56,254 nt of DNA, from positions 32,620,242 to 32,676,495 of the forward strand of contig NC_068989.1 of the NCBI RefSeq assembly GCF_001194135.2. Reading direction: 5' to 3'. This stretch comes from Octopus bimaculoides (lineage: Eukaryota). Below, one piece after another: positions 1-56,254 of this stretch (positions within the stretch are counted from its first letter, which is position 1; every line of letters begins with the position of its first letter). Both the position numbers and the translations under genes were made by a program. The notes under the pieces are model-generated. The model saw only the letters and a list, made by a program, of their open reading frames with translations, was not told the DNA's origin and searched no databases.

Positions 1-360
1 ACAGATGAGCATTATTTGTAATTCAACGGTACAACAGTGTAAGACTACCCTTTCAGATATACTTACATTGTGATTTCTGCAATGTGGTGCATAAATTGTC
101 AAGTAAATGAGACGCATCTTTGCCTCCACTGATTCACTTGCAAAGTGTTGAGTAAAATTATTTCGTTGCAGACCTCCTTTGGGTCTTTTGATTATCACTA
201 CGACACACATAGTCCCCAGTTGGTAACATTGATTTCAAGGCCCTCCTAGATGAGAGACTGGCATTCCACTTAATGTCTATGTTCCATGCTGGCATGGATT
301 GGAGAGTTATTAATGTAGAAATATGGTATCGTAGCTACTAACAGTTGAGGTAGTCTAGAC

Positions 361-418
361 AGCGTCTTTAGATTTCATTATTCTCTTTAACCCGGGCAAA
401 GCCGGGTATTTCTGCTAG
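361..418 (+). mobile_element. Helitron 3' terminus (GC hairpin + CTAG|T)
   Basis: acccgg-gcaaag-ccgggt hairpin at 390-407, then tatttctgCTAG (415-418) followed by T. This is the canonical Helitron 3' end; no matching 5' end is seen. Confidence 0.7.
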
Positions 419-440
419 TATATATATATATATATATACT

Positions 441-1236
441 CACGAGGTCTGATCAATAAGTATCCGGATTGTTGCCATAGTAACGTAGCTAAATTACACA
501 GCGTGAAGCCACTTGGCACAGATTGACCTTGAACTCTGCTGTACATGTGCACTAAGTTTTAACATTCTATTTCACTTCCGCTGTTGAAAGCAGTGCTTGG
601 AGGGAAGGTGTGTAGTGTGTGATCATCACATTAACCATGACAGAGAAAGTTGTCATGGTGATACCTGCTCAGAGGCCTACGCAAAGTTGCAGAAAGTGTA
701 TGAGTCACACATGCTGAAAAAAATGTTGATATCGACAAATGCTCTGGTAGATCCACAACCAGCAGAACTGAGAAAATCATTGCAGATGTGCATGCAGCTG
801 TGAGGGAAAATCAGCAAATCAACATCTGTGAGTTATCAGATTATGTGCAGATTAGCTATGGTTCCATCAATTATCACTGAAGATTTGGGTATGAGACATG
901 TGTCTGCCAAGTTTGTGCCAAAACTGCTTTCAGGTTCTAGATGCACAAGAACGATGAAAACTTTGTGTAGACCTCTGAGCAGGTATCACCAAACTTTTGG
1001 CAAAATTTGATGCAGATTCTCCACTCAACTTTCTCTATCATGGTCACTGCGACAATCACATGGTACACACCTTCCTTCTAAGCACTGCTGTAAACAACAG
1101 AAGTGAGCTAGAATGTTAAACTTAGCGCACATGCACAGCAGAGTTGAAGGTCAATCTGTGCCAAGTGGCTTCCTGCTGTGTGCTTTAGCTTCATTACTAT
1201 AGCAACAGTCTGGATACTTACTGATCAGACCACGTA
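441..1236 (+). mobile_element. Internally deleted mariner (Tc1/mariner) derivative with long inverted ends
   Basis: Ends cacgaggtctgatcaataagtatcc / ggatacttactgatcagaccacgta in TA context. Inverted similarity covers at least 441-652 vs 1026-1236. Internal remnant EDLGMRHVSAKFVPKLL resembles the mariner WVPxxL linker. Confidence 0.85.
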
Positions 1237-1289
1237 TGTAAAATATATATATATTAAATAAAATATATATATATTTTTATATATCTTTT

Positions 1290-1597
1290 ACTTCATTTAG
1301 TTGTAAGATTGCAGCTATGCAACTGTGGTCATATTGGAGCACCACTTTGAAGAATTTTAGTTGAAGAAACTAACACTAGTACTTATTTTTCTTTTAAGCC
1401 TGTTACTTATGCTGTCAGTCCCTCTTACACAACTGCTAAGTTATAGAGGACACCAACACCTGTTGTCAACTGGTGGTGGGGGACAAACTCAGGTACTATG
1501 TGTCACACACACACATATATATATATACATGTGTTTTATGTATATATATATATACACATTTATGTATGTATATACATGTACATGTGTGTGTGTGTTT

Positions 1598-1634
<37 letters not shown>

Positions 1635-1690
1635 GTGAGCACATAAGTGTAAAACAAGGTGGAAAAAATAGTACTCAAATACCAAACGCA
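1290..1690 (-). mobile_element. Diverged tRNA-derived SINE, family A, with expanded TA/CA microsatellite
   Basis: Reverse complement matches the body and tail of the copies at 15647 and 27042 (acaactgctaagttatagaggac...ttgtcaactggtggtgggggacaaac). TA/CA tract at about 1503-1632. Confidence 0.6.
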
Positions 1691-1703
1691 GAGTAATATG
1701 CTT

Positions 1704-1995
1704 TTATCACAAGACTGTTCTTCGGAGTTTCATGTTCCCATTTGTTGGACAGTTGTGATGAAAACTGAATTAAAATTGTGATGGTACATGTAATATAGTG
1801 TGATGTAATGTAATTCAAATTCACAAAAAACACTTAGATTTGATTGGTTAGATTTCAAATTTAAATGCTTATTTGTGTATTTGAATTACATTACATCACA
1901 CTATATTACATGTACCATCACAATTTTAATTCAGTTTCCATCATAACTGTCCAATGAACGGGAATGTGAAAATCTGAGTAACAGTCTTATGATAA
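1704..1995. repeat. Fold-back (near-palindromic) element, about 290 bp
   Basis: ttggacagttgtgatgaaaactgaattaaaattgtgatggtacatgtaatatagtgtgatgtaatgtaattcaaat (left) is the reverse complement of the right arm with few mismatches. Centre near 1849. Confidence 0.85.
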
Positions 1996-2057
1996 TTTTG
2001 TAGCTTTAATAAAAGTATATATCTATATATATATATGCATATATACATATATACATA

Positions 2058-3273
2058 TGGAAGCAAGGTCTAGAACTGAAGGGCCTTAGAGTCAACCTAG
2101 CTAAAACCAAAATCCTAATAAGTAGGAAGGTAGATAAAACACAAACCCCTTCAGGTAGATGGCCCTGCTCAGTATGTAGAAAAGGAGTAGGTAGTAACTC
2201 TATAAGATGTACCCGGTGCAAGCTATGGACACATAAGAGGTGCAGCAACATCAAAGGCAGGTTAACTAGCAAGTTAGTTTTTGTTTGTGGCAGATGTTCA
2301 GGTGCAATAAAGACTGTAAACAAACAGGAAACAACTTCTATCTCATTCCAGGGTGAAAAACTAGAGGTNNNNNNNNNNNNNNNNNNNNNNNNNNNNNNNN
2401 NNNNNNNNNNNNNNNNNNNNNNNNNNNNNNNNNNNNNNNNNNNNNNNNNNNNNNNNNNNNNNNNNNNNNNNNNNNNNNNNNNNNNNNNNNNNNNNNNNNN
2501 NNNNNNNNNNNNNNNNNNNNNNNNNNNNNNNNNNNNNNNNNNNNNNNNNNNNNNNNNNNNNNNNNNNNNNNNNNNNNNNNNNNNNNNNNNNNNNNNNNNN
2601 NNNNNNNNNNNNNNNNNNNNNNNNNNNNNNNNNNNNNNNNNNNNNNNNNNNNNNNNNNNNNNNNNNNNNNNNNNNNNNNNNNNNNNNNNNNNNNNNNNNN
2701 NNNNNNNNNNNNNNNNNNNNNNNNNNNNNNNNNNNNNNNNNNNNNNNNNNNNNNNNNNNNNNNNNNNNNNNNNNNNNNNNNNNNNNNNNNNNNNNNNNNN
2801 NNNNNNNNNNNNNNNNNNNNNNNNNNNNNNNNNNNNNNNNNNNNNNNNNNNNNNNNNNNNNNNNNNNNNNNNNNNNNNNNNNNNNNNNNNNNNNNNNNNN
2901 NNNNNNNNNNNNNNNNNNNNNNNNNNNNNNNNNNNNNNNNNNNNNNNNNNNNNNNNNNNNNNNNNNNNNNNNNNNNNNNNNNNNNNNNNNNNNNNNNNNN
3001 NNNNNNNNNNNNNNNNNNNNNNNNNNNNNNNNNNNNTGGCACATAAAAGACACCATTTCGAGCGTGGCCGTTTTCGTGCGGGTGACACGTAAAAGCACCC
3101 ACTACACTCTCTGAGTGGTTGGCGTTAGGAAGGGCATCCAGCTGTAGAAACTCTGCCAAATTAGACTGGAGGCTGGTGTTGCCATCCGGTTTCACCAGTC
3201 CTCAGTCAAATCGTCCAACCCATGCTAGCATGGAAAGCGGACGTTAAACGATGATGATGATGATGATGATGAT
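2058..3273 (+). mobile_element. 5'-truncated RTE-clade LINE (RT C-terminal part, gap, 3' UTR, (GAT)n tail)
   Basis: 2058-2368 reads WKQGLELKGLRVNLAKTK...WPCSVC...CTRCKLWTHKRC...FVCGRC...FQGEKLE in one frame. The 3' end ggaaagcggacgttaaac(gat)n lies at 3037-3273. Confidence 0.9.
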
Positions 3274-3278
3274 ATATA

Positions 3279-4973
3279 CTAGCTGACATACCTGATAATT
3301 CCCAGAAAAGCACAGCTTATCTTTTGGTTCTGTTCTCATAATTGTTTTGCTAATCCAATAACAATACAAAGTATGTAGCAGAGAATACCAAACTGTCTTA
3401 CATAGGATGTTGTTTTTAGGAAATTCCAATAAATTATGAATATCCAAATTGTGAAGTCAGTTACATAATAACATGAAATTTGTTACCCAATAGTAAGAAT
3501 TCAAATATAGTAGCCCTGAAAAGGGCTTTAATGCGTTCCCAGAGTATATAGAACTTAGGAGGAAATACCAATGAGGTATGTGTACTAAAATCGTGAAGCA
3601 TGTTACATAATAACAGCTAATCAGATATGAGGTAATAACAATTCAAAGTAAATAACTCTGAAAAGCGCTTTTGTGCATTTCTAAAGAATATTACCCTCAG
3701 GGGTGCTAGTGTTGAAAGAGATGAAATAGATTTACAATGAATGTAGAAACATTTTGACATTTAGTTTTACAGTAGACGTACAAATAAATTTGCATATTGA
3801 TTTTAAAATAAAATAACATGTAGATTATCAATACATTTACAACACGTACGAAAACATCAACACAGCTATCAATATGAATTAAGAAAATGTTCCTACATGG
3901 AAACAGTGTGTGAATTGTATGAGTACAGTGCAGATTGCAATGTTATTGATAGATAAATGGCGATTTCTGTCTGCTTGTGTGGTTGGTTGTTACATAGAAT
4001 ACATCATTACAAAATATTAACACATCTATCAATATAAATTAAGAAGATGTTCCTACATGTAAACAGCATATGACCTTTATGGCAGTGCAGATGACCAGTG
4101 GACGGAAAAGAAAAATAATGGATTTTAAATGGGTTATTTCCCCTTAGCCGTTAAAGAAAAGTAAAGGATACATGTTATGAAAACACGAACACAGCTATCA
4201 ACATGAATTAAGAAAATGTTCTTACATGTAAACAGTGCGTGAACTGTATGAGGACAGTGCAGATTGCAAGGTTATTGATTTATAAATGGCAATTTCTGTC
4301 TGCTTGTTAAATAAAGTACATCATTACAAAACATTAACACAGCTATCAATATAAATTAAGAAGTTGAACCTACATGTAAACAGGGTGTGACCTTTGTGAT
4401 GACAGTGCATTCGTCTAAAAGCAGAAGTTCTTCATGCAGCGCTTGTCAATTGGCTGAAGTGACATGAAAGGCATCGTCATTCATGGTATATTCGTGAATA
4501 AATCACTAACTGAAATAAGTGGATCTACTGTTTAGGAAAATATTATTTACTTGTTTAAGGGTTGTACTGGGTAAATTGCGAAAATAAATCTAACAATTCA
4601 AATACTCAGAAATAAATAAACTTGATTTATACCAAATGAAATCACTGACCTTGTCTGAAAATTTCTTGTCAGAAAATTCACATAATGTAGAATGCTTGTT
4701 TAATAAATCGAGAAGTATTTATTATATATTTTTTTCATATAATATGTACAGGAAAAATGAATGGGTTCTTTCCCTTGGCAGGTAATGGTTATATATGCAG
4801 ATCCTTCCTAGGGACTGTAGACATCCAATTATAGATTTTTATTAAACTTCAAAGAGCCTAGTAACAAACTGTATGCCACTTTAGCATGTTTGCAAAGTTT
4901 CACAAAAATCCGTTGACAAGTGTAGATAGCAACTTGACAGAAACAGACAACTTGCTTATATATATGTATAAGA
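3279..4973 (-). mobile_element. Non-autonomous Helitron-like element with internal tandem repeats
   Basis: Minus-strand 5' end A|TCTTATACATATATATAAG at 4973 and 3' end ...gtcagCTAG|T at 3279, with a decayed subterminal hairpin. Internal units aacacagctatcaatat start near 3859, 4019, 4188 and 4336. Confidence 0.7.
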
Positions 4974-4974
4974 T

Positions 4975-6600
4975 ATCATCATCATCATCATCGTTTAACG
5001 TCCGCTTTCCATGCTAGCATGGGTTGGACGATTTGACTGAGGACTGGCAAGCCAGAAGGCTGCACCAGGCTCCAATCTGATCTGGCAGAGTTTCTACAGC
5101 TGGATGCCTTTCCTAACGCCAACCACTCCGAGAGTGTAGTGGGTGCTTTTACGTGCCGCCGNNNNNNNNNNCTCCAATCTGATCTGGCAGAGTTTCTACA
5201 GCTGGATGCCTTTCCTAACGCCAACCACTCCGAGAGTGTAGTGGGTGCTTTTACGTGCCGCCGGCACGAGGGCCAGTCACACGGTACTGGCAATGGCCAC
5301 ACTCAAAAAGGTGTTTTTTACGTGCCACCTGCACAGGAGCCAGTCCAGTGGCACTGGCAATGACCTCTATTGAATGATTTTCTAATGTGCTACCAGCACA
5401 AGTGCTAGAAGGCAACGCTGGTAATGATTACGCTCTAATGGTGTTATTTACGGGCCACTAGCACAGAAGCCAGACAGCTGCTCTGGCAATGAACACGCTC
5501 GACAGTGCTGTTAGTGCTCCACTGGCACGNNNNNNNNNNTCAGATTTCAAATTTCAAATTCACTTGACTCAACAGGTCTTCGCAAGCATGGTTTTTAGTG
5601 TCCAATGAAGTAAAGATACGGATTAGTGAGCTGGCCACACTTCTGGCAGAGATCACAGATTATGCTCTCACCTGCCTTGCCGGGTCTTCTCACGTACTAC
5701 ATATTTCCAAAGGTCTCAGTCACTGGTCATTGCCTTGGTGAAGCCTAAATTTCGAAGGTTGTGCTTCACCACCTCCTCCCAGGTCTTCCTGGGTCTACCT
5801 CTTCCACAGGTTCCCTCAACTGCTAGGCTGTGGCACTTTTTCACACAGCTATCCTCATCCATTCTTGCCACATATCCATACCAGCGCAATCGTCTCTCCT
5901 GCACACCACAACTGATGCTTCTTTGGTCTAACTTTTCTCTCAAGGTACTTACACTCTGTCGAGTATGCACACTTACACTACACATCTATTGGAGCATACT
6001 AGCTTCGTTTCTTGCAAGCTTATGCATGTCCTCAGCAGTCACAGCCCATGTATCACTGCCATGTAGCATGGCTGTTCATACATATGTGTCATATAGTCTG
6101 CTTTTACCCTGAGAGAGAGGCCCTTTGTCACCAGCAGAGGTAAGAGCTCTCTAAACTTTGCCCAGGCTATTCTAATTCTAGCAGCTACACTTTCAGTGCA
6201 CCCTCTCCCACTACAAACTTGGTCACCTAGGTAGTGGAAGCTATCAACTACATCTAGTTTTTCACCCTGGAGTGTGGTAAAGGTTGTTTTCTGCACATTC
6301 TCAGTGTTTATTGCTCCTGAGCATCTGCCACATACAAAATCTATCTTGCTAGTTAGCCATCCTTTGATATTGCTGCACCTCTTATGTGTCCATAGCTTAC
6401 ACAGGGTACATCTTATGGAGTTTCTACTTACGCCTTTTCTACAGATCGAAGGGGTTTGTATTTTGTCTACCTTCCTACTTATTAGGACTGATTTTAGCTA
6501 GGTTGACTCTAAGGCCCTTCAATTCTAGTCCTTGCTTCCACACCTGAAACTTCTCCTCTAGTTCTGATAGTGACTCAGCAATTAAGGCAAGGTCATATAT
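4975..6600 (-). mobile_element. RTE-clade LINE 3' portion, degenerate
   Basis: (CAT)n tail at 4975, 3' UTR, ORF pieces EGTCGRGRPRKTWEEVV and YLGDQVCSGRGC. Runs into a gap. Confidence 0.9.
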
Positions 6601-7420
6601 NNNNNNNNNNNNNNNNNNNNNNNNNNNNNNNNNNNNNNNNNNNNNNNNNNNNNNNNNNNNNNNNNNNNNNNNNNNNNNNNNNNNNNNNNNNNNNNNNNNN
6701 NNNNNNNNNNNNNNNNNNNNNNNNNNNNNNNNNNNNNNNNNNNNNNNNNNNNNNNNNNNNNNNNNNNNNNNNNNNNNNNNNNNNNNNNNNNNNNNNNNNN
6801 NNNNNNNNNNNNNNNNNNNNNNNNNNNNNNNNNNNNNNNNNNNNNNNNNNNNNNNNNNNNNNNNNNNNNNNNNNNNNNNNNNNNNNNNNNNNNNNNNNNN
6901 NNNNNNNNNNNNNNNNNNNNNNNNNNNNNNNNNNNNNNNNNNNNNNNNNNNNNNNNNNNNNNNNNNNNNNNNNNNNNNNNNNNNNNNNNNNNNNNNNNNN
7001 NNNNNNNNNNNNNNNNNNNNNNNNNNNNNNNNNNNNNNNNNNNNNNNNNNNNNNNNNNNNNNNNNNNNNNNNNNNNNNNNNNNNNNNNNNNNNNNNNNNN
7101 NNNNNNNNNNNNNNNNNNNNNNNNNNNNNNNNNNNNNNNNNNNNNNNNNNNNNNNNNNNNNNNNNNNNNNNNNNNNNNNNNNNNNNNNNNNNNNNNNNNN
7201 NNNNNNNNNNNNNNNNNNNNNNNNNNNNNNNNNNNNNNNNNNNNNNNNNNNNNNNNNNNNNNNNNNNNNNNNNNNNNNNNNNNNNNNNNNNNNNNNNNNN
7301 NNNNNNNNNNNNNNNNNNNNNNNNNNNNNNNNNNNNNNNNNNNNNNNNNNNNNNNNNNNNNNNNNNNNNNNNNNNNNNNNNNNNNNNNNNNNNNNNNNNN
7401 NNNNNNNNNNNNNNNNNNNN

Positions 7421-8028
7421 GCAATTTCGGCTGGTTATACTCGAGATTGCTCCAATCTGGCCAGCCCCAAGGAAAAATTAAGCTAAGAGCATTAGATTCT
7501 TTGGAAGAAAGCAGTGAATGTATACGAAAACAAGGATGGAAAAAAAACAGAGAATGTTACACAAATACAAATAACAGGACATAACAACAGGTGTCTTTTG
7601 ACTAAGGACGAATTAAATTAAGCTGGTGTGTGTGGAAATAAAGCCTTACGGCAGGGATATAAGATTTCACAGGCACAGGGAGGAATATAGATGTTGCACG
7701 GACGACGGCCGAACCAAGAAAGAAAGATCAGGCTTGGCTGAACACCAGTCACATGGGGAGAGAAGAGAGAGAGGTAGAGGCAGAGGGTCAGAAGAATTAA
7801 GGAAGGGCGAGAAAAAAATGACAGGGACACAGCAAAGTGAAAAGAGGAGGGAAAGTGAGCAAGAAGAGAAGGCAGGGAAATGTGAGCAAGGGGGAATGAA
7901 AGAACGAACAGTGGAATGAAAGAACAAAGAGTGGAATGAATGAATAAGCATAGAAAGAAAGAATAGAGTTGTACAAGATTTAGATAAATATATTCTTACA
8001 TATAAGAGACCAAAGTGTACGTATGCCG

Positions 8029-8030
<2 letters not shown>
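7421..8030 (-). mobile_element. Second, inverted copy of the TA-embedded element (longer CT-rich 5' part)
   Basis: 7421-7781 is the reverse complement of about 8176-8540 with scattered substitutions. Abuts a (TA)n run at 8030; left end lost in a gap. Confidence 0.8.
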
Positions 8031-8060
<30 letters not shown>

Positions 8061-8066
<6 letters not shown>

Positions 8067-8688
8067 CAAAATGGGACAAGAACGCAAAACATCCAGACAG
8101 TTAGGTGATACAAAAAAGGGACAACAAAACATCTAGATAGACGATACAAAGAAAACAAGGATGGGGCATTTGGAGTTTGCCTCTACCTCTCTCTCTTCTC
8201 TCCCCACGTGACTGGTGTTCAGCCAAGCCTGATCTTTCTTTCTTGGTTCGGCTGTCATCCGTGCAACATATATACTCCTCTCTGTGCCTGTGAAATCGTG
8301 TATCCCTGCCGTAAGGCTCTATTTCTACACACACCAGCTTAATTTAATTTGTCCTTAGTTGAAAGACACCTGTTGTTATATCCTGTTATTTGTATTTGTG
8401 TAACATTCTCTGTTTTTTTTCCATCCTTGTTTTCGTACACATTCGCTGCTTTCTTCCAAAGAATCTAATGCTCTTAGCTTAGTTTTTCCTTGGGGCTGGC
8501 CAGATTGGAGCAATCTCGAGTATAACCAGCCAAAATTGCAAAGATAATCTGGAACTCGACTGAGGAAAGAAAACTCCGAATGACCCGTGCTTGTTTTCTT
8601 TGTATCTTCTATCTGGATGTTTTGTTGTCCCTTTTTTGTATCACCTAACTGTCTGGATGTTTTGCGTTCTTGTCCCATTTTGTATTTT
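8061..8688 (+). mobile_element. (TA)n-embedded non-autonomous element with about 99-bp terminal inverted repeats
   Basis: 8061-8159 aaaatacaaaatgggacaagaacgc... is the near-perfect reverse complement of 8590-8688. (TA)n on both sides. Confidence 0.85.
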
Positions 8689-8929
8689 ATATATATATAT
8701 ATATATATATGACAATAAATACAAGGAGTAATAAATCCAGGCAGATATCTTCAAATCACTCAGTATTAAACAAACTTGGTTAACTATATCAAACAATCAG
8801 ATACCAATAAATTCAAATAGTATTAACATCTGAATTATGTTAATTCTCCTATCATGAACCGTATTATCAATCATTTATCACTATCATTCATGCCACTCAC
8901 ATTGTACAGAACTTGATGAGTGAGCAGAC

Positions 8930-10090
8930 ATTTGAGGTTGTGAAATTCTTCTAGACATTTGAAGGATATGATTATCAGTACAGTGCTGGTGTCATGTAAC
9001 TACACCAGCTGTCCTCACCCATATGCATCACATGACCATACCAGCACAGTCTTCTCTCTTACACACTACATTGATGTCTCTTATACCCAAATTTTCTCTT
9101 AAGACACTTACATTCAGTCATACATGCACACTGACATTACCCATCAGCAGAGCATGTTAGCTTTATTCCTTCCAAGACTTTGCATGTCTTCTATAGTCAC
9201 AGCGCATGTTCCACTGCCATGGATGTTTGCACACGCTGGCATCATACAATCTGCCTTTTACTCTGAGGGAGACATCCTTTGTTACCAAGAAAGGTAGAAA
9301 TTCTCTGAACTTTGCCCAGCCTGTTCTTATTCCAGCAGCCATGCTCTCAGAGCATCATCCTCCACTGCTGACTTGGTCACCCAGGTACTGAAAGTTATCT
9401 ACTACTTCTAAGTATCCCTGCCAGGCATTTGATGAAGTCTATTTTCTGCACGTTCTTCATGTTTATTGTACCAGCATATCTTCAATACTACTTTCTCTGT
9501 TAACCTTCCTCTGATACTTCTACACCTCTTATGTGTCCATAGCTTGCACCAGATACACTTTATGGAGTTTCTACCTACACCTTTTCTACATATCAAGCAG
9601 GCCTTTTGATTCCAGGCCCTGCTTCCACACCTGAAACTTCTTTCCTAGTTTTGGTAGTGATTCAGCTACAAGAACAAGGTCATCAACATAGAGGAGCTCC
9701 TAAGGGCAGGCTATCTTAAATTCCTCTGTTATGACAGGGAGGAATACAATGAACAAATGGGGCTGAGAACTAATCCCTCATGGATTCCTAATTATATACT
9801 GAATTCATTGCTATACTTGTTGCCAACTTTCACCTTACTGACAGCATCCCTGTACATGGCTTGTACAGCTCTCACCAACCACTCATCTACCCCTAGTTTC
9901 CACACTGACTATCAGATAAGGGAGCGGGGAACCCTGTCAATGGCTTTTTCCATATTAACAAAAGCCAAGTACAGAGGTTTATTTTTGGCTAGGTACTTCT
10001 GCAGCTGCCTTACCAGCAATATACCATTGGTAGTGCTTCTCTCTGGCACAAAACCAAATTGAATCTCATCTAGACTCTCTTCCTAATTAG
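8930..10090 (-). mobile_element. Older RTE LINE RT relic
   Basis: Minus strand gives KPLYLAFVNMEKAIDRVPRSL...LGVDEWLVRAVQAMYRDAVSK and CRKGVGRNSIKCIWCKLWTHKRC, with stops and frameshifts. Confidence 0.85.
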
Positions 10091-10096
10091 TTGAGC

Positions 10097-10143
<47 letters not shown>

Positions 10144-10155
10144 NNNNNNNNNNGC

Positions 10156-10192
<37 letters not shown>

Positions 10193-11035
10193 TCATCATC
10201 GTTTAACGTCTGCTTTCCATGTTGGCATGGGTTGGACGATTTGACTGAGGACTGGCGAGACAGATGGCTGTACCAGGCTCCAATCTGATCCGGCAGAGTT
10301 TCAACAGCTGGATGCCCTTCCTAATACCAACCACTCAGAGAGTGTAGTGGGTGCTTTTATGTGCCACCGACACGAGGGCCAGACAGGCAGTACTGGCAAT
10401 GGCCATGCTCAAATGGTGTTTTTTTACATGCCACCTGCACAGGAGCCAGTCCAGAGGCACTAGCATCGACCTCGCTCAAATGTTATTTTTCATGTGCCAG
10501 TAAGGCGACGCTGGTAACGATCACACTCGAATGGTGCTTTTTACATGCCACTGGCACGGGAGCCAGTCAGCGGCCCTGGCAACGATCACTCTGGGATGGT
10601 GCTCTTAACGTTCCACTAGCACAGATGCCAATCAGGCGGTGCTGTCATCGACTACGTCAGTGAATTTGATTTCAATTTCACTTGCCTCAACAGGTCTTCG
10701 CAAGCCGAGTTTAGTGTCCAATGGTCTTCGCAAGCAGAGTTTAGTGTCCAATGAAAGAAAGGCATGCATAAATGGGCAGGTTACACCACTAGCATAGGCC
10801 ACAGGTTATGGTCTCACTTGGCTTGCTGGGTCTTCTCAAGTACAGCATATTTCCAAAGGTCTTGGTTACTAGTCATTGCCTCGGTGAGGCCTAATGTTCG
10901 AAGGTCGTGCTTCACCACCTCATCCCAGGTCTTCCTGGGTCTGCCTCTTCCACAGGTTCCCTCAACTACTAGGGTGTGACACTTTTTCACACAGCTATCC
11001 TCATCCATTCTCGCCATATGACCATACCAGCGCAG

Positions 11036-12022
11036 TCATCTGTCTTGCACACCACATCTGATGCTTCTGAAGTTTAACGTTTCTCTCAAGGCACTTACAC
11101 TCTGTCGTGTATGCATACTGACATTACACATCCAGCGGAACATACTGGTTTCGTTCCTTGCAAGCTTACACATGTCCTTAGCAGTCACGGCCCATGTTTC
11201 ACTGCCATGTAGCATAGCTGTCCGTACACATGCATCAAACCGTCTATGTTTTACTCTGAGCGAGAGGCCCTTTGTCACTAGCAGAGGTAAGAGCTCTCTG
11301 AACTTTGCCCAGGCTATTCTTATTCTAACAGCTACACTTTCAGAGCAACCACCCCCGCTACTGACTTGGTCACCTAGGTAACGCAAGTTGTCAACTACTT
11401 CTAGTTTTTCTCCCTGGAATGTGGCAGAAGTTGTTCTCTGCACATTTTCAGTGTTTATTGCTCCTGGGCAGCTGCCACATACAAAAACTATCTTCCTAGT
11501 TAGCCATCCTTTGATATTGCTGCAGCTCTTATGTGTCCATAGCTTACACTGGGTGTTTCTACCTATGCCTTTTCTACAGATCGAGCAGGGCCATCTACCT
11601 GAAGGGATTTGTGGTTTGTTTGCCTTCCTACTTATTAAGACTTTGGTTTTAGCTAGGTTGACTCTAAGGCCCTTCGATTCTAGTCCTTGCTTCCACACCT
11701 GAAACTTCTCCTCTAGTCCTGATAGTGACTCAATAATTAGTACAAGGTTGTCAGCATAGGTGAGCTCCCAGGGGCATCTTGTCTGTCTTGAATTCCTGTT
11801 ATTGCCTGGAGGACTGATAAATAGGAGGGGACTGAGGACTGAACCTTGGTGGACCCCTACCTTTACCTGGAATTCTACACTGTACTCGTTGCCAACCCTC
11901 ACCTTACTGACAGCATCCCTGTACATGGCTTGCACAGCTCTCACTAACCATTCATCTATCCCTAGTTTCCTCAAGGACCACCAGATAAGGAATCGGGGCA
12001 CCCTGTCGAAGGTTTTCTCCAT
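11036..12022 (-). pseudogene. RTE reverse transcriptase fragment (degenerate)
   Basis: MEKTFDRVP...GVHQGSVLSPLLF...LTYADNLVL...YLGD. The catalytic YADD reads YADN, and frameshifts are present. Confidence 0.9.
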
Positions 12023-12081
12023 GTTAACGAAGGCCAGGTACAGGGGTTTATCTTTGGCTAGGAATTTCTCCTGCAGCTGTC

Positions 12082-12327
12082 ATCATCATCATTTAATGTC
12101 CGCTTTCCATGCTAGCATGGGTTGGACGATTTGACTGAGGACTGGTGAAACAGGATGGCAACACCAGGCTCCAGTCTGATTTGGCAGAGTTTCTACAGCT
12201 GGATGCCCTTCCTAACGCCAACCACTCAGAGAGTGTAGTGGGTGCTTTTACGTGTCACCCGCACGAAAACGGCCACGCTCGAAATGGTGTCTTTTATGTG
12301 CCACCCGCACAAGCCAGTCCAGGGGCA
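12082..12327 (-). mobile_element. Short 3'-UTR-only RTE copy nested in the RT of a same-family element
   Basis: (CAT)n tail plus UTR splits the host codons FLVRQ|LQEKF. CTGTC occurs at 12077-12081 and 12328-12332. Confidence 0.85.
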
Positions 12328-13727
12328 CTGTCTTACCAGAAATATAGCATCAGTGGTGCTTTTCCCTGGCACAAACCCAAACTGCATCTCGTCTAGACTG
12401 ACTCTCTCCCTAATTAGTTGCGCTACAACCCTCTCCGTGATTTTCATTACCTGATCCAACAACTTGATACCTTTGTAATTATTTGTATCTAATGCATCAC
12501 TTTTACCTTTGTAGCAGTTGACTATGGTGCTGCTACACCAGTCATTGGGTATGACTCCTTCTGGTATCATTACCATGGAATCTAGAAATTCTACAAGCAA
12601 TTAAAATTTACATACTTGTAAAATTTTAATGGTTGGTGAGTGATTGTGATGGTATGAAAGAAGGTTACCTAGTGATGTTTGATTCCACTATTAATGGTTC
12701 CATTGCAGAAATGCAAATCTTAACTCCAACACATATGTATTGTTGAAACACATCTTTTATTCAAGGTAGTAAGTACATCTGAATGGAACAGAAACTTCTA
12801 TAAGCTACAATACAAAAACATTCAGATCAAAAAAGGCTTCAGAAGAGAAATGTTAGCAATCTAAATAATATTAAAAAGTTTGGAACTGATAGATGAAAAT
12901 ATAATATTACTGTGTATAGAATTCCAAATTTTTGAACAACACATGATTATGGTGGCAAAAATATATGCATGTGTACATGTTTGTATGAAATAAAAAATAT
13001 ACACAGCTGTAATAACCAAAAATATGTATACATTTTCAACATGCATGCAAAGTAAAATATTGAAGTGTGTAGAAGCTCAAAGTACATGACAGTCAACCAT
13101 CAAATAAACACTACTGTTTGCATTTTAGAACATAATGCCACAGTATAAACAAAACATAGTATCTATGTCAGACAACACAAAGGCTATTATAAAAAAGCCC
13201 AACAGACATCAACAGCAAAATCTCAAAAGAATGTAATAATGCTAGAGTTACTAATAGAATTTTTAAGGCAGAACAAGAGTGAGACAAAGAATAACAATTA
13301 TAATATTTTTACCTAATGTCTTTTATTCAAGAGTTGGAAATATCTGGTCTGTTATTCTGGTCAACACTTTGTGATAACTTGTGTTGATATGAAGAGAATA
13401 TGGTGTTCTGACATAGAATTGGTATTTTCAGTTGTGAAGTTGGTAAAAGTTGATAAGTAGGAAATTGTTGGTTGCTGTGTTTAGTTCTGTGATGATGACT
13501 GAGTTTTATGGCAACTGGTTGTAATTCTAAAGGTACAGATGTCATGTTTTGTATATACTGTGACCTTACATCTTGCTAACAGTAGTTGATTGTAGTTCTG
13601 AAGACAACTGAGTGATAATCTGCTACGGTATTTGGCTGAAATGTTGAAGTTGAGACTGTTGTCCAGAAAAGGACAAAGAGAGAGTGTCTTACTGACAAAG
13701 AATCTGGAGCACAACTAATTTGTTAAA

Positions 13728-13766
13728 ACAGTTCTATATTTAAATATCCGTCAAATGTAAATAATG
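13728..13766. mobile_element. Minimal footprint of the hammerhead-SINE family (two inverted tail ends only)
   Basis: acagttctatatttaa (reverse complement of the tail end) is joined to atatccgtcaaatgtaaataatg. Flanked by taatttgt(t/c)aaa at 13716-13727 and 13767-13778. Confidence 0.8.
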
Positions 13767-13899
13767 TAATTTGTCAAAGTAAAATATCTGTGCATTTAGT
13801 CTTAAAGACTGCTATCTTTTCCTCTTCAGGCAACTTTGGGTACCAAAACAACATAGATGAAAACAGTAACTGTGGTCTATTAGTAAAAAACGACTTGCA

Positions 13900-15600
13900 A
13901 CAAAAGGAAATGGTCTGATTGGTTCAAAATGACCAAGAAAATGAACCAACCATGTAACGTTTCTTAGTGTTTGCTGCTACGTTCGCTTTACACCTTGGAA
14001 AAACATTTGGTAACGGTAGCCGAAGTGAGCAGTTTTCCCTTTGGTAGAACCCTTAATTGAGGGACGTTAATATATGAGATTGCTGACGGAAGATTCGTTT
14101 AACGAAGCAACAGACAAGAAACAAAAAATTAAAAGATATAAATGAGATTTAGTGTCCGCTGAAGAATGTTAATGCGCTTTTTTAGGGAATATTTGAAGGA
14201 ATAGTTTTTAGAAAATGGAAATCAAATAGTATAAACATTACTACTAGATTATGGACTCCTAAAAATGCCGTTCTTCGTTATCTAACCTGCTGAGAAAACC
14301 TATTACATCCTATTAGAAAAGTGTTTCGGATATTTTATACGGCAATGACAAAGGGACGTAACTTTATCAAAATATTTAATAAATATGGGTAGATGTGCTC
14401 AGATCCGAAACTTCAATCTCTGAAAAATAATTTTGGGTATTTGGAGCGAATTCACCAATGGAGCTAAGCAATTCCTTAAAGTAAAGGTTGTTCCTGTCAA
14501 GCTAACCTCAAATTAACAACACAGAATGGTAAAGGTTACTGCTGCTTTTATTCGACCTCTCTATCAAAATCAAGATCGACAAAAAATCGTATTCTATGGA
14601 GCTGAAATGGTAATCATTTATGCCAAACACATAACGTCTTGAGTAAAATAACTGACAAGTCGAAAGCGTTACGGTACTTAAAACTACTAAGTTGACCAGC
14701 ATATAAACAAGCACAGGATATTAATGGTAATGAAACTGACGAAAATTTTAATACAAAATATGTGCCACTCGAAGTTCACCATTAGATTTGTAGAAGAAAG
14801 CGAGAAAGAGGACAATAAAATTAAAAAATTTATTTTCATTAGGTGAAATGTATTTGGGATGTATTATCGTTTTGCCTGGGTTTGATTAGATTATCAAGTA
14901 AAAACTTCAGGTCTTCCCCTTTATTTATGCATTTAATAACCTTGGGAAAATGTGAACTGCACAACATACCATTTTCTCATAACTATAAATCTGAAATCTC
15001 GTACTTTACCAAAATTAAATATTTTTCCAGTGTTAGTAAATGTAAAAATATTGCGGTAGTTTTAATTTAGTTCCATCTTTTCGGAATTTTTTTCTGGAAT
15101 TATTGTTCTAGCAAATAAAATAAATATTGCCAATTTTTATGGTATTGTCTATTAAAATAGATTTTTTCAAAGATGATTGGAATTACTTGGGACAATACTT
15201 AACGATAATAAAATTGTATTGGTTAAAAATGTAATTTTCATCACGTAAGTTCCAAGTACCATGTGCGATATGTTTACTTTAACAAAATGTTACATCCGGT
15301 TTCGTGGATATCTGGGATAGCTGATGCGAACTATTTCTGTATAAAAATCTCTAACCATTGCCTATTTGAATGTACGGAAGGTCAATAGCATAACTTATAA
15401 ACTTGGTGGCGGTAGTATGTGAGAATTTCCAATTGTACTATGATTTTGGAGACCGTACATTTTAGAACTAAATTAACCGAAATGGTCAACTCAGTTCCTT
15501 CCTTCCACCCATACTTCTTTCTTTCTTTATTCTTTTCTGAAAGAAGAAAGAAAACGAGTATATTGAAAAAAGAGTTACACGCAAAGCTTTCGGGAAACTG
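13900..15600. promoter_or_regulatory. CpG-retaining unique patch, candidate promoter/5' gene end
   Basis: CG dinucleotides are visibly frequent here versus near-absent in 12.6-13.9 kb. Inverted CCAAT box ctgATTGGtt at 13915-13924. No TE similarity recognised. Confidence 0.35.
14526..14609 (+). CDS. Possible short first coding exon of an unknown host gene
   Basis: ATG at 14526, MVKVTAAFIRPLYQNQDRQKIVFYGAEM, then a GTAATC donor-like site at 14610. No homology recognised. Confidence 0.15.
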
Positions 15601-15646
15601 AAATTTCACAGATTGTCATCCCATTTTTTTCTTTTTTTCCTTTCAT

Positions 15647-16041
15647 AGGCGCAGGAGTGGCTTTGTTGTAAGAAGCTTGCTTCCCAACCACATGGTTCCA
15701 GGTTCAGTCCCACTGCGTGGCACCTTGGGCAAGTATCTTTTACTTTAGCCTCAGGCTGGCCAAAACCTTGTGAGTAGATTCGGTAGATGGAAACTGAAAG
15801 AAGCCTGTCGTATGTAAATATATGTGTGTGTGTTTGAGTGTCTGTGTTTGACTCCCCACTATTGCTTGACAACCGATGTTGGTGTGTTTACATCCCTGTA
15901 ACTTAGCGGTTTGGCAAAAGAGACTGATAGAATAAGTACTAGGCTTACAAAGAATAAGTCCTGGGGTTGATTTGTTCAACTAAAGGCAATGCTCCAGCAT
16001 GGCCACAGTCAAATGATTGAAACAAGTTAAGAATAAAAGAA
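15647..16041 (+). mobile_element. tRNA-derived SINE, family A
   Basis: aggcgcaggagtggc...ggttcagtccc head, gcaccttgggcaag core, internal TG tract, A-rich tail. Closely similar to the 27042 copy. Confidence 0.9.
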
Positions 16042-16347
16042 TCTTTGGGTGTTTAAGTGAAACTTAATAAAATTGATCTTTGAATGTGCAGACAAATTTC
16101 GGTTAGATAAGATTATGTACAAAGATTGGAACTAAAGTAGAGAGATTTGATGATCCAAGAAGAGAAGGAAAATAAGAGAAAAAGATAGAAAGATGCATAC
16201 AAAAAAGTAAAATAATGAAATGAGAGAGAAAGAGAGGAAAGAAATTATCACTGTAAAGAAGAATAGAAATAAAATATGGAAGACATTAATAAATAAGTTA
16301 TGGGAGATATGGAAACATGTAAGTCAGGTAAAACATTGTAGAATAGC

Positions 16348-16617
16348 ACATTATTTACATTTGACGGATATTTGTCCTCATCTTGTTTGTTGCTAACACA
16401 ATGTTTCTGCTGATATACCCTCCAGCCTTCATCATATAATAATAACATTAGAAAATACCTTAGGAATGAAAACCCAGGTTCAAAATTTCCCCAAGACACC
16501 TGATGAAGGCTGGAGAGTATATCAGCCGAAACGTGTTAGCAACAAACAAGATGAGAGCAAATATCCGTCAAATGTAAATAATGTACATAATTCCTCATCT
16601 CTTAAATATAGAACTGT
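16348..16617. mobile_element. Inverted pair of hammerhead-SINE tails with 13-bp TSD (no tRNA head)
   Basis: Left arm 16348-16434 (minus) and right arm 16435-16617 (plus, containing cctgatgaaggctgg...cagccgaaac). attgtagaatagc occurs at 16335-16347 and 16618-16630. Confidence 0.9.
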
Positions 16618-16699
16618 ATTGTAGAATAGCTATAGAGGGAAACAGAACACATTTTCAAGAATGTGCTCAGCTTCCCCAAAGCACATTCTTCAAAATTGG

Positions 16700-18300
16700 A
16701 ACCTTTTTTAATAATTTTTTAATTCATTAGTTCCTTTTGTCAAGTTTTGTAATTTGCAAAGAATCTTGCACTACTAAGCTTGCTGAACATGGTTTCTATT
16801 TGTGGCAAAGGATAAGCTTCCGTGCATTTTTTTTTTTTATTTAGGTGAACTTTGTAGTCAGGACACATATGCAGTCATCCATTTTTCTTTTTAACTCACA
16901 CAACTCGAGAAGTATTGACTATGCCACCCAGAGCGCATTTTTAAATTACACCTTTGGCTTCCAATACATCTATATCCTTTGCTACATCTTCCTCAAGAGT
17001 AACAGGTACACTTCTGGTGGCACAAAATTTATTAGAGGCATTAGTTATTAATTTGACAGAAGTTTGCACTCCTTTTATCGCTGGCAGAAATGACTCAATG
17101 CTGCAAATTGTTTCAGAATTGAGCAGGTCATGACCTGTGGTTACCTTTAATTATTTTAAAAGTATGGAGGAATTGCAGACCTCCTTGTTTCACCATAAAG
17201 CAAGCACCCCCAATGCATTCGATGTGGTGCTCATGATACAATTTGTATGAAGTATGTTACCATGTAATCGTCGTGCCAATACCCTTTGCGATTATGGATG
17301 AGATAATGCTGCAGGGAGCACCTAAATCATGCATCACGTCTATCATGTGCCCGTTAATTGAGACAGATTCAAACACAGGTTTTTCCAATGTGTGACTGAT
17401 AAGAGTCATGATTACTCATTCTGATGACTCATTCTGCAATCATTCGTGGTGCTTTTGCAGTTTTGCATAGTGGCATTTCTTGCCACAGTTTTTGCAGATA
17501 GCTTTTATTGCAGGGCATTTGTATTGTGGGAACCAGAGTTTTCCACTGTGGTAACAAGATTTGTCACTCAAATTTTGTCTATCTTGTGCGGTCGTTTTGG
17601 AATAGACAATGATTTCCCCTTTTAAATTGTTGCAAAATTCAGATATTTGCGAAGAATGTAAAAGTTGTACTGTAGCTTCTAAACTGAGTTTGTTAACTTC
17701 ATTAGCTTGAAAAACTTTCTCTCTTTCCTCACTGCCTCTTAGACCAACAATCAACTGAGACAGTATTAGTTTTTCACTCATTGATGTTTTAGACATTTTC
17801 AGACATTGGTGTGTCACAAATGTGAAAGAAATTGAATCATTGGGTTGTTGAACAGTGGAGAAGAATTTTGTTCTTTCAGCTAATATCAGTTTCTTTGAAA
17901 GAGCAACTCGATTTAGAATCAAATTTTTTAGGTCATCGTAAGTCATTTTCATAATATTCTTCGGGATATTAATATCTTGGAAAATTGTTAATACTTGTAT
18001 TTCTACCAAAGAAATGGATTTCATAGTCATAGGACTTGGGTCATTATCTTGTAGATTATCCTTTAATTCATCCATGTAAGCTTTTGCTTCGAATGCCATG
18101 AGCCAGGTTGAGATGTTTTCTATTGACTTTAAGTTTACATCACCAAAAGATTTTTCTTGCCCTATTAGCAACGCCATTGTTAAGTTTTGTGATTTGCTTA
18201 TTTAATAAGCACAGGTATAGTAGCAAGGATCAAATAGCTGTAAACTGCGAATTTCTATCTCACCATAGTAGAAGTACAACCAACAGCAGAACATATGAGA
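16700..18300 (-). mobile_element. Old Ty3/Gypsy LTR retrotransposon relic (LTR end, PBS, gag, RT N-terminus)
   Basis: gag ORF 17440-18177 ending in the CKNCGKKCHYAK knuckle. RT-like RSVPVTLEEDVAKDIDVLEAKGVI...PDYKVHLNK...AYPLPQIETMFSKL at about 16770-17030. ...cttaaCA followed by aTGGCG (PBS-like) at 18178/18176. Confidence 0.85.
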
Positions 18301-18628
18301 AGGGGTAACAACACCAACTGTAATTCTGTAGCGATGGAATCAACTGTTGATTCTTTATTACCCACAAGGGGCTAAACACAGAGGGACAATACAAGGACAG
18401 CACAAGTGGGGAAAGAAATAAACAAATGAAACAAGACGACATGAAAAAAGGAATGGGTGGATGAAATGATGGCCACTCGAACCCCACACTCCCAGTGATC
18501 TCACTGAAACCTTTTTTTTAAAGCATTATTTGTACAGTCAATTAAACAATTTCAGAGTCTTTGAAACTATTTTGACGTCATTAACTCTTCCATTTTATCG
18601 TTTCTGGATATTTAACTTGGAAACTTAC

Positions 18629-21600
18629 CATAGTAGGCAATCTGTCATTATTCCTTTCTACTGTTTGCTCTTTTGTTGCATCTTAGTGCCTTTGTAATAC
18701 TCTTATTCTTAGATCTTCTCCACTCTCCACTGTTTGCTCTTCCGTTGCATTTTGGTGCCTTTGTGATATTCTTATTCTTAGAGCTTCTCTCCTGTCACCT
18801 CTTTGCTCTTCCTTTGTATCTTGGTACCTTTTTGAGGCTCTTACTCTTAGATCTTCTCTCATCTCTGCTGCTGGCTCTTCCGTTGCATTTTAGCACATGT
18901 ATGAGGCTCTTTTATTAGATCTTTTTCCCTCTAAGCTGTTTGCTCTTCTGTTGCATCTTGGCACCTTTGTGGTGCTCTTATTCTTAGATAATATATCCTC
19001 TCTGCTGTTTGCTCTCCTGTTGCATTTAGTCACTTTTGTAATGCTCTAATTTATAGATATTCTGTCTTCTCTGCTGCTTATTCTTCCTTTTCATTTTGGC
19101 ACCTTCTTGATGCTCTCATTCTAATATCTTCACTCTTCTCTGTTACTTGCTCTTCCATTGCATCTTGGTGCCTTTGTGATGCTCTTATTCTTAAATCTTC
19201 TCTCCTCTCTGCTGATTGCTCTTCTGTTGTATCTTGGGGCATTTGTGATGCTCTCATTCTTAGATATTCTCTCCTCCCTGATGCTTGCTCTTCCATTGCA
19301 TCTGGGTGCTTTTCTGATGCTCTTATTTTTAGATCTTCTCTCTTCTCTTCTGCTTGCACTTACCTTGCATCTTGGTGCCTTTGTGATGCTCTTCTTTTTA
19401 GATCTCTTTTCTCTGCTGTTTGTTCTTCCTTTGCATCTTGACATCTTTGTGAGACTCTAGTTCTTAGCTCTTCTCTCCTCTCTGCTGCTTGCTCTTATGT
19501 TGTATCTTGGGTCCTTTCTGATACTCTCATTCTTAGATCTTGTCTCATCCCTGCTGCTTACTGTTCCTTTGCATATTGGTGCCTTAGTGATGCTCTTTTC
19601 TTACTCCTGTCTGCTGTTTCTTCTTCTTTTGCATCTTGGAGCCTTTGTGATGCTCTCATTCTTTGATCTTCTCTCCTCTCTACTGCTTGCGCTTCCTTGC
19701 ATCTTGGTGCCTTTGTGATAGTCTTAGTTCTTGAGCATCTTTCCTCTCTGCTGTTTGCTTTTCTGTTGCATCTTGGAACTTTGTGATGCTCTTATTCTTA
19801 GATCTTCTCTGCTCTCTGCTGCTTACTCTTCTGTTGCATCTTAGCGTTTCTGTGATACTCTTTTCCTAGATCTCTCACCTGTGCTGCTTGCTCTTCTGTT
19901 GCATCTTGGCACCTTTGTGATGCTCTTATTCTTAAACCTTCTCCCCACTCTGCTGCCTACTCTTCCGTTGCATCTTGGCACCTTTGTGATGCTCTTGTTC
20001 TTAGATCTTCTCTCCTGTCAGCCACTTGCTCTTCCATTGCCTCTTGGCACCTTTGTGAGGTTTTTATTCTTTGATGTTCTCTCCTCTTTGCTGCATGGAC
20101 TTCCCTTGCTTCTTGCTGCCTTTGTGATGGTCTTATTTTTTGATCATCTTTCCTCTCTACTGTTTGCTCTTTTGTTGTGTTTTGGAACTTTGTGATGCTC
20201 TTATTGTTAGATCTTGTCTCCTCCCTACTGTTTGCTCTTCCATGGCATCTTGGTGCCTTTGTTATGCTCTTATTCTTAAATCCTCTCCTGTCTCCTATTT
20301 GCTCTTCTATTGTATCTTGGCACCTTTGTGATGCTCTTACTCTTAGGTCTTTTCTCCTCTCTGCTGCTTGCACTTCCTTGCATCTTGGTGCCTTTGTGAT
20401 GGACTTATTTTTTGATCATCTTTCCTCTCTGCTGTTTGCCTTTCTGTTGCATCTTGGAACTTTGTCATGCTCTTATTCTTCAATCTTCTCTGTTCTCCAC
20501 TGCTTACTCTTCCGTTGCATCTTAGCACCTTTGTGATGCGCTTTTATTAGAGCTTCTCTCACCTGTGCTACTTGCTCTTCTGTTGCATCTTGGCAGTTTT
20601 GTGATGCTCTTATTCTTAAATCTTCTCTTCTTTCCGTTGCATATCTTCCATTGCATCTTGGCACCTTTGTGATGCTCTCATTCTTAGATCTCTCCTCTCT
20701 GCTTTTTTGCTCGTTTCATCTTGTGGCATTTGGGATGCTGTTATTCTTAGAACTGCTCACCTCCCTTCTGTTTGCTCTAGCTTTGTATCTTGGTGCCTTT
20801 TTGATGATCTTATTCTTAGATCATTCTCCTCTCTGATGCTACTTTCTTAGATCTTCTCTCCTGTCTGCTACTTGCTCTTCTATTGTATCTTGGCACCTTT
20901 TTGAAGCTCTTACTCTTAGATCTTTTCTCCTCTCTGCTGCTGGCTCTTCCATTGTATTTTAGAACCTTTTGTTAGATCTTCTTTCCTGTAAGCTGTTTGC
21001 TCTTCCATTGCATCTTGGCACTTATTCTTAGATAATATGTCCTCTCTGCTGCTTACGCTTCCTTTGTGTCTTGGTGCCTTTGTGATGCACTTTCCTTAGA
21101 TCTTCTCTCCTTTCTCCTGCTTGGTCTTCTGTTGCATCTTGACATCTTTGTGAGGCTCTTATTCTTAGATTTTCTCTCCTCCTGGTTGCTTGCATTTCCC
21201 TTACACCTTGGTGCCTTTATGATGCTCTTATTTTTAGATCATCTTTCCTCTAAGCTGTTTGCTCTTGTTTTATCTCAGGGCCTATGTGATACTCTGATTC
21301 TTAGATCTTCTCTCCTCTCTGCTGTTTGCTCTTCCGTTGTACCTTGGCATTTTGTGATACTCTTATTCTTAGATAATATGTCCTCTCTGCTACTTCCTCT
21401 TCTGTTACATCTTGTCACATTTATGATGCTCTTATCCTTAGATATTCTGTCTTTGCTGCTGCTTACTCTTCCTTTTCCCTTTGGTGCCTTTGTGATGCTC
21501 TCATTCTAAGATCTTCACTCCCCTCTGCTACTTGCACTTCCGTTGCATCTGGACGCCTTTGTGATGCTCTTGTTCTTAGATCTTCTCTCTCCTTTGCTGC

Positions 21601-21919
21601 TTGCTCTTCTGTTGTATCTTGGGGCGTTTGTGATGCTCTCGTTCGTAGATCTTCTCTCCTCCCTGCTGTTTGCTCTTCCATTGCATCTTAGTACCTTTGT
21701 GATGCTCTTATTCTTAGATCTTCTCTGCTCTCTGCTTCTTGCTCTTCTGTTGTATCCTGGGGCGTTTGTGATGCTCTCATTCTTAGATCTTCTCTTTTCC
21801 CTGCTGCTTACTCTTCCTTAGCAACTTGGTGCCTTAGTGATGCTCTTTTCTTACTGGTGTTTGTTGTTTGCTCTTCCTTTGCATCTTGAAGCCTTTGTAA
21901 TACTCTCATTCTCCTCTCT
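18629..21919 (-). repeat. Decayed tandem array of about 47 x 69-bp units encoding STPR-like 23-aa repeats
   Basis: Plus-strand unit cttagatcttctctcctctctgctgtttgctcttccgttgcatcttggtgcctttgtgatgctcttatt (69 nt). The minus frame reads (A)TEEQTAERREDLRIRASQRHQD, with many stops and indels. Confidence 0.9.
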
Positions 21920-21966
21920 CTATATATACAAATATATAAAAACACTACGCTCATTATTATATTAGA

Positions 21967-21969
<3 letters not shown>
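21920..21969 (-). mobile_element. Helitron-like 5' terminus directly upstream of the STPR-like array
   Basis: Minus strand A|TCTTCTAATATAATAATGAG, similar to the 5' end at 4973. No matching CTAG 3' end was found. Confidence 0.45.
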
Positions 21970-22015
<46 letters not shown>

Positions 22016-22259
22016 CACACATATAGGATCTAATTTGTTTCAGTTACAAAATCAGTCCCTTTACTTTTGCTCAGATTGTTTTCAAATTTGGTGTATCAAT
22101 GCAGTTCTGAATGGTGATTATGTTCAACTAATTATTGCATCTCTTATTGGTTACATATTTGGTGTGAGACTAGGTTGGCTCTTTAAATTAGTTGTACTTT
22201 ATTTGGTAGGGTTCCACACAATTTCTGTTTCACCAATTTTACTCCCAATGCTTTGGCCA

Positions 22260-22630
22260 CCTGACAGATTAACTACTAAGTCACTCACAGACGTTCTCCA
22301 TCCTCTGATGCCCAGACATTCTGTGTCCCCTCTCTCTACCATTTCTACTACTACTATATGGCTTCTGCTCCTTGCAGCTAGCTGAGCTCACCTTACCTCC
22401 TCTCAAACATTCCCATCCTACTGGCCTCTTCTCTTTTCATCATCCCTCTTATGTTCACTCCCACCCCACCCCCACCTACAAGGTCTCACAGTTATCACTA
22501 TGCTCAGTCCTTCCACCCCAAAATGGCTTCTCTCAGGAAAGCCCTCCCTGCTCATGTCTTTCCCACAGATGTTGGTTTACAAAGGTTCACAAGGAACATC
22601 AATGGCATTAATCATTAACCTCACTCATCT
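22260..22630 (+). mobile_element. CR1/L2-group LINE C-terminal relic
   Basis: Fragments resembling SLSxFYxYYYGFCSxxLA and QSFHPK...RKALPAHVFP match the typical post-RT motifs SLFYRYY..CS.EL and SFFPRT..LWN.LP. Confidence 0.55.
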
Positions 22631-23344
22631 GTGTAGGACATGGTCACTGTCCCTTCTTTCAGACCCAATATTGATAGAAGATAAAACAAAAAAAAAATCA
22701 AACCAAAACTAGGCTAAAAGATACTTGCTCAAGGTGTGATAGAATTGGATTGGACTCAACACTAACATGTCAGGATTATGAAGTGAACTTGTTAATCACC
22801 TGGTCATGTGCCCGTCCCCCACTCTTGCCTGATATGTAGAGGTAAAACTGTACATGTGGTGGGCAAGTAAGTAGGTTTGGTAGGTTTGGGTCCTGTTGAG
22901 GAAGAAATAATAAACTCTGAGGAACTGAAGCTGGCAGAATGAATCAGAATAGTTATTTCCTAAATGGTACAGAAGGAAAAAAGGGCACAGAATTGAGGGG
23001 TGGGATGTGAAAGATTAGAACATTTGAAGAAATTTTCCATTATAGAAACAAAGATTAAAAACAAAGTGACAGAAACATGCCCACCTCACTTTTCCTTTTC
23101 TGTGAGGTATAGAACTTTGAAGGACTGTTGTTCCAAAAATTCTGCCCAGAATGGATGGAGTGCCAGACTAAATGCTTTGTTCTATTTAGTAATATTCCTC
23201 TGCATTCTGAGTTCAAATCCCACAAAAGTCAGTTTTACCTTTAATCCAACAGGTATCAATAAAATAAGTTACACTAGAATAGCTTGCCAATAACAACACA
23301 TTTCTCCATTCTTTTTGATTATCTTCATTCTTCTGTTAGAAAAA

Positions 23345-24287
23345 GGGATTATCACATACACTTTTCTTCCCTTTGTTTTTGTACAAGTGCATTATAGATG
23401 CATCTTTGAACTGCTGGGGAACAGATCCAGTATTCCAGATCAAACAAATGAATTTGCACAGCTTACTTACAAGCTCTCTGCTACCATGTTCATACACCTC
23501 TATGGGAATATCATCTTATCCAAGAGCTTTACCATTAGAAAGTTTTTTGATAGCAGTACTTATCTCTTCCAAGGAAGGATGATCCACTAGTTCTTCAGTT
23601 ATAGATCCCTGGGTATTTCATTGATTACATCATCATTGGTAGTGGATTCTTGATTTGATACAGATTTAAAGTGTTCAGACCATCTTTTCAGAATTTCATC
23701 TTTCCTACTTAAGAGTTTTGTTCCATCATTAGAGGGAATAGATTCTGTACTACCATTTTTGGGGCCAAACACATTTTTCAGAATGTTATACAGTGTTCTC
23801 AAGTTAGCCTGTTCCAATTCTTGGGCTTTATTTTTGTCCACCAAATTTTTCATCTCATGCAGTTTTCTGCTTAGTTTTTTCTAGAGGAGATGTATAGGAA
23901 TCTGGATGTTGGCAAGTTTTTATCTGAAATCCACGTTTTGTGTCTCTTGGGCAAAGTTTCTAGGAGAGGTTTAATTTGAGAATTGCTCTTGTTGGTGTTT
24001 GTGTTTCAGAAATCCTAGAACTACTTCAGCAGATGATTTGATGCTGTCACGAATATTGTGCCACAACACTTCAGGCGTTCCTCAATTTCTGCAAGCTTTG
24101 AATTTAAATGTATTTCAAAATTTTTTGTCACATCTGGATTTTATAAAGAAGCAACATTTTTTCTTGGATGTAAATTGGATTTCAGTGGCCTCTTTCCATA
24201 TGGTTCAACAAATATATCACTGTGAACCATTCTCTGATCCATGTAACACTTGGGAGTTTTGTGAGTTCTGGTTAATCTGAAATCACT
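23345..24287 (-). mobile_element. BovB-type RTE LINE relic (EN end, linker, RT start)
   Basis: LKNVFGPK...DGTKLLSRKDEILKRWSEHFKSV and AIKKLSNGKALG*DDIPIEVYKHG...FKDASIMHLYKNKGKKSVCDN. Confidence 0.85.
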
Positions 24288-24759
24288 NNNNNNNNNNNNN
24301 NNNNNNNNNNNNNNNNNNNNNNNNNNNNNNNNNNNNNNNNNNNNNNNNNNNNNNNNNNNNNNNNNNNNNNNNNNNNNNNNNNNNNNNNNNNNNNNNNNNN
24401 NNNNNNNNNNNNNNNNNNNNNNNNNNNNNNNNNNNNNNNNNNNNNNNNNNNNNNNNNNNNNNNNNNNNNNNNNNNNNNNNNNNNNNNNNNNNNNNNNNNN
24501 NNNNNNNNNNNNNNNNNNNNNNNNNNNNNNNNNNNNNNNNNNNNNNNNNNNNNNNNNNNNNNNNNNNNNNNNNNNNNNNNNNNNNNNNNNNNNNNNNNNN
24601 NNNNNNNNNNNNNNNNNNNNNNNNNNNNNNNNNNNNNNNNNNNNNNNNNNNTTTGAGCCATTAGAAGAACTGTTTAATATTACCAAAGTCTGCAGTGAAA
24701 GGCTCAATTTTGATGACAAAACACTGTACTCCATCCAACTCTAAAGCAAGGGCAAAGTA

Positions 24760-25200
24760 GGTTATTTGACAAGCAAGGGCACAAGCAAGCACACTATCTA
24801 TCCTTCTAAGAGAAGATACTCTGATGCCGAAGCTTCCCATTCTTTATCAAACTCAACAGCCCTTGATACTGAAAGTGACTCTGACGAAGAAGTGAATGAA
24901 GAGTACAATTATGGTGAAGATGACAGAGTTGATCAAAATGATAGTGATAGTGATGGCACTTATTCTGCTACAAGAAGGTACAAGTCTGCAATTGGTCCAA
25001 GATTTATAACTGGAACAAACGTCTCTGCCAACAAAGCTGTGAAAATCTGAAAACAATTGTCAGAAGAGGATATTAATATCCCAGCTCTTAGTCAGCAGGG
25101 CATTTACAATGCACTGTTCAAGAAATTTGGGGAAATGAACAAACACTTGATCGATACGCTACACAATCAGAAATGGAGCCTGCATTTCAATGGTAAACAT
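24760..25200 (+). mobile_element. Probable DDE DNA-transposase fragment (hAT-like)
   Basis: Acidic N-terminal stretch, then IPALSQQGIYNALFK...KWSLHFNGK, resembling the LHWDGK/LHFDGK first-Asp motif (recalled, not searched). Confidence 0.4.
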
Positions 25201-26000
25201 ACTGACATGTTTCAACCAGGACCGCTGGAAAATTCTTGGCTGCTTTGGACAAATGTTTTCCTAAATCTAATCGGTATCATGCTATTTTTAATCAACATAC
25301 CGTGAAGGTATCTTATGCCAACTCTGCTAATTTAGAGCAGCTTATGCATCATATAAACAATAGCAAAATGCGGCAAAGGTTCAATAACCTTTGCAAACAT
25401 TCGCATCTAAATACCAACCAAAGAGATGTAAACCACATTGATAATCATCAACTTCGACCAATTTGTAGTAGTGAAAATACTCATGATAGAGCTAGCACAA
25501 TAACAGTGCCAGTAAATGGAAGTTGGGACTGCCTTATATACAAATAAATACAATAAATGTTCATGCAGAGATAAATCAAAATGTCCTTTGATGAATCTCT
25601 GTATGAGTACAAATCTTGTATATAAATGTACTGTGTACACAAGGGAATGGATATGTTTACATTGGGCAGACAGCTGATTCATTTAAGAATCGTTATCGTA
25701 ACCATGTTGCCAGCTTTAAGTCAATCAATAAGAGACATTCAACACCTTTGACAAATTTTATATGGCAACTGAAGGAAGGTAAAACAAAGTACAACATTAT
25801 TTGGTCCATAGTTAGACATGCAAAACCATACAATGTAATTTCCTGGAGATGCCAGCTCTGCTCCGAGGAATCCCTATCTATTCTGTGGACTAAAGAGAAG
25901 ATACTTAATAGAATTTCTAAATGACTATCGAGATACCTACACACATATAAATGTACTTTCACACATTGCAGTGAGAATATAATTTAATTTACTTTAAGGT
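25200..26000 (+). mobile_element. Penelope-like element relic: post-RT linker and GIY-YIG endonuclease
   Basis: LDKCFPKSNRYHAIFNQHTVKVSYAN and YVYIGQTADSFKNRYRNHVASF...LTNFIWQLK...AKPYNVISWRCQLCSEE, with frameshifts. Confidence 0.9.
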
Positions 26001-26459
26001 ATGGATGACTTAAATTTACTTTTAACCTCCCCATTCCTCTAAACACCAAGTAAATAACTAACTCGCTTTGTGATCATGAGCGTCACAAACCTTGCATGTG
26101 CATATGCTCACTTTTTTGCTGATGCTCGTGTGAGCGTGTGTACTCGTGCCATGCAGCTTGCCCAAGCGTGTTTACACATCCATATCTGTTAACAGTTATT
26201 TTCAATACTTTTCTTGCTGGATTATGTGTTCGTTTCTCTTTTTGTCTTCTGCAATTATATGAAGATTTTTCCTCCGTCGGGCTGTTTTTCTCTCTAAGGG
26301 TACATAATAAAAAATAACAATGATCATCAGAGGAATACTTTATTACATTGTATTCTCTGTAACATAATACAATGTGTGTGCGCGTGTGAAAGAAGAATGA
26401 GAAGTTACACACCTTTAATTGATAATTTATCAAATATAAGTTGCCAGCATATATATCTG

Positions 26460-27680
26460 ATATATATGTTGCATAATACTTTAATATGATGATTTGGCAT
26501 GTTAACCGATCCACATTAAATCAATTATAGCATTACATAGACCTAAAAATTAAATTCCAACATATCATTCTTAAGGAACACCCACACTGTGAAAGATTGT
26601 AGAAGAGGGATCTATCAGGAACTAGTAGTAGTATTGATAACTGACTAAAGCCTACATTGGGCAAAGGGAAATAGAATATTGAGGAGGGATAGAATAGAAA
26701 TGTAGAGGTGGTGATTAAATATGACATAGTAAGAATTCCTATTGGATTTAAACTGAAGATGATCTCAACAAAACATAGAAAAGTGAATGTGTTGTAAGTT
26801 ATTCTAACAACATCTAATATAGGTCAGATAATTGAAGCTATTAACCGCAGGCTAAAGAATAGGAGAGATAACAATGTAGGAGACAGGATATTTAATTCAG
26901 ATTTTAGGGGAAAATTAGTAACCTTATTCAGTATGTAAAAGATAGTAATGTTTTGAGTAAAAATATATTTACAATTTCAAATAAGAGTGAAAAATAATTT
27001 AAACCACGATAAGATTAAAAAATAATTTCAGTATATATTATAGGCGCAGGAGTGGCTGTGTGGTAAATAGCTTACTTACCAACCACATGGTTCCAGGTTC
27101 AGTCTCATTGCGTGGCACCTTGGGCAAGTGTCTTCTACTATAGCCTCAGGCTGAGCAAAGCCTTATGAGTGGATTTGGTAGACGGAAACTGAAAGAAGCA
27201 TGTTGTATGTATATGTATGTGTGTGTGCCTGTGTTTGTCCTCCCAACATCGCTTGACAACCGATGCTGGTGTGTTTACATCCCCGTAACTTAGCGGTTCG
27301 TCAAAAGAGACCAATAGAATAAGTACTAGGTTTACAAAGAATAAGTTCTGGGGTCGATTTGCTCGACTAAAGGTGGTGCTCCAGCATGGCTGCAGTCAAA
27401 TGACTGAAACAAGTAAAAGAATAAAAGAATATATAATATAACCCAAAAGGAGAATTTCAAGGGAGGAAAAATAGTGAAAAACAAATAAATATGAAAAAAA
27501 CATAAAATAATAAATAAATCGGAGAGAATAAATTGATAAATTAGTGGATCTTACTTAAAGTCCAAGAAAGTTATACATAATTCTAAGCACTGAGAGAATT
27601 CAAAAGAAGTTAAACAACTAATAGCACTATCAAAGAAAACAAAAAGTATCCTTGATGATATTAAAGAAATCACTAGGGCA
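26460..27680 (+). repeat. Uncharacterised coding-like repeat, copy 1
   Basis: Matches the reverse complement of 31700-32070 plus 34613-35140. Relic frame VIKYDIVRIPIGFKLK...IEAINRRLKNRRDNNVGDRIFNSDFRGKLVTLFSM*. Confidence 0.75.
27042..27429 (+). mobile_element. tRNA-derived SINE, family A
   Basis: Full head-core-tail. Imperfect tatata(t/a)tata duplication at the flanks; the empty site is visible in the paralog near 31990. Confidence 0.92.
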
Positions 27681-28378
27681 GTAAGCTGGCAGCAACGTTA
27701 GCACGTCTGGCGAAATGCTTAGCAGTATTTCATCTGCCTTTATGTTCTGAGTTCAAATTCTGCCGAGGTCAACTTTGCCTCTCATCCTTTCGGGGTCAAT
27801 AAATTAAGTACCAGTTGCATACTGGGGTCGATCTAATCGACTGTCCCCCCACCCCAAATTTTGGGCCCTGCACCCAGAGTAGAAAATTAAAGAAACCAAA
27901 AAGCAAGAAAAACTGGGATAAATATTGTTGAAAAAGTTAAGAAATAATAGTAATGGTTTCAAATTTTGGCACAACACTAGCAATTGGGGAAGTGGGGCTA
28001 GTCGATTACAATCAACCCCACTGTTCAGCTGGTACTTTTTTTCTTGCCCCTAAAAGGATGAAAGACGAAGTGAACATTGGTGGAATTTGGACTCAGAAAA
28101 GACAAAATGCTGCGAAGCACTTTGCCTTGTGTGCTAATGGTTCTGCCAATTCACTGCCTTAATAATAGTAATAATGGTTTCAAATTTTGGCACAAGGCCA
28201 GCAATTGGGGAAGTTGGGTAGTCATTTACAATGGACCCCAGTGCTCAAGTGGTACCTATTTTATTGACCATGAAAGGATGAAAGGCTAAGAATTGACATT
28301 CAGAACATAAAGTCAGAAGAAATGCTGCTAAGCATTTTGTCTAGTATGCTAATGATTCTTCCAGCGCACAGCCTTAAA
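27678..28378. mobile_element. Three tRNA-derived SINEs, family B (one plus, two minus)
   Basis: Head gctggcag...gttagcac...ctgagttcaaattc, core gcct(t/c)tcatcctttcggggtc...aagtaccag. Copies at about 27678-27885 (+), 27950-28160 (-) and 28172-28378 (-). Confidence 0.88.
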
Positions 28379-28380
28379 TA

Positions 28381-29240
28381 ATCATCATCATCATCATCAT
28401 CGTTTAACGTCCGCTTTCCATGCTAGCATGGGTTGGACGATTTGACTGAGGACTGGTGCAACCGGATGGCTACACCAAGCTCCAATCTAATTTGGCAGAG
28501 TTTCTACAGCTGGATGCCCTTCCTAACGCCAACCACTCAGAGAGTGTAGTGGGTGCTTTTACGTGTCACCCGCACGAAAACGGCCACGCTCGAAATGGTG
28601 TCTTTTATGTGCCACCCGCACAAGAGCCAGTCCAGGGGCACTGGCAACAATCTTGCTCGAAAACCCTACAAGGCCAGTCAGGCGGTACTGGCAACGGTCA
28701 CGCTCAGGATGGTACATCTTATGTGCCACCCGCACAAGAGCCAGTCCAGGGGCACTGGCAACAATCTCACTTGGCTTGCCGGGTCTTCTCACGCACAGCA
28801 CANNNNNNNNNNCCTTCCTAACGCCAACCACTCAGAGAGTGTAGTGGGTGCTTTTACGTGTCACCCGCACGAAAACGGCCACGCTCGAAATGGTGTCTTT
28901 TATGTGCCACCCGCACAAGAGCCAGTCCAGGGGCACTGGCAACAATCTTGCTCGAAAACCCTACAAGGCCAGTCAGGCGGTACTGGCAACGGTCACGCTC
29001 AGGATGGTACATCTTATGTGCCACCCGCACAAGAGCCAGTCCAGGGGCACTGGCAACAATCTCACTTGGCTTGCCGGGTCTTCTCACGCACAGCACATTT
29101 CCAAAGGTCTCGGTCAGTAGTCATCACCTCGGTGAGGCCCAATGTTCGAAGGTCTTGCCTCACCACCTCAGCCCAGGTCTTACTGGGCTTACGTCTTCCA
29201 CGGGTTCCCTCAACTGTTAGGGAGTGGCACTTTTTCACGC
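28381..29240 (-). mobile_element. 5'-truncated RTE LINE 3' end (contains an assembly duplication)
   Basis: (CAT)n tail at 28381, UTR, C-terminal coding end. About 28515-28802 is repeated after the 10-N join. Confidence 0.9.
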
Positions 29241-29302
29241 ATAATAATGATAATAATAATGATAATAATAATAATCATAGTACCACTTCATCAGTAGAAT
29301 AA

Positions 29303-31124
29303 AGGGACTATTCCCATCTAGTTAAACATTTGAAATACAAGCAAACTAGCTCGTTAAGAAAATCTCTATAAGCGATGGAAGTTGTATGTATACTGAGAAG
29401 TTGTTTATTGCCATCTAAACACAGGTGTTCTACAAGAACAGATGATACTGCTATTTTAACCCCAGGAGGATGCCTTCTCCAGCTAGTTATTCAGTATGCT
29501 CCACACTTGATATATATTGCACACAGGGAGAGAACTCCCTACTATTCCAGCTTTGAGATCACCAGATTGCATGGTTTCCACCTTAGAATGGTCATCCTTG
29601 GTGATAGATACTCATCTACTAGGCATAGCAGTAGTTTACACCAATCCTTTGTGATTGATACTCGTCTGCTAGACATAGCAGTAGTTCACCCTGAACTAGT
29701 TTGCTTATTGCAAGATCAGTGGCTGTGTGTCACTTTTTTTCAATATATTGCAAGCTGGGGTTGTTTAACTAGATGTGAATTGTCAATGTCAAAATTTTGC
29801 CTGCAGCTGATTGGGTGGGGTCAAAAGCGGTTTTGACCCCATGGACCCAATCAGCCATGAATCTGGTGTTTCCAGATTTTCTTAAAATGGCTGGTTCTAG
29901 GTATCTGGTGATTCTTGTGGGATGCCCCCCCCCCAAAAAAAAAGTGTCACCTGTGCCAGGAACCAAGACATATTAAAAAAAACTCTCCCCAGGACCAAGG
30001 TATGGTCCTGGAACAGTTAGTGATGGAAGAGCTCCCACCTCCTTCAGAGGAAGAGATGGAGGCAGTGAANNNNNNNNNNNNNNNNNNNNNNNNNNNNNNN
30101 NNNNNNNNNNNNNNNNNNNNNNNNNNNNNNNNNNNNNNNNNNNNNNNNNNNNNNNNNNNNNNNNNNNNNNNNNNNNNNNNNNNNNNNNNNNNNNNNNNNN
30201 NNNNNNNNNNNNNNNNNNNNNNNNNNNNNNNNNNNNNNNNNNNNNNNNNNNNNNNNNNNNNNNNNNNNNNNNNNNNNNNNNNNNNNNNNNNNNNNNNNNN
30301 NNNNNNNNNNNNNNNNNNNNNNNNNNNNNNNNNNNNNNNNNNNNNNNNNNNNNNNNNNNNNNNNNNNNNNNNNNNNNNNNNNNNNNNNNNNNNNNNNNNN
30401 NNNNNNNNNNNNNNNNNNNNNNNNNNNNNNNNNNNNNNNNNNNNNNNNNNNNNNNNNNNNNNNNNNNNNNNNNNNNNNNNNNNNGGTGTAAGCTGTGGCC
30501 TTGACCCAATGGAGGAAGAATATTTGGGTTTCTCCCAAAGGGGAGAGGCAGTGGGAAAGTTTACTAAAAAGTTTGCCAGGGGAGGAGACATAACCTGCAT
30601 TAAAGATCCTGGAAGGCCTCCTCAGGTAGCTGTGGAGGTCATCTCAGACATGGATAATGGACTCCTTCCCAGAAGGTGTATTCCGCTTCTGATTAAGGCA
30701 CCCTGACCTGGCACTATCAGAGTGCTTGAGTGACGTTTTGAGCCTGGTCGGGTACCAGCGGGGCAGAAAATTGTAAAAATTAAGAGGCTGAGTTCCTCAT
30801 ACTGAAAGGGCATATGGTCCATAAGAGAAAATGTAAGAGGCCTAGTGTCTCATTTAAAAGAACATTGTATTATTTTTGGTAAGTGGCTTAGTGCCTCATT
30901 GTAAGGACCTTGAGTCTAAATGGAACATTAGTAACAGGTTTATTACCTCAATTGTATGTTTGTAAAAGAACAATGTTTTAGAGAAGCAGAGATCAGCGGG
31001 CGTCTTCTACCTTCCCTCATTAATACCATTTTTTCATCATTCATCTCATTAATGTTATTGTTCAGCCTGCAGCTACTACTTCTGTGTAATGCCTTGATGA
31101 AATAAACTAGATGTGAATTGTCCT
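29303..31124. mobile_element. Kolobok-like MITE (about 480 bp of its own sequence) with a LINE inserted in its right TIR
   Basis: Left ataa|agggactattcccatctagttaaaca versus right tgtttaactagatgtgaattgtcct|ttaa. TTAA-like target and purine-start TIR. Confidence 0.5.
29785..31104 (+). mobile_element. L1/Tx1-like non-LTR insertion with ORF1 zinc knuckle and 18-bp TSD
   Basis: aactagatgtgaattgtc at 29767-29784 and 31105-31122. CHLCQEPRHIKKNSP knuckle. The 3' end reads ...gatgaaataaa. Contains a 415-bp gap. Confidence 0.75.
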
Positions 31125-31196
31125 TTAAATGTATTTAACTATATGTGAATAGTCATTTTATTCTACTAATGACATGTTACTATGATTATCATTATT

Positions 31197-31640
31197 AAGG
31201 CAGTGAATTGGTAGAATTGTTAGCATGCCAGGCAAAATACTTAGCAGCATTTTGTGTTTTTATGTTGAGTGCAAATGTCGTCAAGGTGAACTTTGCCTTT
31301 CATCATTTCTGGGTCAATTAAATAAGTACCAGTTGATCATGAATTGATGCAATCAACTTACCCACTTCCCTCAAAATTGCTGGCCTTGTGCCAAAATTTG
31401 AAACCATTGTTACTATTATTAAAACAGTGAATTGGCAAATAGTTAGCATGCAGGGCAAAATACTTAGCAGCATTTTGTCTGTCTTTATGTTCTGAATTCA
31501 AATTCCACTAAGGTCAATTTGCCTTCCATCCCTTCAGGGTCAAGAAAATAAGTACCAACTGAACACTGGGATTGACTGTAATCAATAGTTCCCTTCCCCA
31601 ATCGCTGGCATTGGGCCAAAATTTGAAACCATTAACTATT
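31197..31640 (+). mobile_element. Two tandem family-B SINEs
   Basis: aaggcagtgaattgg...ttagcatg heads near 31197 and 31422, each ending caaaatttgaaaccatt(att)n. Confidence 0.85.
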
Positions 31641-32107
31641 ATTATTATTTCTTTATTTTTCCAATGATATTCATTCCACTCTTTCTTGCCTTTAAATTTA
31701 TTGATTTCTTTAATATTATCAAGAGTATATTATGTTTCCTTGACGGTGTTATTAGTTATCTTTTTCTTGTTTCAGTCATTAGACTGAAGCTATGATAAGG
31801 TACTGCCTTTAACTTCTTTTGAATTCTCTCAGTGCTTAGAATTTTGTATAACTTTCTTGGACTTTAAGTAAGATCCACTAATTTATCAATTTATTCTCTC
31901 ATGATTTATTTATTAATCTGTTTTTTTTTTTTCATATTTATTTGTTTTTCATTATTTTACCTCCTTAGAAATTCTCCTCTTGGGTTATATTTTATATACT
32001 GAAATTATTTTTTAATCTTATCTTGGTTTAAATTACTTTTCACTCTTGTTTGAAATTCTAAATATATTTCAACTATTATTATTATTACTATTATTCAAAA
32101 AAAAAAA

Positions 32108-32431
32108 AGGCAGTGAGCTGGCAGAATTGTTAGTACACTGGATGAAATGCTTACCGGTATTTCATTCATCACTATGTTCTGAGTTCAATTCTGCCAAGGT
32201 TGGCATTAATTTTAATCCTTTCAGGATCAATAAATTAAGTATCAGTAAAACGCTGGGGTTTATGTAATTGACTAGTCCCCTTTCCAACAATTTCAGACCT
32301 TGTGTCTATAGTAGAAAGGATTATTATTATTATTATTATTATTAAGGTTATGAGCTGGCAGGATCATTAGCATGCTTGGCAAAATGCTTCATGGCATTTC
32401 ATCCGTCCTTATGTTCTGAGTTCAAATTCCA

Positions 32432-32432
<1 letters not shown>
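32108..32432 (+). mobile_element. Family-B SINE plus a partial second head
   Basis: aaggcagtgagctggcagaattgttag...tagtagaaaggatt(att)n, then a second head truncated at gagttcaaattcca. Confidence 0.85.
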
Positions 32433-33640
<1,208 letters not shown>

Positions 33641-33689
33641 TAGGATGCATGGCCTAGTGTATGATCCATACAATGTGCAAATACTCCAA

Positions 33690-34400
33690 TGTTAGCTTTC
33701 TTGAAGTCAGAAGTAGAGGTTAATAGCTCTACTTCTGACTCCAAGAAAATTAACATTGGAGTATCTGCATGCTGTGCCTTGAAAAACAGCCACAAGACAG
33801 GTAAGCCCTGTTCATTGTACAAAAACATGAGTCAAGTGAATTCCATCAGGAATCATAACAGAAATGTTATGATTTATACAGAAGGTGAGACATGTAGAGA
33901 TTCCCATTTGGTGTACGCAGCAGAATGCATGAAACAACTTGATTTATGTTGGTTGTACAATAGAACAATTAAGCAAAAGATTTAATGAGCACAGATATGA
34001 CATCAGGCACAATAACAATAGTTCAACAGAACTTGCTGAACATTTTGTATCAAAAGGCAGCAACTTTGAAAAAGACTTAAAAGTGCATATTCTCAGAAAA
34101 TATTCTGAATCTGATACACATTCAATACGGAAAATGCATGAGGAGAAAAATGTTTGTAGGTTATTAACATCACACCCTGGAGCAATGAATAAAATGACAG
34201 GAGAATTTCATCAAATTTACACAAAACTGTTTGATTAAATATTCTTCTTTTTTGTTTTCTTTTTTCTCTTTTTTCTTTTTTTTTTTCTTTTTGCTAGTTG
34301 TAAAATTGAAACTTGAAGACTGATGATGTCATTCCGTCAGTGTGTGGACACTGGTTGCTCTCGTTCCTATTTTAGATTTGAATTTCTATAATTTTGAATT
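33690..34400 (+). mobile_element. Penelope-like element relic: Cys linker, GIY-YIG endonuclease, 3' end
   Basis: GKPCSL...TCRDSHLVYAAEC and YVGCTIEQLSKRFNEHRYDI...LAEHF...LKVHIL...GAMN, followed by a T-rich UTR. Confidence 0.88.
34320..34360 (+). ncRNA. Degenerate hammerhead-like relic at the Penelope 3' end
   Basis: CTGATGA at 34320-34326, then a tgtc...gaca stem, but the GAAA box is missing (gacactgg). Confidence 0.3.
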
Positions 34401-34550
34401 TTTATCACTTTTCATTTTGAACTCAACAAAAACAGGCTTGCTGTTGAAATATTGTTCAACCAATAAAATACCTATTGCAATCGCATTGCACTTTTTATCT
34501 TGTCTGTTTACCTTTGTGAAGAGTTATGTCTATCCTTTTAAAATATTATG

Positions 34551-34600
<50 letters not shown>

Positions 34601-35639
34601 GAATGATAATGATAAATATATTTCTTCTCAAAAAAGTACTAACCCTTATATACTGAATAAGGTTATTAATTTTTCCCTAAAATCTGAATTGAATATTGTG
34701 TCTCCTACATTGTTATCTTTGCCATTCTTTAGTCTGTGGTCAATAACTTCAATTATCTGACCTATGTCAGATGTTGTTAGAATAGTTTACAACACATTCA
34801 CTTTTCTATGTTTTGTTGAGATCATCTAGAGTTTAAATCCAATAGGAATTCTTACTATGTCATATTTAATCACCACCTCTGCATTTCTATTCTATCCCTC
34901 CTCAATATTCTTTTTTCCTTTGCCCATTGTGGGCTTTGGTCAATTATCAATACTACTACTAATTCTTGATAGATCCCTCTTCTACAATCTTTCACAGTGT
35001 GGGTGTTCCTTGAGAATGATATATTGGAATTAATTTTTAGATCTATGCAATATTATAATTGATTTAATATGGATTGGTTAACATGCCAAGTCATCACAAA
35101 GTATTATGCAATTCCAGCATATCAGAAATGTACACTGGCAATTTAAATGTTACAAATTGTCAATTAAAATGTGTAAAACCCCATTCTTCTTTGTGCTTTT
35201 TTAAACACAATTTTATATGAAATTATTCAAAGTGAGCTTTGGGTTTACTAATTGAACAGTTGTAAAATTGTAATTATATGGTCTAAACAAATCTTAAAGT
35301 TTATCACCATTTGATCTAGTTAACCAAGTATGGATTACCACAGAGTGCTTAAAAATTATACACCTGGATTTTAAAATCCCTATTTCCTTGTGCTGTGCAT
35401 GCGCACGCACACACAGACACAAACTTGTTACCAGTTCAAATATGCTTGAAGCATACTGAAACCAATAAGAAAGCCATTCACTGTGTTTTGTCATGGAGAA
35501 CAATTCTCACAATAGACAAATAGGTGTAAATATACTGAGTCAGCTCACAGCAACACCTAACCAAACTGTGGGATGCATGCATTTTGGAGTGATTATCTCA
35601 TCTTCAGCCACAGTGACCAAAAAGGGAGGCACTACAAAC

Positions 35640-36340
35640 TGACATGAGGGAACAGGAACGCTTTATGAGTCTCCATATCATCAGTGAAATGGGGCCAAAT
35701 CAGGAGAATAGGGTGGGTGAGCCACATTCACAATCGCAAAACACAGAAGCCATTGAAAGCAAAAACTTGTGTGCTGGAACATTGTCCTGATGAAATAAGA
35801 GTCCTTTCATCAGTTTTCCTGAGTGTCTGGCCTTAATTACCTTTCGTAACTGCCTCGGCAAGTTGATACAGTACTCTCCATTGATGATGTCACCCTTTTG
35901 AAGATAATCAATAAACACAATGCCTGAGGTCATCATTTTCCCTTTAGATGAAACAACCTTGACCTTCTTTGGAGCAAGTGAGGAGGGGTGTTTCCACTGC
36001 ATGGATTGTCTCTTTGTCACTGACTCAAAATGATGAAGCCAACACTCATCATGGGTTAGGAAACATTCAAGGAAACCAGCTGGATCTGCTTCAAACACTG
36101 TCAAGTTTTCCAGTGATGTGATCAGCCTGGTGCGCTTTTGGTCAGGTATCAGATGATTTGGCACCTATTGAGCAGAAACGTTCATCATACCAAGTTCATT
36201 GTGTAGAATATTCTCAACTCTGGAAAGAAAGAATGCAGTTATTAATAAGAACAGCTGAAATTAATGCTTAAAAAATTTCACAGCTATAACATCATTCCTT
36301 CATAGTCAACCTATGAACACTTCAGTCCACCCTTGTATAC
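35640..36340 (-). mobile_element. mariner transposase relic
   Basis: FLTHDECWLHHFE...KRQSMQW...KMM...INGEYC...FHQDNVPAH (first and second Asp motifs). TIR-like tacaagggtggactgaag on the minus strand at about 36320-36339. Confidence 0.9.
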
Positions 36341-36599
36341 ATATGCAGATATATACATACACACATGCATGCACGCACGCATGCACACACACACACACAC
36401 ACATACACACATCTTTTACTGTTTTCAGTTGAAGAATGAGGCCATGCTGGGACACTGCCTTTTAAAATGGTTGAGTTTCTTTTCTATATTATTTCTTGTG
36501 AAATAGCTAGTTAGACAGAACCACTTTTCCTTGTGCATCCTGTTATGATGTGGATTTATTTGGTATCTCAGATAAAAGTTTGTCCAGTCATTCTTTGAA

Positions 36600-37190
36600 G
36601 ACTTCCATATCTTCACCTCACAAACCTCTGAGGTTGTTTGACAGAATGTTAAATAATTGTAGGCCCTTGGAACTCAAACTGTTACAGTACTGGGTCCTTA
36701 TTCTCAATGAAGAAGATGGGGTCTTTGGTACTATGCTGTGCCATGTAGTTCAGTGGTTGGCACAGCTTTCAATTCCAAAGTTGGTAGCTAGACCTTCCAG
36801 GATCTTTCATATGTAAATCACTGCATGTCTTTTGTGTCTTCTCTGTAAAGAGTAAAACTTCAGTTCCTTCAGCCTCTCCCAGTTACTCATCTGTTGCACC
36901 AGGTGTCTTCTTTGTCTAGTGGCACTGAATTACCTCAAGTTCCACCACCAGTTTGAGCTCTGTGCTGATCACAGTTGGGAGGAGTAATCCTGATGACTGA
37001 GAATGAAACCTCCATAGGAGTAGCATGGTATCTTTTTTCCTGATTCTGAATGGTCTCAGAAGCCAACCAGTCACTCACCTGCGCAGTGTTGCCATCTTGA
37101 TAAATATGCACATGGAATGTTGTATCATTACTCATATGGATTTCCAGATATCACACCGACTTTGACTCTGGGATTGCAGATTTGAAAAGG
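36600..37190 (-). mobile_element. CR1-type LINE relic (RT C-terminus)
   Basis: Minus strand LEIHMSNDTTFHVH and ELKLYSLQRRHKRHAVIYI*KILEGL. Confidence 0.75.
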
Positions 37191-37249
37191 GCCTTAAAGT
37201 TAATTTATCAAAGACCAAAGTACTAATAAGCAGTAAAGCAGACAAATTA

Positions 37250-37680
37250 CTAATCTCTGAAGGGATTAGTGGCCCTGCTTGGTATGTAGGAAATGTGTAA
37301 GTAAAAATTCTCTATGGTGTACCCAGTGCAAACTATGAACATATAAGAAGTACTGCAGAATCACAGGAAGTTTAAGAGAGAAAGTAGTCTTTGTGTGTGG
37401 CATATGTGCAGGAACTATAAACTCTAAGAAAACATTGAAAATAGATTTCTTCCAATGCCCAGAGGAATTCTTAGAGGAAGTAGAAGTTACCTAGGTGACC
37501 AAGTTAGCAGTGGTGGGGGATGCTCTGACAGCAATGCTGCTAGAATTAGAACCAGCTGGACAAATTTCAGCAGTAACAAAGGGCCTCCCTTAGAGTGAAA
37601 GGCAGACTGTATGATGCTTGTATATGAACAGCTATGTTATATGGTAGTGAAATGTGGGCTTTTGCTGCAGTCCACAAAGA
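37250..37680 (+). mobile_element. Highly diverged RTE relic (same PHD-bearing family)
   Basis: WPCLVCRKCVSKNSLWCTQCKL and YLGDQVSSGGGCSD. Confidence 0.75.
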
Positions 37681-37699
37681 CATGAACAAAGTGCTGCTG

Positions 37700-39600
37700 A
37701 AAAGCTATACATATCTACTTGGGATCAAATGGCACTCGCCCCTCCTTCTTCACCATAGACCAAATTTTCATTTAATCGTTATGCGGTAACTCTGCTACCT
37801 AAGCCCATTGAACATCTTTCATTCCTTCATATCTTAGAGCACACACCCCAGCTCTATCAAAGCAACCTTTGTAAGTGAAAAATTGGTCAAGGACCTATTT
37901 CATCATGAACACAGTAGTAGCAATGTCTCCCTATGCACCTCTGCTATGTTTCTAATCAGGTCTTCTGACTGTCTAGAATTCTCTGTCACTATTTCCTTAT
38001 TAAACCCTATTGGTTCTACACTAAAAGCCCTTTACAGGTATAGTCACCTTTGGTTGTTGATGACAGCTATCATCAAATCCTGCTTAACTAATTTACTATT
38101 CCAATTTTGGTAAGATTGGCATGCTGGGAGCAATGCATGGTCCCTGCCTATAAATCCTATTTAGATAGACCATATAGATCACAAGTTTGTGGCTTGTGTA
38201 GCTGATGATTGCAAATTGTGGACAATTTACACTATCTATCTGCTAGCCTACAGAATATTGTATCTAGATAATTTACACTATCTCTATCTGCTGGCCTACA
38301 GAATATTGTATCTAGATACAATCAGTATATGCCAATGCTCTTTGCCAATATCCACAGTGGCACATTTGGGAAATAGTCAGTACCTAGCAAACATTTGAGC
38401 AGATTTTCAAGGCTTTTACACCCCCATCTCCTATCAGCTAGCTCTCCACAATCCAAATGTGCATCCAATATGGCTTTCCAATTGCCCGCTAGTACAAAAG
38501 AGTGAAATATTCCTATGAACACTTTCAGACACCTGAAGAAATATGGCTGCTCTATCCTTTGCTGGAGTATAGGGATCTAGAAGTCTTAGTGCATCCTCTT
38601 CACTATTATTCATATCCAGAACCACTAATTTACTATCTGGATCCAAGATCATTCCAGGCATTTCCAAAATAACATTGCCAATCTACTTCCTATTGCAGGT
38701 TAGCTAAAAGAGCATAAATCTAAAGTCATCAAAAACAGGTTCCAAATTGCATGTCTCAGAAATCCTGGTCTTATGGATGGTCTTAACATCATTGCATAGT
38801 CCTGCTGGTCCTGACAAGTTAGGTGTTGATATTATTGACACTGCTGCAGTTGTTATTATGTTTGTTTGTTTGTTTTCTTTTTGTTGCTCTTGGTGGTGGT
38901 GCATTTGCTGTTGTAGATGTTTTGACCTCCACAGTTACAGATCCACTCTCTATTTGGCAGTGAGATGAGATCTGGGATTCTTTCTCGATATCATTTTAAC
39001 ATGGAAAAGAATTCCCAGTGGGATCCCAAACTAGTTCTCTCACCTCGTTCTTTTGACATTCAGCAAAGTGTTGCTTCCTTTGAACACAATATCATTCCAT
39101 TATACACCTGAGATCCACTGAATGTTACAGTGTGAGAGCCTCAGTCGTAGATAGGACTTCAACCCCTGCAAACTGCCTTGCACTAGGTCCATTCTAGGTG
39201 TCATGCCATACATCCCAGAAGGACTTTTCACTTGTGACCATCTCCAGTTGTATAGTTTTTTATGAGATGCCATTCTTGCGAAGGAAACTTTGCCTAGGGT
39301 GTCACTATTGTTGTTGTTGTTGGGGGTTATTGGTTTTTATTCTGCCTCTGTTGTTGCTTTCATCTCCACTTTCAATGTTGTTGAAGTTGCTGCTACTGTT
39401 GTTTTTGTTCTTGTTGCTATAGTTGTTCACAGTGATAGCAGTGGTTCAGTTTGGGGTTTTTTGTTGGGGAGGGGGCTCTGGAACTTTCAATGAGGGATGT
39501 TTTCCTCTTCTATAAGCAGAGCGAGCTTAAGAAACTTAACATATACTACACCTGTTTTAAAACTGACCCCACTGCTTCTCCCTCCAGTTCTCTGAAAGTA
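37700..39600 (-). mobile_element. L1-Tx1-like LINE relic 1 (ORF1 remains, AP endonuclease, linker)
   Basis: LDPDSKLVVLDMNNSEEDALRLLDPYTP..., similar to the better-preserved EN at 48643-48966. Low-complexity upstream region. Confidence 0.7.
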
Positions 39601-39699
39601 AAAACTGATACTATGTTTATAAAAACATGATTTTCAATCATTTTTCTCATAAAACCTTAAAATCACCCTAGACAGATTGATTACACCATACTGAATGAG

Positions 39700-42050
39700 G
39701 TTGATAGGTGACCATTCACCCTAACCACCAAGCAGATGTTACTGTACATGGAAACAATCTAACCACAGAAGATGGAATCAGAATCTGTCATGTGGACAAC
39801 CACCAAGCATTGGAAGTGAAATCTATCGAAAAGGTCTCCACCTATGTCAAGTTCCCTATTCCCACCCCTCTAAGATGTATTGCATGAGGTGAAGGTTGTC
39901 ATGAGTAGATCTGCTTAGGATGGCACATGTTCAGACATCAATCGTATTACCAGTAGCAAGCACCAACACTTTGGCCAAAATCTTGAGATCGTTACTTAGT
40001 AGGGTTATCTGGTTGAAAATTATCAATATAATCCCCCTTGTTTGAGACTTTCTCAGCAATATCACCACTCTCCAACTTACAAAACTGAGAATTCTCTCAT
40101 TCTGCTACCAGTTGTGGTTGATATCTGTCAAGACGTTGTCATACAAATCTGCCTTATAAAAATAAAACTCATAGAGTAGACCATCCCATGTTTCCACAGC
40201 TACTACCAGCTTTTTGCAACATTCCAACTACTTTACTGAGATCTGCAGTAGGCTATCAAAATAGGCACCAAAGTTTATCCAGTGATCCAGTCAGCCATTT
40301 GTCTCAAACAGTCGAGCAAAGCACCATGGAAAAGCTGTGCACATCTGTTTGGAATCAAATAACAAGCACACATCAAGATCTGCCTAGGAGTGAGTTATGA
40401 CTTTGTTGCCATATTGTGCCTCTGCCACTCAGATCCATTGAATAGCTTTCGTTCCTTTGTATCTTAGAACATATACCTTAGCTCTGACAACACAGCTTTT
40501 ATCTCTGACAAAGTAGCCCTGCCTACAAATGTATTTTTGGTCTCCAGCTGACAATTATAAATTGTGGACAACCTATTCTCCTATCCCTATCTAACTAGCC
40601 TACAGAATACTCTTTCTAAATACACTTTCGATAACTTGATGCAGTTTATCCATGTCCAAATGCGTATAAGGCAGAAATTTCATTGGTTCTATTGGCTAGC
40701 CCACAGTTCAAGTGCACATCCAGCATAGCTCTCCTATATTCTGCTAACACTAAGAAGTGGCACATTCCTATGAAATACTCTAAATATATAAAGAAACCAC
40801 ATCCCTCACCCCTGTTGGAGTGTAGATGGCTACTTGTCGGAAAGTATAGCTTTTACCTCTTCTCATGTCTAGAACCACCAATTTACCTTCTGGTCCAAGA
40901 TGGCCCTTATCATGAGATTCAGTTCTTTTTGAAACAACACATTAATTCTGCCTCCCAATCCTGATTGACTTGAACATGCATATACCTTTTACCCACCAAA
41001 GATTGATATAAAGGCTTGTAACCCAGAAATTCTGGTCTTGTTGATGGTCAACATATATCTATATATCGTTACCTGAGGTCATTGAACTCTTAGCACTACT
41101 TTGAAGGTGACCTTAGACGACATACATGTATGCTGTCTATTTTGTGTAAGGCCAAGATAGACAGAAAGAGGAAAGTGAGAAAGGTTTCCTTACTGCTCTA
41201 GGGAAGACAGGTGTTTCATCCTTCTGGGTGTTTTCACTGTTAAATTTTTATATATTCTGTAGTCCAAGATTCCCTTAGAAGTCTCCCATTCCATCATGAT
41301 ACTTTGTTTTTCATGTCTTTAGTCTGTTGTATGTTTTTTGTGTTGCTTTTTGAATTTCTATATGTGTTGGTATGTTTTTTTTTTTTATGATAAGAAATCA
41401 TTGTGTTGTCGTATGTGGTTTATTAGTTCTTTGTTTATATTTATGACTGTATAGTTTATGATGTTTCTTTGTGAGTATTGTTCATGATGTTGGTTTGGAT
41501 GCAGATTGGGTTGTGCTAATGTTTGTGGCATGGTTGTGTTTACGATGGAGATGGTAGAATGATGATAATGAAGGTGTTGATAGTGTTGGTGTAATGTTAC
41601 TATCTCAACATTTTTGTTAGCTTGATTTTCCTTTTTCTGTTGACCACCTGCATTTGAGCTCTTCCCTGTCACCTTCACTACACAACATGTTTGAGTGATC
41701 TGAAGCAGGTAGAAGACTGCCTTGGGTATGTTTGTCATAGTGTTCTGTTGTTGCTTGGTAAGTGGGGGCTTTCTAATGCTGTTGTTGTTGTTTGCACTGT
41801 TGGTGTTGTTTCTGTCACTGTAATTGCTACTGTGGTAATGGTGTTAGTAGCAGGGAGGTAGTCTTCCTGCTTACCACCTTTACTGTAGACAGAAAGCCAC
41901 CACATAAGTGAAACCTGATTTTCTTTCGTCAACCCCACAATCATTTGTAAGCTACTTGGCAGGTTGGTTAGGCCTGTGATGGTTTCCATACTTTCTTGAT
42001 CCATTTTGATCAATTTTTCCATCACTGAGCTGACCATCATTTCTTCTATA
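39700..42050 (-). mobile_element. L1-Tx1-like LINE relic 2
   Basis: EN-like region about 40480-41050 (tgtggacaacctattctcc..., shared with relics 1 and 3). Thr/Asn/Gln-rich ORF1 fragments at 41385-42040. Confidence 0.65.
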
Positions 42051-42174
42051 GTTTGTGGACCTGCAATATGCTGGTTTTGTCCTCTATATCAAATAAAACA
42101 GTTGTGAGTTATTAAAGTTTGGTATAAATGGAATAATCTCATTGATAGTACATTAATTTTTTTATTAGATACAG

Positions 42175-42400
42175 GAATGGGTATGTGATGTGTGATCAAG
42201 AAGTTTGCTTCCCTATCATGTGATTTAGGGTTTATTTCCACTGCAAGGCACCTTGGGCAAGTGTCTTTTGCTTTAGCTCATGGCAACTGAAGAAGCCTTG
42301 TGTGTGTGTGTGTGTCTGTCTGTGAGTGTGTGTGTGTGTGTATGTGCACATGCGTGTGTGTGTGTGAGTTTGTGTTACCTTGTTTTGACATTGCACAATA
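42175..42400 (+). mobile_element. Diverged family-A SINE
   Basis: aagtttgcttccc...ccactgcaaggcaccttgggcaagtgtcttt core followed by a TG tract. Confidence 0.75.
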
Positions 42401-42404
42401 ATTA

Positions 42405-44520
42405 CATTGGTTTACAAAAATTTTTTTTTTGCTCTGAGGTGAGGATGTGAATAGATGTTTTTTTTACTAATTTTGATGTGGTGAATTCAATTTTCTGAAC
42501 AGGTTTGTTCTATCACCTCGTTTTTTAGCTTTTACATATTTTAATTATACTGCATATAGATTCAAAATATGTATTTATTTCATCTGTTACAAAGGCATAT
42601 TACAGAAAAAAAAAACAGCATAGATAGAGAACATTGATGGAACTAAATTACTTGGATAATACAATATACACAAATCATAGTATAGTAGACAGTTAGAAGT
42701 GAATTTTTTGGATGATCTTGTGTACATTGCCTCTGGGAAGTCATGCAAGAGCATCCAGCAAAAGTCCCCCATCATGCTGGGGTTCCACTTGCCTTGGTAG
42801 TTGCTCTCCATCTTAGTAATATCTTGGTGGAACCTTTCTCCATGCTCATCACTCACTGCTCCGAGCTTTGGAGGGAAGGAGTTGAGGTGGTAGTGGAGAA
42901 AGTGAATTTTGAGCGACGTTCAGCATCCCATAACCTCATAAGACTGTAACAACTTCTCGATACACTCTTGGTAATCTAGTACCCATGTGTTACCAAGGAA
43001 GCCATAGCAGCTTGACTTAAATGCTTCTAATGCTCTCAGTTTCTTTAAGATAAGAAGCTCCTCAAAGTCCTTATCTTTCAGCACCTCTCGGATCTGAGGT
43101 CCGACAAAGATATTCTCCTTGAGCTTAGCAGAACTCAGAGCTGGAAACAGAGAGCACAAGTGTTGGAAGGCATGAAATTCTTCATTAAACCAAGCTTGAT
43201 ATGAAGAGGAGGAAGAAGCACCTTGTTCATGTCAATCAGAGGATTTTCTTGGACACTGTTCACCAGGTACGAAAGTGCTCCAAGATCCCCAGTCCTTCTG
43301 CTTGTAGTGCTTGGACACAGTCCAACTGTCCCAGAGACAGAGAAAGCAACAGTACTTTGTGAAGCCTGCTTGCATACCCATAAGGAGCCCAATGTCCTTG
43401 AGGTCCCCACAGAGACTCCACTAGCACTGGTTATACTTGACAACTTCCAAAAGGAGCTCCATATTGTTATACGACTCTTTTAGATGGACTGAGAAGGCAA
43501 TGGGAATGCTGGGGTATTTATTCCCATTGTGCAAGAAGCACAGCCTTCAGACTTAACTTGGAAGAGTCAATGAAAAGGCACCAGTCTGAAGGACTGTGTG
43601 GGAAACCAAGGAAGGTGAACAAGCCAGAGACATTTGTGTAGTAGCACAACCTGTTTTCCATGTCAAAGAATGAAGCAAAGTCCTGGTTCCGTATCCTGAA
43701 ACTGGTGATCCTTACATTTGCCTTGACCAGGTTCCACTGCTTAAGCCAGGATGCCAGGAGCTCTGACTGCTACTTTAATAGATACAAATTACAGGCAAGG
43801 TCATTCAGGTCTTCCTGCATGATCCAGTGGGGCTCATTGCCACTTACGCCTGAATAAACAGAGATATTGTCTTCAGAAGAGATCGATTTGGCAAAATCTT
43901 CGCCTGAAGTCATTTCTTCATCTGATGAAAGAAGATCCTTATTTGCTGGGGGTGTAGGGAGAGGGAGATCATCTGAGTGGGAACAGGTCTCATAGCTGAG
44001 GGAAGGTTGGGACATTTGATCTTTTTTCTAAAAGAAACATTGAAACCTGTTATATTTGTTCAACAAAAATAACAATCATCTGCATGGCTTTGTGGCTCTC
44101 TTCACACCATCGGGGCAGCAAAGTTGAAGGCTGCTTTCTTGCCGTTAAACCATAGGGTTTACAACAAATGTGTGGGGCCCAGGATTTGTCCTGATCTCCA
44201 ATTTTATAGTCAAAATAATGAAAGTAAGCAGTTCTCAGGAGGGAAGTAATTGTTCAGTGCTGTGCAACTGTTGTGAAATCCTCACACATGTAGCAGAATA
44301 AATTTGCCTTGTTGATGCATCTTTGGTGTTTTGAAGTGCCTGAAGCCATTGTGAAGATATGTATCGTCTGTATCACAAAAATCTGGAAAACAAAATAAAA
44401 ATTGATCATATATATGGTTACGTGAATTGTCGCAAAAGCATAATAATGTATTTCTCAAAAGTTAGAGGTGATGAGTGAAAACTGGTTTTGTGTCTGAAAT
44501 CAGCACCCCAAAATTAGAAT
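42405..44520 (-). mobile_element. Chapaev3-like (CMC superfamily) DNA transposon with decayed transposase
   Basis: Motifs YKIGDQDKSWAPHICC, LLPPLHIKLGLMKNF, IFVGPQIRE and SDEHGERFHQDI...YQGKWNPSMMGDFCW; imperfect subterminal inverted repeats. Family name is from recall, not a search. Confidence 0.75.
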
Positions 44521-44799
44521 AGAACAACTATTTTTATGTTTGCTTTAAGTTTTCTGTAATCTGTTTGTATGGTGGTAATGTTATCAGGGAGCATTACCAC
44601 CATACAAACAGTATCATCTGTTTCCAATCTTTCTTGAAAATATATCTCACTTTGCAGGGGTATTACATAGTGCTTCCTGGCCGCCTCTTCAGTTGGAAAT
44701 CTCACCCCAACCATGCTGAATCTTATTCTTCAAGCAGTATATATTTTGGCCCAAGATAGCTTTGAGCTACTTTTTTTATATTTGCCACTGTGACATTTG

Positions 44800-45240
44800 A
44801 CCCACTTTGCTGCTTCTCAGTTGTATATGTCTGTATATGCTAGTTTCTAATGAGCATCATCCTGAACATTTTGTGGTATGTTTTAAAGATATCATGCAAC
44901 TAATTTCACTGAGGAAGTATTTCATATTTCTTAAGTTCTGCAAAGATAAAGAAATTATCAGCCAAACCACTGTCAGTGGATTTGTTTGTTGTGGTATTTT
45001 CATTATTAATTGAGCTAATACTGATGGTGGTCACTGTTATCATTGTAATCATTGTATTAGTGTCACTGGCAAGTCTATTGCTTTTTTGTATCTTCATGGT
45101 CCTCATTTTCATTGTTCTTGTTGTTGTTTTCATTTCTGTCAGCAATGGTGGTGATAGTAATTTGGTTCAAGATGGGAAAGTATTAAAAGTGTTCTTCCAG
45201 TTACTGTCTAACATTCTCTGGCTTTCTGTTTAGGTTTTAA
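44800..45240 (-). other. Low-complexity Thr/Asn/Met-rich stretch resembling Tx1 ORF1 N-terminal regions
   Basis: Composition is similar to 41735-42040 and 50458-51003. No diagnostic motif. Confidence 0.3.
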
Positions 45241-45479
45241 TACAATGCTTTGGATTCTTTTTTATTTTTGTAAATAGATAATTTTCAGATAAATGCTTAC
45301 AAATTCCACCTTGAGGGGCATAAAGTCTTAGTAACTTTATCACTTTAGGAACAACACAGCAAAAGTTTTAAACATAGACTTCTTAAACACAGCTAAAATT
45401 TACAAGAAACTCAAAGGGATGTCTTGCTGATACCAAACAAAAACAACAACAACAAAAATAATATAGGGAGCTTCCCACT

Positions 45480-46560
45480 ATACACAATGTGCACCACCCT
45501 AAAAATAATATCACCAGTCTCTACCTACTAAGAAATGAAGGAGACAGGGGATTATGAAATGTGGAAGACACCATTAGCTATGCAATATTAGGATTGAAAA
45601 ATTATGTTGTATGTAGGAATAAATACTATTGGTGGTTAAAGATGGTCAATAATTACTGAAAAAGTAGGAGAATTCAAGAACAGAGGGGAAAATTATAGAA
45701 TAAGTACATGGAAAAAAAAATGAAATTACATGGCCAATCCATGCAACAAACCAAGGATGCTGGAAGTAAATAGCACTAGTTATGGATAATGGACACAAAC
45801 CTGAAATGAGAAACAAAATCATTAATTATAGTCACTTAGGAATAAGCTATTATGACAAATCTGATAAAGGCAAAGATTGACAAAACTCAGAGAGCAAACC
45901 CAGAATCTGTGGGAAAGGAAACAAAAGTATTAACTATCTCTTGAATTCATGTAGCTTACTATATGAATTCAAAAAGAGTATAAGTGACTGCATGTAAAAG
46001 AGTGCATTGGAGTGTTATCCAAGTGTGTGGCTTTGAAATAACAAATAAGCTAAGCAGTATGAACATAAACCAGGAGCTGTAACAGAGAATAAGAATCACA
46101 TGAATTTATGGGATTTCTTCATAAAAACTGAACATACTATTGAAGCAAGGAGACCAAATATGATTATAGAGGACATAAAAAAACAGTGTAAGATCATAAA
46201 CTTTGCCATACTATATGATAACAAAGTGGATACCAAACAAATAAAAAAATACCAGTGTCTATCCAGAGAGGTTAAAGAGATTGTGGAAGACTAAGACAAC
46301 AATTATTCCTGTGGTCATTAGTGCACTTGGCACAAAACCTAAACTGTGTTACCTAAACTGTTACCTAACAGATTGAATCATTTAAAAAGTGTGGCATCTA
46401 AAAACAACCACTGTACGAGTAAATATTGGAGTTTTGGGGATGATACCAAACATGGTGTTCTTCAATAATATGATCAGATACTTGGAAGACCAAAGTCTTT
46501 AGAACTACACAAAATTGTTCTCATGGATATGGCCCACATTCTCAGAAAACATTGTCATCA
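45480..46560 (+). mobile_element. R4/Dong-like non-LTR relic with restriction-like endonuclease
   Basis: HHPKNNITSLYLLRNEGDRG, KLHGQ, IKAKIDKTQ and LWDFFIKTEHTIEARRPNMII...KCKIINFAILYD...KYQCL...IIPVVISALG. Confidence 0.85.
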
Positions 46561-46674
46561 AAAAAATATTACGGTTTTTTAATGGAGTCTTAATTCAGTT
46601 CTATATTTAAGAGATGAGGAATTATTTACATTATTTACATTTGACGGATATTTGTCCTCATCTTGTTTGTTGTT

Positions 46675-46720
46675 AACACAACGTTTCGGCTGATATACCC
46701 TCCAGCCTTCATCAGGTGTC
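46675..46720 (-). ncRNA. Minimal type-I hammerhead ribozyme (mirror copy)
   Basis: Exact reverse complement of 47033-47078. Confidence 0.8.
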
Positions 46721-46877
46721 TTGGGGAAATTTCGAACCTGGGTTCTCATTCCTAACGATGTTACTATTATTATATTATTATTATTATTTTTATTATTAAT
46801 CAGGTCGCTGCCGTGAATCGAACTCGGAATCTTGGGGTTAGTAGACCGCGCTCTTAACCACTACGCCATATGCCCGT

Positions 46878-46950
46878 GGGCATATGGCGTAGTGGTTAAG
46901 AGCGCGGTCTACTAACCCCAAGATTCCGAGTTCGATTCACGGCAGCGACC
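46878..46950 (+). promoter_or_regulatory. tRNA-derived head with Pol III A and B boxes (mirror at 46803-46875, minus)
   Basis: A box TGGCGTAGTGG at 46885-46895; B box GAGTTCGATTC at 46928-46938. T-arm CCGAG/CACGG. The acceptor stem does not close, so this is not a functional tRNA. Confidence 0.88.
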
Positions 46951-47032
46951 TGATTAATAATAAAAATAATAATAATAATATAATAATAGTAACATCGTTA
47001 GGAATGAGAACCCAGGTTCGAAATTTCCCCAA

Positions 47033-47078
47033 GACACCTGATGAAGGCTGGAGGGTATATCAGCCGAAACGTTGTGTT
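47033..47078 (+). ncRNA. Minimal type-I hammerhead ribozyme
   Basis: Stem I GACAC/GTGTT; CTGATGA at 47038-47044; extra A; stem II GGCTG-gagggtatat-CAGCC; GAAA at 47066-47069; palindromic stem III (AACGTT). Predicted cut after GUU at 47073. Confidence 0.8.
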
Positions 47079-47294
47079 AACAACAAACAAGATGAGGACA
47101 AATATCCGTCAAATGTAAATAATGTAAATAATGGAGTCTTAATTCTTTGAATTTTATCTCCTTTGCCTCACATATGACAGTGTTACCCATAAATAACACC
47201 TACAGTAAGAAGTTTAGCTGACTGTGTCTTGAGGTCTCTGGATTAAACTGCAACAGCTTCTATTAAGCAAAGTGGTATCTAAGCATAATAATGA

Positions 47295-47745
47295 TAATGG
47301 TTTCAAGTTTTGGCACAAGGTCAGCAATTATAGGGGAGGGGTAAGTTGATTACATAAGTACCAGTGTTCAACTGGTACTTATTTTATCAATCCTGAAAGG
47401 ATAAAAGCCAAAGTTGACACTGGTAGCATTTGAACTCAGAATATAAAGACAAACGAAATGCTGCTAAGCATTTTGCCCAGCGTGCTAACGCTTCTGACAG
47501 CTCATCATCCTAAGCATAAAAATAATAATACTTTCTGCTATAGGTACAAGGCCTGAAATTTTTGAGGAGGGGACTTGTTGATTACATCGACCCCAGTGCT
47601 CCACTTGTCTTTATTTTATCAACCCTGAAAGGATGAAAGGCAAAGTTGACCCTGGTGGAATTTGAACTCAGAATGTAATGACGGATGAGATGCTGCTAAG
47701 CATTTTGCCCGGTGTGCTGATGATTCTGCCAGCTCACCACCTTAA
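47295..47745 (-). mobile_element. Two tandem family-B SINEs
   Basis: Reverse-complement heads ...ctgccagctcaccacctt / ...cagctcatcatcct, with B-box tttgaactcag and (AAT)n spacers. Confidence 0.88.
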
Positions 47746-48469
47746 ACATAGTAATAATAAAAATTATTTGCAATAAGAAGTATATGATGTGTTATGTAAT
47801 AAACTGACCTTGTCTCTGTTTATTGAATTAAACAATATTTCAACAGTATGTCCATCATCCTCAAATTCAAAATGAAAAATATGCAAAAGGACAGAAATTA
47901 AAAAAATATTTTAAGAAAGTATTAAAAATTATATATTTTTATGGGTATTTAAAATTTCTACAATTATCAATATAAATAAACAGGAAATGACAATTTAATG
48001 TCATACATAATGCTATAACTATTAGTAATATTTTACATCAGTTCATCTAAATTTACCTCAGTTTTCTACAGAATTGATGACTGGTTCTTCCAAAACTAGC
48101 AATAATATATCTGAAGAAGTCATTTTGCATATATTAGGTTAAAAACTTTCATTTTCTTGAAATTTTTTTCAAAAGGTAGAATTCTATATTTGTGATGTAC
48201 CAATCAGTTGTCTGCAACATTGATTATTTCCACAATACAAACAAAATGGCAAATATCTTGACAATTGTTTACATTACTGAGATTGTTGAAAATTATTAAT
48301 TGTCATCATTTGTTAGAATAGATAATTTTCAGCATTTTAAATAAGAAATAACATGAACATTACATAACAAATATTACTATTAAAAAATTGTAGGGTGATG
48401 AGCTGATAGAATCATTAGCATGCTGGGCAAAATGCTTAGTGGAATTTTGCCCATGCCTATGAAGCCTAT

Positions 48470-51200
48470 CTAGATCAACTGTACAGATCACAAATTTGTG
48501 GTCTGTAAAGCTGATGAGTTCGAATTGTGGACAACCTATGCTGGCCTACAAAATATCCTAGACATGATCTGGATGACCCAATGCTGTTTGCCCATGTCCA
48601 CAATGGGGCATTTGGGTAATCCAGTCTGAATCTGTCAGCCTGTTAGAAATGACTGAGCAGGTTTTCAAAGCTTGTGCACTCTTCTTTCCAATCCACTAGC
48701 CCCACCCAATCCACACGTGCATCAAAAATGGCGTTCCAGTCACCCACTAACATTAAAGAGCGATGTGTCCCTAGAAAGACCTCCAAACATCTGAAGAAGT
48801 CCAGCTGCCCCAATCCAGTTGGAGCATACACAGTGATCAGTCTGAAAGCACTGCCTTGATTATGGTTCATGTACAGGACCATTGACTTACCTTCTGAGTC
48901 CAGGAAGACCAACCGTATCTCAGGATCCAGGCCTTTTCTGAACAACACCACCACCCCATCCCACATTCCTGGTCAACTAAGAGATCTCAAAATTGTCAAA
49001 AATAGGTGCTAAGATGCATGTGTCCGTGATCCTGATCTCACTAATGGCTATTATATCCAAATTCAGCCACCTGAGGTCACTGAGCAAGCGACCTTGCTTC
49101 TAGGATGATCCCACACCACGTACATTTATGCAACCTACTCTTAGCACTGCCATATTGGCCTAAAAGGAAGGAAAGAAAGATGAAGAGTGTTACTTACCCT
49201 CCTGGTACTGTTGGAGATCAGGTAGTCCCACCTCCATTTCTTCATTGGGCTCCTTTGGGAACCCTTGTAGAAGCCTTGCATTGGCAATTACTTGAGGGAT
49301 CCCTACATTGTCTGGAAAGGCATCCCTAATTGTTTGGAAAGTGTCCAAATCCATCCTCACCATCATTAAGTCCTTTGTTAAGAGGGCCATCAGTTTTTTT
49401 TTTTGGCTCTCCTTACTAACACAGAGTTAGCTGCCAGCATCGTTGTTTTTTGCTGTTCTTGTGTTTGTGGTGTGAGTTTCCTTTTGAGATTTTTTCTGTC
49501 TGCAGTGGGGTTTTTTGGTGCTTGTGGTGCTTTAGTTAATGATTGTGGTGCTGCAGGGGTTGTCTGAGTGCCTGTGTTTGTTGTGGGTGTGTGTGTAGTT
49601 TCTTTGTTATCTTGTTTTGGTGCAGGACAAGATGTCTCATCTCTGTGACTTCTTTTCAGTTTCTTTCATTTACTCTGTTCCTCCTCATCATCACTTTTCA
49701 ATGTGTTAGAACCAGTGTCTGTTGCAACCTCCTCCTCTCTGTGTGGAAGTGAATTCGTATTTGTATGTTTATCTTTTACTGCATGTTTGTTTGTGAGAGT
49801 GGGGGGTCATTGAGCTTGGTTACAAAGAGTTGGTTTTTGTGGTTGACCTCTCCAGCAGTTTTTCCTGCTGGTGCTGTTGTTATGCTTGCCACCACCACCA
49901 CCACTGTTGCTATTTTTGCTGCTTTCCCTGTTGTTGGTGTTGATCTTTCTACAGCTGGTGCTGTCTTTTGTTTTCCCAGCCTTGGTGTTGGTGTCAACAG
50001 AGGTCCACAGATCCATGTACCTTTTCACTGAGGGCAGCATGCTTGTAAGTGTGTTGCTTCACCACAAGCGAAGCAATGAGGCCTTCTGCCCTCGGTGATC
50101 AAAGGTAATTTTGTCCTGTCCTTGAGGTAGACATGGTCTGGGATGTTCTCCAAGTCTTGTGGTTTTATTTGGATTAGCATTTCCAAATCCATCCCAACCC
50201 AGTCTTCTCTTTGTGTCCATTGGACTTTTAGGAAAAGGGTATTACTGCCCTCTGCGATCACGCATCCCATGAGCCACCATATGTTGATACCTGATGTTAT
50301 TCCAGGGATTCAAACTTTTATTGTTCTTCTGCCCATGTAGGATGGGTACATTATAAGCTGGTCAGTTTTACGGGGTCCCACCAAATGCTTCATGACCAGC
50401 TCTTCTGTTTTAAAAAGGACCAAGATGGTACCAAAACTTTGGGCCCTTTGGATGAATTCAACATCCTCTTAGATTGATCTCAGTGCCATCTCCTACTTGA
50501 AGGTGGGAGGGTTGTTCTGCTCCCCGAGACTGCACTGAGACGCACTTATACTTTACTGTCCTCTTCTCAGTTTCTACCTCCACTTCAGCTGGGATCGCAA
50601 GGTTTACCCAGGTTTTTTCTCTTTTGATGAGTTTGTGGACCAGGGCTAACATCTCATAGTACTTTTGTTGGCATTTCACAGCTGTTGCTGCAAAAGTACT
50701 TGTTCTGCTATCACTGTTGATGGTGGTGTTGGTGGTGGTGGTGGAATTGTTCATGTTGTTACTGATATTGTTACTTCCAAATACACCCACCTCTCTGTTA
50801 CTGGTGTTGGTATTGGTTGTATTCTTGATGTTTTTGTTGTCATTATTCATTCTATTATTGTTTTCTGTTAAGCTTCTCAACTCCATGTTGTTCGAGTTGT
50901 TATTTTCTGTGCTGGTATCAGTTATCATGGTATTTTCCACACTATTTCTGTTTAGGGAGTTGGCAGTTACTATCGAGTGAGTGTGTGTATTCCATTGTAT
51001 CATTTTTCTCTGTCGTAATACTTCTTTGTTCTTTGCAGTTAATTTTATTGCTGTCCATAAAGACTGTGGTCCTCAAATTGTTATTTGTGTCAGCAAAAAT
51101 TACATTTTCATGACTTTTCCTGCTGTCACAAACTGATTTGTTTTGTGTTAGAAAGTTATTCCCTTCCATGTCATTTTTCATTTGCAAACATGTAAACATT
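48470..51200 (-). mobile_element. L1-Tx1-like LINE relic 3 (ORF1 with CCHC knuckle, AP endonuclease)
   Basis: ORF1 ...LITEGRRPHCFACGEATHLQACCP; EN GVVVLFRK...AFRLITVYAP...LMLVGDWNAIFD. Confidence 0.88.
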
Positions 51201-51412
51201 TTGCATATACTTATATTTAAGCACAAGGCCCAAATATTTAGTTCTTATGCTCCCTTTTAAACACTAATGTAAACCAAAACAGTAGTTTTGATAACAAAAA
51301 TATCTGTCAAGCTTCCACAGACATTCTAGCCTTCCAATCAGAAATATAATAACAATAACAACAACAACAACAGCAATAATGATGACGACGATGATGATGA
51401 TGATGATGATAA

Positions 51413-52814
51413 TAAGCCTTCCTACTATAGGCACACAAGGTTTGACATTTTGTGGGGAGGTGTATTGTTGATTATATCAACCCAAGTGCTTGACTGGTAC
51501 TTTTTTCCTCGACCCTGAAAAGATGAAAGGCAAAGTCAACCTCAACAGAATTTGAACTCAGAACATAAAAATGGACGAAATGCTGCTAAGCATTTTCCCA
51601 GCATGCTAACGATTCTGCCAATTTGTCGCCTTATTAATAATAATAATAATCCTTTCTACTATAGGCATGATGCCTGAAATTTGGTAAGAGGGGACTAGTC
51701 GATTACATCGACCCCAGTGTTTCACTGGTACTTTTTTCATCGACCCTGAAAGAATGAAAGGCAAAGTCAACCTCGGCAGAGTATAAACTCAGAACATAAA
51801 GATAGATAAAATGTTGCTGAGCATTTTGCTCAGCATGCTAATGATTCTACCAGTTCGCCACCTTAATAATAATGATGATGGTGATGATGATGATAATTTT
51901 GGCACAAGGCCAGCAATTTTGGGGAGAGGGTAAGTCGATTATGTTGAGTCCAGTGCTTGACTGGTATTTACTTTATCAACCCTGAAAGGATGAAAATTAA
52001 TAATGATCATAATAATAATAATAATAGTAATAATGCTTTCTACACAAGGCCTGAAATTTTCAGGGAGTTTGGGGGAGCCAGTAGATTACATCAACTTCAG
52101 TACTTGACTAGTACTTATTTTATCAGCCCTGAAAGATGAAAAGCAAATTTGACCTCAGCAGAATTTAAACTCAGAACATAAAGATGGATGAAATGCTCCT
52201 AAGCAATTTTTCTGGCATGCTAACCATTCTGTCAGCTCTCCACCATAAAAGGTTTCAAATTTTGGCATAAGGCCAGCTATTTTAGAGGAGAGGATAAATG
52301 TAAATCAGTTAAGTCTACCCCAGTACTTGAATGGTGCTTCTTTAATCAACCCTGTAAGTATGAAAGGCAAAGTCGATCTCAGTGGGATTTAAACACAGAA
52401 TGTAAATAACCAAAAGAATTGCCCTAAGCATTTTGTTTGGTGTATTAACAATTCAGCCAGTTCACTCCTTAGGGTTCAAATTTTGGCACAGGACTAGCAA
52501 TTAGTGAGGGAAGGAGAAAGTCAATTACATCAGCTTCAGAACTTGACTGGTACTTATTTTATCAATATCATAAGAATGAAAGCCAAGGTTGACCTCAGTG
52601 GAATTTGAGTTCAGAATGTAAAGACAATCAAAATATCACTAAGCATTATGCCTGGCATGCTAACAGTTCTGCCAGCTCACCATCTTAATAACAATAATAA
52701 TAATAATCCTTTTTACTGTTGGTACAAGACCTGAAATTCTGTGAGGAAGGAACTAGTTGATTACATCAATCCAAGTGATCAAGTGGTACTTTTTTCATCA
52801 ACCCCAAAAGAATT
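51413..52814 (-). repeat. Cluster of seven co-oriented family-B SINEs (five near full, two partial)
   Basis: Copies start near 51413, 51648, 51894, 52033, 52251, 52472 and 52706, mostly separated by (AAT/GAT)n. The last is cut by the Gypsy LTR. Confidence 0.88.
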
Positions 52815-53215
52815 TGTTGTATTCCTCTCGGGGGACTCGCAGAGAAAACACAACGAGTTGTACTATTTAGTTATCACATTTATTTATTAACTATAAACAA
52901 AGAACGCAATCACCAAATGTTCGTTATCAAGAAACAAGAATGTTGTCCTTGCCATATATATATCAATAACATTTGACCTCGACAGTCACACAAAACAACA
53001 GCGAAACAGGGACCTCAGACGAACAACATTGAAATATGGGACTTCAGACGAACAACAAACAAATCTAACAGTCCATATAACATCTCCCCACTGAAATTGA
53101 TGCTACACAAGAAGTATCAACAGCAAAGTCTCTCTTGGGTTTTACGGGTTCTCTTGGACCGTCTTGGGTTGTCTGGTCCATATTCCAGAACAGGTAACAT
53201 GGTCTTGGGTCTGGT

Positions 53216-54487
53216 TTATCTTTGAGTTAGTGGCACAGTTTCCGAGATCTCCATCGGGTGATCTGTTGCAAATTCAAATACAGTGTCTTCTGCATCACCA
53301 GGTTCATTGTCTTCCTCAGTTGTGTACCGCGGTCGCAGCTGTTCCCAGTGTCGTCTCCACATCGGGCCATGAGGTATGACCCTGACGTTAAAGCAGGGAG
53401 TACCCAATGACTTCTTAATGATTGCTGGTACCCATCGGGGATCTTTGTCTCGGCAAGGTCCATAGTATAGTGCATACACAGGATCTCCGGCCTTGTACTG
53501 CCTGGTAACTTTAGCGACATCAGCCAAGCCTGGAGTCACCTGAGACTTATATGCTTCCTTAGACTGTTTGCTTTGAGCAATGTGTGCTGGTGATGGCAGC
53601 AGAGAATCAATCCTTGTTCGTATCTGCCGGTGATTCAAAAGTTCACTTGGAGAGAATCCACAGGATGTCGGTGTTCTCCGGTACTGCAGAATCCTCCGGT
53701 ACTGAAGTGCTCGTGTCGGCGGAAGAGAACACTTCCTCAAAGCTTGTTTGAAGGTCTGCACCAAACGTTCCGCTGCTCCGTTGGTAGCTGGGTGGTAAGG
53801 TGCCCCTGTCAGGTGTGTGATCCCACGTTCTTTGCACCAGCTCTGGAACTCCTCAGACGTAAAAGTTGGTGCGTTATCGGTGACCAGTGTGTGAGGAAAT
53901 CTGAAGTGCGCAAAGTCTTCTTCAAGCAGATTTAAAGTGGTTTTGGAGGACATGGAGGAAGTAGGATGAATGCATGGATACTTGGAATAAGCATCTGTGA
54001 TCACCAGCCAATCTCTACCCATAAAAGTTATTGCTTGGTCCAGGTGTAAGTGGNNNNNNNNNNATCTCTACCCATAAAAGTTATTGCTTGGTCCAGGTGT
54101 AAGTGGCTCCACGGCTTTTCTGGTAACATCCATGGGTGAACTGGAGGCTTAGATTGCTGCCTTTGGTATTCATTACACGAATCACATCGTTGACTGGCTA
54201 TCTCTATAGCAGCATCGATACCAGGCCAATAAACAGCAGTTCTTGCTAGTTGTTTCATGCGTTCCATGCCAAAGTGTCCAAGATGCAGAAGATTGAGGAT
54301 CTTTGGCTGCAAGCTATGTGGAATCACAACTCTAGATCCATGTATAAGGCATCCATGGCAGATACTGAGTGAGTTTGATAACTTCCGGAACTTGTTGACT
54401 TCGTCATTGATCTCCATGTTCTTTGGTGGCCAGCCTTCACGGACGTAGTGCATCACTGTTGATATCACTACCCTTTGGCCAGGTCAT
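53216..54487 (-). CDS. pol: Gypsy integrase region (HHCC zinc finger + DDE core), split only by a 10-N join
   Basis: HLGHFG...RCDSC, HLD, TDN, TNGAAER. Confidence 0.9.
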
Positions 54488-55401
54488 NNNNNNNNNNNNN
54501 NNNNNNNNNNNNNNNNNNNNNNNNNNNNNNNNNNNNNNNNNNNNNNNNNNNNNNNNNNNNNNNNNNNNNNNNNNNNNNNNNNNNNNNNNNNNNNNNNNNN
54601 NNNNNNNNNNNNNNNNNNNNNNNNNNNNNNNNNNNNNNNNNNNNNNNNNNNNNNNNNNNNNNNNNNNNNNNNNNNNNNNNNNNNNNNNNNNNNNNNNNNN
54701 NNNNNNNNNNNNNNNNNNNNNNNNNNNNNNNNNNNNNNNNNNNNNNNNNNNNNNNNNNNNNNNNNNNNNNNNNNNNNNNNNNNNNNNNNNNNNNNNNNNN
54801 NNNNNNNNNNNNNNNNNNNNNNNNNNNNNNNNNNNNNNNNNNNNNNNNNNNNNNNNNNNNNNNNNNNNNNNNNNNNNNNNNNNNNNNNNNNNNNNNNNNN
54901 NNNNNNNNNNNNNNNNNNNNNNNNNNNNNNNNNNNNNNNNNNNNNNNNNNNNNNNNNNNNNNNNNNNNNNNNNNNNNNNNNNNNNNNNNNNNNNNNNNNN
55001 NNNNNNNNNNNNNNNNNNNNNNNNNNNNNNNNNNNNNNNNNNNNNNNNNNNNNNNNNNNNNNNNNNNNNNNNNNNNNNNNNNNNNNNNNNNNNNNNNNNN
55101 NNNNNNNNNNNNNNNNNNNNNNNNNNNNNNNNNNNNNNNNNNNNNNNNNNNNNNNNNNNNNNNNNNNNNNNNNNNNNNNNNNNNNNNNNNNNNNNNNNNN
55201 NNNNNNNNNNNNNNNNNNNNNNNNNNNNNNNNNNNNNNNNNNNNNNNNNNNNNNNNNNNNNNNNNNNNNNNNNNNNNNNNNNNNNNNNNNNNNNNNNNNN
55301 NNNNNNNNNNNNNNNNNNNNNNNNNNNNNNNNNNNNNNNNNNNNNNNNNNNNNNNNNNNNNNNNNNNNNNNNNNNNNNNNNNNNNNNNNNNNNNNNNNNN
55401 N

Positions 55402-56100
55402 NTAGACAGTTTCTTTTGCAACCTTTGCTGCATCTTCAGTCTCGATGGCAACTTGGACAGCATGGGCAAAATCTAGTTCTGTGTCTTTGATCTTAAAAAG
55501 CGCCTTCAGAACCGCTTCATTGTTGACCGAACATATGAATCTCTGTCTCAGAGCTTCATCCTGTGGGTTGGTAATCGATGGAAAATCACAGGTAGCCGCA
55601 TCCTGACGTATACGTGCTGCCAGCTCCTGGAGAGTTTCGCCTGGCTTCCATTGCATATCACTCCAAAACTTGAAACGCTCTCTCACAATGAAAAGTTTTG
55701 GGTCGAACTGTTCCTTCATAAAGTCAACGATTTCGTCCATTGTCAAGTTGTTGATATCTTTAGGCGTATTTTGTTGAGTAGCCAGATTAGCAAGTTGCTT
55801 GTAAATAGTAGCAGTCTGATTGGTCAGGAACACTTGTGCCATGCGTTGTTCAGGTACAGCATTTGCAGCCACAAACGTGCGGAATCTTGACCATAGTTCT
55901 GTTGTTGAATCAAATGCAGCAAATGGTGGAATCGACACTGTTGTCGAAGCAGCTGAAAAATAGCCACTGGAATCTCCTTCAACTTGTCGGGCACCAAACA
56001 GTTTTAACAGAGTGTCCATATCTCTCTTATGTTGCTGCATTTGCTGTTCCATTTGTTCCCTAAACAACTTTATCAGCTCTACTGTCTGTTTTTTCGCCAT
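55402..56100 (-). CDS. gag: Gypsy Gag N-terminal/capsid region
   Basis: 232-aa open frame upstream of the gap (IPPFAAFDSTTELW...VRERFKFW...ELAARIRQDAATCDF...ALRQRFICSV). Confidence 0.88.
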
Positions 56101-56254
56101 GTTATTAAGATGAACAATTTTACGGCAAAGTATGCATGTAATCCTACCGGCGACGCCACTAAACTCTGTTGTATTCCTCTCGGGGGACTCGCAGAGAAAA
56201 CAACGAGTTGTACTATTTAGTTATCACATTTATTTATTAACTATAAACAAAGAA

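Follow-up and report, generated by a model that had tools for sequence, protein, structure and literature searches.

A tRNA-headed SINE with a minimal hammerhead, inserted head-to-head in Octopus bimaculoides, and a Penelope-type reading of its integration

A palindromic insertion with a single tail

The window analysed here, a stretch of 56,254 nucleotides from contig NC_068989.1 of Octopus bimaculoides, holds a palindromic insertion at 46580-47145. A repeat search identified two inverted arms of 255 nt each (left, 46621-46875, minus strand; right, 46878-47132, plus strand), which are 100% complementary and lie 2 nt apart, with the spacer GT (46876-46877) between their 5' ends. They are enclosed by a perfect 17-nt direct repeat (TAATGGAGTCTTAATTC; 46580-46596 and 47129-47145), taken as the target-site duplication. 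Chance is not a credible source of either the 255-nt perfect inverted repeat or the 17-nt flanking repeat, and the arms, spacer and duplication described in the first-pass annotation were all recovered. The perfect palindrome claimed there holds for the arms but not for their ends: the minus-strand copy has 24 extra nt between arm and duplication (46597-46620, minus strand; sense TCCTCATCTCTTAAATATAGAACT), and this tail, which had been assigned to each arm, is lacking from the right one. The element thus has a sense length of 279 nt, with positions 1-255 in both arms and 256-279, between a proximal and a distal 3' end, in the minus-strand copy only. The plus-strand arm overlaps the duplication by TAAT, the first 4 nt of the right copy being shared with the arm end as microhomology. 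The reconstructed empty target site is approximately 73% A+T. Both arms begin at the identical nucleotide (GGGCATATGG...), in agreement with the 5' end of a monomer at position 450 of Logan contig L014 (GGACATATGG...). Given the 100% identity of the arms, the insertion appears to be recent.

Each arm opens with a tRNA-like head (right, 46878-46952, plus strand; left, 46801-46875, minus strand). The A box TGGCGTAGTGG (sense 8-18; 46885-46895 and 46858-46868) agrees with TRGCNNAGTGG at 11 of 11 positions and the B box GAGTTCGATTC (sense 51-61; 46928-46938 and 46815-46825) with GGTTCGANNCC at 9 of 11; both are sequence matches, and they lie near the 5' end at tRNA-like spacing. An (AAT)n-rich linker follows (46953-46989, plus strand; 46764-46800, minus strand), whose length differs among copies. 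These coordinates and consensus matches confirm the boxes and linker noted earlier in each arm. Read in the sense direction, both arms, linker included, are free of T4 runs. The first candidate Pol III terminators are found in the flanks, a TTTT at 47152-47155 downstream of the plus-strand copy and a T7 run at 46560-46566 downstream of the minus-strand copy, which is an A7 run on the forward strand and not the A6 first reported. ARAGORN at default settings returned 0 tRNAs for the 56-kb window and 6 related contigs, and Rfam gave no tRNA match in the window at the gathering threshold or at E<=10, nor at E<=5 in the six related contigs; what it listed were snoRNA, CRISPR and lncRNA matches at chance level. 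Under relaxed settings ARAGORN reported a malformed tRNA only, and a 5-copy consensus was called 'Ser(act)', with the non-standard anticodon ACT. Because ACT is one substitution from AGT, ACG or GCT, an origin from tRNA-Thr(AGT), as suggested initially, is not established and finds no support in these runs. The A and B boxes nevertheless support the prediction of a degenerate tRNA-like head of Pol III type.

A descriptor of minimal hammerhead ribozymes (min-HHRs) was purpose-written and used to scan the 56 kb and 200 shuffles. It matched exactly twice in the window, once per arm (47033-47078, plus strand; 46720-46675, minus strand), and in 0 of the 200 shuffles, so that the hammerhead proposed for each arm is borne out at the motif level. 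The predicted type-I fold has a helix I of 5 bp (GACAC/GUGUU) followed by CUGAUGA and a bulged A, a helix II of 6 bp (GGCUGG/UCAGCC) with a G10.1-C11.1 pair, and a 3' part GAA-ACGU, in which ACGU is palindromic at 15.2/16.2, without helix III and with U17. Cleavage is predicted at 47073/47074 (plus strand) and 46680/46679 (minus strand). Across 9 copies, the hammerhead pairs are kept in 72% of cells, compared with 33-46% when the pairing is slid, and one CG to GC change is compensatory. The check by curated models that had been proposed came out negative for the hammerhead as it did for the tRNA: no Rfam hammerhead family (type I, HH9 or HH10) matched, even at E<=10 in the window or E<=5 in the six contigs. 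Such an outcome would be natural for models that demand a helix III, as min-HHRs have none. As neither ARAGORN nor Rfam finds them, 'tRNA head' and 'hammerhead' are to be understood as motif-level assignments rather than hits of curated models. With this reading of the terms, the locus is a single insertion with a target-site duplication, in which a tRNA-like, Pol III-type head is fused to a hammerhead-bearing module, as first described.

Minimal hammerheads are a feature of Penelope-like elements (PLEs), on which Lünse, Weinberg and Breaker (2017) is said to be a further reference. Those of PLEs have no helix III, a palindromic 15.2-16.2 region, a G10.1-C11.1 pair, a short helix I and an unpaired nucleotide between A9 and G10.1 (PMC4209133). 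Every feature of the published descriptor (Cervera & de la Peña 2014, PMC4209133) is present in the octopus hammerhead, which is predicted from sequence and lies in a tRNA-headed SINE, whereas theirs lie in pLTRs. We propose that the hammerhead was inherited from a PLE-type module. 'Dual min-HHRs 100-700 bp apart on opposite strands' have been reported in PLEs (PMC4209133), an arrangement that the two octopus motifs share. Cleavage by the PLE min-HHRs described so far is poor and needs a dimer or protein (PMC4209133, PMC11167929), and by analogy the predicted octopus hammerhead is probably not an efficient self-cleaver as a lone monomer.

The 3' module comprises the minimal hammerhead, a stem-loop with a GTAAATAAT repeat and the 24-nt tail. 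In the right arm the tandem GTAAATAAT GTAAATAAT motif occupies 47115-47132 (plus strand), and this tail-less arm ends within the second unit, which marks the proximal 3' end. In the predicted fold, the first 9 nt of the tail pair with AGAUGAGGA (sense 213-221), giving a putative AGAUGAGGA/UCCUCAUCU stem. The fold of the whole element showed no unusual stability (z = -0.2), and interest is confined to local stems.

Further head-to-head insertions and a dispersed family

Two other insertions in the window carry parts of the same element. The second (16335-16630) has the same 3' module, is older and has no tRNA head. It consists of an inverted tail-less arm (16348-16434, minus strand; sense 162-248) and a direct arm with the tail (16436-16617, plus strand; sense 98 to ~282), enclosed by a 13-nt duplication (ATTGTAGAATAGC; 16335-16347 and 16618-16630). 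The third is tiny (13730-13769) and is made of two pieces placed head-to-head, a tail end only (~13730-13743, minus strand; sense ~266-280) and a tail-less piece (13742-13769, plus strand; sense 223-250), flanked by a duplication of ~13 nt, TAATTTGT(T/C)AAA, with one mismatch. The three window insertions are independent, and all are head-to-head. The two arms of the 16.4-kb locus differ in their 5' starts (sense 98 and 162), and those of the 13.7-kb locus share no sense positions (266-280 and 223-250), which together indicate that the second arm was primed independently and was not copied from the first.

The 3' ends fall into two classes. In each of the three insertions exactly one arm bears the tail, and the tail-less arm ends at sense 247-255 (47128-47132, 16348 and ~13767-13769), as do the tail-less copies on contigs L002, L009, L015 and L005; tail-bearing arms end at sense ~279-282. 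The same 24-nt tail closes the direct copy at 16594-16617 and the monomer at L014:~730-755, and it is absent from L002, L009, L015 and L005_R. TAAT/TAA microhomology is found at two of the three tail-less ends in the window; a different reverse transcriptase, guided to an internal priming site by such microhomology, could leave the same trace.

These ends bear on an account in which the second arm is templated by DNA, namely that a single tail-primed cDNA was extended as far as the RNA 5' end, turned back to serve as its own template, and was then joined to the other target end through TAAT. The complete identity of arms 2 nt apart and the TAAT overlap at the right junction are what such a snap-back would leave. 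A loop of 2 nt is too tight for a fold-back primer, however, and a copied arm should continue through the tail, yet the right arm stops at sense 251-255, in the same 9-nt interval where independent tail-less arms stop (16348, ~13769, L002, L009, L015 and L005). Moreover, the inverted arm of the 16.4-kb locus starts 64 nt inside the direct arm, and that of the 13.7-kb locus holds sequence absent from its direct arm. We consider this account unlikely, although less so for the palindrome taken by itself than for the three insertions together.

The first-pass annotation had also counted a bidirectional Pol III unit among the element's properties. The palindrome might be a functional, selected unit that makes ribozyme-bearing RNAs in both directions: the A and B boxes and the hammerhead cores are intact in both arms, and no T4 run intervenes before the flanks. 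The mirror layout recurs with promoter-less, 5'-truncated arms at 16.4 and 13.7 kb, however, so the layout needs no promoters and is explained as a by-product of integration; the right arm, lacking the tail, is also probably the poorer source copy. The identity of the arms is put down to the youth of the insertion, not to any demonstrated constraint. TFIIIB binds approximately -40 to -10 of a Pol III unit. With transcription start sites 2 bp apart, this region of one unit would overlap the A box of the other, which makes simultaneous use unlikely. A selected bidirectional unit is therefore very improbable.

Independent Logan contigs place the element beyond this window. A complete monomer, from head through linker, body and hammerhead to tail, lies at L014:450-755 (78% identity), L013 carries the head together with the body, and the assemblies of four runs (L005-L008) hold another head-to-head pair, of which L005 has head and body. 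The head is conserved in L013, L014 and L005. In L015 the same body is preceded by another head-like sequence, whose A- and B-box matches are weak. The monomer, the second head-to-head pair and the same body behind another head indicate a real SINE family. It is dispersed and multi-copy; head and body travel together, with target-site duplications of 17 and 13 nt in the window. The SRR118693xx contigs have nothing in common with the window except the octopus SINE.

This wider sampling also bears on whether the palindrome is genuine. The perfect palindrome is known from the assembly alone, and an assembler or chimeric reads could have turned a single SINE copy into a hairpin: the window is a gapped scaffold with 10 N runs, short-read assemblers handle perfect palindromes badly, and whole-genome shotgun assemblies are known to have difficulty with PLE structures (PMC8557442). 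The flanks are not mirrored, though, and the single duplication and asymmetric tail are coherent. Two further inverted insertions stand in the same window, and the assemblies of four sequencing runs independently recovered a related head-to-head junction. An artefact is accordingly given very little credence, less than a selected unit. Least probable of all is a DNA transposon of foldback or MITE type whose terminal inverted repeats would be the 255-bp arms; it would account for long inverted arms flanked by a direct duplication. Duplications of variable length (17 or 13 bp) are atypical of cut-and-paste families, monomer copies exist (L014), the outer ends of the arms are unequal, and the arms consist of a Pol III head and a retroelement-type 3' module. 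Two independent insertions were considered as the source of the mirror pair and rejected.

At the protein level, the 51-aa translation of the module matched 167 cluster representatives; antisense and sense module occur together in one ORF in approximately 9 among the 150 matches listed of these 167. An O. bimaculoides UniRef entry that derives from another copy shows 88% identity to the module ORF, and distant relatives in other datasets form tandem units of ~44 aa (~132 nt). Exact-product look-ups of window ORFs put no other instance of the same locus on record, and no family copy was found in O. vulgaris in the 20 kb around a reverse transcriptase homologue. A metagenome scan with the hammerhead 26-mer gave 0 matches, an 'X-group' alignment pattern search gave 600 pattern matches with 0 confirmed, and pattern scans of genome contigs and viral contigs gave 0 matches.

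Penelope-type integration as the probable explanation

We consider it probable that the palindrome records one recent retrotransposition of a tRNA-headed SINE with a ~170-nt PLE-type 3' module, extended from both target strands. Pol III would start at G1 of the head through the A and B boxes and read through the T4-free linker and body. By analogy, a PLE reverse transcriptase with a GIY-YIG endonuclease would recognise the 3' module. Both strands of an AT-rich target would then be nicked 13-17 bp apart, the duplication being observed and the nicks deduced from it, and both exposed 3'-OH ends would prime cDNA synthesis on the SINE RNA. A start at the distal site (sense ~279-282) would give a copy that keeps the tail, and a start at the proximal site (sense 247-255) a copy without it. 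At 46580-47145 both cDNAs would have reached the RNA 5' end and been joined head-to-head with 2 filler nucleotides, giving two identical arms within one duplication. The palindrome and its divergent Pol III promoters are thus most likely a by-product of PLE-type integration.

Several of these steps have published counterparts. [quoted passage not shown] The purified PLE protein PAc, from a lizard, cleaves and extends top and bottom strands, which would account for the mirror pair, and it starts reverse transcription at two adjacent internal sites, the tail being the sequence between them (PMC11167929). With PLE insertions (Evgen'ev & Arkhipova 2005; Craig et al. 2021, PMC8557442; Frangieh et al. 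2024, PMC11167929) the octopus insertions share an inverted partner abutting the 5' end, a short extension on one side with two 3' ends approximately 25-30 nt apart, an AT-rich target and a hammerhead just upstream of the 3' ends. The published copying mechanism explains the layout; the locus is a clean specimen of it, and no new kind of system is needed.

Other features set the element apart from PLEs. It has no reverse transcriptase/GIY-YIG ORF and no pLTR tandem, its 5' part being a Pol III tRNA-like head, and no head-to-tail copy of the module, such as a pLTR-like partial tandem, was found in the window. Several points count against the PLE reading. The octopus tail, at 24-27 nt, is shorter than the 30-40 bp of PLEs; the start motif is an A/T-rich GTAAATAAT repeat, unlike the AC-rich stem-loop of PAc; and no autonomous PLE (with reverse transcriptase and GIY-YIG ORF) sharing the 3' module was found among the proteins and contigs searched. 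No PLE ORF was found in the window, and the module was seen at the N-terminus of a long protein in neither 5.8e9 nor 1.84e9 sequences. The 51-aa ORF was also tried as a PLE N-terminus and rejected, as it matches only short ORFs (34-475 aa) and no protein bearing a reverse transcriptase; the two longest matches (475 and 321 aa) are unrelated repeat proteins.

The element could instead be a LINE-dependent SINE (e.g., of RTE or CR1) inverted by L1-style twin priming, with the hammerhead as a relic unlinked to the mobilising enzyme. Octopus SINEs are generally assumed to be LINE-dependent, and reverse transcriptase fragments of apparent LINE type occur in the window (RVT_1 matches only, whose relatives also carry a PHD domain). 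In L1 twin priming (Ostertag & Kazazian 2001), both target strands reportedly prime on one RNA and yield non-overlapping segments. Priming by both target strands and an inversion inside one duplication are common to that process and the octopus insertions, and twin priming would likewise be compatible with the microhomology seen at two of the three tail-less ends. The octopus arms differ in that they duplicate the same sequence and in that the internal start lies at a fixed site. Twin-priming segments of one RNA do not overlap, whereas the arms overlap fully at the palindrome and largely at the 16.4-kb locus (sense 162-248), so that a twin-priming layout fits only the tiny 13.7-kb locus. Another SINE family in the window ends in (ATT)n, and the element, unlike that family, has no poly(A) or microsatellite 3' end. 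Its (AAT)n linker would have been a better microhomology target and was never used, and the one-sided tail and PLE-type min-HHR are PLE signatures. LINE-driven mobilisation therefore seems unlikely.

Penelope dependence, as first suggested, remains the best reading, given that all hallmarks of PLE min-HHRs, the one-sided tail and the inverted partner come together in 3 of 3 window insertions and in unrelated contigs; the partner itself is deduced from this architecture alone.

Known relatives and implications for octopus SINEs

The schistosome Smα and Sjα elements are SINE-like and combine a Pol III promoter with a type-I hammerhead (Ferbeyre et al. 1998; Laha et al. 2000; in PMC6765202, PMC8490949). 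They are often arranged in tandem, and the hammerhead frees SINE copies from multimeric transcripts (PMC6765202, PMC8490949). Compared by description, they and the octopus family share a short non-autonomous form, a Pol III promoter and a type-I hammerhead, whereas the octopus family is dispersed, with duplications, inverted pairs, a tail and a minimal hammerhead. Smα carries a canonical hammerhead that includes a short helix III. Tandem arrays, presumed to spread via circular RNA, are the form taken by animal non-LTR retrozymes (Cervera & de la Peña 2020, PMC7229834), and for animal hammerhead repeats a status as non-autonomous derivatives of PLEs has been put forward (Li, Clavereau & Pollet 2026 preprint). 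The octopus element likewise is non-coding and AT-rich, has a hammerhead and is proposed to depend on PLEs. It differs from retrozymes, which are built of a tandem unit of ~170-400 nt and have no Pol III head, in its dispersed or inverted copies with a tRNA-like head, and no retrozyme-like tandem array was found in the window. The octopus tRNA-derived SINEs OK, OR1 and OR2 were reportedly described by Ohshima and Okada in 1994. Our family shares their tRNA-derived octopus SINE type, and it might be one of these three or an existing Repbase or Dfam entry. The novelty first claimed for the combination was thus overstated, given the schistosome elements with both a Pol III promoter and a hammerhead and the proposal that hammerhead repeats are non-autonomous PLE derivatives. 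No description of a SINE-PLE partnership was found in the literature searched.

The value of the finding lies in linking known pieces in a new lineage. As a tentative generalisation, which we hold to be possible rather than probable, octopods may have families of tRNA-headed SINEs, transcribed by Pol III, whose hosts for mobilisation are Penelope-like elements instead of LINEs. SINEs make up approximately 11.6% of the Octopus vulgaris genome, where 893 of 900 recently active SINE families are 'unclassified' and 30 Penelope families are recently active. If some octopus SINEs ride on PLEs, the picture of LINE-driven SINE expansion would be incomplete, and repeat classifiers would have no category for such elements. 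The PLE mechanism is still poorly understood, and these elements are handy natural reporters of it: the three window insertions show in a genome the signature predicted from the in vitro work of 2024, with two starts, both strands and a one-sided tail, and if the PLE reading is true they would be an in vivo record of two-start, both-strand priming, which has so far been seen only in vitro and with a single lizard PLE. Every full-length event would then make a perfect inverted repeat at birth, which, if transcribed through, would fold into ~255 bp of double-stranded RNA. Such RNA might be acted on by ADAR or processed into siRNAs, and octopus is noted for extensive RNA editing. Palindromes created at birth by PLE-type integration may also be a source of hairpin RNA and fragile DNA.

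Architecture of the palindrome and two further insertions

The window is a gapped eukaryotic scaffold (36% G+C, 10 N runs over 56,254 nt). A repeat search found two inverted arms (46621-46875 and 46878-47132), each of 255 nt, 100% complementary and separated by 2 nt (GT), together with a perfect 17-nt direct repeat, TAATGGAGTCTTAATTC, at 46580-46596 and 47129-47145, as the first-pass annotation had described. The symmetry that it proposed did not hold, as the ends are unequal: on the left, 24 nt (46597-46620) separate the duplication from the arm, and on the right, arm and duplication overlap by TAAT. The longer copy spans 279 nt in sense, read outward from the centre of the palindrome. It comprises a head (sense 1-75, 75 nt) containing an A box (TGGCGTAGTGG, 8-18, an exact fit to TRGCNNAGTGG) and a B box (GAGTTCGATTC, 51-61, 9/11 vs GGTTCGANNCC), an (AAT)n-rich linker (76-112, 37 nt), a body enclosing the hammerhead (113-255) and a 24-nt tail, TCCTCATCTCTTAAATATAGAACT (256-279). 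A sense scan found no T4 run within either arm copy, in agreement with the earlier reading; beyond the copies, T runs first occur at 47152-47155 (TTTT) and 46566-46560 (T7), the latter at the position reported previously but as A7 instead of A6.

A BLAST search of the window with the element revealed two additional insertions of the 3' module (i.e., the hammerhead-bearing part and the tail). In the insertion at 16335-16630, bounded by a 13-nt duplication (ATTGTAGAATAGC), a minus-strand arm covering sense 162-248 adjoins a plus-strand arm covering sense 98-~282 with the tail. In the insertion at ~13730-13769, flanked by a ~13-nt duplication with one mismatch, the minus-strand piece is the tail end alone (sense ~266-280) and adjoins a plus-strand piece of sense 223-250. 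Head-to-head pieces were thus present in all three window insertions, with the tail on one piece of each pair. The tail-less piece always stopped within the second half of the tandem repeat GTAAATAAT GTAAATAAT (sense 247-255), and TAA(T) was common to the tail-less end and the duplication in two of the three.

Other elements are also present. Another SINE family, unrelated to this one (~210 nt; head GGCAGAATCGTTAGCACGCTGGGCAAAATGC..., B-box-like GAGTTCAAATTC, (ATT)n end), has six copies, at 27690-27990 (+), 32360-32660 (+), 32115-32350 (+), 51320-51625 (-), 47500-47735 (-) and 47200-47500 (-); two of them directly adjoin the palindrome on its right. A LINE-type reverse transcriptase (10186-12600 (-); ORF pieces 11036-12022 and 12226-12600, Pfam RVT_1), whose homologues carry a PHD finger and whose best named match is from Octopus vulgaris (72% identity), has a second copy at ~5543-6527. 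Further features are an LTR-retrotransposon fragment with N gaps inside (53216-56100 (-); integrase core 53216-54022, Pfam rve; upstream zinc-binding part 54028-54468; gag-like ORF 55403-56100), a mariner/Tc1-type transposase fragment (35700-36164 (-), Pfam Transposase_1), and an inverted repeat pair (2338-3195 (-) and 28456-29302 (+)), each member beside an N gap, with a common ORF text (MKPDGNTSLQSNLAEFLQLDALPNANHSESVVGAFTCHPHENGHARNGVFYVP) that had no Pfam match. Microsatellites of (AAT)n/(ATT)n are frequent (34535-34604 and many shorter sites, e.g., 29242-29285 and 51989-52034), and are of the AT-rich kind reported as the preferred target of the endonuclease of Penelope-like elements (PLEs).

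Head, hammerhead and open frame

ARAGORN with default settings predicted no tRNA in the whole window, and Rfam returned nothing in the window at gathering thresholds and no tRNA family at E<=10 in 46400-47350. Relaxed ARAGORN gave at most a malformed 'tRNA-???' on the head, and called the anticodon ACT on a consensus of five heads. To our knowledge, ACT is not among the standard eukaryotic anticodons, several of which are one change away. The malformed call and the ACT anticodon lead us to read the head as a decayed tRNA-derived promoter unit; its suggested descent from tRNA-Thr(AGT) is unsupported.

Rfam hammerhead families likewise gave no match even at E<=10 in 46400-47350, probably because this hammerhead lacks helix III. 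We therefore relied on our own descriptor of minimal hammerheads (min-HHRs), modelled on Cervera & de la Peña 2014 (PMC4209133): helix I >=4 bp, CUGANGA, 0-1 unpaired nt, helix II >=4 bp, GAAA, palindromic 15.2/16.2, U16.1 and H17. Each arm gave one match (47033-47078 (+) and 46720-46675 (-)), the rest of the window none, and 200 shuffles none; the annotated hammerheads stand at motif level, with no curated Rfam match. The motif, GACAC-CUGAUGA-A-GGCUGG...UCAGCC-GAA-ACGU-U|GUGUU, has all four traits given as typical of PLE min-HHRs (PMC4209133), namely an extra nucleotide after A9, G10.1-C11.1, a palindromic centre, and a short helix I with a longer helix II. When hammerhead helices and tail stem were pooled over nine copies, 72% of cells were paired, compared with 33-46% when partners were slid; helix II alone reached 81.5% and showed a single compensatory change (CG->GC). 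In many old copies the core is broken, as would be expected once a copy has inserted.

Published work on PLE min-HHRs indicates that a single one cleaves poorly (PMC4209133, PMC11167929), and the lone motif here is expected to do likewise. Moreover, cleavage at the predicted site (47073/47074) would split the head from the module needed by the enzyme, and the hammerhead is therefore best seen as inherited baggage or a piece of a protein-binding fold.

A 51-aa frame in AT-rich sequence is open from an ATG at sense 127, which precedes the hammerhead by 34 nt, as far as the tail end. Open frames of ~50 codons occur at 46597-46749 (-), 47004-47132 (+) and 16462-16614 (+), the last kept open across an in-frame 3-nt deletion. 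Among 5.8 billion proteins, the only match was an Octopus bimaculoides entry of 51 aa named 'uncharacterized protein' (88% identity), evidently another copy of the module, and protein searches found no long protein with this ORF as its N-terminus. The frame may be open by chance, or may be what is left of the beginning of a PLE ORF, as in PAc, the Anolis PLE studied in vitro.

Relatives in public sequence data

A filter-free phmmer search with the module translation against 1.84 billion representatives yielded 167 matches, nearly all short ORFs. Two peptides conserved among them, PDEGW and QPKRC, are translated hammerhead boxes. The matches split into an octopus-like group and a large, more distant 'X' group (P0122-P0270; consensus ...SRVRQTPEEGRRTYRPKRCGNNNKDEDNSPKNLNDKNQQASSQKFRQ), which includes tandem units of ~44 aa (~132 nt) reminiscent of animal retrozymes. 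Many 'X' members begin with MANGIRTGDPRGFNKG, resembling a translated tRNA T-arm-like sequence. Among the best 150 of the 167 matches, those listed, approximately nine hold the module translation in antisense and then in sense within one ORF, so inverted pairs are common in the wider family.

Nine Logan-assembly proteins were traced to contigs. L014:450-755, which lies in ordinary flanking sequence, is a complete monomer of 78% identity. It has the head, the body with its hammerhead, the tail and an AT-rich linker that is longer than here, and its 5' end, GGACATATGG..., is the nucleotide where both palindrome arms meet. L013 contains head and body, while L005-L008 (four assemblies from four runs) contain another head-to-head pair, with arms 74% complementary and 15 nt apart. 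In L015 (~230-533), the same PLE-type body follows a different head-like sequence (GGGTTAGCAGTGGCTAAAC...GAGTTCAGTCTC, weak A/B-box matches) and an A-rich linker. Head, body and tail thus travel together, and the body also follows at least one other 5' sequence, which suggests that several SINE families share the 3' module. The element represents a real SINE family, most likely of octopods, given the Octopus vulgaris match of the LINE-type reverse transcriptase and the Octopus bimaculoides match of the 51-aa ORF.

Origin and consequences of the mirror pair

Three published observations on PLEs fit this anatomy. First, PLE insertions often have a second, inverted copy, truncated at its 5' side, next to their 5' end, and a tail of 30-40 bp is confined to one end (Craig et al. 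2021, PMC8557442). Second, purified PAc protein cuts and extends the target on both strands, and its reverse transcription begins at two adjacent internal RNA sites, the genomic tail being the stretch between them (Frangieh et al. 2024, PMC11167929). Third, in PLE pLTRs, min-HHRs lie just upstream of this start-site/tail region, and opposite-strand pairs 100-700 bp apart have been noted (PMC4209133). The end pattern, the duplications, the make-up of the family and the motif of the hammerhead are observed here, and PLE-type priming on both strands would best explain the anatomy. We infer that a Pol III transcript of the SINE would be bound by a PLE-type enzyme via the 3' module, and that both nicked target strands would prime cDNA, one at a distal site (sense ~279-282) and one at a proximal site (247-255). 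At the palindrome, both cDNAs would have reached the RNA 5' end and been joined with 2 extra nt; at the 16.4-kb and 13.7-kb loci they would have stopped early. Snap-back copying of one cDNA could also make a second arm, but the arms at 16.4 kb start at different points and those at 13.7 kb do not overlap, which favours independent priming. In the predicted fold, AGAUGAGGA (sense 213-221) and UCCUCAUCU (256-264, tail start) close a loop, with the proximal site at its 3' base. This may recall the PAc stem-loop start site; support from other copies is weak.

The element would thus work like a SINE with a PLE as partner. Of the Penelope dependence proposed in the first-pass annotation, three architectural signatures of PLE-dependent elements are present; the decisive one, a partner sharing the module, did not turn up in the protein searches. 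Its novelty as a ribozyme-bearing Pol III SINE is preceded by schistosome Smα and Sjα, which are SINE-like and combine a Pol III promoter with a hammerhead (PMC6765202, PMC8490949), as does the octopus element, here with the promoter recognized by A/B-box sequence. Animal hammerhead repeats have been proposed as non-autonomous PLE derivatives (Li, Clavereau & Pollet 2026 preprint), and short non-autonomous Penelope elements were reported in butterflies. We found no paper that connects PLEs with an octopus SINE or with any tRNA-headed SINE that has duplications; Repbase, Dfam, SINEBase and the 1994 octopus SINE paper were outside the search.

The palindrome probably serves no designed purpose. 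Truncated pairs that have no promoter are arranged in the same way, which makes the divergent A/B boxes, previously read as a bidirectional Pol III unit, incidental. The two start sites are separated by 2 bp, and on the usual plan of Pol III promoters TFIIIB bound at either unit would be expected to occupy its neighbour's A box. Arms that are 100% identical indicate a recent insertion, estimated at less than ~2 million years assuming ~2-3e-9 substitutions per site per year. The left copy has a complete 3' module, the right copy lacks the tail, and the left copy could act as a source gene. As possible side effects, the palindrome might make the DNA fragile and, should a longer transcript run across it, give rise to a hairpin RNA of 255 bp.
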